From Rebecca billardiae RCC1528 (taxonomy: Eukaryota > Protista > Haptophyta), in contig OZ251225.1 of NCBI GenBank assembly GCA_965240325.2, positions 62,001 to 126,000 on the forward strand: a DNA stretch of 64,000 bases. The letters are read 5' to 3'. The notes beneath the pieces were generated by a model. The model was not told where the DNA came from, did no database searches, and saw only the letters and a program-made list of their open reading frames with translations. How positions within the stretch are numbered: position 1 is the stretch's first letter; each line of letters opens with the position of its first letter. Below are positions 1 through 64,000 of this stretch, piece by piece. A program made the position numbers and the translations under genes.

Positions 1-25
1 ATAGTAGCAGGCGCTAGCGACATCG

Positions 26-452
<427 letters not shown>

Positions 453-538
453 TGGCTCAGGCAAGCGCAGCACTCACAGGCCTGACGACAAGGTTGTCAA
501 CCACAACGGAGGCTGCAGGGGCGGATGGCGGGTTTCGC

Positions 539-982
539 AACGAGCACAAGCAAAGAACGCAGAGGAGATGGCGGGACCTCGGGCTTTGCAGATGCGCAGG
601 CCGAAGCAGGGGCTGCCGAGAGATGAGCAGCTCGGCCCGAAAGGTCGTGTAACCGATGATCGAGCGAGCTCTGCTAGGTGGGCTGCTTGATATGAACTTT
701 GGTAAGTTGCCACGCCGACTTAAGATGACCTTGTATATGATCTCGAGCGCCGGATAGTGGAGAGGAGCGGGTACTTACAGAGGAGCCAGTGTGGTTGGCC
801 GATATGAAAGGACCAGCGCCCGCCATGATGATGATAAAGGATAGCTCCGTGGCCGATGAGCTCCGGAAATCGACTGCAACTACCTGCAGGACCTAGAAGA
901 CGATGGCGGCCCTTGTCCACCAGCTGTGCGTTGCCTTTCCAGCCTCCCGACACACTCGGTTATAACTCCGTTATAACGCCAC
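539..982 (+). repeat. Element 1 repeat B1 (444 bp)
   Basis: Matches 8310-8753; one substitution seen. Ends GTTATAACTCCGTTATAACGCCAC. Confidence 0.95.
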
Positions 983-1247
983 GTGTCCTCCTGCATGAAG
1001 AGCGACGCGACGCCATTGAGTATGGACGAACATCACCCACAGTCTGCGTGATGTGCATGCGAGGGCAGGTATTGCAGCATATATGCGAGCATGCAGCAAA
1101 TGCCGATACACACCATGCCGAAATGGTGATGTATAAATATATACTTGCGCGTGGTGGGGATTTGTCCCTGGCTGAACGGGAAGAGCGACTGAGCCGACGG
1201 TGCCAAAGCTGCGCGCAGACTGCGCCAGCGTGTGGCAGCAAGGTCCC
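983..1247 (+). repeat. Element 1 repeat A2
   Basis: Direct copy of 188-452, abutting B1 at GCCAC|GTGTC. Confidence 0.95.
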
Positions 1248-1444
1248 GTTTGTGAGCAGGAGAGATCCCGTTGAGGATGAGGGCGCTGCTGAGAGATGAT
1301 GGAGGCGGATGACACGGAGCAGGCCAGAGGTCTGTAGCGCAAGGTGGCACGTCCTCGTTTTTTTTGGGGTTTTTTTTTTTGAGGTTGCGTGCGTGCGCGC
1401 GCGTTGGGTAAGCGAGTTCGGGGGTGGGTGCGTGGGGACCTCCG

Positions 1445-1763
1445 GACCTACAAAGGTCTGGCCCGCAAGGGCTGTGCCTACAAAGGCTGTGCCTACAAAG
1501 GTCACTGGTGTGCCTACAAAGGTCACGGATGTGCCTACAAAGGCTGTGCCTACAAAGGTCACTGGTGTGCCTACAAAGGTCACTGGTGTGGCCTACAAAG
1601 GTCACGGGTGTGCCTACAAAGGCTGTGCCTACAAAGGTCACTGGTGTGCCTACAAAGGCTGTGCCTACAAAGGTCACTGGTGTGCCTACAAAGGCTGTGC
1701 CTACAAAGGTCACTGGTATGCCTGCAAAGGCTGTGCCCACAAAGGCTGGTGGCCTACAAAGGC
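1445..1763. repeat. Minisatellite of mixed 15-bp (TGTGCCTACAAAGGC) and 21-bp (TGTGCCTACAAAGGTCACTGG) units
   Basis: About 18 copies of the core CCTACAAAGG in the 3' internal region of element 1. Confidence 0.95.
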
Positions 1764-1978
1764 TTGGCCGAAGCGTAGAGACGATGTTGCTGCAACTTGA
1801 GCGAGAGATGTGCGCCGCGTCGCCAGAGCGCGCCTCCCAGCGGAGCCGGCAACGCGTGCGCCGGTGCGAGGGCCGGATCCGGCTGCGAGCGCGACTGCAG
1901 CGCGAGCGCGACGGGCGGCGGCCGCCGCCAAACTGCGCCGCGCGACTGGCGAGCAGTCGATGCAGCGGCGTCCGTGTC

Positions 1979-4900
1979 TCAGCGACAAGCGCCCACCGCG
2001 GGCGGCGCGCCACGGACTCGCGAGCGCCGCCACACCGGCCCAGGGTTGCTGGCCTCGCCCACGCGCTCACCGCGCAGCGGCATGGGCGGATCGGCAGCGA
2101 GGACGAGCGGACGCGAGAGCAGCGCGACGAGCTCGTCAAGCAGCGCCTGCACGCGCACGACGGGCACTGCGAGCCACGTCGGGCGTAGGCCGAGCTGGGC
2201 GCACAGGCGCTCGAGGACGCCAAACTCGCCGCGGCTAGCTGCGTCCGCCAACGGGTTCATCTCCGAGAGGAGGAACTCCGAGTCGGCCAGCTCTGCGATC
2301 GCCCGCCATTCAGGGGCGTCGAGCAGCGCGAGGTGCGCGTGCTGCAGCAGCGGGGAGTGCGCGGACAGGTTGTGGAGGATGTGGTCGGTGACAGAGCTGT
2401 CGGTGCGGAGCCGGATGACGGCGCCTGCAATGCGCGGCGCGAAGATCAGCACGTTGGCGAACAGCGCGACGAACTCGAGCGCGACCACCGGCAGAGCGAG
2501 GTCCGACGCGCGCAAGGGCAGGCTCCAGCAGAGCCCGTGGGCGTAGCCCCCCAGCGACGGCACGCGCGCGCCATCCTTGGCGGCGTCCGAGAAGAGCACG
2601 AACGCAGGCGGCGCCGCGGCCGGCAGGTGCCGGCGGGTCGAGGGGCCCGGCAGCGCGTTGGAGAAGAGCACGCCCGCGGTGGAGCGCAGGAGCTTGGCCC
2701 AGCGCGCGCACGCGGCGCGGAGCGTGGCGGTGATGGGCACCGGCCGCGCTGGGTGGCGTCAGAGCTCGCCGAAGTGCGTGTACAGGCCGTAGAAGAACGT
2801 GCGGTTCGCCGGCGTGAGCGGGCGGAAGTGCTCGAGCAGACCGACGAGCGCGCGAAAGGTAGAGAAGGGTACCGGCCTGCTCGCCAGCAAGTCGTCCAGG
2901 ATGACGAGAGCGCGCAGGATCTTGGCCGGCGGCACCGCGAGGACGCCAGCGCAGACGACAAAGTCGCAGCCGAGCCAGAGCGCTGACTGGCCGATTTGGC
3001 GCTTCTCGGGGATGGCCATGAGCAGGCCGAGGCTGGTGGTGACGCGGTGCCAGACGGAGAGAAAGCGCACCGTTCTGTCCACGCCGACGATGGAGAAGTT
3101 GGTGTCGTCCGTGAAGCAGTCGCCGCTGAAGAGGCGCAGCTGGGGGCGCCGCGTGGTCACCGCGCTGCTCGATCCAGCTGCGCACAGCAGGGGGCGTCAG
3201 CGGGTCAGCGAGCATCGCCTCGAAGCGCGGCAGCTCCTCGTCGTCGAAGCACCGCGAGGCGATCTGCACGACGGTCGTGCTTAGGCGCTGCGCGATGTTA
3301 CTGCTGGGCGAGAGCCCAAAGCCGAGGCGCGACTCAGAGACGACGACGTGGCCGCCGGCGGCAACGCCCTCGCCGTCCGGCCGCAGCCAGAGGAGGCAGA
3401 CGTTTGGCAGCTCGGCCGTTGCGACGCCGAGGTGGTTGAAGAAGTCGGCCACGTCGTCTGCGAGCGTGAGTATTGGCTCGCCAAACACGGCGGCGGCGTC
3501 GAGCAGGATCGCGTTGTCGTGCATCTTGCCGCCGACCGTGGGCTTGGCTTCGCGCGGCCACTTGCGCGGCGGCGCGCGCGGCAGGGTGGGCGTAAGACCC
3601 GCTGCGATCATCCGCTCGGCCGCGGCGGACGGGGCAGCCGCTGCTGGGCGGGGCACGTCGTGCCAGCCCGCGGCCGCGTCAGCGACCTCGTCGTGGAGAC
3701 CGACAGCGACGTTGAGCGGGATGACAGGCACGCCAGCTGTGTCGACGAGCGCGCGGCGGGGCGCGCCGCCATCGGTCGTGCGGCGGTGCCGGTCCGGCTC
3801 GAGCTTGCGCGGCGTGGACCCCTGCGGGCTGAGCCGGCACGGGAGGAACGGGAAGTCGTCCCAGAAGCTGTACCAGCCGCGCGCCGCGAGGCGGAGGAGC
3901 TCCTTGTGCACGGAGGAGGCGGCCGCGCCGAGGGTGGTGAGGTGCGGCAGCAGCACGAGCTGGAGAGCCACATCGGCCTTGAACCGCACACCGTGGCGCA
4001 CAAAGGAGAGCAGCTCGCGGTCGGGGAAGTCGGGACCGACGGCAGCTTCGAGGGCGTCCGGCATGAGCGTGCGCGACTCGAGCGGCGCCGAGAAGTCGAG
4101 CGGCAAGTACACGCCGTCCACCTTGCTCCGAAGGTCCCAGACGATGCCGCGGGCCTCCGGGTGGAAGAGGTCCTGGCCGATGGCGAGCGGCGCGTTGGTG
4201 CGCCGGGCGGCTGAGCCGAGCGAGAGGTACGCGCGCAGGTCGGCCTCCTCGCGGCGGCGCCAGCCCGCGACGAGCTCGAGCGCCGCGGGTAAGAGGATGT
4301 CAGCAACCGACCGCGGGCGGTACGAAGTCGCACGCTGCCGCCGCGGCGTCGGCACGTTGGTGTGAGGAGGGTCAAAGCGCGCCGACGTGGAGTCAAAGGG
4401 GAGCGCGGCGAGCGACCCGAGCGGCACGCGCATCGAGTGACCCTGCAGGGCGACAGGGATGCTGGAGCGGTCGGTGCGCACGCGATCGCCCCAGCCGGTG
4501 AGCGACTGGCCTTCCGTGGCCGGCAAGGAGGCGGCGCGTACAGCGATCATCGCCCGCAGAGCGGCGTCGGTCGCCTCTGCCGCGCGCGCCCCTTGCGCCC
4601 ACGAGCGCTGCCTGGCGGCCGCCAGCGCCAGATCGCGCGCGGCCGAGGAACCGGCCGGACCCGTCGCGGCGAGAGGAGGCATGCGACGAGGGAGGACGTC
4701 CACGAGCGCTGCACACGCAGCGGCGGCCGGCTCGTACAAGTCGGAGCCGGCGAACGCGCCCAAAGGGAACCACTCGCAGCCAGCAGCGAGCATCGGCGAG
4801 CGCGGCGGGCGCGTTCGGCTGGGAAGGGCCACGACGTGCGCCTCGCCGCCAAAGCGGCACTCGGCGCCGCGCAGGCGTGTGGCGTAGATGCCCGTCAGCG

Positions 4901-5744
4901 GCGGGCCACCCGTGAGCGCGCGTGCGACGAGAGACTCGGCCCGTGGGCACGCCTCTGAGCGGGGGCACGACGACGTGGATGAGCCCAGAAAGGAAGTCGG
5001 CGCGCCGCCGGGCGCGCGTCGACCGGCGAGGATGAGCGGCGCGTCGGGATCGTCGAGAGCGACGACGAGCGCCAGCAGCGAGGTGCTGGAGTCCGTGGAT
5101 GCACTGAGCGTGCGTGTCGGCTCGACCCACGCCAGCCGCGATGGCGGCATGCCACCTCCGCTGCGCGCCGCAGGCGCGCGCAGCGGCGGCGGCGCACCTG
5201 CGCCGGCAGATGTCGCCGCCTGGCGAGCCCGCGCGTCGCCGCCGACGCGAGGCGGCGGCAGCCGCGAGCGGTCGAGCAGCGCTGAGGCAGCCACGCCCGG
5301 CGCCAGCGAAGCGAGAGGCGTGGAGCCGCCCCGCCCCGCCGGCGCGAGCGGCGGCGGCGGCGCATCGCAGCCGACAGCCGGCGCGGTTGGGCGCGCGCGC
5401 TTGGCGCCGTCGACGCGGGGCGGCTGCAGCCGCGCGCGGGCAAGCAGCACGGCAGCACCCACGCCCGCCGTCACCGCCGCGACTGGCGAGGAGGCGGCAG
5501 ATGACGAGTCGCCTGCGCGCGCAGCCTCAGCACGCAGCGACCGCGGCGAGGCAGCGGCGGCCAGCCCACCCGGCAAGGGAGCAGCAGGTGGTACCGCCGG
5601 CAGGGGCACCTCGGCGCTCATCGCCGCGCGCGCGGCAGCGCCCGCGGGCCCGGCGGCGACCGCCGCCGCGGACGCCGGCGAGAGAAGCGGGCAGCAATCC
5701 GCCGGCGGGCGCCCACTTAGTGGCCCGTCGGCAAGCCAAAACCC
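1979..5744 (-). pseudogene. Pol: reverse transcriptase plus RNase H of DIRS/Ngaro type, disrupted
   Basis: RT motifs PQGSTPRK..HRRTTD, ADDVADFFNHL, RLGFGLSPSSNIAQR, FTDD, EKRQIG..LWLG. RNase H motifs FSDAA, LEFVAL, RTDS, NPLADAASR. There is a frameshift near 3160 and an in-frame TGA at 2759-2761. Confidence 0.88.
5701..5744 (-). promoter_or_regulatory. Putative -1 programmed ribosomal frameshift signal
   Basis: G_GGT_TTT (5744-5738) is in the ORF1 frame and Pol is in the -1 frame. A 5-nt spacer precedes a stem GCCGACGGGC/GCCCGCCGGC enclosing CAC-TAA-GTG. Confidence 0.7.
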
Positions 5745-8203
5745 GAGGGCCAAGCGTCGAGAGCATGCTGGGCGAGGTCGACGGCATCGAGCGAGTGCGC
5801 GCCGGCGCCGATCGCGCCGTGGCCGGGTTGGCCCGAACACGGGCAGCGCCGGATGGCCACGTCCGCGAGTGAGGGCTTGGCCCTGCCGTCGGCGCGCAGC
5901 TTCGGGAACCGCGTGGCCACGACCGGCAGGCACGGGTCGACGTGCATCACACTCACGTACGCCGCCGAGAAGGAGCTCAGGCGGAAGAGGCCCAAGTTGT
6001 CCGAGAGCAGCCCGATGCCGAAGCAGTCGTGCGTCTCGGAGACGACATAGCCGACGGGGGGGCCGAAAGGCTTGGTGTTGAGGATGGTCACCTGCACGTC
6101 CGAGCCGTAGCTCGGCGCAGCGGCCGCAGGCCCGCGCGCCAACTGGCGCTGCTTCTTGCTCGGCGGGGGTTGCAGCTGCGCGCGAGCACGCCCTGGAGCG
6201 GTGGGCGACGGCTGCGGTTGCCCGCGCAAGGGGTTGGCCGGGGTGCTCGGGCCGGGGCCTGCCGACTGGCCGGCGCCCTGGCTGGCGCGGAGAGCGAGCA
6301 TCCGGTCGACAAACGCCGCGCTCTGGTTCCAGGTGATCATGGTCGCCTGCGTGGAGCGACAGGCCTCGCGGATGGTGGCCAGCACGACCGACGACGGGTC
6401 GAGGAACGGCAGCTCAGGAATGCGCGCGAGCGGGTTGGGGTCGGCGAGGGCGACGCCAAAGCGCGTCTCGAGGTCAGCGAGCATCTCATTGACCAGAGCG
6501 ACAGCAGCCGTCACCGCCAGGCCGATGCTGACGGCGGCCTGCAGTTCGACGAGCTTGCCAAAGAAGGAGTCGACCTCGGAGACGCCGACGTAGCCGAACA
6601 GCTTGATCGCCGCATCCTCCACGAGATGGAACATCCGGAGGTCTGTCAGCGTGTCCGAGAGCAGCGCCTCGAGCGACACGAACGGCGTCAGCGCGCAGTA
6701 AACGGAGTGCTGCGAGAGGGCGGCGGTGAGCGCGCGCGAGAGCTCGACGATGCCCAGCGCCGTGAACTTGCCCGCCACGAGCGAGGAGCAGAGCTTGGAT
6801 TCGAGCGTGAATGTCATCGACGCCTGCAGCTCGGGGACGTCCTCCCTGAGTCGCGCGGACAAGGCGCGCGCCAGAGGGCGGCCCCGCGCGGCCATCGAGA
6901 GCGTGATGAGCTGGAGGTTGCCGAGCTGCGAGGACGGGCTGGAGCCGGCGAGGACGCGGCGGATGAGGGTGAACCTCGACTGCAGCAGGAGGATCTCGCG
7001 CTGCCCAGCCGGGCTGGAGGCCGCCTTGAGGTCGAGCTCGCGCCACTCCGGGTTGTCCAGGAGAAGCGAGGCCGAGCCGGCAGCAGAGGAGCCGCGGTTG
7101 CCGCCGAGGCCCGAGCTCTGCGCAGCGGAGCCGCCATCGCCAGAGCCGAGGCCGACGAGCCTGGCGCGGACAAGCTCGAACGTGGCGCTGCCGCCGTGGT
7201 CAGAGATGCTGTCGACGACGCGCGCGACGTGAGAGTTCAGGAGCGCAAAAAGCTCGAACGACCACAGCACCAGCCCAGAAGAGGGCTGGACGACGGCGGC
7301 GAGCTTGTTGACGCACGAGGCGATGAGGTCGGCCGCCGGGGGTTGCGACGCCGAGACCACCAAGGAGAGGCTCGGGAAGAACGCGATGTACTCGGCGGGC
7401 GCGGAGCGGAGCGCCGAGTGTAACTCCTGGGGGGACGCCAGCAAACGCATCGCCTTGGCGAGGAAGACCAGGAGGTCGTCGGTCGAGTTGGGCAGGCTGG
7501 AGAGCAGCGCGCGCATGGAAGCGACGACGCGCACGAACGCATCAACGCGCAGAGCCCAGCTCACCGAAGCCGGATACGACACGCCGGGAGCCGCCCCGGA
7601 GTCGAGGATCTGGAGGGCACCGGCCGTCATGTCAAAGGCAGAAGCGTCCGCGAAATCGCCCGTGACGTGGCGCGGGCCCATGGTGAGCAGCAGGATGCCG
7701 AGCGGCGAGAAGAAGTAGCCCTCCAACATGAGGCGCGTCACCTTGAGGGAAGCGAAGGCCTTGAGCTCGGGCGAGGGCGGGGCGCCGAGGTTGTGCACCG
7801 AGAGCTCGATCAGGTCGTCGTCACCCACCACCACCGCCCACGGTGAGGTGCGCGTGCGCTCGAGGAACACAGAGAGCGAGTTCCCAAAGCCGTGCGTATC
7901 CGTCGCGAGCAAATCCAGCGCGCGCAGGATGGCTTGGTCCGTGAGGCCGATGCGGGCGAGCGTGGCTTTGGCGAGCGAGGTGAGGGGGCGGCCGTCGAGA
8001 GGGTCGCCCGCACGCGCAGCGCAAAAGATGAGGCCTTCGACCTGGGACACAGGGACCGACTGCATGGTCGGGTCGCCCGGGACAGGGGCCGGATCGATCA
8101 CGCCCTCGTTTTCGGCCATGAAGAGGAGGTGGTGGTTGCCAAGGAAGGCGGGGGCCTGGATGAGGAGGTTCCGGTTGGCATCGACAGACATGACGAGCGA
8201 CAT
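5717..8203 (-). CDS. ORF1, Gag-like protein of element 1
   Basis: Intact ORF of about 830 aa from MSLVMSVD, first in the element. It has a Pro/Gln-rich linker and a C-terminal Cys/His cluster (DPC...RRCPCSGQPGH...AH). Confidence 0.7.
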   Translation of the reverse strand: MSLVMSVDANRNLLIQAPAFLGNHHLLFMAENEGVIDPAPVPGDPTMQSVPVSQVEGLIFCAARAGDPLDGRPLTSLAKATLARIGLTDQAILRALDLLATDTHGFGNSLSVFLERTRTSPWAVVVGDDDLIELSVHNLGAPPSPELKAFASLKVTRLMLEGYFFSPLGILLLTMGPRHVTGDFADASAFDMTAGALQILDSGAAPGVSYPASVSWALRVDAFVRVVASMRALLSSLPNSTDDLLVFLAKAMRLLASPQELHSALRSAPAEYIAFFPSLSLVVSASQPPAADLIASCVNKLAAVVQPSSGLVLWSFELFALLNSHVARVVDSISDHGGSATFELVRARLVGLGSGDGGSAAQSSGLGGNRGSSAAGSASLLLDNPEWRELDLKAASSPAGQREILLLQSRFTLIRRVLAGSSPSSQLGNLQLITLSMAARGRPLARALSARLREDVPELQASMTFTLESKLCSSLVAGKFTALGIVELSRALTAALSQHSVYCALTPFVSLEALLSDTLTDLRMFHLVEDAAIKLFGYVGVSEVDSFFGKLVELQAAVSIGLAVTAAVALVNEMLADLETRFGVALADPNPLARIPELPFLDPSSVVLATIREACRSTQATMITWNQSAAFVDRMLALRASQGAGQSAGPGPSTPANPLRGQPQPSPTAPGRARAQLQPPPSKKQRQLARGPAAAAPSYGSDVQVTILNTKPFGPPVGYVVSETHDCFGIGLLSDNLGLFRLSSFSAAYVSVMHVDPCLPVVATRFPKLRADGRAKPSLADVAIRRCPCSGQPGHGAIGAGAHSLDAVDLAQHALDAWPSGFGLPTGH

Positions 8204-8244
8204 GGCGAGGACGGGGCGGAGCGAGAGCGAGAGCGAGAGGGTGC

Positions 8245-8309
8245 AACGAGCACAAGCAAAGAACGCAGAGGAGATGGCGGGACCTCTGGCTTTGCAGATG
8301 CGCAGGCCA
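8245..8309 (+). repeat. 65-bp tandem duplication of the start of repeat B
   Basis: AACGAGCACAAGCAAAGAACG...GCAGGCC is repeated immediately before B2. Confidence 0.9.
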
Positions 8310-10633
<2,324 letters not shown>

Positions 10634-12120
10634 CATCGATCGTCATCGTTACAGCCCGTCAGGCGGCAGCTCAGTCAGCCGCGCCACCGGGTATACGTAT
10701 ACGCGCCGCCAGCGGTATATAACTTTATTATTATACATCATATATATATATGTCTGCATCTGCAGCAGCCCGCCGGCGGGCCGGGCTGCGACATCGACTA
10801 CCACCTCATCTGCTTCATCGCCCAGAGCGCGCTAGGCGGCGCGCTCACTCCCCAAGCCCCTCTTCTGCAGCTGGCCTGTTTTATTTCTACCAGATTCCAT
10901 TTACTATGTCAGTCTATGTCACGGCGACAAACCCGTGCCCGCCAGTGGGAATCGGTGTCACGCCCCGTTCAGTGTACCTCTCACGGCCGATGGCGGCCCC
11001 GGCGTGCGCGAGGAATGCGATTCCTGCACTCCTCGGTGACCGGTGAGTGCAGGAATCCAGTTGCGGCGCTCGTCCGCCTCGTCGTCGTCGCACACGAGGT
11101 ACACTGAAGAGCACGGGTCAGAAGCCAGATCTCTCTGCGCGCTCGCGCCCGCGCGGCGAGGCACTGGCAGGCTTGTTCTGGCATCATCTTGGCCAAGACT
11201 GCAGCCTGCCAGATGCGCGAGGACGCGTGTGCACGCCTTTCCCGCGTCATGGGTGCGCGTGGCACGCACCCTGTCGTCATCTACGCCGAGGAGGCCTGAG
11301 CAACCAGCCCACCAACCTGCCGTGACCACGTTCAAATGCAGGCGGCAAGCTGCATGCGAGCGCACGCAACGGAAGCATCTCACGCTCGACAAGGAAGTGG
11401 CGGCGGAGCGAGTGTAGCTGGTATCGTTTGCAGCCCATCGGTTGTTCAACAATCCTGGTTCAACAACTGACACGGGCGCGACGCAGCCAAGGCAGAGTGC
11501 TTGCAGCTCGCACTTCGCAGCGCGCCCGCAACTGCGGTTTGCCGCCGCGGCGCCGCGGCGATCGTCACACCGCCGTGCGCTGCGAGTGACCTCTGTGTCA
11601 TGGCGAAGCACCATGGCAAGGCTAAGCAGCATGCCTTGGCAACACCTTTCGCTACAGCTCAGCGCCCTAGTACGAACATGCGCCAACGACGTGCCATCCC
11701 TACTCCGCAATCCGCCAATCGCGCCGGCACCCACCACCAGCGGGCAAGCCGCCATTTTACCCGGTTTTGGCGAATGTCGCCGTTGGGCTCTCGTAGAAAT
11801 AAAACAGGCCAGCTGCGCGCCGCTTGGCCGGCGCGCGGCGACGCGTACTACGACCTCATCCTCATCCAGGCGCCCACGCGGGCGCACGGGGGCGACAGCC
11901 GCGGCTGCCGCTTGCCGGAGCTGCTCGCCGCTAGGTCGGCGGGCGGCGACATCGACTACGACCTCACGACGGTCCTCATCCAAGTGCTCCGGAAGGCGCT
12001 CGGCCGCGGCGGCATCTGCCGTCGCCGCCGCGTGCCCCAGGCCGAGGCGGTGCTCCATCCCGGCCCCGCTCCCGTAGGGGGGCAGGGCTGCGGGTGGCGC
12101 ACTGTCTGACCTGGACGGAA

Positions 12121-12194
12121 GGCGCGGACGCATTCTATGATGTGTCTGTTGCACTCTGAGCCTGACGCTTGTCCGATGCTGCCACGTCGTTAAA
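12121..12194 (+). repeat. About 75-bp dispersed repeat, inverted copy at 39753-39827
   Basis: TGTTGCACTCTGAGCCTGACGCTTGTCCGATGCTGCCACGTCGTTAAA is identical in both copies, and both abut TA repeats. Confidence 0.85.
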
Positions 12195-12572
12195 TATATG
12201 TCGTCAAAGGAATCGCCAATCTATCTACAGTCGTGATTTCCAATTTCCAATCCAACGTTACATTTTACTCGCAGTCACACAGTGGCGGCGCGACCGCTGC
12301 GGCGGCGCTCGCACAAAATCCTCCAAAATCATCAACCTGAACCTCATCCTAAAATACAGCAGGACAGCATGGCTGGCGGCGGCATCTGTCAGAAGCGTTC
12401 CAGAAGTGATCCGTGTCCGTGAATTCTGAAACTCTCGTGATGAACTAAACATGAGCCGATCACTGCAAACACGCTGTGCAAAACACCACAACATCGATGA
12501 GCCGAAGCTCGTCACGCGACCTCGACCGTCATGCCTCAAGACGCGTTCCCTGACAATATCTATAGAGATAAT

Positions 12573-14264
12573 GTCAGCTGTATTGCCGTTTTGGAAAGTG
12601 TGGTCAGGTGTATTGCCAAACGCACGTTTTGACTACCGTGGTCAGTTGTATTGCCGTTTTCCATGTTTGGGAATCACGTGTCAATCTGGTTGCCAACGTC
12701 GAATACTTGTGTCAGGTGTACATACAGTATTGCCGTGGATGATGGCCCAATACTTGTCCAGCTGTATTGCCGTCGCGTAGTGTGGGTCAGTTGTGTTGCC
12801 GTTTGCGCATCTTTGATTCAGGTTTGTTGCCGCGATCGCCCACGCGCTGATGATGGCGCTGGCGCCCACGCGCCGCCGGCGTGCGCGGCGTGCCCTTGAG
12901 CAGGCCTAGCTGATCCCAGGCCAGAAGAGTGGCGTTCAACGATGACGATCTCTGCCGGGGTAGCGCCGTGTTCCTCCACATCATCAAGCCGAACGACGAG
13001 CTGAACCGTGGACCGGAATCTGCACAAACGCTGCTGCATGCGCGCGCAGTGCAACACGCGCGTGCACCTCGGGCTACTCGCCGTCTACGCGGAGACGGGC
13101 GAGAATCCGTCGCGACTTCTATCGAATCGGCGTTGCTCCGTGCTCACTTCGACTCCGGGACCGTCAAGCGCGCAGTCGATGACATTGCGACGGCAGCGCA
13201 TGCAGGTGCATGCGTGAAGCAGGGTGAGCGTGTGTTGCTGTGCCCCGATTCGCGGGAGTCGAACGTGCACGACGGGCGTGTGCTCTTCAACGGCCTCAAG
13301 GAGCTTGACCAACGCGACGCGCGTCCCCCTCACTGCCTGCCATCGACTGTCATTCACACCGTGGCGATCAACCAACGCGCGTCGCTCTCGCTCGTGCAAC
13401 ACTGCTGGCGCGTGCCTTTTTGCGATTGTCATCACTCCAACAGCAGACTGCCCTGTGGCCAACCGTGTGCAGGTGGCTGACCGTGCGCCAGTCGCACTCG
13501 TCAACGCAGGCTGATTGGCCCGTGGAGGAGGAAGTCCAAGGCGTACTGCCAGCTGGGACACAACGCACCGACCGGCGGGCGGTGCGCCGCGCGCGCCTCG
13601 ACGAGCCAGCAAGCAGGAGGGGCAGGCGACGCTTCCTGCTGCTGCTGGAACCCGAGTGGCAGGCTTGGCGAGCGCGGTCGCAGCTTGAGGCGGCGCGTGC
13701 AGCGGCATGGGACGCGATGCGGCTCACGTGGCCGCTGAAGTAGCAGCAGTCCCGATAGCGCTGGCGGCCGGCCGCCGGCGGGCGGCAAGCGCGACGGCGA
13801 CGGGAAGCGCCGACTGCCACTGGAAGTCAAGATGAGCTACGCAGGCCGCATGATGATGGCATGTCGGTTGGTTGCAGTCGCGTATCCTGCATGCCGCGCG
13901 CAGGCAGTCGCAGCTCTGCACGCACGCGCACACGGGCTGCGCGAGTCTCTTGTCTGAGTGCGAGTCGTGCCCCAGCCACCAGCTGCTGGCGGCAATACAA
14001 CTGACACATAGTTATGGAAAGGGCAATATTTCTGAGCAGACTATGTTCAAGCTCGAAAACGGCAATATTCGTGAACCAAGTAGTGTGAAAGGGTCATTGG
14101 TTTGAAACCAGTATTTGAGGGGCAATATTGTTGACACACTATCCAAAAGCGGCAATATTCTTGACCCATACTACTGAAAACGGCAATACAACTGACCACG
14201 GTAGTCATAACGTGCTTTTGGCAATACAACTGACCACACTATCCAAAGCGGCAATACAACTGAC
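12573..14264. mobile_element. Non-autonomous DNA transposon / foldback-like element with 89-bp imperfect TIRs and subterminal repeats
   Basis: 12573-12661 is an inverted match to 14176-14264. The motif GTCAGTTGTATTGCC occurs 3x in each TIR, with further degenerate copies pointing inward on both sides. No TSD or transposase recognised. Confidence 0.75.
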
Positions 14265-14894
14265 GTCGGCTCATATATATATATATATATGCGCGTCGTA
14301 ATAGGATATCGGTATATAGCTAGCTAGCATTATTATATATTATTATTTGCTACTCAGCTGCTAGTCCGAATGCACCCCGAGCAGCCGGCTGACTACCACT
14401 ACCAGCAGCTTCAGCTCCGGGGCGGTAGTCGCCAAGTCGGGTAGACCCCGGAGCCGCCGCCGGCCCGCGGCGGGGCCGGCGTGCAGTGCACTCTGTGCAG
14501 CTAGCCTCAAGTCTGTACTGCATGTAACTAGACGTACTTGTAAGTTGTAGGCTGTAGGCCTGTAGCTAGCTAGTATCGCCGAGCCCCGGTCGCGCCGGCC
14601 GAGCGGTTTATTTCAGCGTCGTGACGCCGTCCGGTGTCACGCCGTCGGTTGAATCTCGTCCGATCGGCCGACCCGGTGCCCGCCATGGCTCCGAGCTCCG
14701 CAGCTGCAGGAGCTCGTCTGGAGTTCGACTGCGGCGCGTGCTGGCATCCGGCGATGTCGGATGTGCCGCGCCGAATGTATGCGGCGCGCGGCCTGGCACG
14801 CGCATAAGGCGCGTGTCGACCCCGGGCTGGCTTCTCGCGTGTGCATCGCGCCCCGCAGCGCCACGTTGCTCTGCTTCGCCCGGCGCGCCGGCCG

Positions 14895-17508
14895 TCAGTG
14901 GCGCTGCTCCTGGCTGAGGCGCGCCAGCTGCCAGTTCTCCGCCTCGAGCGCGTCGCACAGCCAGCGCAACTCCTGCGCGCTCAGCCGCACCGCGCCGAGC
15001 GCGGCAGCCGGCGTGCCGGCGCCGGCGCTGGCGCTCGCAAAGAGCCGCGCATTCGCATCGGCGAGGGCCGCGAGCCGGCCGCGCAGCTGCGCGTCCGCGC
15101 CCGCGCTCGCGCCCGTGCCCTCGGACGCGCCGCGCACCTGCTGCTTCGGACGGCGCCGCGCGCGCGGGGGGAGAGGGGCCGCGGGCGGCGTGAGCGCGGC
15201 GCGGGCGCGGGCGGCTCGTCGGCGGCGCGGCGCGCGGCGCGCACCTCCTCGGGCCGCGCGCCGTGCGGCGCGCTCGGCGTCGGCGTGTGCATCGCCGCGA
15301 GCGCGGCGCCCGGCCGCGCGCCCGCGCCCGCGGCGGCGTGAGCGCCCGGCAGCGTCGCGCTCGGCGGCGGCGGCGGCGGCGGCGGCGCGCCGCCGCCGGC
15401 CGGCACCCCGGGCGGCGCCTCCGTTGCGCCCTCGGCCGCGCCCGCGCCGCCGAGCGCGGTGGCCGCGGAGCGCTTGCGCCGGCGCTGGCTCAGGATGGCC
15501 GCCGCCTCCGCCTCGGCGTCCGTCGTCTTGCGCCGGCGCTGGCTCAGGATGGCCGCCGCCTCCGCCTCCGCCTGCTGCGCGTCCGTCGGCGGCGGCGGGA
15601 GCGGCGGCGCGGCGGCCGCGCCCGTGGGCGCGACGCGTCCGCCGAGGCCGCCGCCGTGCGCCGCCCCCGCGCCGGCGGGCGCGACGCCCGGCTCGTCGGC
15701 GGCGGCTGGCGGCGGCGGCGGGCGCGCCGCGCCGTGCGGCGAAGGCATCGCCGACGCCGACGCGCCGGCGGGCGGCGCGGGCGGCGGCGCGCCCGCGTGC
15801 GAGGCTGAGGGCGCCGAGGGGCCAGCGGGCGCGTGCGGCTGCTGCGCGCGGCCAGAGCCGCAGCCAGAGCCCACCTCGTCCGCGGGGGGCGGCGCGGCGA
15901 AGGCCGCGAGGGGCGCGCTCGGCGGCGCGGCCGCGGCGGGCGGCGGCGGCTTGGGCGGACGTAGCGCGGGCGGCGGCGGCGGCGACTGCTGCGCGGGCGC
16001 CTCCCCGCACGCGCGTGGCGGCGGCGGCAGCCGCTCGGCCGCAGGCGGCAGCTCGGCGACGCCGTCGCTGTCGGCCGGCGGCGCCGAGCCGGCCGCGCCG
16101 CGCCGCGCATCCGAGCCGTGCTCGGGCGAGCGGCCGCGCGGCCCGCCCGGGGAGGGCGCGGCGCTTGCGCTGTCGTCGGAGGCGCCCTCGCCGGCGGAGT
16201 CCTCGCCGCGCGCCTCGCTGCTGCGGCCGCACCCATCGCCGCCATCGTGCGCGCCGGCTGGGAGCGCGCCGCCGCCGCACCCGTCGCCCGCGTCGGCGTG
16301 CGCTGCGCCACCAGCGTGCGCGCCGGCTGCCGTGCCGGCCGTGGCGGGCGTGTCAGCCGTGCCGGCATCCGCCGGCTCCGTCGGCTCGAGGGCGGCAGCC
16401 GGCCGCTCGCCGCCCGGCCCGTCCTCTGCCCACTGCTCGGGGCCGCCTCCCTCCGCCTCCTCCGCCTCCTCCGCCTCCTCGGCCTCCTCGGCGTCGGAGG
16501 CGTCCTCGGCGTCGGAGTCAGAGTCGAGGTCCGCGACCGCGCTGGTGAGCTCAAACACGACGGCGGGCTCTGCCGCGCGCGGGGGGGCGTGCCCGCCCTC
16601 CTCCGCGGGCGCGTCCAGGTCCTCGATCTCGTCCTCCTCCGGCTGCACCAACGGCGCGTGCTGCGCAGAGGGCGGGTGCGCGAGCTGGCGCTCGACCAGC
16701 AGCTGCTGCTGCTGCAGCGCGGCCGCAGCGGCCGCGCTCGCCGCCGCCGCCTCCGCCAGCTCGGCCGGCTCGACCCAGTGCGCGGCGGCCAGCCCGGCGC
16801 CAGCGCTCGCGCACGACGGCTGCGGCGGCGGCGGCGGCTGCGCCGCGGCGGCGCCGGGCGGCGGGTGCGCGCCGTGCAGCCCTCCGCCCCCTCCGCCCCC
16901 GGTTCCCCCGTAGCGCAGCACGCCCGCCTGCACGGCGTACGGGCCGAGCGCCACGCCCTGCGCGAGCGGGCCGCCCGCGCACAGCGGCGCCCACGCGCCC
17001 GCGTGCCCGCCGCCGCACGCCCAGAGCGCGCCGCACGCGAGCGCGCCGTACGCGCCGCCGTACGCCGCGTCGAACTGCGCGTTCCACGCGGCCGCGGCCG
17101 CGCCGCCGCCGACCGGCCGCATGAGCGCGGACACAGACGCGCCGCCGCCCGCGCCCGGCGGCGGCCTCGGCCTCGGCGGCGGCGGCGGCGGCGCGTGCGC
17201 GCGCTCGACCGTGCGCACCAGCCTGTCCACGCAGCCGCGCACCGCCGCCGCCTCGAACGCCGCCCTGCGCGCCGCCGCCTCCCTCTGCGCCTCCTGCCGC
17301 TCGAGCGCGCGCACCACCCACCCCAGCGCCGCGCTCACCTCGCGCGCCTCGCGCGCGCGCGCGCGCTCCGCCGCGTGCCGCGCGCGCGCCGCGCGCTCGG
17401 CCTCGCGCGCCACCACCTTGGAGAAGGCAGAGCAGCGCAGCAGGCCGCCGCGCAGCCGCCCCGCGCCGTCCGCCGCGCCGCGCGCGGCCGGCTCGGCCGC
17501 GGGCGCGG

Positions 17509-17540
<32 letters not shown>

Positions 17541-19302
17541 TCGGCGCGCGCGCGCTGGCAGATGGCGAGGTGCACGCGCACGCGGCCGGCGGGGCCGCCG
17601 GGCGCGAGCATGAGCCGCGTGCGCGGCACGCCGGGCGCGCACTCCTCCGCGCCCGGCGGCGGCGCGAGCGACTCCGCGTCGAGCGGCGGCGCGCCCGCGG
17701 CGGCGAGCAGCCGCGCGGTCACCGCCTCGGCCTCGGAGCGCGCGAGCGGCGTGAGGTGCCGCATGCGCGCGTGCAGGTAGCGGTCCGTGCCCTTGTCGTA
17801 CTCGAAGAGGACCGGCGCGCCCTCGGGCGGCGCGGCGCCGCCCGCGTGCGCCGCGTGCAGCGGGTGCGCGCCGTGCCCGTCGTGCCCGTCCAGCAGCGCG
17901 CGGCTGCGGCTGCCGTCCGCGTACGTGAGCACGCCCTCGGCCACGCTCAGCACGCCCGCAAACCAGCCGCGCGGAGCGCCGCCGAGCAGGTCGGCGGCGG
18001 CGGCGGCGGCGTCGGCGGCGGCGGCGGGCTCGGCGGTGCGCTCGTCCTCCCGCGTCCACAGCACCTCGAGGCGGTAGTGCTCGGCCGCGCGCACGCGCAC
18101 GCTCGCGCCGCGCTCGACGGCCGCGCCCGCCGAGTGGCGCGAGCGGCCGCCAAACGCGCCGCCCAGCGGCGCCGCGTCCGCGCCCGCGTCGGCGCGGTAC
18201 GCGGCGAGCGGCGGCTCGCCGCGCGCGCCGGCCTCGACCGCGCGGCACAGCGCGCCCACCACGCCCTTGATGTCCGGGTGGTGCCCCGAGCCGCCGCCCT
18301 CGCGCTCGACCGCGTACGCGGACAGCGGCTCGAGCACGCTCGGCTGGAGCGCGCGCACGCCCTCGGGGTCGTCCGCGCGCCCGGCGCACGCGTCGACGTG
18401 CTTGGCCGCGTCGGGCAGCGAGCGCGCGACGCGGCGGTAGCAGCGGTAGCACGAGGCGTACCGGTCGCACCGCACGCCCGGGCAGCCGAGCGCGCTCACC
18501 TCCGCGTCCGGCTGCGTGGCGATGCAGAAGGCGTGGAACCTGCGCGCACACAGCGCCTCCAGCTTGGCCTGGAACGCCTGCACGGAGCGCACAAACGAGG
18601 CGGGGAGGCGCACGCCGCGCACGTCCTCGAACTGGCCCGCGCGCAGCTCGGCGAGCGCGCGCGCGCGGTCCTTCTGCCGCAGCTTCTCCCAGCCCGGCAC
18701 CTCGGTGAGGCACGGCGCCACCACCGTCGCCTCGAGCAGCACGCCGCCACCGCCGCCGCCCGCGCCGTCCGCGCCGCCGCCGCCGCCGCCCTCGGCCGGT
18801 GGCTGCGCCGCGCCGAGCGCGGGCTGCGCGGGCGCGCACGCGCCGAGCGAGGTGTCCGCCGGATCGGCGGCGGCGGCGCGCGCGTCGCCGAGCCCGACGG
18901 GCGCGACCGTCGTGAGCAGCGTCATCGGGCCGTCCAGCACGGTCACGCTGCCGACGCCCGCACCGCCGCCCGCCTCGTCCGCCGCGCCGCCCGCGCCCTC
19001 GGAGGCGCGCCGCCGCTTCGGCGCGGGCGCGGCGGGCGGGCGCTCGGGGGCGCCGGCGACGACGGCGTCGTACCGACGCGTGCCCAGCGCGACGATCACG
19101 TTGGGCAAGTCGGTGGGCGGCGCGCCGTGCGCAGGGCTCGGCGCGGCAGCGCCCGCGCCGCGGCCGCGGCCGCGCGCGCCGCCGCGGCCACGGCCACGGC
19201 CGCGGCCGCGGCCGCTGCTGGTGTGCTCTGGAGATGGCTCGAGCGGCACGCCCGTCACCACCGCCGCGACGGCGGCTGGAGGCGAAGCCAAGCGGCCGCG
19301 GC

Positions 19303-19334
<32 letters not shown>

Positions 19335-19642
19335 CGGCCGCGGCCACGGCCGCCACGCGCGCCGTGCTCGGCGGACGGCGCAGACGGGTCGTAGGCGAGG
19401 ACGGAGACCCGCTTGCGCTTGCCCAGCGCGCCGTCGTCGGGCGCGGGCTCCGTCTCCGGCGTGCCCGCGCTCGGCTCGCCGGCGGTCGACGGCGTCTGCT
19501 TGGTGGCCGTCTGCGCGCACGCCGCGTCGTCGTCCCCACCGGGCTGCGCGTGCAGCGCGGCGCGGAAGGGCGTGCCGTCGGTGCCGTCGATCGCCATGCC
19601 ACGCGGCGCCGTCGCGCCCTCCTCGTCGCTCAGCGCGTGCAT
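14895..19642 (-). CDS. Large low-complexity hypothetical protein (RG repeats, Cys/His cluster, C-terminal coiled coil)
   Basis: ORF of about 1500 aa. A predicted intron 15244-15141 (GAG|GTGCGC...CAG) leads to a last exon ending ARLSQEQRH*. Confidence 0.6.
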
Positions 19643-19969
19643 GCCGCTCCCTTCGCGCGTCTCGAGCGTGCGCGCCCCGCGGCGGCAGTGGTGTTTGACT
19701 GCGGCAGCAGCTGGATGACCAGTACCCCGGTCGCATCTAGAGATCGCGCGGCTTTGATCAGCCTTTCAAGTCAGGCGGAAGGAAGGCCGTTCGTCATCAA
19801 GGCAGTACCGCGCACTGGTCAGCATCATCAAGCCGGACCACCGGATGATGCGGTTGCACCACGAGATTGGATTGGATTTGATTTTGGTTGACGAGACAAC
19901 GGTCATCCGTGGCTTCCCCCAACTCCCCAAGCCGTCCGCCGCGACAGCAGGCCGCGCGAGTCGGCGCGA

Positions 19970-21379
19970 TCACGAGGCGCTGCGCGCGCGCGCGAGCGCC
20001 TCGACGGCGCGCTCGAGCGCCTCGCGGTCGGCTTGCGCGAGCTCGGCCTCGACGGCCTCGGCCAGGTCGGCGTGCACGCCCTCGAGTGGCACGTCCTCGC
20101 CGTCCTCGCGCGGCAGCGCGAGCCGGCCGGCCGCGTCGCTCACGACGGCCTTGCGCGCCGCCTCGCCGTGCGCAGACGAGCTGACGAGCCGCGCGCGCAC
20201 GCCCGCGGCCGCCGCGCTCTGCGCGTCGGTGGGCTGGTCGCCGACGAGCACGGCGTGCTCCGGCTCGCACCCCAGCGCCGCCAGCGCCGCGCGCGGCAGG
20301 TCCGCCGCGGGCTTGGGCGCGTGCGCCTCGGCGGGCGCGCCGGTGGCGACGAGCAGCGCGTCGAGGCTCGCCCTGCGGTCCTGCTGCGCGAGCAGCGCGC
20401 GCAGCCGCGCGTGCGTGGCGTCGAGCTCGGCGGGGGTGGTGAGCCCGGCGCCGACGGCCTTCTGGTTGGTGACCACCGCCACCGGGTGCCCCCGCGCCTT
20501 GAGCGCGCCCACCGCCTCCGCCGCGCGCGGCAGCAGCCGCAGCTGCCCTGCGCGCAGCACGCCCGGGGGCCCCACGTCCGCGTTCAGCACGCCGTCTCGG
20601 TCCAGCAGCCACGCGCGCAGCGCGGGGGGCGGGCGGGGCGGGGGGAGGAGGAGGGCGCAGAGCTCGGCGGGCGAGGCGGCGATCGCGTCGAAGTGCCCGC
20701 TCGACGCGAGCACCGCCGCCGCGTGGCTGCCCCACGCCACGCCCACCGAGCCCATCCCGGCCGCGCGCGCGGCCGCGCCGTCCGAGGGCGAGTCGCCCAC
20801 GTACACGCACGCGCGCGGGGGCACGCCAAGCTCGGAGGCGCAGAGCAGGAGGCCGCCGGGGCGCGGCTTGGGCTCGGGCGCGTCGTCGGCGCCGTGCACC
20901 GAGCCGAACGCCTCGCGCACGCCGTGCGCGCGCAGCACCGCCTCGGCGTACGCGACGCAGGCGTTGGTGAGCGCGCCGAGCGGCGCGCCCGCCGCGGCCA
21001 CGCGCGCGAGCAGCGGGCCCATCCCGTCGAAGAGCGCGGCGGTGCGCGTCGAGACGAGCGAGATGTACAGCTCGTCGAAGCGCGCGCCGAGCTCCGCGCC
21101 CACCCGCTCGAACTCCGCGTCGCCCGGCGCCAGCCCGCAGTGGCGCGCGAGCCGGGCGGGCGTGGGGTAGCGCGTACAGGCGTGGTAAGTGGCCGCTGAC
21201 ACCGGGGGCGCGCCCGCCTCGGCGAGCACGCGCTGCGTCGCGCCGAACGCGAGGTCGAACGAGTCGCACAGCGTGCCGTCGATGTCGAAGATCACGCCCA
21301 CGCGCGCGCGCGCCGCGCTCATCGGCGCGCGCGCCACCGCCGAGCTGAGGAGCGCCGCGACGAGTGCCGCGGCGTGCAT
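19970..21379 (-). CDS. Tandem HAD phosphatase: PGP-like HAD-IA fused to GmhB/HisB-like HAD-IIIA, with N-terminal signal peptide
   Basis: First domain has FDIDGT...PKP...VGDSPSD; second has LDRDGVLN...VTNQ...PKP...VGDQPTD. Leader is MHAAALVAALLSSAVARA. Confidence 0.85.
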   Translation of the reverse strand: MHAAALVAALLSSAVARAPMSAARARVGVIFDIDGTLCDSFDLAFGATQRVLAEAGAPPVSAATYHACTRYPTPARLARHCGLAPGDAEFERVGAELGARFDELYISLVSTRTAALFDGMGPLLARVAAAGAPLGALTNACVAYAEAVLRAHGVREAFGSVHGADDAPEPKPRPGGLLLCASELGVPPRACVYVGDSPSDGAAARAAGMGSVGVAWGSHAAAVLASSGHFDAIAASPAELCALLLPPPRPPPALRAWLLDRDGVLNADVGPPGVLRAGQLRLLPRAAEAVGALKARGHPVAVVTNQKAVGAGLTTPAELDATHARLRALLAQQDRRASLDALLVATGAPAEAHAPKPAADLPRAALAALGCEPEHAVLVGDQPTDAQSAAAAGVRARLVSSSAHGEAARKAVVSDAAGRLALPREDGEDVPLEGVHADLAEAVEAELAQADREALERAVEALARARSAS

Positions 21380-21564
21380 CCCACGCACGCCGGCCGAGGC
21401 GCCACACGCGGCCAAAGACTCTTACAGACTGATGCACCTACCCCCATACGGATTATTCGCGCGCCGAGATGCCGCCGATGGCTTGCTGGCGACTTGCGCG
21501 CGGTACAGGCCTGTGGAGGGCGCGCGTGCGAAAAGCAGTGGCAGCAAGCCCCGCGGCCAGCCCG

Positions 21565-23798
21565 ATGGGCGCCGGCTGCAGCGCGCCGCCGCGCGACGCG
21601 GGCGCGCCGGGCAGCCCAGCGCCCGGCTCGCCGCCGCCGCCGACGTGGCGGCTGACCAGCCGCGCGCCCGACGCCGCGCGCCTGCTCCCCGCCACGCCGC
21701 GCTCGGACACGGCCGCCGTCGCGCACTCGGCCGCGGCCAAGCGCCCGCCCTCGGCGCAGACGCCGCCGCCGCGCGCGCGCGCGGCGGACGACGGGCCGCC
21801 GCCCGCGCCGCGCCCGCCCGTCCCCACGATCCTCGTGCAGCAGCCCACCCTCGGCGACATGTCCGTCGACGGCGAGCGCCGCCGCTCCAGCGTGGGCGGC
21901 GGCGGCGCGCTGCTGGGCGCGCACCGCCGGCTGAGCGAGCCGCGCGGCTGCTCCGAGCGCGGCGCGGCCGGCGCGGTGGGCCTCGCGCTGCTCTCGTGGC
22001 TCGACCCGCTGCTCTCGCTGCTCGCCGCGCTCGCGCTGCTGCGCGCGCGCGCGTGGGCGGGCGCGCTGTGCGTGTGCGCGCTGCTGTGCGCGCACGGCGC
22101 GGCGGCGAGCGTCGCGCTGCTCCGCACGCTCGCGCCACACGCGCCGGCCGGCGGCGGCGCGCACGGGGCGGCGGGGCTGCGCCGCGCGGCGCGGCTCGGC
22201 CCGGCCGGCGCGGCGTTCGTCCACGCGCTCGCCACCGCGCGCGCGCTCGCCGCGCCGGGCGCCGCCGCGCGGCACGCGCGCGCGGCCGCGGGCCGTCGCT
22301 CGCGCGCCTCGTCCGCGGACGCGGCCGCGGACGCGGCCGCGGAGGCGGCCGCGCGGCCGGGCGCGCACGAGCGCGCGGAGCACGAGCGGCTGCTCTTCGA
22401 GTACGCGCGCGCGCGCGGCGCGCTCGCCGCGCGCTGGCACGCCGCGCCCAACGCGCTGCTCTGCGCCGCGCTCTGCGCGCTGCCGCGCCCGCCCCTCGGC
22501 GCGCGCGCGCTGGGCGTGCGCGCGCTGCTGCCGCTCGGCTGCGCGGCGGCCGCCTCGCTCGGCTCCGCGGCCGCGCTGCTGCTGCTGCCGTGGGCGAGGG
22601 GCGCGGCGGCGGCGGCGCGCGCGCGCGCGCGCGAGCCGCGCGCCGCCGCCGCCGGTGGCGCCGCCGCCGCCGGCCCCGCCGCGCAGGCCGCCGCCGCCGC
22701 GCGCGCGCTCGGCGCGGCGGGCGCGGCGGGCGCGGCGCGCGCGCGCACGCTCGCGCGCGCCGCGCTCGGCGGCGCGGCGGCGCGCGCGGTCTCGCCCGAG
22801 ACGCTCGCGGCGCTCGCGGCGGGCGAGGCGGACGCGGTGCACCTGCGCGCGCTGCCGCCGCAAGGCTCGGCCCCGCTCGACGAGCTCTGCGCCGCGCTCG
22901 CCGCCAACCGCGCCGTCACCATCCTGAGCGTCGGAGGAGCCAGCGCGCCGAGCGCGCACCCGAGCGCGCCGAGCGCGCACCCGAGCGCGGGCGGCGCGGG
23001 CGCGGCGCGGCGCGGCGCGGCGTGCGCGGCGTGCGCGGCGGACGCGCCGCCGCTCGGCGTGAGCGAGGCGCGGCGCGGCTCGGGCTCGCCCGTCGCGCTC
23101 GTGCGCGCGCTCTCCGGGCTGGGCAGCGCGCGCCCGCCCCTGATCTGGGACGCGCGCGAGCAGGGCGGCGCGCTCGACGCGCGCGTGGCCGAGTGGCCGC
23201 GCGCGGAGGCCACGCGCGTGGCGCTGGCGCGCGCGTGCCTCGCGCTGCTGCACGGCAACGCGCACGTGCGCGCGCTGCGCCTCGCGCCCGCGCTGCACGT
23301 GCGCGAGCGCGCCCACGCGCGCGCGCTCTCCGCCGCGCTGTGCGAGCTGCTGCGCGGGCGCGGCAATCTCGAGGCGATCTCGCTGCTCGGTCTGGGGCTG
23401 GCCGAGACCGAGGCGGCGGCGGTGCTGCGCGCGGCGGCGGCGCCGGTGCTCGCGAGCCCGGGCGGCGCGCGCGGCGGCCGCGTGCGCTCGCTCTGCGCGC
23501 ACACGCCCGGCGCGCTCGCGCTGCGCCTGCGCATGCCGCCGCCCGCCCACGCGCCCGGCGCGCCGCCCGCCGCCGCGCGCGCGGCCGGCGCGCCCGCGCT
23601 CTTCTCTGCGGGCGCGGACGCGGCCGCCGACGCGGCCGCGGCGCGCGCCGCCGCGGCGGCCGCGGACGCGGACGAGGTGACGGCGCCGGCGGGCGGCCAC
23701 TTTGGGCGCGCCGAGCCCTCCGGCGGCGCGGACGTCGAGCGCGGCCGCGGCGCGCCCGCGCCCGCGCCCGCGCCCGCGCCGCCGCCGCCGCTGCTGCT

Positions 23799-23836
<38 letters not shown>

Positions 23837-25391
23837 ACGCGGCGGGGTGGGCGGACACGCGTGACGGGTTTGGTGCGCCGTTCGGCCACTGCTTCGCGCC
23901 GGACGCGTCGGGCGCCCTCGCGCGGCTGCGCCCGACCGACCTGCTCCCCGGCGCCCTCTCCGCCGCGGACGACGCGCCCCCCTCCGGCCGCGTGCGCCCC
24001 GGCGACGGCCTGCTGCTCGCGCACGAGCTGCACGAGAACGTGGCGCTGGAGGCGGTGGGGCTGGACGGGGGCGCGCTCGGCGAGGAGGGCGCGCTCGCGC
24101 TCGCCGCGGGCGTGCGCGCGCACGGCGCGCTGCGGGAGCTCGCGCTCTGCCGCCTCGGGCTGAGCGACGGCGCGGCCGCCGCCGTGCTGCACGCGGCGGC
24201 GCAGTGCCCGCGGCTGTGCGCGCTGCTGCTGCGCGCCAACGCCAAGCTCGGCCCAAAGGCGGCGGCGGCGGCGGCGGCGCTCGCGCGCGGCGCGCCCGCG
24301 CTCGCGCGGCTCGAGCTGAGCGGCTGCGCCCAGCTCGACGGCGCGGCGGTGAGCGCGTCGCTCGCGCCCGCGCTGCGCGACGCCGCCTCCCTGCGCGCGC
24401 TCTCCCTCGCCGGCTGCGCCCGCGTGGGCGACGCGGGCGCGGCCGCGCTCGCCGACGCGCTCCGCTCGCACGGCCAGGTGGCCGCGCTCGCGCTCAGCGG
24501 CTGCGCGCTCACCGACGTGGGCGCCGCCTCGCTCGCCCAGCTGCTCGACCACTGCCCGTCGCTGCGCACGCTCGACCTCGGCGAGAACGCCATCGGCGAG
24601 ACGGGCGCGCGCGCGCTCTCCGTGCCGCTCTCCGCCAGCCCGCCGCTGCGCGCGCTCGGCCTGAGCGGCAACGGCAGGCTGGGCGGCGCGGGCGCGGCCG
24701 CGCTGTGCTCCGCGCTCGAGCAGAACGGCTGCCTCACCACGCTCGCGCTCGACCGCTGCGGCCTCGACGCCGACGCCGCGGCCGCGCTCGGCGCGTGCGT
24801 CGCCGCCTCGCCCTGCCTCGCGGCGCTGTCGCTGTGCGCCAACGTGATCGGCGCGCGCGGCGCCGAGCTGCTCGCGCAGGGCGTGGGCGGCAGCGGCGCG
24901 CTGCACGAGCTGCGCGTGGACGGCGCCGGCCTCGGCCCGCGCGGCGGGCAGGCGCTCGCCGCCGCGCTCGGCGCCAACGCCAGCCTGCGCGCCGTGCGCG
25001 CGCGCGCCAACGCGCTCGGCGACGGCGCGGCGGCCGAGCTCTGCGCCGCCGCCGCCTCGCACGGCGCGCTGCTCGAGCTCGAGCTGGACGACAACAACAT
25101 CGGCGCGCACGCCGTGCCCGCGCTCATCGAGCTCGTCGAGCGCGCGGCGGAGCTGCAGCGCCTCTCGCTCACGTGCGCGCGCGCACCACCCGCGCGCGCC
25201 CACGCCCTGCGCGCGCGGGCGCGCGCGGCGCGCGGAAAGCGCGGCGCGCGGTCCGCGCGGCTGAGCGAGTTCGTGCGCGCCGGGCGCCCCGCGCCGCGCG
25301 CAGGGCCAACCGGCTGCCCGCCGCGTCGCGCAACGCCCTCGCCGTCGCGTGGGCGAGCGCGCGCCGCGAGCCCGCCGGGCTGCTGCTCTGA
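21565..25391 (+). CDS. RNI-like leucine-rich repeat protein (NLRC3-like LRRs) with N-terminal hydrophobic segments
   Basis: Repeated LxxLxLxxNxIGxxGAxxL motifs. Intron 25173-25303 leads to ANRLP...GLLL*. Start codon is uncertain. Confidence 0.75.
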
Positions 25392-25828
25392 GCGCCGCGC
25401 TCGGCGGGCCGCGTGCACGACGCGCCCGAGCCAACGACACGCACGGCAGAGGGCTCGCCCCCGGATCGGGCCGAACGTGTGCTCGTCGGCAGCTCATTCA
25501 TTGGCAGGCACGAATACTGTATTTATCGGGCGGTTGAGTCAATACCAAAGATGACTAGTAGCCTTCATCGTGATGAATAGCAAGAAGGTCTAATGACTGA
25601 CTAATTCTATGATTTAAAGACACAGGCACGAGGGCGCAGCTCTCCTGATTCGTCTGTCGAAGTACTGAATGGAGTTAATGGAGGATGTCGGAGCGCGTTG
25701 GCCGCGGGTGAGGGAGTCGTCGTAACCGATGCTGATCATGACTAGGACTGTTGGTGCATCTCACCCGCATCTGAGCGCAGGGCAGCGCGGGATTCTCAGT
25801 TTTGTGATGCGAACTCGTCGGTTCATCG

Positions 25829-28396
25829 ATGAACGACGGACGTCGCGACTCGCGGGGAGCCACGCCTCCCAGCACCATGCTCGCGACGCGAGCCGCCTTC
25901 CTGCAGGTGGCGGGCACACGTATGGATGCGCTGGGGTCGACGCCGTCCTGGCAGCCAGACCTCGCGTGTACCGCCGCCCCGGAGCCGGCCGCGAGCACAC
26001 CGATCGCCGCCATGCTGCGGCCAGCGCGGCGAGCTTCGAGGGGCGTCAAGCTGCAGCCGCTAGGCGCCCAGCGCTCGCCGGGCGCGCTGCTCGCGAGCAC
26101 GAGCGATTCGGCTGCGCAACCGAGCTTCGATTGGAGCAGCGAGCGCGTCGATCACGCCAAGCAGCTCGCGGCGAGCCGCCGCTCCCGAGCCCTCCTCAGG
26201 CCGCGCAATCGGAGCGCGCCGCGCAGCATGCCGCCCGCCACCGGCCGTGCGCGCTCCAACGTGCGGCGCGAGCAAGCGGGCACGAAGACGAGCGTGGAGA
26301 GCGAGCTGATGGGGAGCTCGTCATCCAGCTCAGCCTCGCAACCGAGCACATTCGACGCCACGACACCGCTGCCGCTGGGCACCCCTACGCCGCCGACGCT
26401 GCTCGCGCCGCGCACCGCCCACGCGCAGCAGCGGCCGAGCGACGGCCCACCAGACAACGCGCCGGCCCTCGACGCGCCGCGGCCGGGGGCGGATGAGCCG
26501 GCGGTCAGCATGGACATGCCGCCGCCGCCAGTCATGATCCCCGAGGAGGGCGAGGACGGCGACGCCACCTCGCCGCTGCCGCGCCAGCGCTCGCTCCCGC
26601 GCGCCCACGGCGCGAGCAGCCAGCCCGCCTCGGTGCGTGCGGCACCCCCGCTGCAGCGCGCCGCGTCGCTCCGCCGCTCCATCTCGGCGCACTACGACCT
26701 GCGCTCGATCCGGGGCTCGCTGCTCGAGGACGCGCTGCGCCCGGCGAACGAGGCGCTGAGCCCGCGGAGCCGCGCGGCTGCCACGCCCTCCGGCATGGCG
26801 GCGGCGGCGGCGGCGGCGAGCGCCGATGCCGCAGCCGAGGCGCGCGCGCACGACGCGACGGCGGACGAGGCGGACGAGCGCGCGATGCTCGAGCGGTTTG
26901 TGTCGCTGCTGCGCGCCACGCCCGTCTTCGCCTCGCTCAGCCGCGCCGAGCTCGAGGGTCTGTGCGGCTCCGCGCGGTACAGCGTGCACGCGCGGCACCA
27001 CGTCGTGTACCGGGAGGGCGTGGGCGCGAGCTCGGTGGGCGTGCTGCTGGCGGGCGCGCTCGAGCTGAGCGACCACTCCGGCCGGAAGGAGGTGCTGGAG
27101 CGGCGCGTGCAGCAGCGCGCCGCCGCGCCGCTCTTCGGCCTCGAGGGCTGCGGCGTCATGCCGCGCCTCGCCACGGCGCGCGCGGCCACCGACGGCTGCG
27201 CGCTGATGCTCATCCCGCGCGCCGCGCTGCCGCCGGCCGGCGGTACCGCGTGCGCGCGCGCCGTGGTGAGCAGCCTGCTGCTGCGCACGCGCGAGCTCGA
27301 GGGGCCTTTGGCGAGCAGCGCGGCCGCGCGCGAGGCGGTCGCGCCCCTCTTCCACGTCGTCAAGCTCGGCGCGAACGAGCCCCTGTTCTCGCAGGGCGAG
27401 GCGTCTGACGCGCTGTACGTGCTGGTGGGCGGCCGCGTGGACGTGAGTGCGCACGGCAGCCTCGCCAGGGGCGTGCGCGTGGCCACGCTGCAGCCGCGGG
27501 ACGGGCACGCGCTCATGCTCGGCGAGACCGCGCTGGTCGGCACGCAGCGCACGCGCTCGGCGAGCGTCGTCTCGCGCGAGCCGAGCTGGCTGCTGCGCAT
27601 GGACGCGGAGCACGCGCCCAAGCTGTGCGCGGCCGTGCCGCAGCTGCTCGAGCTGCTGGCCGAGGCGCGCGCGCTGCACGCCGCGTCCGACCGGGCGGTG
27701 CTGCACTGCGCGGACCAGAGGCGCCTCGATTCTGCGATCGAGAGGCTGAGCACGAGCGCGGCCGTGTTCCCCAAGCTGAGCACCACGAAGCGCGCCGCGC
27801 GGCAGCTCGCCGCCGAGGGCGGCGGCGGCGGCTCGAAGATGAGGAGCGCGCTCGCGAGCGCCGTGCAGCGTCGGCACTCCTCGGCGCTCAACGTGGCGCT
27901 CACGCAGAGCCAGAGGGCGAGCGCGCTGCTGCAGCTGCACGCGCCGGGGGAGGCGGGCGGGGATGAGCGGCCGCCCGGCACGCCGGCCGATGGCGGCAGC
28001 TCGGTCGGCGCATCGCCCGCGTCCAGCTTCAAGCGGCTGAGCAGCAGCCAACGCCTCAGCAGCGGCATGCCCGGTGGCAGCGGCGGCGGCGGCAGCGGCG
28101 GCGACGGCCTGCAGCCGCTGCAGCGCTCGGCAGGCAGCAGCCGGCCAAGCGGCGCGGCCGCCGCGCCCGGCGCGGCCTCCTCCTCGGCCGAGGTGGACGA
28201 GGGCGTGATGTGGCGGCAGCACCTGCCCGGCTGGAACTCGGGAGGGGCGAGCGCCGCCAGCTTCGGCGCGACGCCCAAGCGTCCGGCCGCCGGGCAGAGC
28301 CCACTGCCCATCCCGATGCAAAACCGGCGCTCGGTGATGGCGCAGGTGCGCACGCTCGCGCGCGCGAGCATGGCTGCCGCTGAGACCGCGCAGTGA
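25829..28396 (+). CDS. Cyclic nucleotide-binding domain protein (two cNMP domains)
   Basis: VFASLS..VVYREG..FG..PRLATARA and LFSQGEASDALYVLVGGRV..GETAL..RSASV. Confidence 0.8.
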   Translation: MNDGRRDSRGATPPSTMLATRAAFLQVAGTRMDALGSTPSWQPDLACTAAPEPAASTPIAAMLRPARRASRGVKLQPLGAQRSPGALLASTSDSAAQPSFDWSSERVDHAKQLAASRRSRALLRPRNRSAPRSMPPATGRARSNVRREQAGTKTSVESELMGSSSSSSASQPSTFDATTPLPLGTPTPPTLLAPRTAHAQQRPSDGPPDNAPALDAPRPGADEPAVSMDMPPPPVMIPEEGEDGDATSPLPRQRSLPRAHGASSQPASVRAAPPLQRAASLRRSISAHYDLRSIRGSLLEDALRPANEALSPRSRAAATPSGMAAAAAAASADAAAEARAHDATADEADERAMLERFVSLLRATPVFASLSRAELEGLCGSARYSVHARHHVVYREGVGASSVGVLLAGALELSDHSGRKEVLERRVQQRAAAPLFGLEGCGVMPRLATARAATDGCALMLIPRAALPPAGGTACARAVVSSLLLRTRELEGPLASSAAAREAVAPLFHVVKLGANEPLFSQGEASDALYVLVGGRVDVSAHGSLARGVRVATLQPRDGHALMLGETALVGTQRTRSASVVSREPSWLLRMDAEHAPKLCAAVPQLLELLAEARALHAASDRAVLHCADQRRLDSAIERLSTSAAVFPKLSTTKRAARQLAAEGGGGGSKMRSALASAVQRRHSSALNVALTQSQRASALLQLHAPGEAGGDERPPGTPADGGSSVGASPASSFKRLSSSQRLSSGMPGGSGGGGSGGDGLQPLQRSAGSSRPSGAAAAPGAASSSAEVDEGVMWRQHLPGWNSGGASAASFGATPKRPAAGQSPLPIPMQNRRSVMAQVRTLARASMAAAETAQ

Positions 28397-28780
28397 GAGT
28401 ACATAACGCGCGGCCGCCGTGCTGTCACAGAGCGCGATGTGGCAGCGATTCGTCGGCACAGCCACCGCAGCTGTCGCCGCCTTCGTCGTCGTCATTCGAC
28501 ATCCACGAGCTGCGGCAGCTGGCGGGCGCGCGTCAGCGGTCCCGCAGGCGGGATATGTTCCCGTTGGCCGCGGTTTGATTCGTCGATCGTGGTGATCCGT
28601 CAAACAAATGGCTACCAGCATTGCAGGCAGAGTGCTGTCGACAAAGATGATTTTCAATTTTCTGTCCATTTTCTGTTTGGTGGTGTGCAAAATTAATGAC
28701 CGACGGTGGAAAATTGCCGCGCGGCCGCCGCCGATCGTCGACCGACGATCCTCGACGCGCCCTCGCTCCCCCCCCCGAGG

Positions 28781-31700
28781 ATGGCCACCCGCCGCGCCAA
28801 CTCGTCCTCGCTGCCGCCCTCGCTGCGCGAGCTGCAGAGCCCGCTCCTCGACGAGCCGCCGCCGCCGCCGCCGACGCGCGCGGGGGCGCGCGCGGCGCGG
28901 CGCGGCGCGGCGCGCGCGCGCGCGCTCGACGGCTGCCTGTGCCTCGCGCTCGGCGCGTGCGCGGCGGGCTGGGCGCTGGTCGGCGCGTTGCGCGGCTGGC
29001 CGCGCCACTGGCTCCGCCCGGCCCCGCGCGCGCTCGCGCTGTGGCGCGCGCGCGCGCGCGCGCCCGTGGACTGGGAGTCTGTGTGCTCGGCGTGCGCGCT
29101 CGCGTGCGCGCTCGGCGCGGCGTGCGCGCTGCTCGCGCGCGCGCGCACGCGCGCGCGCGCGCGGGCGAAGCGCTCGAGCGCCGAGCTCGACCGCGCGGGT
29201 CTGCTCTCGCAGATCACCTTCTGGTGGGTCGTCGGCACGCTGCGCGCGGCGGCGCGCGTGGACGCGCTGCGGCTCGAGCAGCTGCCGCAGGTGGCGGCGT
29301 CGGACGTGCCCGCGCGGCTGTTTCGCCGCTTCCGCGCGCGCTGGGCGCGGCGCGGCGGCGGCGCGAGCGGCGCCGAGCCCTCGCGCGCGCCCGGCCGCGC
29401 CGCGCGCCCCCGCCCGCGCGCGTGGTCCTTGCTGTGGCTGGTGCTGGTGCGCGTGCAGCCGTGGGTCTTCCTGCGCTCGCTGTGCGCGGGCTGGCTGTTC
29501 CTGGGCTCCATGCTGCTCGACCCGCTGCTGCTGGGCGCCGTGCTGCGGGGCGCGCAGGCGCACGACGCGGCGGGGCGGAGCGGCCGGCCCGCCGCGCCCG
29601 GCGCGGAGTCCGTCGAGCTCTGGTCCGTGCTGCTGCTCTCCGCCAACATGCTGCTGCGCGTGTGCTGCATGGAGCTGTGCTACTTCCACAGCGTGCGCGC
29701 GGCGGCCAACGCGAGGGCGGCGCTGGTGGTCGCGCTGTTCAGGGCGGCGCTGCTCGCGCCCGACGCGGCGGAGCTCGCGCGCCGCGCCGACGCGTCGGGC
29801 GCGCCCCCCTCCGGCTCGCTCGCCGGCCGCCTCACCAACCTGATGGCCACGGACGCGGACAAGCTGGGCAAGAGCGAGGCGCTGGTGTGGAGCATCGCCT
29901 CGTGGACGTGGGCGGTGGGCTCGCTGCCGGTCGTGCTGTGGCAGACGTACACGCTGCTGGGCAGCGCGGCGCTCGTGGGCGTGGGCACGCTGCTCCTCTC
30001 CAACCAGCTCTCCTGGGCCGTGATGCGCTGCACGCAGCCGGTCGTGCGCCGGCTGCAGGCGCGGCGCGACGCGCGCGGCGCGCTGCTCGCCGAGCTGCTG
30101 GGCGGCGTGCGGCTGATCAAGCTGAGCGGCTCGGAGGGCGCGTGGGCGCAGCGCCTCACGGTCGCGCGCGACGAGGAGCTGCGCGAGCTCGCGCTCATGC
30201 GCTACCTGGGCGCGGGCGCGCAGCTGGTCGCGCAGCTCCTCTCGCTGGGCGTGCCCGCGGTGATCTTCGGCTGGTACACGCTCGCGCAGAGGCGAGTGCT
30301 CACGCCCGCGGTCGCGTTCACCGCGCTCGCGTGGATCCAGCAGATGCGGGTGTGTGCGCGTGTGTCAGCGCTCCGCGTGTGTCAGCGCTCCGCGCGGGCG
30401 CAAGGGCACGCGTCAGGGGGCGCCGCCGCCCGCCCGGCGCCACGCCAAACCCGCCGAGGGCCGGCTGCGCGCGGCGCGGCCCTGCGCGCGCGCGCCCCCT
30501 GACCCGCCTCGCGCGCGCGCGCGCCCGTGCGCGTCCGTGCGCAGTGGTCCATCTCGGTGCTGCCCGGCATCTACGGCATCGTCGGCTCGCTGCTGCCCAC
30601 GCTCGAGCGGCTGGCGCGCGCGCTGGACGCGCTGGACGAGCTGCCGCCCGCCGGGCGGGCAGAGGCGGAGGAGGCGGCTGAGGAGGGTGACGACGACGAG
30701 GACGAGGCGGAGGAGGCCGAGGCGGCGGAGCTGGGCGACCAGGGCGAGGCGCCGCCGCCGGGCGTGGCCGCGCAGCTCGTGGACGCGCTCGTGCTGCACG
30801 GCGGCGGCGCGCTCGGCGAGGCGGCGCCCGCAGCCGCGCCCGCGGCCGCGGAGGCGCGCGCGCTCGAGCCTGGGTGCGCCGAGGGCGGCGAGGCGCAGCG
30901 CGACGGCAGCTCGCGCGTGGTGCTGGCGCGCGTCTCGCTCTCGCTCGGCGCCTCCGAGCTGCTGCTGCTCTGCGGGCCGGTGGGCGCGGGCAAGTCGTCG
31001 CTGCTCGAGGCGATGGCGCGCGCGCGCCCGCTCGGCGGCGGCGAGTGCCGCGCCGCGCGCCGCCGCGCGTTTGTCTCGCAGAAGCCGTTCCTGCTGAGCG
31101 GCACCGTGCGGGAGAACGTGCTGTTCGGGCTGCCGATGGAGGCGGGGCGGTACGCGGAGGCCATCGAGCGCGCGCAGCTCGCGCCCGAGCTGCGCGAGCT
31201 CTCCCGCGCCGACGAGACGTGCGTGGGCGAGGGCGGCGTGCAGCTGAGCGGCGGGCAGCGCGCGCGCGTCGCGCTCGCGCGCGCGCTGTACGCCGACGCG
31301 GACGCGTACTTCCTGGACGACGTGCTGGCGGCGGTGGACGCGCACACGGGGCGCGCGCTGTGGGAGGGCGCGGTGCTGCACCTCGCGGCGCGGGGCAAGG
31401 CGGTCGCCCTCGCGACGCACGCCCTGCAGTGGGCCGCACACCCGCGCGTCTCGCGTGTCGCCCTGCTCGGCAGCGGGCGGCTGCTTGCGTGCGCGCCGTA
31501 TGCGCAGCTGCTGCGCGCGTGCAGGGAGGCGGAGGGCGAGGGCGGGGCGGAGGGAGGGGCCTCCGACGGCGCCGCCGAGGCGGGCGGCGGCGGCGGCCTG
31601 CGCGCCGAGCGCCACGCGTCCATCCGCGCGCTGCTGCTGTACGGCGGTGCAGGCGACGCGGGCGCGCGCGCGGGCGGCAGCGGCGCCGACGGCGGCGGCG

Positions 31701-34193
31701 CCGAGCGCGGCGGCGGCGGCGGCGCGCTCGGCGTCGGCGGCGCCGCCGCCCCCGCGTGCGCGCCCGCGGCCGAGCGCGGCGCCTCCGCCCCTCCGGACGA
31801 GTCGATCCCGCCAGACGAGCGCGAGCTGAGCGTGCGCGCGGCGCGGCGGCTGGTGCGCTCGGCGCTGCACGCGCACGAGGGGCGCACGCTCGACCGCGCG
31901 CTGGTGCGCGCGGTGGCGGCCGAGCTGGGCGCGTCGCGCGCGGAGGCGGAGGAGGTGCGGCGCGTGGGGCTGATCGCGCCCGCCGACTTTGCGGTGTACC
32001 TCCGCGTCTTCGGCTCGGCGCCCTCGCTGCTGCTGCTGCTGCTGTGCGCGCTCGGCTCGGCGCTGCTCGGCATCGGCGCCAACCTCTGGCTCTCGCGCTG
32101 GAGCGACGCCAACGCGCACTGCGCCCAGGGCGCGGAGGGCGCGGAGGGCGCGGAGGGCGATTGCTCCGAGGGCGCGCAGCGGGCGGCGCTGCTGCGCTAC
32201 CTGCTGCTCGGCGTGGGCGGGCAGCTGTGCGCCGCGCTCGAGACGGTTTGCCTCACGCTGTGCGCGCTGCGCGCCTCCCGCGCGCTGCACGCGCAGCTGT
32301 TGTCGAGCCTGCTGGGCGCGCCCATGGCCTTCTTCGACGCGCACGGCTCCGGCAGCGTGCTCAACCGGTGCGTGCGCGCAGAGGGGCGGGGCGAGGCGCG
32401 CACACACCGCGCACGCCGCGCCCGCGCCTCGGCCCCTCTGCGCTCCCTCTCTGCGCCGCGCCGCCCTGTGCGCCGCTCGGCTCCCTCAGCCTGCGCACGC
32501 GCGCACGCGCCCACGCGTGCGCATGTGCACGCCCCCTCCGCCCGCTCCGCCCCCTCCGCCCGCTCCGCCCCGCCCCTGCACGCCCGCCCCGCCCCGCAGC
32601 TTCCTGCAGGACGTGCAGTCGATGGACAGCTACGTGCCAAACACGCTGCTCGACACGGCGGCCAAGCTGCTGCAGATGGGCACGCAGCTCGGGCTTGTGC
32701 TCGCGCTCGCGCCGTGGGCGGCGTGCGCGCTGCCGCTGCTGCTGCCGCTCTACGCCGCCGTCTTCCGCGCCGTCCGCCCGGCCGCGCGCGACACGCGCCG
32801 CCTCGAGGCGCGCGCGCACTCGCCCGTGTACGCGCACTTTGCGGACGCGCTCGCCGGGCGCGAGACGGTGCGCGCGTTCGGCGCGGAGGGGCGGTTCTGC
32901 GCGGCGAACGCGCGGCTGGTGACGGCCATGTCCCGCGCCAAGGTGGGCAACGAGGCGGTGTGCAAGTGGGCGCAGGCGCTCAGCACGCAGAACGGCTGCG
33001 TGCTGTACGGCGCGTGCGGCCTCGCGTGCGTGCTGCTCAACTCGGCGCACGCGCTCAGCGCGGCGCAGCTCGGGCTGGTGCTCCTGTACGCGGCCTCGCT
33101 GCAGCGCGCGGCGATGGACCTGATGATGCAGCTCACCGTCCTCGAGACGCAGTTCGTCTCGATCGAGCGCCTCGCCGAGTTCACGCGGCTGGACGCGGAG
33201 GCGGACGAGGACGAGGACGGCGGCGGCGGCGGCGGCACCGAGCGCGCGCCGCCGCCCGCCGGCTGGCCGTCGGGCGGCGGCCTCGAGCTGCGCGACGTGT
33301 GGCTGCGGTACCGCGCGCACCGCCCGCCCGCGCTCAAGGGGCTGTGTCTGCGCGTGGCGCCGGGCGCCAAGGTGGCGGTGTGCGGCGCGACCGGCTGCGG
33401 CAAGTCCTCCCTCTTCGCCGCGCTCAGCCGGCTCTACCCGCTCGACCGCGGCGACGTGCTCATCGACGGGCTGTCCGCCACGCGCCAGCTCAGCCTGGCA
33501 CACGTGCGGCGCGCCGTGCGCGTGCTCTCGCAGGACGCGGCGCTGCTCGACGGCAGCCTGCGCGCCAACCTGCGCGCGGACTTTGGCGAGGAGGCGGCGG
33601 CGGCCGCGGCGGCGCACGCGCCGAGCGCGCTCGCGCGCGCCCTCGGGCTGTGCGGCCACGGCCGCTTCTACGGCCGCGCGGCGCAGGACGAGGCGGCCGC
33701 GCGCGCCGCGGCGCGTGCGGACGAGGACGCGCTGTGGGGTGCGCTGCGGCGCGCGCGGTGCGACGCGCTCGTGGCCGCGCTGCCGCACGGGCTGGACACG
33801 CGCGTGAAGGGCGGCGACTTCTCCGAGGGCGAGCGCCAGCTGCTCGCGCTCGCGCGCGCGCTGCTCCGCCACCCCGCCGTGCTCCTCGCCGACGAGCCCA
33901 CCTCGTGCGTCGACCTCGTCACGGACGAGGCGGTGCACGGCGCGCTGCTCGGGCTCGACGCGACCGTGCTGATGATCTGCCACCGGCTGCAGCACGTCGG
34001 CCGCTTCGACGAGGTGGTGGTGATGGACGACGGGAGGGTGGTCGAGCAGGGGCCGCCCGCGCGCCTGCTGCGCGACCCGAGCAGCCGGCTCGCCGGGCTG
34101 TGCGCGCGCGCCGGCCTCGAGCCCGACGAGGTGCTCGCGCGCGCGGCGCCCGCCTCCGAGCACGAGAGCCGGCTCGACGTGCGCATCGACTGA
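28781..34193 (+). CDS. ABC transporter, C family (MRP-like)
   Basis: TMD-NBD-TMD-NBD layout. Motifs GPVGAGKSS, LSGGQ, GATGCGKSS, FSEGERQ, DEPT. Introns 30350-30544 and 32368-32599 restore the frame (NRFLQD). Confidence 0.92.
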
Positions 34194-34837
34194 GGCCAGC
34201 GCTCGCAGCAGCAGCAGCCTCCGCATCGGCTGCGCCGGGCGCGCACCCGCCACCGCCATGCATGCGGCGCCATTCGTCAGCACACCGATCACCGGCCACG
34301 ACGTGACGTATGCGCCGTGACGTGACTGAGTATGCGCCACCCGCCCCGACCCACCACTATTCACTGCGCAGCGCGGCCACTGCATAGTGCATGCGCTCGC
34401 TGCGGGCGTCAGACCGCCCGGTCTGCGCGGCCTACTGCTGCCGCCGCTTGGTTCGGACCTCGTCGGCTCATCCACTACCGCACGCGACGCTATATTATTC
34501 GTACATACTCAGAATAAGACCCGCGGGCGGAGTAGACAGTAGTCAGACTCAGCTTGACGACGAGCTATCGTCCGCCAACTCTAAGAGTCGTGAGTCTAAT
34601 GACTACGCCGTACGCGGCAGCGCGGGGGCGGGCAGCCGGGCAGGCCCGTGCGAGGGCGTGAGGCCGCCACCCGGCCGACTCCCGAGTCACCCGAGCCATG
34701 GGCGGACGAGCCATCGATCCGGGCGTCGCGTCGAGCAGCAGCTAAGCGGCTCGACTCTCGAGCAGCAGCGGCCGCAGTCACCTCTGCTGCCAGATGACTC
34801 TGGGCGAGACTGCCAATGCTACTGACCGCCGGCCCCG

Positions 34838-34879
34838 AGTGGCACACGTCAGTGGCACACGTCAGTGGCACACGTCAGT
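34838..34879. repeat. 13-bp tandem repeat AGTGGCACACGTC x3
   Basis: Seen directly in the intergenic region. Confidence 0.85.
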
Positions 34880-35024
34880 CACAGTGGCAGACGGGAGGTG
34901 GCGCCGGTGGCGGCACTAGTACTCGCCGGACTCGCCGTCCAATCCAGCCAGCGGGCGCAGCGCCTCGCGAGGCGGCTGCGCGGGGCGGCTCGGCCGAGCA
35001 GCCGCGCCTCGCCCCGCCGCGTGC

Positions 35025-35641
35025 CTACAGCGTGAGCGCCGCCAGCCCGAGGCTGATGGCGGTGGCGCCGCCGAAGAGCCCCCACGAGGACGCGCGCACC
35101 GAGCCCAGCTCCAGCCCCGCGCACGTCAGGTCCCAGTACTGCGCGCGGCGCGCGCGGCGCGAGGGGCGCGGCGCGCGCGCGTGAGCGGCCGCCCGCGCCG
35201 CGCGCGTCCGCCGCGCGCGTCCGCCCGCCGCGCGCCTCTGCGCGCCGCGCGGCTCACCGTGTGGCGCAGTGCGGAGAGGTAGTGGTACGAGAGGGGGAAG
35301 GCCACGCACGCCTTCGCCACGGGCACGAGCGCCGGGCACGAGGTCTGGAAGGCGGCGACGACGGCGGGCACGTCCGCGCCGACGAGGGCGAGCCCGCCGA
35401 TCCCAGCCACGCCCGCCGTCATCGCCACGCCCGTGATCCGCGTGCTGATCGACGAGATGGCGGCGACCGGGAACTTGTAGATCGTGAGGTGCGGCGAGAC
35501 CGGCCGGCCCGTGGCGGCCTGGCGCTCGGTGTACGAGGGCGAGGAGGCGGTGGAGGCGAGGCGGAGGCGGGACGCCGCCGCCGGCGCCGCGAGCCGCAGG
35601 CCCAGCGGCGCGCCGCGCACCACGCGCGAGGTGACCAGCAT
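35025..35641 (-). CDS. SDH3: Succinate dehydrogenase cytochrome b560 subunit with mitochondrial presequence
   Basis: RPVSPHLTIYK..SISTRITG..YHYLSALRH|YWD. Intron 35257-35139. Confidence 0.92.
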
Positions 35642-35825
35642 GACGCGTGTGCGAGAGCGCCGGAGGGGTCGCGCCGGCGGGGCAGCCCTCCTGCCGACTG
35701 ACGGCGCCGCCGCCGCGGCCGGCAGTCTGAAGAGTCCGGCACACCAAGGGTGGTCGGCACACCCTCGGAACCAGCGCGACCGCGCGAGCGGGTTCTCGTG
35801 GGCGACCCACGCCGACGCGCGCCGA

Positions 35826-37794
35826 TGATGGGCTCCGCGCTCGCCGAGCGCGCGCCGAGCGCGCGCGCCGCGGCGGTGGGCGCGGGCGTCGCGCTCGCCG
35901 CCACCACCCTCCTCCTGCTGCGCCGCCGCGCCCTCGCCGCGCGCACGCGCGCGGCCGCCGAGCGCGCGGCGCGTGAGCGCGTGGAGGCGGAGACGGCGCG
36001 GCTGGCCGAGCGGCTGGCGAGCGCGGCGAGCGAGAGCGCGCGGCAGGGCGAGAAGGTGGAGGCGCTGCGGAGCGCACGGCGCAACGGCGCGCAGGTCTTC
36101 CAGGACGCCTCGCCCTCGCCCGGCCCGCCGGCGCCGCTCGCGCCGCCCGCGGCGTCGAGCGGCCGCGGCGCGGCCGGCGGCGCCGTCGGCGCGCGCGGCG
36201 CGGCCTCGCTCGCGCACGCGGCGGCGGTCGCGGCGGTGGCGGGCGGCACGCCGCCCGCGCGCGGCCAGCTGCGCCGCATCGGCTCGACCGAGACCTTCGT
36301 CGACCTCGGCGACTTCGAGACGCCGCCCGAGGGCGGGCGCGTCGAGCTCGAGTCGGCCGCGAGCGCCGCCGCGCTGCTCGTCGACGGCGAGGGCGTGCGC
36401 GCGAGCGTGGCGCGGGTGCGCGCGCCGCTGGGCGAGGCGGACGAGCTGCACCGCGCGGGGCACGCGCAGCAGGCGTACGCGCTGCTCGCCTCGCGCCTGC
36501 CGCACCGCCTCCGCGCCGACCACGCGCACGCGCCCACGCTCGGCCTGCTGGGCGCGCCCGCGGGGCCGGCGCCGCAGCAGCAGCCGCACGCGGCGGCCGC
36601 GTGGGCGGCGGCCGCGGCGGCGGTGGAGCCCGGGCTGGGCGAGGCGTGCGCGCAGCTGCTCTGGCGCATCGCGCGCTGCCGCTATGAGATGGCCGAGCAG
36701 TGCGCCGCCGCCGCGGGCGGGTGCGAGTCCGACGCCGCAGAGATCGCGCTGCTCGCGTTTGCGGCGCGGCTGAGGCCGCACGGCGGCGCGGCGACGCAGC
36801 CCGCGGCCTCGGCCGCCGCCGCCGGGGGCGCGCGCGGCGTGGCGCCGGACGCGGAGCGCATGCGCGCGCACCGCGCGCACCACCTGGTCGAGGGCGCGCA
36901 GGCCGCCGCCGCCGCCGTCGCGCTCGCGCCCTCGTGCGTGCCCGCGCACCTGTGGGGCGCGTGGCTGCAGCTGCGGCTCGCCTCCTTGCCCGTGCTGCCC
37001 GCGCAGCAGCAGCCGCCGCACCCGGCGCAGGCGCAGCCCTCGCCCGCGCGGCCGGGCGGCGCGCGCGCGGGCGCCGCGGCGCGCGCGCAAATGTGCGCGC
37101 GGCGGCGCGGCGCGCCGCGCGGCGCGAGGCGCCACCGCGCACGCCGCCGCACGCCGCGCCGCTCACGCGCGCCCCGCACGCCGCACGCCGCCCCGCCCTC
37201 CCCCTTGGCTTGGTCGCTCGCTCGCTCGGCGCACGCAGGGAGTCGGCTCTCGCAGCGGAGGCGCACGCGCGCGCCGTGCTCGCGCTGCGCCCGGACTCGG
37301 CGGCGGCGCACGCCGCGCTCGGGGCCACGGCCTTCTTCGCGGCGTCGCTCACGTGGGCCGAGGCCAAGCTGCGCGAGGCGCTGGCCTCGCGCGCCAACGG
37401 CGGCGGCGGCGGCGGCGGCGGCGCGAACGGCGGCGGCGGCGGCGCGGACGACGGCGACCGCACCGCGGCCGCGGCGCGCGCGCCTCCGAGCGGCGTGCGC
37501 ACCACGCTGGGCGCAGCGGTGCAGCACCTGCAGAGGGCGGCGCAGGCGGCGGGCCAGGAGGCGGAGGCGGCCGTGCCGCCGAGCGAGGACGAGGCGGTCT
37601 CGCACAAGGCGGTGCTGCTCTGGCTCGCGCGCGCCCTCATCCGCCTCGGCCGGCTGGAGGAGGCGGAGGGCGCGCTGGCGGCCGCACACGCGCTGCCGCT
37701 GCGCTGCCCCGAGGACGGGCGCGCACACGCGCACGGGGAGCGGCTGCTCGGCGCGCTCGGCGCAGACGCGCCGCGCTCGGCGCGGTTGCGCTGA
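35826..37794 (+). CDS. Regulator of microtubule dynamics (RMDN/PTPIP51)-like TPR protein with N-terminal TM anchor
   Basis: TM segment plus coiled coil; motifs LLWRIAR, AHLWGA, ALRPDS..H..LG...LTWAE, LLWLAR...PED. Intron 37093-37238. Confidence 0.7.
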
Positions 37795-38303
37795 GCCACG
37801 GCGTGTCGCGACGGCCGCAGGCGTGGGCGCGCGCTGCGCATGGCCGCGCGTCACCGCGCGGCAGGCTGCCTGCCGCAGGACGAGTGAGCGCACTCGGGCA
37901 CAGTTTGGCCTTGTGTGATCGAGTTGTGACTTGTGAGTTGTCCGCCAGCCGTGCTGCGCAATGCGCAGTGCGCTCAGCGCGCTACGCACCAACCGTCACG
38001 CCGTGACCGTTGACTACTGCGCCGAATTGTCCGAGTCCGATGCAACAGCAGCATGGCTTAGCACTGTGACAGACTGCAAACAGACTGCAGTCAAGACACG
38101 CACGCGCCCGCGGACGCGCACCGCACACAGTGTCTCACTGGCTGTGACTGTCCGGACTGCGGAGACAGCCCGGAACCAGTGCGCAGCCGGTTGAATGACT
38201 TGAATCCTATCCCGCCATCCTGAATTCCAGAATGCATTGAGCGTCGCATGCGCGACTGCCGGGGGCGAACAGTGCGCGGCGCCGCAAGCCGTCGCCCCTC
38301 GCC

Positions 38304-39446
38304 ATGTGGCAGGCGCTCGCGCTGCTGCTGCTCGCGCAGCCGCCGCAGGGCATGCGCTGGGCGCCGCGCGGGGGCTTCGCGCAGCCCGGCTGGTCCCAGC
38401 CCTCCGGCGCCGGCTGGTCCAACCCCGCCGGCGGTGGCGCGCCGTCCGGCTGGCCGGGCGCGGGCGGCGGTGGCATCGGCGGCGGCGCCGGCGCCGGCCC
38501 GGGCCGGTTCTGGCGCCCGGCGCCCGCGCGCGGCTTCGGGGCGGCGCGCGCGGGGGTCGCGCCCCCTTCGCTCGCCGCGGGCGCCGCGGGCCCGCTGCTC
38601 TACCTCGTGCACATCCCCAAGACGGCGGGCACCTCGCTGATCGACGACATGCTCGCGTACGCGGGCGTGGCGCCGTGCGGCCCCTCGCTGCTGCTGCACG
38701 CGTGCTTCCGGAAGAAGGGGCTGCGGCCGAACCTGGCGACGATCTCGATCGCCGCGCGGTACGCCGCGTGCAACTTCACCGCGTGCGAGCTCAACGTCGA
38801 GGACGCCATCGCCTCCGCCTCCCTCCGGCGGCCGCTGCAGCTGGTGGTGTTCCTGCGCGAGCCGTCCAAGCACGTGGTGAGCATGTACGCGATGTGCCAG
38901 TCGAGCTTCGCGCTGGGGGCGCACGTGTACTCGCCCATCGGGCTGAACGGCTGGCTGCGCGCGACCAACGCCTCGGGCGGCGCGGTCAGCACGTACTGCG
39001 ACTACGACCCGAACGACATCCAGAGCGCGCGCCTCTCCCCGTGGGACAAGCGCGCGCTCAAGCCGCACCTCTCGCTCCGCGCGGCGAGCGCGCGCGTGCA
39101 GAGCGCGTTCGCGGTGGGCACGACCGAGCAGTACCGCGCGAGCCTGTGCCTGCTGCTGCGCAGGCTGGGGAAGGCGCGGCCGGACTGCGCGTGCGGCGCC
39201 GCGCCGCTCAAGGTGCGCCACGTCTCGTTTGGCACCAAGTCGTCGGACGTGGTCGTGGACGCGGAGGCGCGCGTGCTCATCAGCCAGATGACGCGCAATG
39301 ACCGCGCGCTGTACGCGCTCGCCAAGCGGCGGCTGTACACGGAGCTGGAGCAGGAGGGGCTCACGTGCCTGCTCGAGCCGGAGAAGCACGCCAAGCCGAA
39401 GCACGCGCAGGGCGGGGCGAGCGGGGCGCTCCGGCTGAGGCGGTAA
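38304..39446 (+). CDS. Sulfotransferase-family protein with signal peptide
   Basis: HIPKTAGTS (5'-PSB), FLREP..VVSMY (3'-PB), NDRALY. Confidence 0.8.
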   Translation: MWQALALLLLAQPPQGMRWAPRGGFAQPGWSQPSGAGWSNPAGGGAPSGWPGAGGGGIGGGAGAGPGRFWRPAPARGFGAARAGVAPPSLAAGAAGPLLYLVHIPKTAGTSLIDDMLAYAGVAPCGPSLLLHACFRKKGLRPNLATISIAARYAACNFTACELNVEDAIASASLRRPLQLVVFLREPSKHVVSMYAMCQSSFALGAHVYSPIGLNGWLRATNASGGAVSTYCDYDPNDIQSARLSPWDKRALKPHLSLRAASARVQSAFAVGTTEQYRASLCLLLRRLGKARPDCACGAAPLKVRHVSFGTKSSDVVVDAEARVLISQMTRNDRALYALAKRRLYTELEQEGLTCLLEPEKHAKPKHAQGGASGALRLRR

Positions 39447-39713
39447 GGAGACGCGCGGCGGCCCTCCGGCTCCATTGAGACCATTTTCCAACACCGCCTC
39501 CGGGCCCGCGCATCGAGATTCGAGGCCTGGTTGACAATCAGCCAGCAGTGTCACTCATGCAATGATCAGCCTCGGGCCCAGGGCCGGGCGACCGCCGCGA
39601 CCGCGCAGATGACGACCCGAGACACCTGCTGCCCGGCCCGCCAGTGACCGGCCCGCGATCTCGATCCCGCCGGGGATGACTCATTCCGGATTCGGGATGA
39701 CGCCCCGTGACTT

Positions 39714-39715
<2 letters not shown>

Positions 39716-39756
<41 letters not shown>

Positions 39757-39845
39757 ACGACGTGGCAGCATCGGACAAGCGTCAGGCTCAGAGTGCAACA
39801 GCGACACACAGTAAATGCGTCCGCGCCATATATATATATATATAA
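39716..39845 (-). repeat. (TA)n microsatellite interrupted by a 75-bp dispersed repeat (39753-39827)
   Basis: The insert is the reverse complement of 12121-12194. Confidence 0.85.
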
Positions 39846-40355
39846 CTATATATGCCATCATATCGGACACTACGGATTCCGGAGACCGGAGTCCCAGCCG
39901 CCAGCGGCAGTGACTGTGAGGCACCGGCGCCACTCCCTGACTTCTGAGGCCCTTACTGGAACAGCGCATGTTACTGGACTCAGCACTCTGCCGATAACTT
40001 CAGCATCAGTACGAATAACTACTACGACGATACTCTCCCGGTAGTCCGACAATCCCGGAGCCTTCGGCCCGCGCGGGCCACCCGCGTCACGTACATACCG
40101 AGCGAGTCACGGCTCATCACTCCGACTCGGTCCGGCTGGCGCGCTGCTGTCGTCGTTATTCAGTAGTACTGCGCTAGTGACGAGTTGACGACCGCCACCG
40201 GATGATCGAGCTGACGAGACTAGGAGTGACTGAGTCCCGCGGTCCCGCCGTTCGTCATCAGCTCACGGTAGCCCCGTTGCGGTCGTTAATGCTGCGGTCC
40301 GGCGGCGCCGGTCAATTGCGGAGACGCCGGAGGCGGGCTGGCCGCAGCACGGTTC

Positions 40356-41018
40356 CTAGGCCCCCTCGGCTTTCGCGCGCTCCATGACGGTACCCGCGAG
40401 TGCGTACTGCCACGACGGCCGCGCGCGGCACCGGCCCCACCACGCGTTGACCGCCGGCCGGCGCTCGAGCTCGGCGCCGAGCCCGAGGCCTTCAAACCAC
40501 TCGAGGTAGCAGAGCCAGGTGAGGTCGGCGCAGGTGAAGCCGTCGCCGACGAGGTACTCCCGCCCCTCCTTCGCCAGGTGCGCCTCGAGGATGTCGAGGA
40601 TCGGCGCGACGTTCCCGGCCGTCTCCTCGAGCAGGCCGGGCACAGGCGCGTTGTGCAGCTTGGCGTAGTACAGCGGCATGAACGCCTTCTGGAACTCCGA
40701 GTACTCGACGGAGAGCCACTGCTGCATCAGCGCGCGCTGGCGCGGGTCGGTCGGCACCAGGTGCGTGCCCTCGCCGACGAACTGCATGATGGCGCGCGAC
40801 TCGAAGAGACGGAACGCGCCGCCGCCGCCGCGCGCGTCCTCCCACACGGGCACCTTGCCAAACGGCTGGATGGCGAGGAACTCTGCGCTCTTCTGCTGCT
40901 TGTCCGGCAGGCGGATGGGGACAAAGTCGAAGTCGAGGCCCGCCTCGGTCAGGGCGCAGATCACGCGGCGGGAGCAGGTCGTTGGCGGCCATGCCCACAG
41001 TGTCCCGGCCTTCACCAT
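40356..41018 (-). CDS. Glutathione S-transferase (Phi-like)
   Basis: QPFGKVP, LFESRAI, YLVGDGFTCADL, VNAWW. Confidence 0.92.
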   Translation of the reverse strand: MVKAGTLWAWPPTTCSRRVICALTEAGLDFDFVPIRLPDKQQKSAEFLAIQPFGKVPVWEDARGGGGAFRLFESRAIMQFVGEGTHLVPTDPRQRALMQQWLSVEYSEFQKAFMPLYYAKLHNAPVPGLLEETAGNVAPILDILEAHLAKEGREYLVGDGFTCADLTWLCYLEWFEGLGLGAELERRPAVNAWWGRCRARPSWQYALAGTVMERAKAEGA

Positions 41019-41579
41019 CGTCGTCGTCGTCGTCGTCGTCCTCCGGCCGCGCGTACGTACGTCTGCGCCTCGATTCGGCCGCGCGCGGGAGCGGGAAGAA
41101 GATCGCAGGAAGCGGCCGGAAAAGTCAAAAGTGAAAAGTCGTACGCCCGCTTGCGTTGAAGCTTCTCAGTCAGCATGGCTGACCAAGACGGCGTCCCAGC
41201 CGGGCGAGCACGCCCGATGGCCGGCAATAACGACGATGGCTAGTATACCGTCGCGTAGCGAGTCGAGATGTCATTAGGGCAGCACTGAACGCCACTCACT
41301 CACTGATCGGATCGACAACGGCGTTGTCGTACATGTCGTTGACGACGGACCGCGAAGCCTCTCGCTCCGGAGTCTCAGTCCACCGTGTCCAGGGCGGCCA
41401 GGGCCCGGCCCCGTGGCCCGGTGGCGGCGCCAGCGGTCACTGAACTGGTCGGGCCTGGGGCCTGGTGCCGGGTCCGTTCGAGCGGCGTGAACGGCAGGGT
41501 CTGCCACCTGACCGCGAGCACACAGCACCTCGGAGCTCACGGCACCCGCACACGCCCGCCCATGCGCCGGCTGCGCATC

Positions 41580-42117
41580 TCACATGAGCTTGCAGCACTG
41601 GTTCTGTTTCCTCGCCGTCTTGTAGAACATCTTCGACGAGCCCGAGAGCTCGTTCGACTTCTCGATCAGCGTGTCGATCTTCTGCCCGCGCTCGATCGCG
41701 GTCTCGATCGTCTCGTGCTGCGCGCGGCCGCGGGGCGGAGCCGCGCGCGACGGGCGCGGTCGCGGGCGCGTGAGCGCGCGCGTGCCGGGCGCGGCGTGCG
41801 CGTGCGCGCCGGTGCCGCGCGCTCACGAGGATGAGCTTCGTCTCGTCGAGCTGCTTCATGATCGAGGTGAGCTGGTCGGCCTCGGCGGGGTCCTGGAACT
41901 TGACGATCAGCGCGTCGTGCTGCGGCTTGAACACCGCGTTGAGCCCGTTCTCCGTCGGCGCGGCGGGCAGCGCGCCCCCCAGCGCGGCGCTGAACTGCTC
42001 GCTCATCTGCGCGAGGTAGCCAAACGCCACGCGCGCCGGGTACTCGCGGTCGCAGAAGGCGACGGCGTTGAAGCCGTGCGGCGTGGCGTACACGTGGCAC
42101 ATGAAGTCTGCGCGCCG

Positions 42118-42148
<31 letters not shown>

Positions 42149-42511
42149 GCGTGAGGCCCGCGCGCCGCCGGGCCCGGCGGGGCGGCAGCGCGCGCGCACC
42201 CTCGTGCTTAATCGATGATCGCGTGCCCGCCTGCGCGGCCTTGCTGAACTGCCGGCCGAAGAAGGTGCACATCTCGAGCACGCTGCGCGCGCGAGGGGCG
42301 GCGGGGTTGGCGCGAGGGCTCGACCAACGCACGTGCCCGGCGCGCCGGCGCGCGCGCCTCCGCCGCCGCCGGCTGCGCGCGCGCGCGCGGGCGCGCACCT
42401 GCCGCGCTGGAAGTAGCCAAACGAGGAGAGCTCCGAGGCGGAGGTGAGCATCACGGGCTCGCCCTCGGGCGGGGGTTGTGTGTACACGGCGCTGAAGAGG
42501 AGCTTCACCAT
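41580..42511 (-). CDS. YKT6: Longin R-SNARE Ykt6
   Basis: LSSFGYFQRGSV..YPARVAF..LDETKLILHETIE..RGQKID..SKMFYK..NQCCKLM (CCaaX). Introns 42398-42283, 42199-42108, 41826-41718. Confidence 0.95.
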
Positions 42512-42836
42512 CGTCGCCGCCCTCGCACCGCGCAGGACGGGCGCTCTGCCCCGACGGCCCACTGGGCAGCGGACGCCGTCGCGCCAGCTGCCAAGATGCG
42601 CGCGCGCGTCGTTGGAGACTGGCAGCGGCAGCCGGCAAGATGACAAGGCGGCCTTGCTGCACAGCCCGCTCCACGATGGCGTCGCTCGGCGGCCAATCAG
42701 AAAAAAGGGCGGCTGTGGCACAGCGTGCAGAAAAAGTCAAGAAAGACGATATAAAGAAACGCCGGGCGGCTTGGGCGGCTTTTTTCGCGCTGCTGCCTGC
42801 TGTCGGTTTCGCGTCGTCGGTTCCGCAGCCCCAACC

Positions 42837-45800
42837 ATGGCGAAGCCGCCGCCGCGGAGCTCGGCGGTGTACGCGCGCGAGCAGATCGCGATCCCGCCGT
42901 ACACGCTGGCGGTGCTCAAGGAGTACCAGAAGGCCGCGCTGCGCCACTTCCGCGGGCGGCGCACCGTCTCGGCGCAGCAGCTCCTCGAGTACTCCGCGAC
43001 CTACTTTGGGCAGAAGGACGCGGCGATCAAGGCGCGGCGCGCGCGCGAGACGGCGTACCGCGCGGAGTGGACGGGGCGGAAGGGCGAGGTGCGCGAGCTG
43101 TTCCAGCAGTTCGACGCGAACGGCGACGGCTCGATCGAGTTCTCCGAGGTCGAGAACGCCCTCGGCGAGGTGCACAACTTCTTTGGCTACTCGATGGACG
43201 CGGCGGGCTACCCCGAGTGGGTGCCCAAGGAGGAGGTGGACGCGCGCGCGCTCTTCGCCGAGCTCGACGTGGACACGGACGGGCGCGTGTTCTGGGACGA
43301 GTTCTGGACCGTCATCTCCAAGTGGATGGACGACAACTTCGACCGCTCCGAGCTCTACCGCGAGAAGGAGGAGCAGCGCCGGATGGCGCGCGAGCGGCTG
43401 GCGGAGGAGGAGCGCGAGCGCATCGAGGCGGAGGCGGAGGCGGCGGCGGAGGCGGAGGCGGCGCGGCTGAAGGAGGAGGAGCGGAAGCAGCGCGAGGCCG
43501 AGCGCAACGCCGAGGCCGCCCGCCTCCGCGCCGAGCGCGCCGCGCAGCAGCGCCGCGCCGAGAAGGAGGCGGAGGCGCGCGCCAAGCGCGAGGCCGCCGA
43601 GCGGCGCGTGCGCGAGCAGGCGGCGGTGGCGGCCCAGGTGCAGGAGGACTTCGAGCAGGAGGCGGAGCGCCGCGCGCGCAAGGCGTCGCTCCGCGCCGAG
43701 GCCGAGGCCCGCCCGCCCAAGCCCGACTCCGAGCCCGCCTCCGCCGACGAGGAGGAGGACATCTCGACCAAGGCGCTCAACTCGATCGAGCTGGCCGCGC
43801 TCTCCGCCGGCTCTGTGGACGAGCTGCTGCCCGCCATCATCGCGGCGCTGGAGCAGGGGAAGCCGACGCGCGGCTCGCCGATGGACTGCATCGCGCTGCG
43901 CCGCGCGCCCGGCCAGGGCAAGGCGGGCGCCACGCCGCCGCCCATGTTCGTCGCGATCACGCCCGCGACCGCGAGCGCGCGGCCGTGGGTGCGGCCCGGG
44001 CTGCACGGCGCGCCCGCTGCCGCTGAGCACGAGCTCAGCACGGAGGAGGAGGAGGCGGCGGAGGAGGACGCGGAGGGGGCGGCGGAGGCGGCGGAGGAGG
44101 AGACGCCGCTGCTCACGGTGGTGTGGGCCTCGCCCGGCCACCCCAAGGTGCAGCCCGGCCAGGCCATCCAGCGCATCACCGAGATGGCCGTCGAGCGCAC
44201 CTCGTTTGCCGCGCTCGACGGCGCGCTCGCCGCGTCCTCGCACGCGCTGGCGAGCGGTGGCGGGCCGGACAAGGAGGAGGTGGCGGCGGCGCAGAGCGCG
44301 GACGGGCTGTTCGTCGCGCGGCCGCTGCGCTACGCGCCCGACGTCGGCCGGCGCGGCGTCGCGCTCGGCGTCGTCGGCTCCGGCGTGCCCGCCTCGCGCG
44401 CGGCCGCGCACACGCCCGCCGTGTGCCAGTTTGTGGCGCTGCGCCGGCCGGACGCGCCGCAGCTCACGCTCGACGTCACGATGGCGTCGCCGCTGCACCC
44501 GCTGGCGGGGGTGAAGGAGGGCGCGGCGTGGGCGGTGGACGGCGGCGCGGGCGGCGAGGTGCCCGGCCTCGCCACCGCCTGCCTCCGCCTCGTCGCCAAC
44601 CCGCCCGCCGACCTCCTCGCCGGCACGGCCGCGCGGCGCGCCGACGCGCGGCTGGTGTACACGTGCTCGCGCGCCGAGCTCGGCATCGACACGGCCGCCG
44701 ACGGCGGCGCCGCGCTCGGCGCGTTCATCCCGGCGTCGGCGGACGTGCAGCTGATGCTGATGCTCGACCCGAAGAAGCTGCCCGACGACCTCGCCGCCGA
44801 CGCGCTGCGCGCCGACGCCGTCCTCGGCGTCGTCGGCGTCGGGCCGATCGCGTCGACGTTTGCGCCCGCGCCCTCGCCGGCCGACGCGGCCGCCGCGGCC
44901 GACGGCGCGGACGACGAGACGGAGGTGTTCCTGCAGATCGTCGCGTCGCCGAGCTCGAAGGACATGTCGCAGACGGAGGGCGGGCTGACGAAGGCGCAGT
45001 ACACCGCCGGCTCGGTCGCGGGCTACGCCACGATCGGCACCATCCTGCGCAACCCCGTCGCCGCCGCCGAGGACGCGGCGACCGGCGGCGGCGGCGCGCT
45101 GCCCCTGGAGACGGTGGCGCACTCGGCTTACCAGATGGCCGAGCTGAGCGTGGACGCGCCGGCGGGGCTGCTCGCCGTGCCGATGGTGGACGGCGCGGGG
45201 CGGAAGCTCGGCGTGATCACCGCGGCGATGCAGACCTCCGCCACGCCCGAGGCCAACGAGAAGACCTCCGCCTTCGTCGCCGAGGTCGCGCGGCGCGCCG
45301 CGATGGCCATCTCGGACGTGCGCGCGCGGGAGTCGGCCGCGCGGCTCGCGGCGCAGGGCGGCTCGGACCCGGCCATCAAGGACAGCGACGGCGACGGGAT
45401 CGCGGACGAGGACGACGACTACGACGACCTCGCGGCGGGCGGCGCGATGCAGATCTCCGAGCTCCACGTCGCGCCCGTCGCGCACCGCCTCTCCGCCCTC
45501 GGCACCGTCGAGCACGCGCCGCCGTCCGAGCTGGCGTGGGCGCTGCTCGACTGCGCGAGCGCGATCGGCGCGTCGGGCGCGCCGCCGCCCGCCTTCATCG
45601 CGCTCGCCGAGGGGGACGCGGCGCGGCTGCACGTGCTGCTCGCGTCGCCGCTCCACCCGCTCGTCGCGACGGGCGACGTGCTCACCTCCGCCGAGCCCGC
45701 CGACGCCGACGCCGACGCCGCCGCGCCCGCCGCCGCCGTGCCGCTCGAGGGCTCGGCCGCGGCCGCGGTGCGCGCGGCGCGCATGCCCGCGCGGCTGCGC

Positions 45801-47099
45801 GGCCTCGCGGCCGAGGCGCTCGCGCTGCTCGGCCGCACGCACAAGGCGCTCGCCGAGGCGACGGCGGCGGGCGGCAGGCCGCCGTCGGTCCCGCGGCCCA
45901 CCTCGCGCGACGGCCGCGACGGCCACGACGACGCCGCCGCCGCCGCGCGCCGCGCGCTGAGCGCGCACCTGGCCGCGGCCAAGCTGCGCGCGCCCGCGCT
46001 TGAGAGCGTGCGCGTGCGCGTGCCCGCGGACGAGGGCAGCGGCGCGCGCGCGCAGACGGTGCAGCTCGTGCCGCTGGTGGACGAGGCGGGCGTGGCGTAC
46101 GGCGTGCTGTGCACCGGCGCGCCCCACGGCGTGCCCGGCTTCCAGGCGCTGCTCGGCGCGCACGGCGGCCTCGCCCTCGCCGCCGCGCTGCGCGCGGAGA
46201 AGGTGCGGCTGCTGCTGCACACGGGCGCGGTCATGCTCGGGCACATCGTGCACGGCAAGAGCGTGCACATCACGGAGGTGCCCGACGACTACGACGCGGG
46301 CGGCGACGAGACCAAGTTCGTGCTGCGCATCCGCGACGCGGACGGCGGCGTGCTCAAGACCCTGCTCGTCTCCGCCGCCGTGCCCATCAACTCGTTCGAG
46401 CGCCACATGCTCGACGAGATGGGCGCGGTGCTCTCGAGCGCGTACGGGATCGTGGACGCGTCGCCCGTCACGGGGCTCGAGGGGCTGGACGCCAAGGCGC
46501 GGCTGGCGGCGGAGGCGCGCACGCAGCAGCTCATGCCCGCCATGCTGATGGAGCGCGTGCGGCTCAAGCTCGCCGAGCTCAGCCAGCAGTCGCTCTCCGA
46601 GTTGCGCTCGTACCAGCGGCCGCCCCCCGCGGTGCTCGAGGTGATGAAGGGCTGCCTGCTGCTGCTCGGTCAGCCCGCGGACACGGTCGGCAGCTGGCCG
46701 CAGCTGCGCTCGGCGATGGGCAACCCGAAGGGGCTGCTCGACGAGCTGCACGCGTTCGACGCTTCGCTCGTCACGCGCGAGATGCGCGCGCGCTACCGCG
46801 CCGCGCGCAAGGCCACCGCGCGCCTCGACATCGAGCTCGCGTGGAAGGGCTCCAAGGCGTCCGCGCTCATCTACGAGTGGCTGCGCCACTGCTTTGTCGC
46901 CAACGACGTGTGGAAGCAGGTGGCCAAGAAGCGGTGGGAGCAGCGCTCGATGGGGCGCGAGGAGCTCACGGTCCTCATCGCGGACGAGGAGGAGGAGCGC
47001 CGCTCCGACGCGGCCGAGGTCATCCAGCGCAACGCGCGCGGCCACATCGTGCGCAACCGCCGCGCGCCCGCGCCGCCTCGCAGCCCAAACGCGCGCTGA
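42837..47099 (+). CDS. EFCAB5-like protein: RIIa-like, EF-hands, coiled coil, GAF-like repeats, dynein-stalk-like, IQ
   Basis: LKEYQKAALR..LLEYSATYF; DANGDGSIEFSE; DVDTDGRVFWDE; VPMVD..LGVI and VPLVD..YGVL; SELRSYQRPPPAV; IQRNARGHIVR. Confidence 0.7.
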   Translation: MAKPPPRSSAVYAREQIAIPPYTLAVLKEYQKAALRHFRGRRTVSAQQLLEYSATYFGQKDAAIKARRARETAYRAEWTGRKGEVRELFQQFDANGDGSIEFSEVENALGEVHNFFGYSMDAAGYPEWVPKEEVDARALFAELDVDTDGRVFWDEFWTVISKWMDDNFDRSELYREKEEQRRMARERLAEEERERIEAEAEAAAEAEAARLKEEERKQREAERNAEAARLRAERAAQQRRAEKEAEARAKREAAERRVREQAAVAAQVQEDFEQEAERRARKASLRAEAEARPPKPDSEPASADEEEDISTKALNSIELAALSAGSVDELLPAIIAALEQGKPTRGSPMDCIALRRAPGQGKAGATPPPMFVAITPATASARPWVRPGLHGAPAAAEHELSTEEEEAAEEDAEGAAEAAEEETPLLTVVWASPGHPKVQPGQAIQRITEMAVERTSFAALDGALAASSHALASGGGPDKEEVAAAQSADGLFVARPLRYAPDVGRRGVALGVVGSGVPASRAAAHTPAVCQFVALRRPDAPQLTLDVTMASPLHPLAGVKEGAAWAVDGGAGGEVPGLATACLRLVANPPADLLAGTAARRADARLVYTCSRAELGIDTAADGGAALGAFIPASADVQLMLMLDPKKLPDDLAADALRADAVLGVVGVGPIASTFAPAPSPADAAAAADGADDETEVFLQIVASPSSKDMSQTEGGLTKAQYTAGSVAGYATIGTILRNPVAAAEDAATGGGGALPLETVAHSAYQMAELSVDAPAGLLAVPMVDGAGRKLGVITAAMQTSATPEANEKTSAFVAEVARRAAMAISDVRARESAARLAAQGGSDPAIKDSDGDGIADEDDDYDDLAAGGAMQISELHVAPVAHRLSALGTVEHAPPSELAWALLDCASAIGASGAPPPAFIALAEGDAARLHVLLASPLHPLVATGDVLTSAEPADADADAAAPAAAVPLEGSAAAAVRAARMPARLRGLAAEALALLGRTHKALAEATAAGGRPPSVPRPTSRDGRDGHDDAAAAARRALSAHLAAAKLRAPALESVRVRVPADEGSGARAQTVQLVPLVDEAGVAYGVLCTGAPHGVPGFQALLGAHGGLALAAALRAEKVRLLLHTGAVMLGHIVHGKSVHITEVPDDYDAGGDETKFVLRIRDADGGVLKTLLVSAAVPINSFERHMLDEMGAVLSSAYGIVDASPVTGLEGLDAKARLAAEARTQQLMPAMLMERVRLKLAELSQQSLSELRSYQRPPPAVLEVMKGCLLLLGQPADTVGSWPQLRSAMGNPKGLLDELHAFDASLVTREMRARYRAARKATARLDIELAWKGSKASALIYEWLRHCFVANDVWKQVAKKRWEQRSMGREELTVLIADEEEERRSDAAEVIQRNARGHIVRNRRAPAPPRSPNAR

Positions 47100-47723
47100 G
47101 GCGCGACGCACCCGCCGTGAGCCGCCGCGATGGTTCGCTCGCGTGCCGTCCGCCGTCGCAGCGGCGTGGGCGGTGTGAGCGCGCGGTGCTCGACGGCCGA
47201 CGTCCGGAACGGTCCGCGCCATTCGTCACCCTCGATTGCTACAGTCGGCGCATATCAGTCGTCGTTGCGTGTAGTAGCGCATTATGCATCATCAGCATCA
47301 GAAATGTAATAACTACATCATCACGCTATATATTATGCGCGCAGCATGTTCCGACGTGATGATGCTGCGCTGCCGATATCGCCGTGAATCGTGATGGCGG
47401 ATGCTGCGTGCTACCGGCCTACCGTCACCGTGCCTGCCGCTGTCGTCGGGCGCCGGAGTCCCGGGGTGGGCCTGTGCATGCATCAGTCGTAGTGATTACG
47501 TACCGCGGGACCTACGTGGTGAGTGTGCCGCGGTGGGCGGCGGCTCGCGGCCTCGCCGGCTCACGGGCACGGCGCGCTGTGCTGGCGCGGCTCGGTTCGA
47601 TAGCCCGACTGCGAGCAGGGCGAGGCCGCGCATATGCGCATGCATGCGCTCATACCCGCGCCTGATGCACTGTGGCTGTGCACGACAGCACAGACACACA
47701 CACACACACATATATATATATAT

Positions 47724-48241
47724 GTGTCCTCCTGCACAAAGATTGAAGCGGCGCCAATCGATGTGTATATATACTTGTGTGAGGTGGGGATTTGTCCCTG
47801 GATGACGGGAAGAGCGACTGAGCCGACGGTGCCAAAGCTGCGCGCAGACTGCGCCAGCGTGTGGCAGCAAGGTGAGCGACGAGCGAGCGAGCACGAGCAA
47901 AGAAGCACGCGACGGCGAAGGAGATGGGGCCTTGTTTGCTGATGATGAGGCAAGGGGCCGACTGGCAGTAACTGATGAGCAGCTTGTGAGCTCGGCGCGA
48001 AAGGTCGTAAAGTGCCGATTTGTGTGAGCTCGACTGGTTAGTTGCTTGATGAACTGGAAAGCTGCCACTCGGATGACTGCAGATGATCTTGGATATGATC
48101 TCGAGCGCCGTACCAGCACGAAGCAACTACCTGCAGGATCAGGTAGACGATGGAGGCCCTTGGCCTTGGCTGTCACGACACTGCGACGCATCACCTTCCA
48201 GCCTCCCGACACATTCGGTTATAACTGCGTTATAACGCCAC
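47724..48241 (-). mobile_element. Solo A+B remnant related to the element 1 family (element 3)
   Basis: Starts GTGTCCTCCTGCA, shares GAAGAGCGACTGAGCCGACGGTGCC...GGCAGCAAGGT with repeat A, and ends GTTATAACTGCGTTATAACGCCAC. Flanked by TA repeats. Confidence 0.85.
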
Positions 48242-48375
48242 ATATCATATCGCGCAGTTAATCGTAGTCGTCGTCGTCGTCGTGCATCAGATGTGAGATG
48301 ATGCACGACGAGTCCGTCTGTGTCAGCGCGCCCGCCGGCGCGCATCATCCGACGACGACGATTATTCGTCTGCTG

Positions 48376-48379
<4 letters not shown>

Positions 48380-48417
<38 letters not shown>
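48380..48417. repeat. (TA)n microsatellite
   Basis: Seen directly. Confidence 0.95.
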
Positions 48418-48421
<4 letters not shown>

Positions 48422-48472
48422 CTGCGCTGATTCATCGTCGTCAGTCGTCATCGCGGCGCGTCATCATAATCA

Positions 48473-50926
48473 TCATGCGCACTGCTCCTCGCCCCGCCCG
48501 CCCGCCGCCCCGCTCGCTTCGCACAGCAGCCGGTGCGCGTGCCAGCCCGCGCGCTGGCACTCCCTGTCGCAGTAGTACACAGCGCGGCACGCGCCGCACT
48601 TGCGCATCGTCGGCTCGCCCTTGGCTCGGCAGTGGCCGCAGTGCGCGCACACGCCGCGCGGCCCCTTCTTGGCCGGCCGCGCGCCGTCCGTTGCCGGCGC
48701 GCTCGCGGCCGCCGCGAAAGCCTCTGGCGGTGCGCCCGCTGCGGGCGCGCCCGCCGCCGCGGGCCCGCCTGCGCTCTCGGCCGGCGCGCCGGACGGCCCG
48801 CCCGCCGCGCCGCGCGCCGCCGCCGCTCGCGGGCTGTCTGGCTCAGCGCCGACGCGTCCGGCCGCGCTCGGCGCGCCGGGCGCATCAAAGCAGCGCCAGC
48901 GCAGGCAGAAGGTGCGCCAGCGAGCCTGGCACGCCGCCAAGTGTGCTTCGTCCTCCGCGCGCAACGCCCCGAGGTCCAGGCGCGCGCGAGCCTGCCGCTC
49001 CGGCTCGGCAGCAAGGAGCGGGGCGGGCGAGCGCGGCTCAGGTCGGTTGCTGTGCCGGTGCCCGCCTGCGATCACAGCCAGGGCGGTGCGCTCAGTCTCC
49101 GAGCACTCCGCCCAGTAGTGCACCTCGGCGGCGAGGGCATATTCCACACGGCGGTCCAGATCCAGAGGCAGGTCGTGCAGACCACGCCCGGGCTGAGCTG
49201 GTTGGTGGGCAGCAGCTTCATGCATGCGCCATGCTGCGCGCTCGAGCGCGCTCAGCTCGGCGTGCGCGCGCAGCCACGCGCTGCCCACGCTCTCCCTGGG
49301 CCCCTCTCTGGGCGCAGCCGCAGCCGCCGACGGGCCGGGCGGTGCAGGGACGAAGCTGGTCATGGTGGATTGCAGGACTGCGCGCGCGAGTGCGTGGTGT
49401 GCGCGCTTGCTGAGCATGTCGGCTTCGGCCGCGTACCGCAGAGCTCGATGCGCGGGACTGAGCGGCGCGCCCGCCGCCGACGCCAACAGCCTGAGCCGCT
49501 CCAAGTGCTCTCCCGCGTCGTAGTGGTGAGCACTCACCTGGTTGTCCTCGAGCGCGGCGGCACACTCGAGGCAGCGCTGCTGTGCGGCGTCACTCGCACG
49601 TAGGAGGGGCGCCCCGGCTTCGCCCTGCTCGGGCTCGCTGAGCCGCCCGATCAGCGCGAGCGTGCGGTCGCGCCACGCCAGCGGGCTCTCGGGGAAGGCG
49701 TGCGTCTGCGCGGACGCGAGCGCGCGCTTGAGGCCGAGCACCGCCGGCAGCTCTGCCCAGCGGGGCGGCAGCTCGTCAAGGGCGCGGATGCGCTGCGAGC
49801 GGCACACGAGCACGTCGGGCTGGCGCGTCGGGCACCGCGCGTCCGCCGTCTCCTCCGCGCGCACCGCCGCCCACGCCGCGCCGATCGGCAGCCCGCTCGC
49901 CAGCGCCTCCGCCATCGTCCACAGGCTGTACGCCTCGAACGGCGCGGCGGCGCTGCACGCGCACGCGCAGCGGTACTGCGCGTCCAGCGCGGCGCTGCCC
50001 GCCATCTCGAGCGCGCGGCGCAGCTCGGCGCGCGCGGTGTCGCCGCCCTCGCGCAGCGCGGCGCGGGAGAAGGGCACGCGCGAGCGCACGTGCGCCGCCG
50101 AGAGCACGAGGTGCGCGTGCAGCCCCTCCGCGGCCACGCGCCCGCCCCCCTCCGCGGCCACGCGCCCGCCGCCCGCGGGCGCGCCCGAGCGCGCGGCGGC
50201 TGCGCGGACGAGCTCCTCGACGCTGACGGCGGGCGCGGAGCGGCTGACGCGCACGCCGCGCGAGAGGTCGGCGCCGAAGAGCGCGAGCGCCTCGGCGCAC
50301 TGGTAGTGCCCGAAGCACCACGCCGCGCCGAGCAGCGAGCCGCGCGCATGCGGCGCATGCGGGCTGAAGCCGCGCCGCAGCAGCTGCACGCACACGTCGC
50401 GCGCGCCGTCGGCGGGCAGGCCGCCGACGGAGAGCGTGTTCGGCACGGTGAGGGCGAGCACGCTGCGCTGCTCGCAGAACTCCACGTCCAGCCGCGCGTG
50501 CGCCAGCAGCCGCATGAAGAGGTAGAGCGCAGAGCCGCGCGACGGCGCGTTCTGCGCGCTGCGGCGCGCGTGCGTCTCGATGGCGGCGTACAGCGCGCTG
50601 CGGTCGGGCGTGGGCCCGGCGAAGTTGGGGTCGGCGCCGTGCTCGAGCAGCGTGAGCGCCGCCTCCACGTACAGCGAGTCGCACGCCTCGCCGAGCAGCG
50701 TGACGCCGCGCTCGCCCGGCGTGTCGATGTCGAGGTGCTCCGGGCCGGACACGTTGGCCTTGAGCGCGGAGGAGACGGCCACCGCGCCCTCGCGCAGCGC
50801 GAGGCGGAGCTTCAGGAGCCGCGCGTGCCTGGGCACGTCGGGCACCTCGACAACCGGCGCGTCCGCGCCGCCGCGCGCGCCGGCGCTCGGCGGCTCCTTC
50901 TTCCGCCGATGATTCTTCTTCGCCAT
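48473..50926 (-). CDS. Ankyrin-repeat and MYND zinc finger protein
   Basis: LLEHGADPN; CAHC..CGACRAVYYCDRECQRAGWHAHRLLC. Confidence 0.85.
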   Translation of the reverse strand: MAKKNHRRKKEPPSAGARGGADAPVVEVPDVPRHARLLKLRLALREGAVAVSSALKANVSGPEHLDIDTPGERGVTLLGEACDSLYVEAALTLLEHGADPNFAGPTPDRSALYAAIETHARRSAQNAPSRGSALYLFMRLLAHARLDVEFCEQRSVLALTVPNTLSVGGLPADGARDVCVQLLRRGFSPHAPHARGSLLGAAWCFGHYQCAEALALFGADLSRGVRVSRSAPAVSVEELVRAAAARSGAPAGGGRVAAEGGGRVAAEGLHAHLVLSAAHVRSRVPFSRAALREGGDTARAELRRALEMAGSAALDAQYRCACACSAAAPFEAYSLWTMAEALASGLPIGAAWAAVRAEETADARCPTRQPDVLVCRSQRIRALDELPPRWAELPAVLGLKRALASAQTHAFPESPLAWRDRTLALIGRLSEPEQGEAGAPLLRASDAAQQRCLECAAALEDNQVSAHHYDAGEHLERLRLLASAAGAPLSPAHRALRYAAEADMLSKRAHHALARAVLQSTMTSFVPAPPGPSAAAAAPREGPRESVGSAWLRAHAELSALERAAWRMHEAAAHQPAQPGRGLHDLPLDLDRRVEYALAAEVHYWAECSETERTALAVIAGGHRHSNRPEPRSPAPLLAAEPERQARARLDLGALRAEDEAHLAACQARWRTFCLRWRCFDAPGAPSAAGRVGAEPDSPRAAAARGAAGGPSGAPAESAGGPAAAGAPAAGAPPEAFAAAASAPATDGARPAKKGPRGVCAHCGHCRAKGEPTMRKCGACRAVYYCDRECQRAGWHAHRLLCEASGAAGGRGEEQCA

Positions 50927-51311
50927 CGCCGGGCGGCCCCGGCCGGGCGGGCGCAAGCGAGTGAGTGAAGCGGTGTGCGTGTGTGACGGCGCCGTTCTAC
51001 AGTCTACACTGCTTCACGATCGACGAGACGCGACGACGACTACGACTGATGTGATGAATTCCAATCCCAACCCCCAAACTGGGCTTTACAGTGTGCTCAT
51101 TTCAGCCGCGCCTCGCCTGTTTTCATCGGCTGCTGCCTGCTGCCGAACGGCGAAGTGAAAGATCATTCTGTGAAGACGACGTGTCGCGCTGAGGACAGCG
51201 TCGCGCGACGGCCTCCCCGTGGCAGAGACGACGCCGGTGCCGACGCCCAGTGGCCTCGAGCACAGCTGTGGGCACCTCGGCAGACGGCGCCCCAGGGCTG
51301 CTCGGCACTCG

Positions 51312-54300
51312 TCAGACGTGCCCGCCGCCGCCGCCGCCGCCGCCGCCGCCGAGCCTCCTGAGCCGTCCGAGCAGCGAGCCCGACGCTGCTCGGTCGGGCA
51401 CGAGGCCGTGCTTGACGAGGTGGGCGTGGCGCCACTGCGCCCAGCGCGTCTGCCGCCGGCGGCGCAGCCGGCGCTGGATCGTGCGCGCCGCGTCGTCCAC
51501 CTGCCTCGCCGAGTGCACGCGCGGCGCGGGCGCCGCCGCGGCCGCGCGCTCGGCGCCGCGCTCGCGGTCGTGGCACAGCGCGTACACGCGGTCGGTCGAG
51601 CGCACGCGCGTGTCGTTGGGCGGGTTGGTGAAGACAAACGGCAGCACGCGCAGCACCTTGTCCTGCGACGTCTGGTTGCGCCAGCGGTACAGCCCGAGCG
51701 GCAGCAGCCCGTGCGCGAGCAGGTGCGCGCACAGCTCCTCGTACGTGAGCGTGGACGTGCCGCGCCGCGCGCCAAACGGGCCGAGGCTCGGCGCACCCGC
51801 CGGAGGCGGCGCGCGCCCGCCGGCGCGCGCGCCCGCCGCCTCCGCCTCGGCCGAGGCGGGGTCGGGCGGCACGCCGGGCGGGCGCGCGGGCTCGGGCATC
51901 GGCAGCGCGCGCGCCTTGAGCTCGGGCGGCAGCTCGAACAGCTTGAGCTGCACCGGGTCGATGAGCTCGTCGGTGAGCGCGCGCAGGAAGGCGATCAGCC
52001 CCTCCTTCGCCCAGCCCATCATCAGCGGGTACAGCATCTCGTCCGCGAAGACCGCGCCGGTGGAGTAGGTGGGCGCGGAGAGGTGGCCGGCGACCGCGTC
52101 GTCCGAGCGCGGCCACCAGCTCGAGCGCTCGACGAAGCGCATGTCCTGCGTGGACGAGAGCGAGACGAGCACGCGCACGCGGTTCGGGTAGGGCAGCATG
52201 GCCTCCACCATCGTCGCGGCCACGACGGCGTCCATGCGCTGCTCGCCGCCGTCGGCCAGCCCCTGCGGGAAGATGAGGACGGAGTGCAGCCCGGGCGCGA
52301 GGATGTGCTCCTTGAGCGTCTCGTGCTCGAGCGCGTCCGCGTGCACGTACACGTACCGGGGCACGCCCGGCCGCGCCTTGGAGTGGCCGCCGTGGCGCGC
52401 GAGCAGCTTGGGCAGCCCGCGGAACGAGGGCAGCGCGGCCACGTGCACCACGTGCACAAAGTGCGCCATCACGCGCGTGCTGTCGAGCACAGAGCCGAGC
52501 AGCACGTCGAGGTCGTCGGGCGCGCCCAGGATCACGATGCGCTCGCCCCGCTGCAGCGAGCGCAGCTCCGTGCCGCTCACCTCGCCGCCCGGCAGGCCGG
52601 CGGCGCGGCCGGCGCCGGGCGACGCGCCGCCCGCCGGCGCGCCGCCGAAGCGCGCGCCCGCGCGCGCCACCGGGATGTCCGGCTCGGGCGGCGGCGCGGC
52701 CGAGGCGACGAAGCGCGCGAGCGCGCGGTCGGAGCGCGCCATCCACACGCCCTCCATGCCCGCGCGCAGGCTGAGGTCGCCGCGCCAGATCAGCATGTCG
52801 TCCCCCGAGCGCAGCCCGAGCAGCTGGATGCCGTCCACGCCCACCAGCCGCTCGTACAGCCACTGCGCGCGCCGGCCGAGCGCCCAGGCGGGCAGGCTGT
52901 GCACGAGCAGCTGCGACTCGGCGCCGAGCAGGTACTCGCCGTGGTCGCGCTCGGTGGAGAAGGCGCGCCACGCGTCGCGCCCGTCCACGCCGAGCGCGCG
53001 GTGCGACGCCATCGTCATGTCGTCGCGGTGCAGCTGGCGCTGCTGGGTGGTCGAGCTGCGCCGCACGGCCGCGTGCGAGCCCGCGTGGTGCGGCTCGGCG
53101 CCCAGGCTGAACGAGTGGCGCTGGTGGTGCTGCCCCTGCTGCCCCTGCTGCCCCTGCTGCCCGTGCGCAGGCGGCTGCTGCCCGTGCTTCGGCTTCTGCT
53201 GCGGCTGCTGCTGCTGGTGGTGGCTGCTGCCGCCGGCGGCGGGCGCGCGCTTGGCGCCGCCGGCGGGCGCGTACACGCCGCTCATCCGGCGCAGCTTGTG
53301 CGCCGTCAGGTCCGCGCGCGCGCGCATCGAGCTGCGCCGCGCCGCGGCCACGCTCACGCCCGCCGCGCCCGCCGCGTCCTCCTCGTCCGACGAGTCCTCC
53401 AGCGCCCACGCGCGGTTGCGGTCGTCCTGCCCAAACTCCTTGCCCGAGATGAGCAGGTTGGAGACGAGGCAGAGCACGCCCGGCGCGTCGGTGATCGACT
53501 TGGCGAGGAAGCGCATCTGCAGGTCGTTCGTGCACAGCACCTCGTGCACGCCGATGTTCGCCGCGACCGCGAGCGTCGCGGTGCGCGCGAGCAGGCACGT
53601 GACCGCCCACGGCGGCACAAAGTTGAGCAGCGCGAGCACGCGCAGCACGCCGTGCGAGTCGTTCTCGACGCGCCCGACCGAGCCGCAGTACACGAAGGCG
53701 CGCGTCGCGTTGCGCAGCACGAGCGGCGCGTCCTTCGTGCCCAGCTCCGTGCTCGTGAGCACGTCGCCCTCGTACGCGTACAGCCGCGCGGCCGAGTGCC
53801 TCGGCAGCGCGCCCAGCTCGTACGCCTCGAGCGGCAGCGTCGAGAGCACCACGATCTTCTCGGGCGGCCGGTGGTACTCGTCGCGGAGCTGCCGCTCGTA
53901 GTTGCGCAGGAAGATGCGCAGCTGCCACGGCGTGACGTACCCGCAGAGCAGCACGAACGGCTCCTCCGCGCCGGGCGGCTGCCCCCACGCCGTGAGCCGC
54001 TCGGAGAAGGCCGTCTGCAGCTGCCCCACCTGCTCTGGGATCCACGTGATCGTGATCACGATCGCCGAGATGCAGATCAGCCGGGAGAGCGGCGTGGACG
54101 GCGAGAAGTCGCCGTAGCCGACGGTGGAGCCGGTGACGACGGCGAAGTAGAAGAAGTCGAAGAAGTTGGCGAACGTCTCGTCGCCGTTCAGCCGCGCCTC
54201 GAGCGTGAACATCGAGCCGGCGATCACGAGGAAGATGCACGCGACCGCGAGCGCGAGCGAGGCGATGCGCACGCGCACCGAGCGCACGTGCAGCTTCTTG

Positions 54301-55355
54301 AGCGTGAGCGCGTTCACGCGGTGCGCCGAGAGGAAGCGCAGCCAGCCGAACTGCAGCAGGAACAGGTGCGGCTCGGCGGAGAGCCGGTCGAGCTGCCACA
54401 GCGCGCCGAGCGACTCGGCGTGCCCCGGCTCGCCGCACGGCGGCACGCGCTCGCCCGAGAGCGACAAGTCGTTGAGCGAGCGCAGCAGCCCGGTGACGAG
54501 CAGGATGGCGGGCGGCTGCGTGATCAGCTCGACGAACGAGCCCATCGTGAGCACGTGCGCCCAGCCGTTCGACAGCACCTCGAGCGCGTAGTCGAGGAAC
54601 GTCGTCCACAGCGAGACCGCGTTGACGACGAGCACGCCGCGCGGCATGGCCGACCAGTCCCACTGCCCGCACTCGTCGCGCTCGCGCAAGTAGTAGGTGG
54701 ACCAGACGTAGCAGAGGCAGTAGAAGCCGAGGCGGCAGAGCCGGCTCACCCAGTAGTTGGGCGTGTCGAGCAGCTGCGTCGCGAGGCGGAGGCCGCGCCA
54801 AAGCGCGGTGCGCGCCGCGCTCGCCGGGCGCGCGCGCGAGCGCGCGCTCCGCAGGAGCCGCGGGTCCCACGACGAGCGGCCGCTCGCCTCGTCGGGCTCG
54901 GAGGGCGCGCCGAAGGCCGCCTCGCGCTGCCGCGCGAGCTTGTCCGCGAGCCGCTTCACCTTGCTCGGCCGATTGAGCGCGGACGCCACGGCGGGCAGCA
55001 GCATGCCCGCCCAGATCGCGAGCGCCAGGCCAAACGAGATCGCGACGAGCTCGGTCGAGCCGCGCGGCGCGCCGAAGAGCTCGACGGTGACCGGGCTCGA
55101 TGCGAACGCGACGAACTGCAGCGCGAAGATCGCACCCAGGTAGAGCAGCACGCGCAGGCCGATCAGCCGCTTCCGCTTGCCCGCGCGGCCGATGAGCGCC
55201 TGCTTCTCGACGCGGTCGAGGTTGATGCGCAGCCGCTCCACGTCCACGTCCCCGAGCGACTTGAAGAGGCTCAGCCCGTCGCTCTTCGACGAGAGCGTCT
55301 TGGTCAGGCTGCGCGCGACCTTGCGCACCGGCGAGCGCTCGCCCTCGCGGGCCAT
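51312..55355 (-). CDS. BK/Slo-type calcium-activated potassium channel
   Basis: TM segments, pore STVGYGD, RCK-like domains, VFTNPP, C-terminal IQ-like motif. Confidence 0.85.
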   Translation of the reverse strand: MAREGERSPVRKVARSLTKTLSSKSDGLSLFKSLGDVDVERLRINLDRVEKQALIGRAGKRKRLIGLRVLLYLGAIFALQFVAFASSPVTVELFGAPRGSTELVAISFGLALAIWAGMLLPAVASALNRPSKVKRLADKLARQREAAFGAPSEPDEASGRSSWDPRLLRSARSRARPASAARTALWRGLRLATQLLDTPNYWVSRLCRLGFYCLCYVWSTYYLRERDECGQWDWSAMPRGVLVVNAVSLWTTFLDYALEVLSNGWAHVLTMGSFVELITQPPAILLVTGLLRSLNDLSLSGERVPPCGEPGHAESLGALWQLDRLSAEPHLFLLQFGWLRFLSAHRVNALTLKKLHVRSVRVRIASLALAVACIFLVIAGSMFTLEARLNGDETFANFFDFFYFAVVTGSTVGYGDFSPSTPLSRLICISAIVITITWIPEQVGQLQTAFSERLTAWGQPPGAEEPFVLLCGYVTPWQLRIFLRNYERQLRDEYHRPPEKIVVLSTLPLEAYELGALPRHSAARLYAYEGDVLTSTELGTKDAPLVLRNATRAFVYCGSVGRVENDSHGVLRVLALLNFVPPWAVTCLLARTATLAVAANIGVHEVLCTNDLQMRFLAKSITDAPGVLCLVSNLLISGKEFGQDDRNRAWALEDSSDEEDAAGAAGVSVAAARRSSMRARADLTAHKLRRMSGVYAPAGGAKRAPAAGGSSHHQQQQPQQKPKHGQQPPAHGQQGQQGQQGQHHQRHSFSLGAEPHHAGSHAAVRRSSTTQQRQLHRDDMTMASHRALGVDGRDAWRAFSTERDHGEYLLGAESQLLVHSLPAWALGRRAQWLYERLVGVDGIQLLGLRSGDDMLIWRGDLSLRAGMEGVWMARSDRALARFVASAAPPPEPDIPVARAGARFGGAPAGGASPGAGRAAGLPGGEVSGTELRSLQRGERIVILGAPDDLDVLLGSVLDSTRVMAHFVHVVHVAALPSFRGLPKLLARHGGHSKARPGVPRYVYVHADALEHETLKEHILAPGLHSVLIFPQGLADGGEQRMDAVVAATMVEAMLPYPNRVRVLVSLSSTQDMRFVERSSWWPRSDDAVAGHLSAPTYSTGAVFADEMLYPLMMGWAKEGLIAFLRALTDELIDPVQLKLFELPPELKARALPMPEPARPPGVPPDPASAEAEAAGARAGGRAPPPAGAPSLGPFGARRGTSTLTYEELCAHLLAHGLLPLGLYRWRNQTSQDKVLRVLPFVFTNPPNDTRVRSTDRVYALCHDRERGAERAAAAAPAPRVHSARQVDDAARTIQRRLRRRRQTRWAQWRHAHLVKHGLVPDRAASGSLLGRLRRLGGGGGGGGGGHV

Positions 55356-55614
55356 GGCGAATGGGCTCGGAGAGCAATCCGGCGCGCTCCAGCCGACGAC
55401 AGGCGGACAGCTTGCCAGCGCGGGCCGCGGCTTGCACACCGTCCGAGTCGTGTATGATAGCAACTTGAGATGCCCGAAATAGAATGAGTATGATCATGTG
55501 GGTACGCAGCCGCATTCTCATATCATGCGGGTACGCAATGGATGAAGAGGAGTGAGTGAGGACTGAAGACCCGACGACGCCATCGTTGATTACTCAGCAT
55601 ATAGGCGCAGCCCG

Positions 55615-57282
55615 ATGCGCGCGAGCGGCCTCGCGCTGGCGCTCGGCGCGGTGGCTCTGGCCCTGCTGCCGGCATCGCGCGCGTCCACTCCGCCTCCGAC
55701 GCCGCCGCTCGGCCTCGAGTGCCCGCGCCGGCTGCCGCCGCCGCCGCCGCCGCCGCCGTCGTCCACCTTCTTTGCCGAGCTGCTCGGCTCGAGCTCGATG
55801 GCGAGGGCGGGCACGTCGATGCGCCGGCCGCCGTCGGGCGTGCGCGACCTGCGCGCCGAGATCGTGCGCACGCCGCCGTGCAACTGCACCGTCTTCGCCT
55901 ACGCCCACCTGCGCAAGTGCGCGGGCGTGAGCGTGCGCTCGCTGCTGCTCTCGCAGCTCGACGAGTGGCGCTGGTCGGGCTACTGCGTCACGCTGCGCTC
56001 GGTGCGCAAGGTGTGGTCGGAGCGGGGCGAGGGCCGCCGCGGCGCGCCGGGGCCGCGCGGCCAGAAGCGCCTCGACGCGCTCGACGCCTCGCCGCGCTGG
56101 TTTGTGGAGGTGCACTGCCGGCCCGAGCTCTCCGAGTTTGTGCAAGGCCTGATCGAGCTGCGCGCGCTGCTGGCGCAGAGGGGGTGCGCGCTCGTCTCGG
56201 GGATCACGCTGCGCGACCCGGTGGGGATGCTGCTCTCCGAGTTCGACTACTTCCGCAACGACCACGAGAAGCGCGGCCTCGACGTCGCCGCCTTCGCCGC
56301 GCGCAAGCGCGAGTACCTGCTGCTCGGCTCGGGCGCGGACCTGGGCTTCAGCGCGCTCGGGCTGCCGCTGCAGCTGCCGCCGACGGTGGCGAACGAGCTG
56401 CCCGCCGCCGAGTGGCGGTACGCGCGGGCGGAGCGGCTGGCCGGCGGCGCGCCGGGCGCGCGCCCGCCCGAGCCCGCCGCGCACGCCGCGCACGCCCCCG
56501 CCGCCTCGCCCGCCGCGCTCGAGGCCATCCGCGCCGCGCGGCTGCGCGCCGACCGCGCGTACGACGAGTACGCGGCCGTGCGCGCGGCGCGCATCGCCTC
56601 GCGCAAGCACGAGTCGGGCGGCGCGGCGCGGTGGCGGCCGCCGCCGTCGTGGATCGCGCGGTGGGACCTGCAGCTCGCGCACGCGCTGCAGGCCGCGCAG
56701 CTCGCGCGCGCGCGCTGGCTCGACGCGCTGAGCGCCGGCGGGCTGCTCGAGTGCGGTGCGCTGCTGCAGCGCGCGGAGGCGCTGCTCTCCGCCTTCGACG
56801 TGCTCGGCTTCGTCGAGCGGATGGACGCGACGCTGCTGCTGCTCGTGGACGCGCTCGGGCTGCAGCACGTGCCCTCGTGGGCGTACGACAACACGGGCGG
56901 CGGCGAGCGCGTCACGCTGCACTCCGCGCTGTGGGCCTCGCTCAACGTGAGCAGCTCGCGCACGCGGCCGAGCGGCGCCGAGCTGCGGCGGCTCCGGCCG
57001 GAGCTCACGCGGCTCAACGCGTGCTCGACGCGGCTGTACGCGCGGCTGCTCGCGCGCTTCGACGCGGAGGTGGCGCGCAAGCCCGCCGAGTGGCACGCGC
57101 GGCTCAAGCGCATGCCGCGCCGCGCGCATTCCCTGGGCACCAGCGTGCCCCGCGTGTCGCCGGCGCGACGGCAGACGCTGGGAGCGGCCGGCGGCGCACG
57201 GCCGGCGCCGCACCGCGCCGGGCCGTCCGCGCGCCCGCGAGGGCGCTCCCACCGCACGCCGCTGCGCTACGGTGGCAGCTAG
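55615..57282 (+). CDS. Sulfotransferase-like secreted/Golgi protein
   Basis: Signal peptide; YAHLRKCAGVSV, TLRDP..LSEFDY, FDVLGFVER, LN..S.RLY. Confidence 0.7.
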   Translation: MRASGLALALGAVALALLPASRASTPPPTPPLGLECPRRLPPPPPPPPSSTFFAELLGSSSMARAGTSMRRPPSGVRDLRAEIVRTPPCNCTVFAYAHLRKCAGVSVRSLLLSQLDEWRWSGYCVTLRSVRKVWSERGEGRRGAPGPRGQKRLDALDASPRWFVEVHCRPELSEFVQGLIELRALLAQRGCALVSGITLRDPVGMLLSEFDYFRNDHEKRGLDVAAFAARKREYLLLGSGADLGFSALGLPLQLPPTVANELPAAEWRYARAERLAGGAPGARPPEPAAHAAHAPAASPAALEAIRAARLRADRAYDEYAAVRAARIASRKHESGGAARWRPPPSWIARWDLQLAHALQAAQLARARWLDALSAGGLLECGALLQRAEALLSAFDVLGFVERMDATLLLLVDALGLQHVPSWAYDNTGGGERVTLHSALWASLNVSSSRTRPSGAELRRLRPELTRLNACSTRLYARLLARFDAEVARKPAEWHARLKRMPRRAHSLGTSVPRVSPARRQTLGAAGGARPAPHRAGPSARPRGRSHRTPLRYGGS

Positions 57283-57605
57283 GATAGGGGACATCGCTCG
57301 CGCTCGTGTGATCACCGTCGTTTCGGACCCTCGAACGACTCATCACAGCGCTGAACCCCACCGTCTGCTGTCTGCCTGAGCTGTGTGCGTCAGGCTTATT
57401 CGTCTTAGTAAACTGTAAGCTAGCGCTACTGTTTCCTAGTACTAAGAATAAGAGACGCACATCAACTGCTCACCAACTGCCGCGGCCGCACGTTCAACGT
57501 GACGCCATCGCAGTTCTTGGAGCGGAAGCAGAAGCTGGGCGAACAAAGGTGGACAGGTTGGTGCATCAGAAAACGCTCGCCCCGCCGCAACGGCCCACGC
57601 CCACG

Positions 57606-59246
57606 ATGGACGCTGACGACGCCCACGCACGCGACGCGGAGATGGAGGGGACGCGCGTGCACAAGGTCCGCGGCACGCACTTTGAGGTACGCGCCTGAGC
57701 GGCCTCAGCCCTCCGCCACGCCGCGCGCGCGGCCCGTGGGGCGAGCGCGCGCGCGCGGCCGCGCGCGCGGCGGCGGCGGCCCGCGCCCCGGCCCGCGCAT
57801 CCGCCGACGCGCTGCCCACACGCGTGCGCCGGTGCACGCAGGTGGACGCGCGCTACACGGTGCAGAAGTACCTCGGCAGCGGCAGCTACGGCGTCGTGAT
57901 CAGCGCGCTCACCCCCGAGAACGGCCCCGTCGCCATCAAGAAGATCGGTGCGCGCGCGTCGGCGCCACCACCGTCGCCGCCGCCGCGGCCGCGCGGCGGC
58001 CGCGCGCGTGCGGGGGCGCCACCGCTCACGCGCGCGGCGGCACGCGCGCGTCTGCGCAGCCAACGTCTTCAAGAACGACACGACCGCCAAGCGCACGGTG
58101 CGCGAGGTGCTCCTGATGATGCACATGCGGCACGACAACGTGATCGGCATTTCCGACCTGATGGCTGCGAGTGGGCCGGACGGCACGGGCGGCACCGACC
58201 TGTACGTGGTCTCCGAGCTGATGGACACGGACCTGCACAAGGTGATCCGCTCGCCGCAGCCGCTCAGCGACCAGCACGTGCAGTACTTCCTCTACCAGAC
58301 GCTGCGCGGCCTCAAGTACGTGCACAGCGCCAACATCCTGCACCGCGACATCAAGCCGTCCAACCTGCTCGTCAACGAGAACTGCGACCTGCGCGTGACG
58401 GACTTTGGGCTGGCGCGCTCGGTGTCGCCCGAGTCGGCGGCGGCGGGCGCGGCGGGCGACGCGCCCGAGTTCCTCACCGAGTACGTCGTCACCCGCTGGT
58501 ACCGCGCGCCCGAGGTCGTCCTCTCGAGCGGCGCGTACACCAAGGCCATCGACGTTTGGAGCGTGGGCTGCGTCTTTGCCGAGCTGCTCGCGCGCAAGCC
58601 GCTCTTCCCGGGGAGCGACCACGTGTCGCAGCTGAACTGCATCCTCGAGGTGACGGGCTCGCCCACCGCCGACCAGCTCGGCCACCTGCCCGAGAAGGCG
58701 CGGCGGTACCTCCTCTCGATGCCGCAGCGGCAGCCCAAGCCGCTGCACAGCCTGTTCCCCGACGCGAGCGAGGGCGCGCTGCAGCTGCTCGCGCAGATGC
58801 TGCAGTTCGACCCCGCGCGGAGGATCTCGGTGGAGGAGGCGCTGGCGCACCCGTACCTCGCGACGTTTCACAACGAGGCGCTCGAGCCGTGCGCGGAGCG
58901 GCCCTTCAACTTTGCGCTCGAGGGCCAGGTGCGGCGGCGCGCGCGCGCAGCCGCGCGCTCGCGCCACGCCGGCGTCGCGCTCACCGCGCCTCGCCCCTGT
59001 CTCGCGCCGCGCGCCGCGCAGGACCCGGCGGAGCTGCTCTGGGCAGCGCTGTGCCAGTACAGGCCCGAGCTCGCCGCCTCCGCGCCGCCCGTGCGCCGCC
59101 GCCCCAGCCGAGGCCTCGCGGGCGACTGCAAGACGTCGAGCGCGCAGCAGTACGCGCGCTACAAGCCGGGAACGGCGCACGGCGCGCCGCCGCCGGCCGC
59201 GCCGTTCGGCGCAGCGGCGGGCACGAACAAGGAGGGAACCGCCTGA
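57606..59246 (+). CDS. Mitogen-activated protein kinase (TEY)
   Basis: GSGSYG, VAIKKI, HRDIKPSN, DFG, TEYVVTRWYRAPE. Introns 57687-57841, 57948-58059, 58929-59021. Confidence 0.95.
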
Positions 59247-59866
59247 GCGCCGGCCGGCCGCGCGGCATGCGCGCCGCCGGGTGGAGGCACGAGGCGCATC
59301 GGGGGTTGCGCCCCGAGGACCGGGCGAGGTCCCCGTGCAGCCGACTGCGCGGCGTCAGCCGCCGCGCAGCGCGCACGCGGCCACCCGTGCGGCCCACCTG
59401 CATCCGGCGGAGCCGTCGGCCGTCCGCTCCATCCGCCCGCCCGGGCGGAGCACATCGAGCTGTCACATGCCCCACCGGTGGGCAGCCGCACTCATGTGTT
59501 GAACAGTCTCAGTCTTAGTACACCACACCGCCGTTTCCTTGTCAGTTTTCTTTTCGGTCCAGGGCCGTGGCCGGCGTGGGCGACGCCGACGACGGCTGTC
59601 GGCTGGTCAGTGGTCATCAATCAGGTCAGGCGCCCTCGTCTAGATAACCGCCCGATTCCGTTACCGTTCGTGAATTAGTGGGCGGGTATTTCAGCCGAGA
59701 TCATAGTAGTAGTAACGTTCACGATTTATCAACCCCTAAAGTATTGACGTTGCACCTGTAATGGGTCTCATGATCTACCAAGATCAAGGTCAGCACTGAC
59801 ATCATCGGAGCTCAGGCCTCAGCTGCCACTTACGGAGGCCGCCCGCCTCGTCGGCGGCCGGGCGCG

Positions 59867-62800
59867 ATGAGCTTCCACTCGCGCGGGGACGGTGACGGCC
59901 ACGCCAGCCCGAGCCCCGGCAGCATCGGCCTCCTCGACGATCTGACCATCGGGCCGGTGTCGCGCTCGGCCGAGGGCTCGCCCCAGCCGGCGAGCGCGTT
60001 CGCGTCGGCCTCGCCGAGCGGCAGCCCAAACCTGCGGCTCCAAGCGCGCCCCAGCCGCCTCCCGTCGCTGGCGGGCTCGGCGCACTCGCCCGGCGGGGGG
60101 CGGACGCAGCTCTCGCCGATGCCCGGCGCCTCCCACTCGCCCACCAGCCCCGAGCCGCCGCACCTCTTGCGCTCCCCCTCGTCGCCGCTCGCGTCGAGCA
60201 CGTGGCGCGCGGCGGCGCTGCACGGCCGTGCCGGCTCGGCACACGGCGTGGGCAGGAAGTCCAGCTCGTTCCGGCACCGGCGGCCGCACGAGGGGACCGG
60301 CACGCCGCTCGGCTCCGCGCTCGAGCGCTCCAGCCCCGTCAGCGGCGCGAGCAGCCCGCAGCCGCAGCTCGGCGGCGCGTGCGCGCGCTCGGAGCCCGCC
60401 TCGCCCAGCTTCGGCGCGCCCGTGTGCAGCTCCGCGCTCGGCGGCGGCGGCGGCGAGCGCGTCGAGGGCGTGCAGGGCGCGATGGCTCGCTCGCGCGCGG
60501 TGACGCTGGGCACCGCCTCCGCGCGCCCCGTGACCAGCGACGGCTCCGCGCCGCGCGCGCGCGGCGCCGTGCCCGCGGGCGCGGGCGCGGGCGCGCTTGC
60601 GGATGGCGGCGGCGGCCGCTGCTGCTCCGGCGGCGGTGCGGCCAGCGCGATGCCGCAGGCGTCGCAGGCGGCTTCGCGCGCGGAGGGCGCGGTCGCCGAG
60701 ACCAAGCCCCTCGCGCGCGATCGCGCCGCGTCCCTCGTCTTCCCCGGCCGGCACGGCAGCGCGCTCGCGGCCGAGGGCGGCGCGCAGCTCAGCTCAGCGG
60801 CCACCCTCGACACCGCCCTCGGCACCGCCCTCGGCACCGCCCTCGGCCTCGGCGGGGGCCTGGGCGGGCTGGCGCAGCAGCACGCGCCGGGCGCGCCCAT
60901 CTACGCCGGCGGCGGCGGGCTGATCCTCACGCCGCGCCCGCCCACCGCCGACGGCGCTCCGCTCCACACGCCTCGCCCGCCCTCCACGCCCACCGAGCGT
61001 GCGCCCGCGGAGGGAGCGGCGCGCGGCGCGGACTGGGCGGCCGGCGGTGCGGGCGGCGGTGTGGGCGGCGGCGGTGGGTGCGCGGGGTGCTGCCTGGGCG
61101 TGGTCCCGGCGCCGCCGAGCGCGGCCGTGGCGGCCGCGTGGCCCGCGTCGGCGAGCGCGCCGCGCGTGGCCGTGCGCTGCTGCGCGGCGCAGCCCGGCGG
61201 CGGCGCGGCCGCGGGCGCGGCCGCCGCCGCCGACGCCTCCGCCGCCGCGCTTGGCGGCAGCGGCGCGCACGGCAGCGGCGGCAGCGCGCACGGCACGCCG
61301 CTCGGCACGGCGCACGGCACGCCGCTCGCGCTGCGCGACCTGCGCGCGCGCGCGGTGCACGCGCCCGCGGCGGGCGCGCTCGCGAGCGGCGCGCCCGCCG
61401 CGGCGAACCGTCCGAGCCGCAAGCACGGCGGCGGCGCGGCGCGCAGGGCGGGCGCCGAGCCCGCAGCAGCCGCCGACTCGGACGCGGCCAGCGAGGAGCG
61501 GACTGCGCGCGACGACGGCGCGGAGTGCGCCACGAGCGGCGCGTCGTCGGCCGCCGCCTCGCACGCGGGCGGCTCGCTGGCGGACGGCGGGAGCAGCTGC
61601 AGCGTGCACGACTGCAGCGCCTCGTCCGCAGCGTCACTCGCGGCGTGCTCGCCGCCGCAGAGCCCGCGCGCGGGCGCGGCGCACGCGGCGTGCGCGCGCG
61701 CGCCCGCGCCCGGCGCCGCGTGGCCNNNNNNNNNNNNNNNNNNNNNNNNNNNNNNNNNNNNNNNNNNNNNNNNNNNNNNNNNNNNNNNNNNNNNNNNNNN
61801 NNNNNNNNNNNNNNNNNNNNNNNNNGGCGCCGCGTGGCCGCCCGGCGGCGGCGGCGCGGGCGGCGACGCGGGCGGCGGCGGCTCGCGCGCGCGCGGCGTG
61901 CGCGCCGACGGGTGCGCGCCCGCCGAGCCCGCCGTGCCCGCGCGCCGCGCGCCGTCGGGCCTCGAGGGCGTGCCGAGCGCTCACCAGCTGCTGCTCAGCT
62001 CGCAGCCGCAGCCGCAGCAGCCGCAGCGCGCGGACGCGAGCGCGCGCCGCGCGTCGCCGCCGCTGGACGAGCTGGCCCCGCTCGGCGCGGGCGCAACCGC
62101 CATCGTGCGGCTCGTGCGGCACGCGCGCACGCGCCGGCTGTACGCGCTCAAGTCGATGCCGCACGCGCTGCTGCTCGGCGAGGCCGCGGGCGCGGACGGC
62201 GGCGCCGAGGCGGAGGCGGAGGAGGAGGGCGCGCGCCCCGCCGAGCCGTGCGCCGAGCGCCCCTCCTCGGCCGCCACCAAGGCCGAGCGCAAGCTCGTGC
62301 GCGCGTGGCGCGAGCGCGACGCGTTGCTCGCGCTCGCGGGCCACCCGTGCATCGTGCAGCTGCACGCGCACTGGTGCGACCCGCACGCGCTGCAGCTGCT
62401 GCTCGAGCCGCTGCTGGGCGGAGACCTGCACGGGCTGCTCAACGAGTGCGGCGCGCTCACCGACGAGGCCGCCGCCTTCTACTGCGCGGCGGTGGCGCTC
62501 GGCCTGGGCGCGGTGCACGAGCTGGGCTGCGCGTACCGGGACGTGAAGGCGGAGAACGTCGGCATCGACGCGGCGGGGTGGCCGCGGCTGCTCGACCTGG
62601 GGGGCGTGGTCAAGGTGGCGCCGCCCGCGCGCGCGGGCGGCGGCAGCGCCGGGCTGCTGCCCGTGCCCGCCGCGCCGCCCGGCGGCGGCGGCGGCGGCGG
62701 CGCGGGCGCGGGCGCGGGCGCGGGCGCGCCGTGCGCCGTCTCGGCCGCGGGCGGCGCGGGCGGCGGCTGCGCGTCGCCCGAGCCCGCGCCCGCGCCCGGC

Positions 62801-63385
62801 TCGCCGTGCGGAGGGCTGTGCGCCGAGCCCTCCGCCCCCTCCGCGCGCACCGCCACCCGGTTCGGCACAGTCGAGTACATGAGCCCCGAGATGGTGCAGG
62901 GGGCGCGCGCGGACGGCTCCGCGCCCGGCCGGCCGTCGGACTGGTGGTCGCTCGGCGCGCTCTGCTTCGAGATGCTCGTGGGGCGCACGCCGTGCGCCAG
63001 CGCCGCGGACGACGTCGACGCCGTCGCGATCGCGCGGCGCATCCGCGAGGGCGCCGTGCTCTGGCCGCGCCCCGACGAGCCGCAGCTCTCGGCGGGCGCG
63101 CGCGACCTGATCGAGCGGCTGCTCACCGTCGACGACCGCGCGCGGCTGGGCACGCACGGGGACGAGGCGGCGGTGCGCGCGCACCCGTTCCTCGCGTCGG
63201 TCGACGTGGACGCGATCATCAACCGCGTCGGGCTGCACCCGCCCTGGCGCCCGGAGCTCAGCGGCGCCGCGGACGTCAGCCGCTTCGCCGACCTGCCGCT
63301 CGACATGTTCGAGCACAGGAGGCGCGCGCTGCGCAAGCTCTCGGGCGCGGCGCGCGCGTGGGAGCCGCTGCTCGCCGACTTCTGA
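59867..63385 (+). CDS. AGC-group Ser/Thr kinase with long disordered N-terminus (spans assembly gap)
   Basis: LGAGATAIV, YALK, YRDVKAEN, DLG, FGTVEYMSPE, DWWSLG, HPF, PPWRP. Confidence 0.8.
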   Translation: MSFHSRGDGDGHASPSPGSIGLLDDLTIGPVSRSAEGSPQPASAFASASPSGSPNLRLQARPSRLPSLAGSAHSPGGGRTQLSPMPGASHSPTSPEPPHLLRSPSSPLASSTWRAAALHGRAGSAHGVGRKSSSFRHRRPHEGTGTPLGSALERSSPVSGASSPQPQLGGACARSEPASPSFGAPVCSSALGGGGGERVEGVQGAMARSRAVTLGTASARPVTSDGSAPRARGAVPAGAGAGALADGGGGRCCSGGGAASAMPQASQAASRAEGAVAETKPLARDRAASLVFPGRHGSALAAEGGAQLSSAATLDTALGTALGTALGLGGGLGGLAQQHAPGAPIYAGGGGLILTPRPPTADGAPLHTPRPPSTPTERAPAEGAARGADWAAGGAGGGVGGGGGCAGCCLGVVPAPPSAAVAAAWPASASAPRVAVRCCAAQPGGGAAAGAAAAADASAAALGGSGAHGSGGSAHGTPLGTAHGTPLALRDLRARAVHAPAAGALASGAPAAANRPSRKHGGGAARRAGAEPAAAADSDAASEERTARDDGAECATSGASSAAASHAGGSLADGGSSCSVHDCSASSAASLAACSPPQSPRAGAAHAACARAPAPGAAWXXXXXXXXXXXXXXXXXXXXXXXXXXXXXXXXXXGAAWPPGGGGAGGDAGGGGSRARGVRADGCAPAEPAVPARRAPSGLEGVPSAHQLLLSSQPQPQQPQRADASARRASPPLDELAPLGAGATAIVRLVRHARTRRLYALKSMPHALLLGEAAGADGGAEAEAEEEGARPAEPCAERPSSAATKAERKLVRAWRERDALLALAGHPCIVQLHAHWCDPHALQLLLEPLLGGDLHGLLNECGALTDEAAAFYCAAVALGLGAVHELGCAYRDVKAENVGIDAAGWPRLLDLGGVVKVAPPARAGGGSAGLLPVPAAPPGGGGGGGAGAGAGAGAPCAVSAAGGAGGGCASPEPAPAPGSPCGGLCAEPSAPSARTATRFGTVEYMSPEMVQGARADGSAPGRPSDWWSLGALCFEMLVGRTPCASAADDVDAVAIARRIREGAVLWPRPDEPQLSAGARDLIERLLTVDDRARLGTHGDEAAVRAHPFLASVDVDAIINRVGLHPPWRPELSGAADVSRFADLPLDMFEHRRRALRKLSGAARAWEPLLADF
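61726..61825. other. Assembly gap (100 N)
   Basis: N run with GGCGCCGCGTGGCC on both sides. Confidence 0.99.
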
Positions 63386-63825
63386 GCGCTCTGCGCAGGG
63401 CTACGTACTGGGCGCCGCAGTGCGGCCGAGTCGTACTGCCCTGCCCGGGCTGCGGGCGCTGGTTGGCACTGCCGCGGCCCACGGCCCTGCCACGGCCACG
63501 GCGGACGGGCTGCGGTCGGTAGTGGCTAGTACCCAGCGGGTGTCTACCCGGCAGCGCGTAATAGTCACGCGCACGCGGCTGACTCAGTGACTCCGCTTAG
63601 GACTGACAGCAGCCCGAGGTCGCTGTCCGACAGCCCCAACGACCCGGTGACAATGTACGGGCGGTACTGTAATGGCGTCAATCACGCCTTAACCAAGTGT
63701 GCACGTTAAAACATAGTAAACTGTACACAAGCAGTGCACAAATAGCTTTTCGCGCACGCATCAGTGCTGATAGGCAACGGAGCAGCAAGCAAGCACTCCC
63801 GCAAACCCAGCGCGTGATCGGAACG

Positions 63826-64000
63826 ATGTCCGCCGCCGACGCCGAAGCCGGCGCCGGGCGCACAAAGCCGTCGTGCAGGGCGTGCCGCCTGTCCAAGGTG
63901 AAGTGCATCTACTCGAACGGTGACGAGGTGGGCGCGTGCGACCGCTGCGCGCGGCTCGGCCTCGCCTGCATGCAGGTGCCGCCGGGCAAGCGCGGGCGCC
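63826..64000 (+). CDS. Zn(II)2Cys6 binuclear cluster transcription factor, 5' part
   Basis: MSAADAEAGAGRTKPSCRACRLSKVKCIYSNGDEVGACDRCARLGLACMQVPPGKRGR, i.e. CxxCx6Cx10CxxCx6C. Runs off the window end and is not in the ORF track. Confidence 0.85.
   Translation, partial: MSAADAEAGAGRTKPSCRACRLSKVKCIYSNGDEVGACDRCARLGLACMQVPPGKRGR

Follow-up and report, generated by a model that had tools for sequence, protein, structure and literature searches.

A covarying two-tier hairpin at the repeat junction of Ngaro-like retrotransposons in a haptophyte: a candidate folded recombinase site

Introduction

Recombination at folded single-stranded DNA is known from bacterial integrons, where it acts on attC, and a folded site is also known from the cholera phage CTX-phi. 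The attC site, which is recombined by IntI, is an imperfect two-tier palindrome made of an outer stem (R box), an unpaired central spacer, an inner stem (L box) and a terminal loop. What is conserved in attC is its structure and not its sequence, and one recombinase acts on very diverse sites. A tyrosine recombinase (YR) bound to the 5' outer arm would cut 3' of that arm, and this is where attC bottom strands are cut. The attP(+) site of CTX-phi, used by XerCD, is a forked hairpin composed of two dif-like sites in inverse orientation, separated by about 90 nt. Only the mobile form has this folded single-strand site; integration abolishes it, and insertion is thereby directional. The loxP and FRT sites also contain inverted repeats recognised by a YR, with core sites in which arms of 11-13 bp flank a 6-8-bp crossover region that contains both cut sites.

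Among retrotransposons that encode a YR, DIRS-1 is the sole experimental system, and it points to single-stranded cDNA. To our knowledge, the mode of integration of DIRS, Ngaro and PAT elements has been an open question since 1985 and the site of their recombinase has never been defined. DIRS-1 intermediates are linear, antisense, single-stranded cDNA, and an internal complementary region is required once the first strand has been made; a possible hairpin near the 3' end has been proposed as primer (PMC7192593). DIRS-1 has a 3-bp circular junction at which integration is thought to occur with no target duplication, and DIRS-like elements in the literature are described with split direct repeats and a 3-bp circular junction (PMC7192593, PMC3266345). 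Ngaro, PAT-like, TOC and kangaroo elements are arranged as A1-ORFs-B1-A2-B2 and encode gag-like, RT/RNase H and YR functions in this order; a Dam-like methyltransferase domain marks the PAT-like and DIRS1-like groups and is missing from Ngaro. We found no description of a junction-spanning covarying hairpin in Ngaro, PAT or TOC elements in the literature searched; most subscription papers, among them the reviews by Poulter and Goodwin, were outside it, and an earlier description is possible.

Here, we analysed 64,000 nt of the genome of Rebecca billardiae (the window), in which a preliminary description had noted a folded, att-like motif at the repeat junction of retroelements.

Results and discussion

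The junction hairpin

Read directly, the junction of element 1 (949-987) is GACAC-ACTCG-GTTATAAC-TCC-GTTATAAC-GCCAC-GTGTC and that of element 2 (9627-9665) is TAGAC-ACTCA-GTTATAGG-TTC-CCTATAAC-GCCAC-GTCTA. Both are 39-nt two-tier palindromes with a 5-bp outer stem, a 5x5 bubble, an 8-bp inner stem and a 3-nt loop. The preliminary description had quoted these sequences and given them an identical geometry, and its letters match exactly. Element 3 (47723-48241), a relative of element 1, starts with GTGTC and ends with GACAC-ATTCG-GTTATAAC-TGC-GTTATAAC-GCCAC. The core pattern GTTATA-N7-TATAACGCCAC was found five times in the window, compared with 0.00 expected. A genome-wide collection of its matches, which had been proposed as a check, gave 221 sites with at most one mismatch in the 72-Mb genome and 0 with the reversed control.

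The layout is of the attC type in that a central spacer is unpaired between two paired boxes and a variable loop closes the structure. It differs from attC in being part of a eukaryotic retroelement and in having much shorter stems and a loop of 3 nt. It also has no predicted extrahelical bases, with perfect stems and a symmetric bubble in every family of this genome. An Rfam search at the junction gave no match. In DNA folding predictions with the 39-mers, the minimum-energy structure was the claimed hairpin on both strands. The predicted energies were -6.1 to -7.4 kcal/mol (z -2.1 to -4.0 compared with shuffles), a modest stability. Stems this weak (-6 to -9 kcal/mol) count against reading the junction as a folded site.

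Element layout and target

Features of the window are listed in Table 1. Element 1 contains the split direct repeats A1-internal-B1-A2-B2, and the same layout is seen in L031-L033, L046 and L048, as in Ngaro, PAT-like, TOC and kangaroo elements. Repeat mapping showed that its A copies (188-452 and 983-1247) are 100% identical and that its B copies lie at 453-982 and 8224-8753 (539-838 corresponds to 8310-8609). The A copies place the repeat boundary at 982|983, and other copies, flanked by ...ATAT|GTG.. and GCCAC|ATAT.., fix it to within 1-2 nt. From this mapping, B ends with the outer-left arm, the bubble and the inner hairpin, and A contributes the outer-right arm as its first 5 nt. Thus, the outer stem spans the B|A boundary, as had been claimed. 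Because the hairpin straddles this boundary, the full structure occurs only at an internal or circle junction. In sense orientation the elements read As1-ORFs-Bs1-As2-Bs2, and pairing joins the final 5 nt of Bs to nt 30-34 of As, enclosing the 5x5 bubble and the 8-bp/3-nt hairpin.

Table 1. Features of the window, with positions counted from its first nucleotide.
Feature	Position	Strand	Evidence
Complete two-tier hairpin, internal B1|A2 junction of element 1	949..987	+	sequence, fold, covariation
Element 1 repeat A1; starts GTGTCC; outer-right arm only	188..452	+	repeat mapping
Element 1 repeat B1; ends with outer-left arm, bubble, inner hairpin and GCCAC	453..982	+	repeat mapping
Element 1 repeat A2	983..1247	+	repeat mapping
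Two TCCCGTT motifs at the A2/internal-region border (sense AAACGGGA, purine-rich)	1244..1273	+	motif scan
Element 1 putative RT-RNase H coding region, frameshifted	1979..5933	-	motifs read in ORFs
RT N-terminal motifs (ORF 2310-5933), CFTDD (ORF 2759-3160) and RNase H (ORF 1979-2740)	1979..5933	-	
Gag-like ORF1 of element 1, 867 aa, no Pfam match	5717..8320	-	
Element 1 repeat B2; terminal site 8720-8753 without outer-right arm, abuts (TA)n	8224..8753	+	
Element 2, 1.66-kb non-coding split-repeat element, GG/CC family	8874..10532	+	
Complete two-tier hairpin, internal junction of element 2; both stems compensatory relative to element 1	9627..9665	+	
Element 2 terminal site, no outer-right arm, followed by ACAT(AT)n	10499..10532	+	
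Element 3, solo A-B unit (loop TGC, bubble ATTCG); site 48208-48241 without outer-right arm	47723..48241	+	
(TA)n(TG)n flank at A end of element 1; target microsatellite	27..187	.	
(AT)n(GT)n tract between elements 1 and 2	8754..8873	.	

Like attP(+) of CTX-phi, the complete structure would belong to the mobile form and be lost on integration. CTX-phi differs in that its folded site lies in a phage genome and is used by host recombinases, whereas here a 39-nt site spans the element's own terminal-repeat junction and the element type encodes its own YR. DIRS-1 is also a YR retrotransposon in which internal sequence defines how the two ends meet (PMC7192593, PMC3266345), except that it does so with inverted terminal repeats and a region complementary to both ends, in place of the split direct repeats and the junction-straddling, self-complementary hairpin found here.

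Insertions of all families are in (TA)n and are joined as ...ATAT|element|ATAT..., so that the partner is a microsatellite and not, as for attC, an attI site. Of 29 distinct terminal copies, 24 have GCCAC|ATAT at the B end; the A-end junction is ATAT|G(TG)n. The (TG)n at A ends has from 1 to about 35 repeats, while the internal junction has GTGT alone. Flanks of the (TA)n type occur in the window at 27-187, 8754-8873 and 10533-10631 and also across L001-L054.

Copies joined in other ways were also seen. At L017:1480-1540 (G000:C1:4896640-4896690), a GG-type junction is joined to unrelated sequence at ..GGCT|ACACTCA. The normal boundary, mirrored to the other side of the hairpin, would be at outer-left arm|bubble, and the breakpoint is no more than 2 nt from there; it may reflect a crossover of the other strand, or simply a deletion. 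Two GG-type elements at L020:1490-1560 (G000:C3:116677-116730) are head to head, their GCCAC ends separated by ATATAT alone. Tandem arrays of up to five GG-type units with a spacing of 872-874 bp are present at G000:C11:1464901-1468420, C19:1059254-1063080 and C12:579066-580835; such (A-X-B)n multimers are what recombination from junction to junction, or rolling-circle cDNA, would be expected to produce.

The motif TCCCGTT(T) is present at the A2/internal-region border in all four families of this genome, usually twice (window 1244-1273 and 9884-9936; L032:1359 and 1381; L046:1211 and 1233; L048:2121). It is a likely replication signal in cis, distinct from the hairpin, that resembles a polypurine tract and may be primer-site-like.

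Coding content and recombinase

By layout and coding content, the elements classify as Ngaro-like split-direct-repeat YR retrotransposons. Membership among the YR retroelements had been proposed in the preliminary description and is borne out by a sister copy, L048, that is 95% identical to element 1 in RNase H. A single 1317-aa frame in L048 encodes a putative RT and RNase H, a 2A-like motif, a low-complexity linker and a YR that passes PF00589 (28.1 bits compared with a cutoff of 27.1). The catalytic R, K, H-x-x-R, H/W and Y are present in L048, and the motifs RKAE, HSxRIG and RWRS...IY are invariant across relatives. We found no methyltransferase (Dam-like) domain after RNase H; the 2A-like motif, linker and YR follow instead. 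This agrees with Ngaro and not with the PAT-like or DIRS1-like groups.

Element 1 is coded on the minus strand and contains only gag-like and putative RT and RNase H sequences; reading of the ORFs of elements 1 and 2 in the window revealed no YR. The coding strand was settled from sister copies and from RT motifs (..LADDVADFF.., CFTDD, PEKRQ..LG) and an RNase H pattern (D-E-D..N..AD..SR) that could be read in the frames. A Pfam scan of 14 element 1 ORFs from both strands gave no match, the RT/RNase H region had no Pfam or PDB sequence match, and a PDB sequence search with the YR profile returned nothing useful. In a language-model search, the nearest Atlas clusters of the RT-RNase H region carry RVT_1 and RT_RNaseH, at 0.95-0.97. 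The RT of the clade (L048:4514-6673, minus strand) is likewise invisible to Pfam RVT_1 and PDB sequence searches with its motifs readable, and the gag-like ORF matches no family.

An RT too divergent for Pfam RVT_1 sets these elements apart from described Ngaro, PAT-like, TOC and kangaroo elements, as do a 2A-like NPGP between RNase H and YR, a 21-25-bp tandem array after the YR, strictly (TA)n insertions and the covarying junction hairpin. The 2A-like peptide reads ..GEA[S/R]NPGP (window 2036-2077, minus strand, and the L048 ORF). In the window copy, the frame stops 18 codons after NPGP and the YR is missing. L047, which is 61% identical in RNase H and has no repeats and no junction site, ends its ORF with a 2A-like ..GEATHPGP. 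The tandem array, of 21-25-bp or about 100-bp units, is directly downstream of the YR or RNase H, and its position is conserved in distant relatives with a different sequence (window 1440-1760; L058:7955-8660; L061:7931-8470; L064:7339-7554; L068:8077-8950).

Protein and profile searches of the genome identified five YR copies that are at least 98% identical and form a single lineage. These copies sit in elements with AC-type and GC-type inner stems; the same searches found no YR copy in the GG family. Because only one YR lineage was found, one enzyme probably serves all families. The proposal in the preliminary description that one enzyme moves diverse families fits this single lineage, which would then mobilise the GG family as well.

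Covariation among the families of this genome

In an ungapped alignment of the four families, 13 of 13 pairs are standard in every sequence, so that 100% of cells are paired. As a register control, sliding the 3' partner by 1-3 columns in this alignment reduced pairing to 21-55%. Four pairs are changed on both sides, with no one-sided change and none broken. The preliminary description had claimed compensatory changes in both stems and had held that other families with the same ends should keep the pairing; both hold in these four families. The outer stem is either GACAC/GTGTC or TAGAC/GTCTA. At positions 7-8 of the inner stem the variants are AC/GT, GG/CC (about 111 sites genome-wide) and GC/GC, all of which are complementary. 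When left-arm variants were scanned, the only non-complementary inner-stem form among the matches listed (100 of 111) was CC/GT, in one copy. No opposing bases of the bubble are able to pair; its right half, GCCAC, is invariant and its left half differs at two positions. Elements 1 and 2 had been called unalignable outside this site, and BLAST agreed: the hairpin arms aside, they share the last 11 nt of B only. Both the abundant GG family and the TGC family (4.6 kb) are non-coding.

Within the genome, the compensatory changes go back to only two to three independent events, and this covariation signal is suggestive and thin alone. The small number of events speaks for the alternative that the palindromes are simply inherited, by chance or hitchhiking, with no selected structure. 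Against this, no change is one-sided and families whose repeats do not align keep the hairpin. With the comparisons to distant relatives below, we consider an origin by chance very improbable.

Another explanation is that the site is a nested palindrome in ordinary duplex, bound without folding by symmetric multimers of the YR or of an accessory factor, with the halves changing together to match the same protein. Dimeric DNA-binding proteins typically recognise inverted half-sites, GTTATAAC is palindromic by itself, and the invariant parts of the site, GTTATA, TATAAC and GCCAC, resemble sequence-specific contacts. However, the same YR lineage is associated with AC and GC types and is the sole one available for GG, which argues that the variable positions are not read as bases, yet they remain complementary. 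The arrangement also misfits a duplex core of the lox/FRT type. The inner arms are 3 nt apart, the crossover is outside them, with the element boundary 5 nt 3' of the inner palindrome, and no inverted copy of the left arm was found to the right of the boundary at the junction. The outer arms, separated by 29 nt, are different from the inner ones. Complementary variable positions, a single YR, the spacing of the arms and the outside crossover fit intramolecular pairing instead. Since relatives keep the geometry with wholly different sequence (see below), we regard binding to an unfolded palindrome as improbable.

Distant relatives

YR homologues of 24-44% identity were found in marine and lake metagenomes. 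A covariance model (R1) derived from this genome's four families was too sequence-bound for comparison across lineages. Its search did not recover the hairpins of L057, L079 and L082, and its matches at E 0.4-8 look like chance. MAFFT gave no alignment of hairpins from different lineages. We therefore compared lineages by scans for the geometry.

The YR of L057 is 31% identical to that of this genome. Its junction hairpin, ATTCC-GGTTT-GATAGTGC-GAA-GCACTATC-TTTCG-GGAAT, is a perfect 5-5-8-3-8-5-5 structure of unrelated sequence and lies upstream of gag, with repeated segments on either side. No pair is broken, and 8 of the 13 have both bases changed when compared with element 1. Shuffles gave 0.04 matches per contig even when one mismatch per stem was allowed. 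L079, with a YR 72% identical to that of L057, has identical hairpin stems at a site 726 nt after the pol stop, the same placement as the junction in this genome. About 4 of 13 loop or bubble bases differ between L079 and L057, compared with 0 of 26 stem bases, in an aligned region that is about 12% diverged. In L082 (YR 43% identical to that of L057), the hairpin is GGGTTCC-TTAT-[11 bp]-GCA-[11 bp]-GTG-GGAACCC, with tiers of 7 and 11 bp. A 68-nt repeat of L082 (73-140 = 11760-11827) ends 2 nt after the outer-left arm; judged by this repeat, the hairpin straddles the boundary as it does in this genome.

Scanning the geometry in these relatives gave nine two-tier hairpins in 14.9 kb of non-coding sequence, compared with 1.2 in shuffles. 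There were also 30 in 93 kb of coding sequence, a background from GC-rich contigs that would favour chance. Such a background does not readily account for what is seen at junction positions, a perfect 13-bp structure of identical geometry in L057 and L079 and one of 18 bp in L082, or for the conservation of every stem base between L057 and L079. Taken with the four families of this genome, these relatives with unrelated sequence support the earlier claim that it is the pairing, rather than the sequence, that is conserved.

L058, L059 and L063 have a 6-7-5-8-5-7-6 hairpin (L058:8917-8960) inside a 76-nt interval that must contain the junction. Other relatives were weaker or less clear. L078, L081, L083 and L085 have candidate two-tier hairpins. 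L067 and L068 share the geometry of this genome apart from one mismatch in each stem, and their hairpin may lie 230 nt from where As starts; immediately upstream of As, L084 carries a three-tier palindrome that is irregular. The scan found no clean two-tier hairpin in L080, L072 or L056. Hairpins that are absent, irregular or displaced in these relatives (L080, L072, L056, L084 and L067/L068) are a point against a folded site.

We also considered whether the sense-strand loop is always a stable GNA triloop. GNA loops are found in this genome (GGA, GCA and GAA), in L057 (GAA) and in L082 (GCA); the ACA of L079 and the AAA of L067 weaken this idea.

Proposed mechanism

Selection on pairing at the junction is well supported by these sequence comparisons, and they suggest that the YR reads a folded shape and not a fixed sequence. 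We put the case as evenly balanced that the 39-nt motif is the junction (att-like) site of this clade and that the folded junction is the site of its recombinase, and this is the reading we prefer. In design the junction site is like attC and the CTX-phi attP, yet it is a member of neither system. Single-strand recombination is a feature of attC that the junction hairpin may share. Use as a folded att site is plausible since the sense-strand boundary matches the polarity of attC cleavage, at the 3' edge of the 5' outer arm.

In the mechanism we propose, the YR would bind the folded junction of a circular or end-juxtaposed cDNA, present either as a single-strand hairpin or as an extruded cruciform. 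It would break and join DNA at the edge between outer stem and bubble (sense GACAC|GTGGC, 3' of the 5' outer arm) and would recombine the folded junction with a (TA)n tract. Integration would then part the outer arms, and the full structure would survive at the internal junction alone. Because pairing and not base identity would be read at the variable positions, one YR could move several non-autonomous families.

The strand that would fold is signalled in conflicting ways. GNA loops and the cleavage polarity favour the sense strand; the polarity of DIRS-1 cDNA and a mismatch in L067 that is a G.T wobble only on the antisense strand favour the antisense strand. These antisense signals raise the alternative that the hairpin serves replication and not integration. 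It could act as a self-splint for circularisation of antisense cDNA, holding the 5' end (GTGTC...) against GACAC beside the 3' end (...GCCAC) in place of the internal complementary region of DIRS-1. It could also act in the priming, template switching or packaging of genomic RNA. DIRS-1 offers precedents in its antisense single-stranded cDNA, its internal complementary region and its proposed priming hairpin (PMC7192593). The elements studied here are without a complementary region of the DIRS-1 type. An antisense nick, GCCAC-3' / 5'-GTGTC, would be at the foot of the outer stem, the L067 wobble pairs on this strand, and covariation fits RNA and DNA equally. On the other hand, a 3' end in an unpaired 5-nt bubble is a poor substrate for ligation, and the separate, conserved pair of TCCCGTT motifs already marks a likely replication cis site. 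The sense-strand boundary has the canonical polarity of YR cleavage, and an element for packaging or priming need not match the point of DNA joining in two lineages, as the hairpin does in this genome and in L082. We consider a role in replication unlikely, though it is a serious candidate.

The broadest form of the preferred reading, a folded recombinase site, is that a eukaryotic retrotransposon clade, present in this alga and in marine protists, integrates through an attC-like folded single-strand or cruciform site that would form only where the two ends meet. The element's YR would recognise the shape of this site, cut it at the stem-bubble edge and exchange strands with (TA)n, and one enzyme would serve several families that are unrelated and non-autonomous. 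As far as we know, no case of structure-specific, single-strand-type YR recombination has been described for a eukaryotic mobile element before, and we regard the whole of this reading as possible, if somewhat doubtful. If the folded site is real, it would extend the integron and CTX-phi mechanism to eukaryotes and would account for the mobilisation, by one enzyme, of sequence-unrelated parasites that exploit the element. For binding and cleavage assays, the elements offer a concrete substrate: the hairpin is short, conserved and covarying and lies precisely where the two ends join, it has natural compensatory variants, and it comes with one cognate YR and a (TA)n target.

Other observations

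A second 5-5-8-3-8-5-5 hairpin is present inside the pol coding region of two relatives (L057:6472-6510 and L078:5876-5914). It has one T.G wobble and a compensatory change from G-C to A-T between L057 and L078; this genome yielded no counterpart. In the 5' leader of L065 and L058 there is a 173-nt segment, bounded by CAG|GTGAGT and ..CAG|, that is missing from L059 (L065:131-354 compared with L059:148-200). By these bounds, the segment looks like an intron that was lost in L059, a copy that would have been made from spliced RNA.
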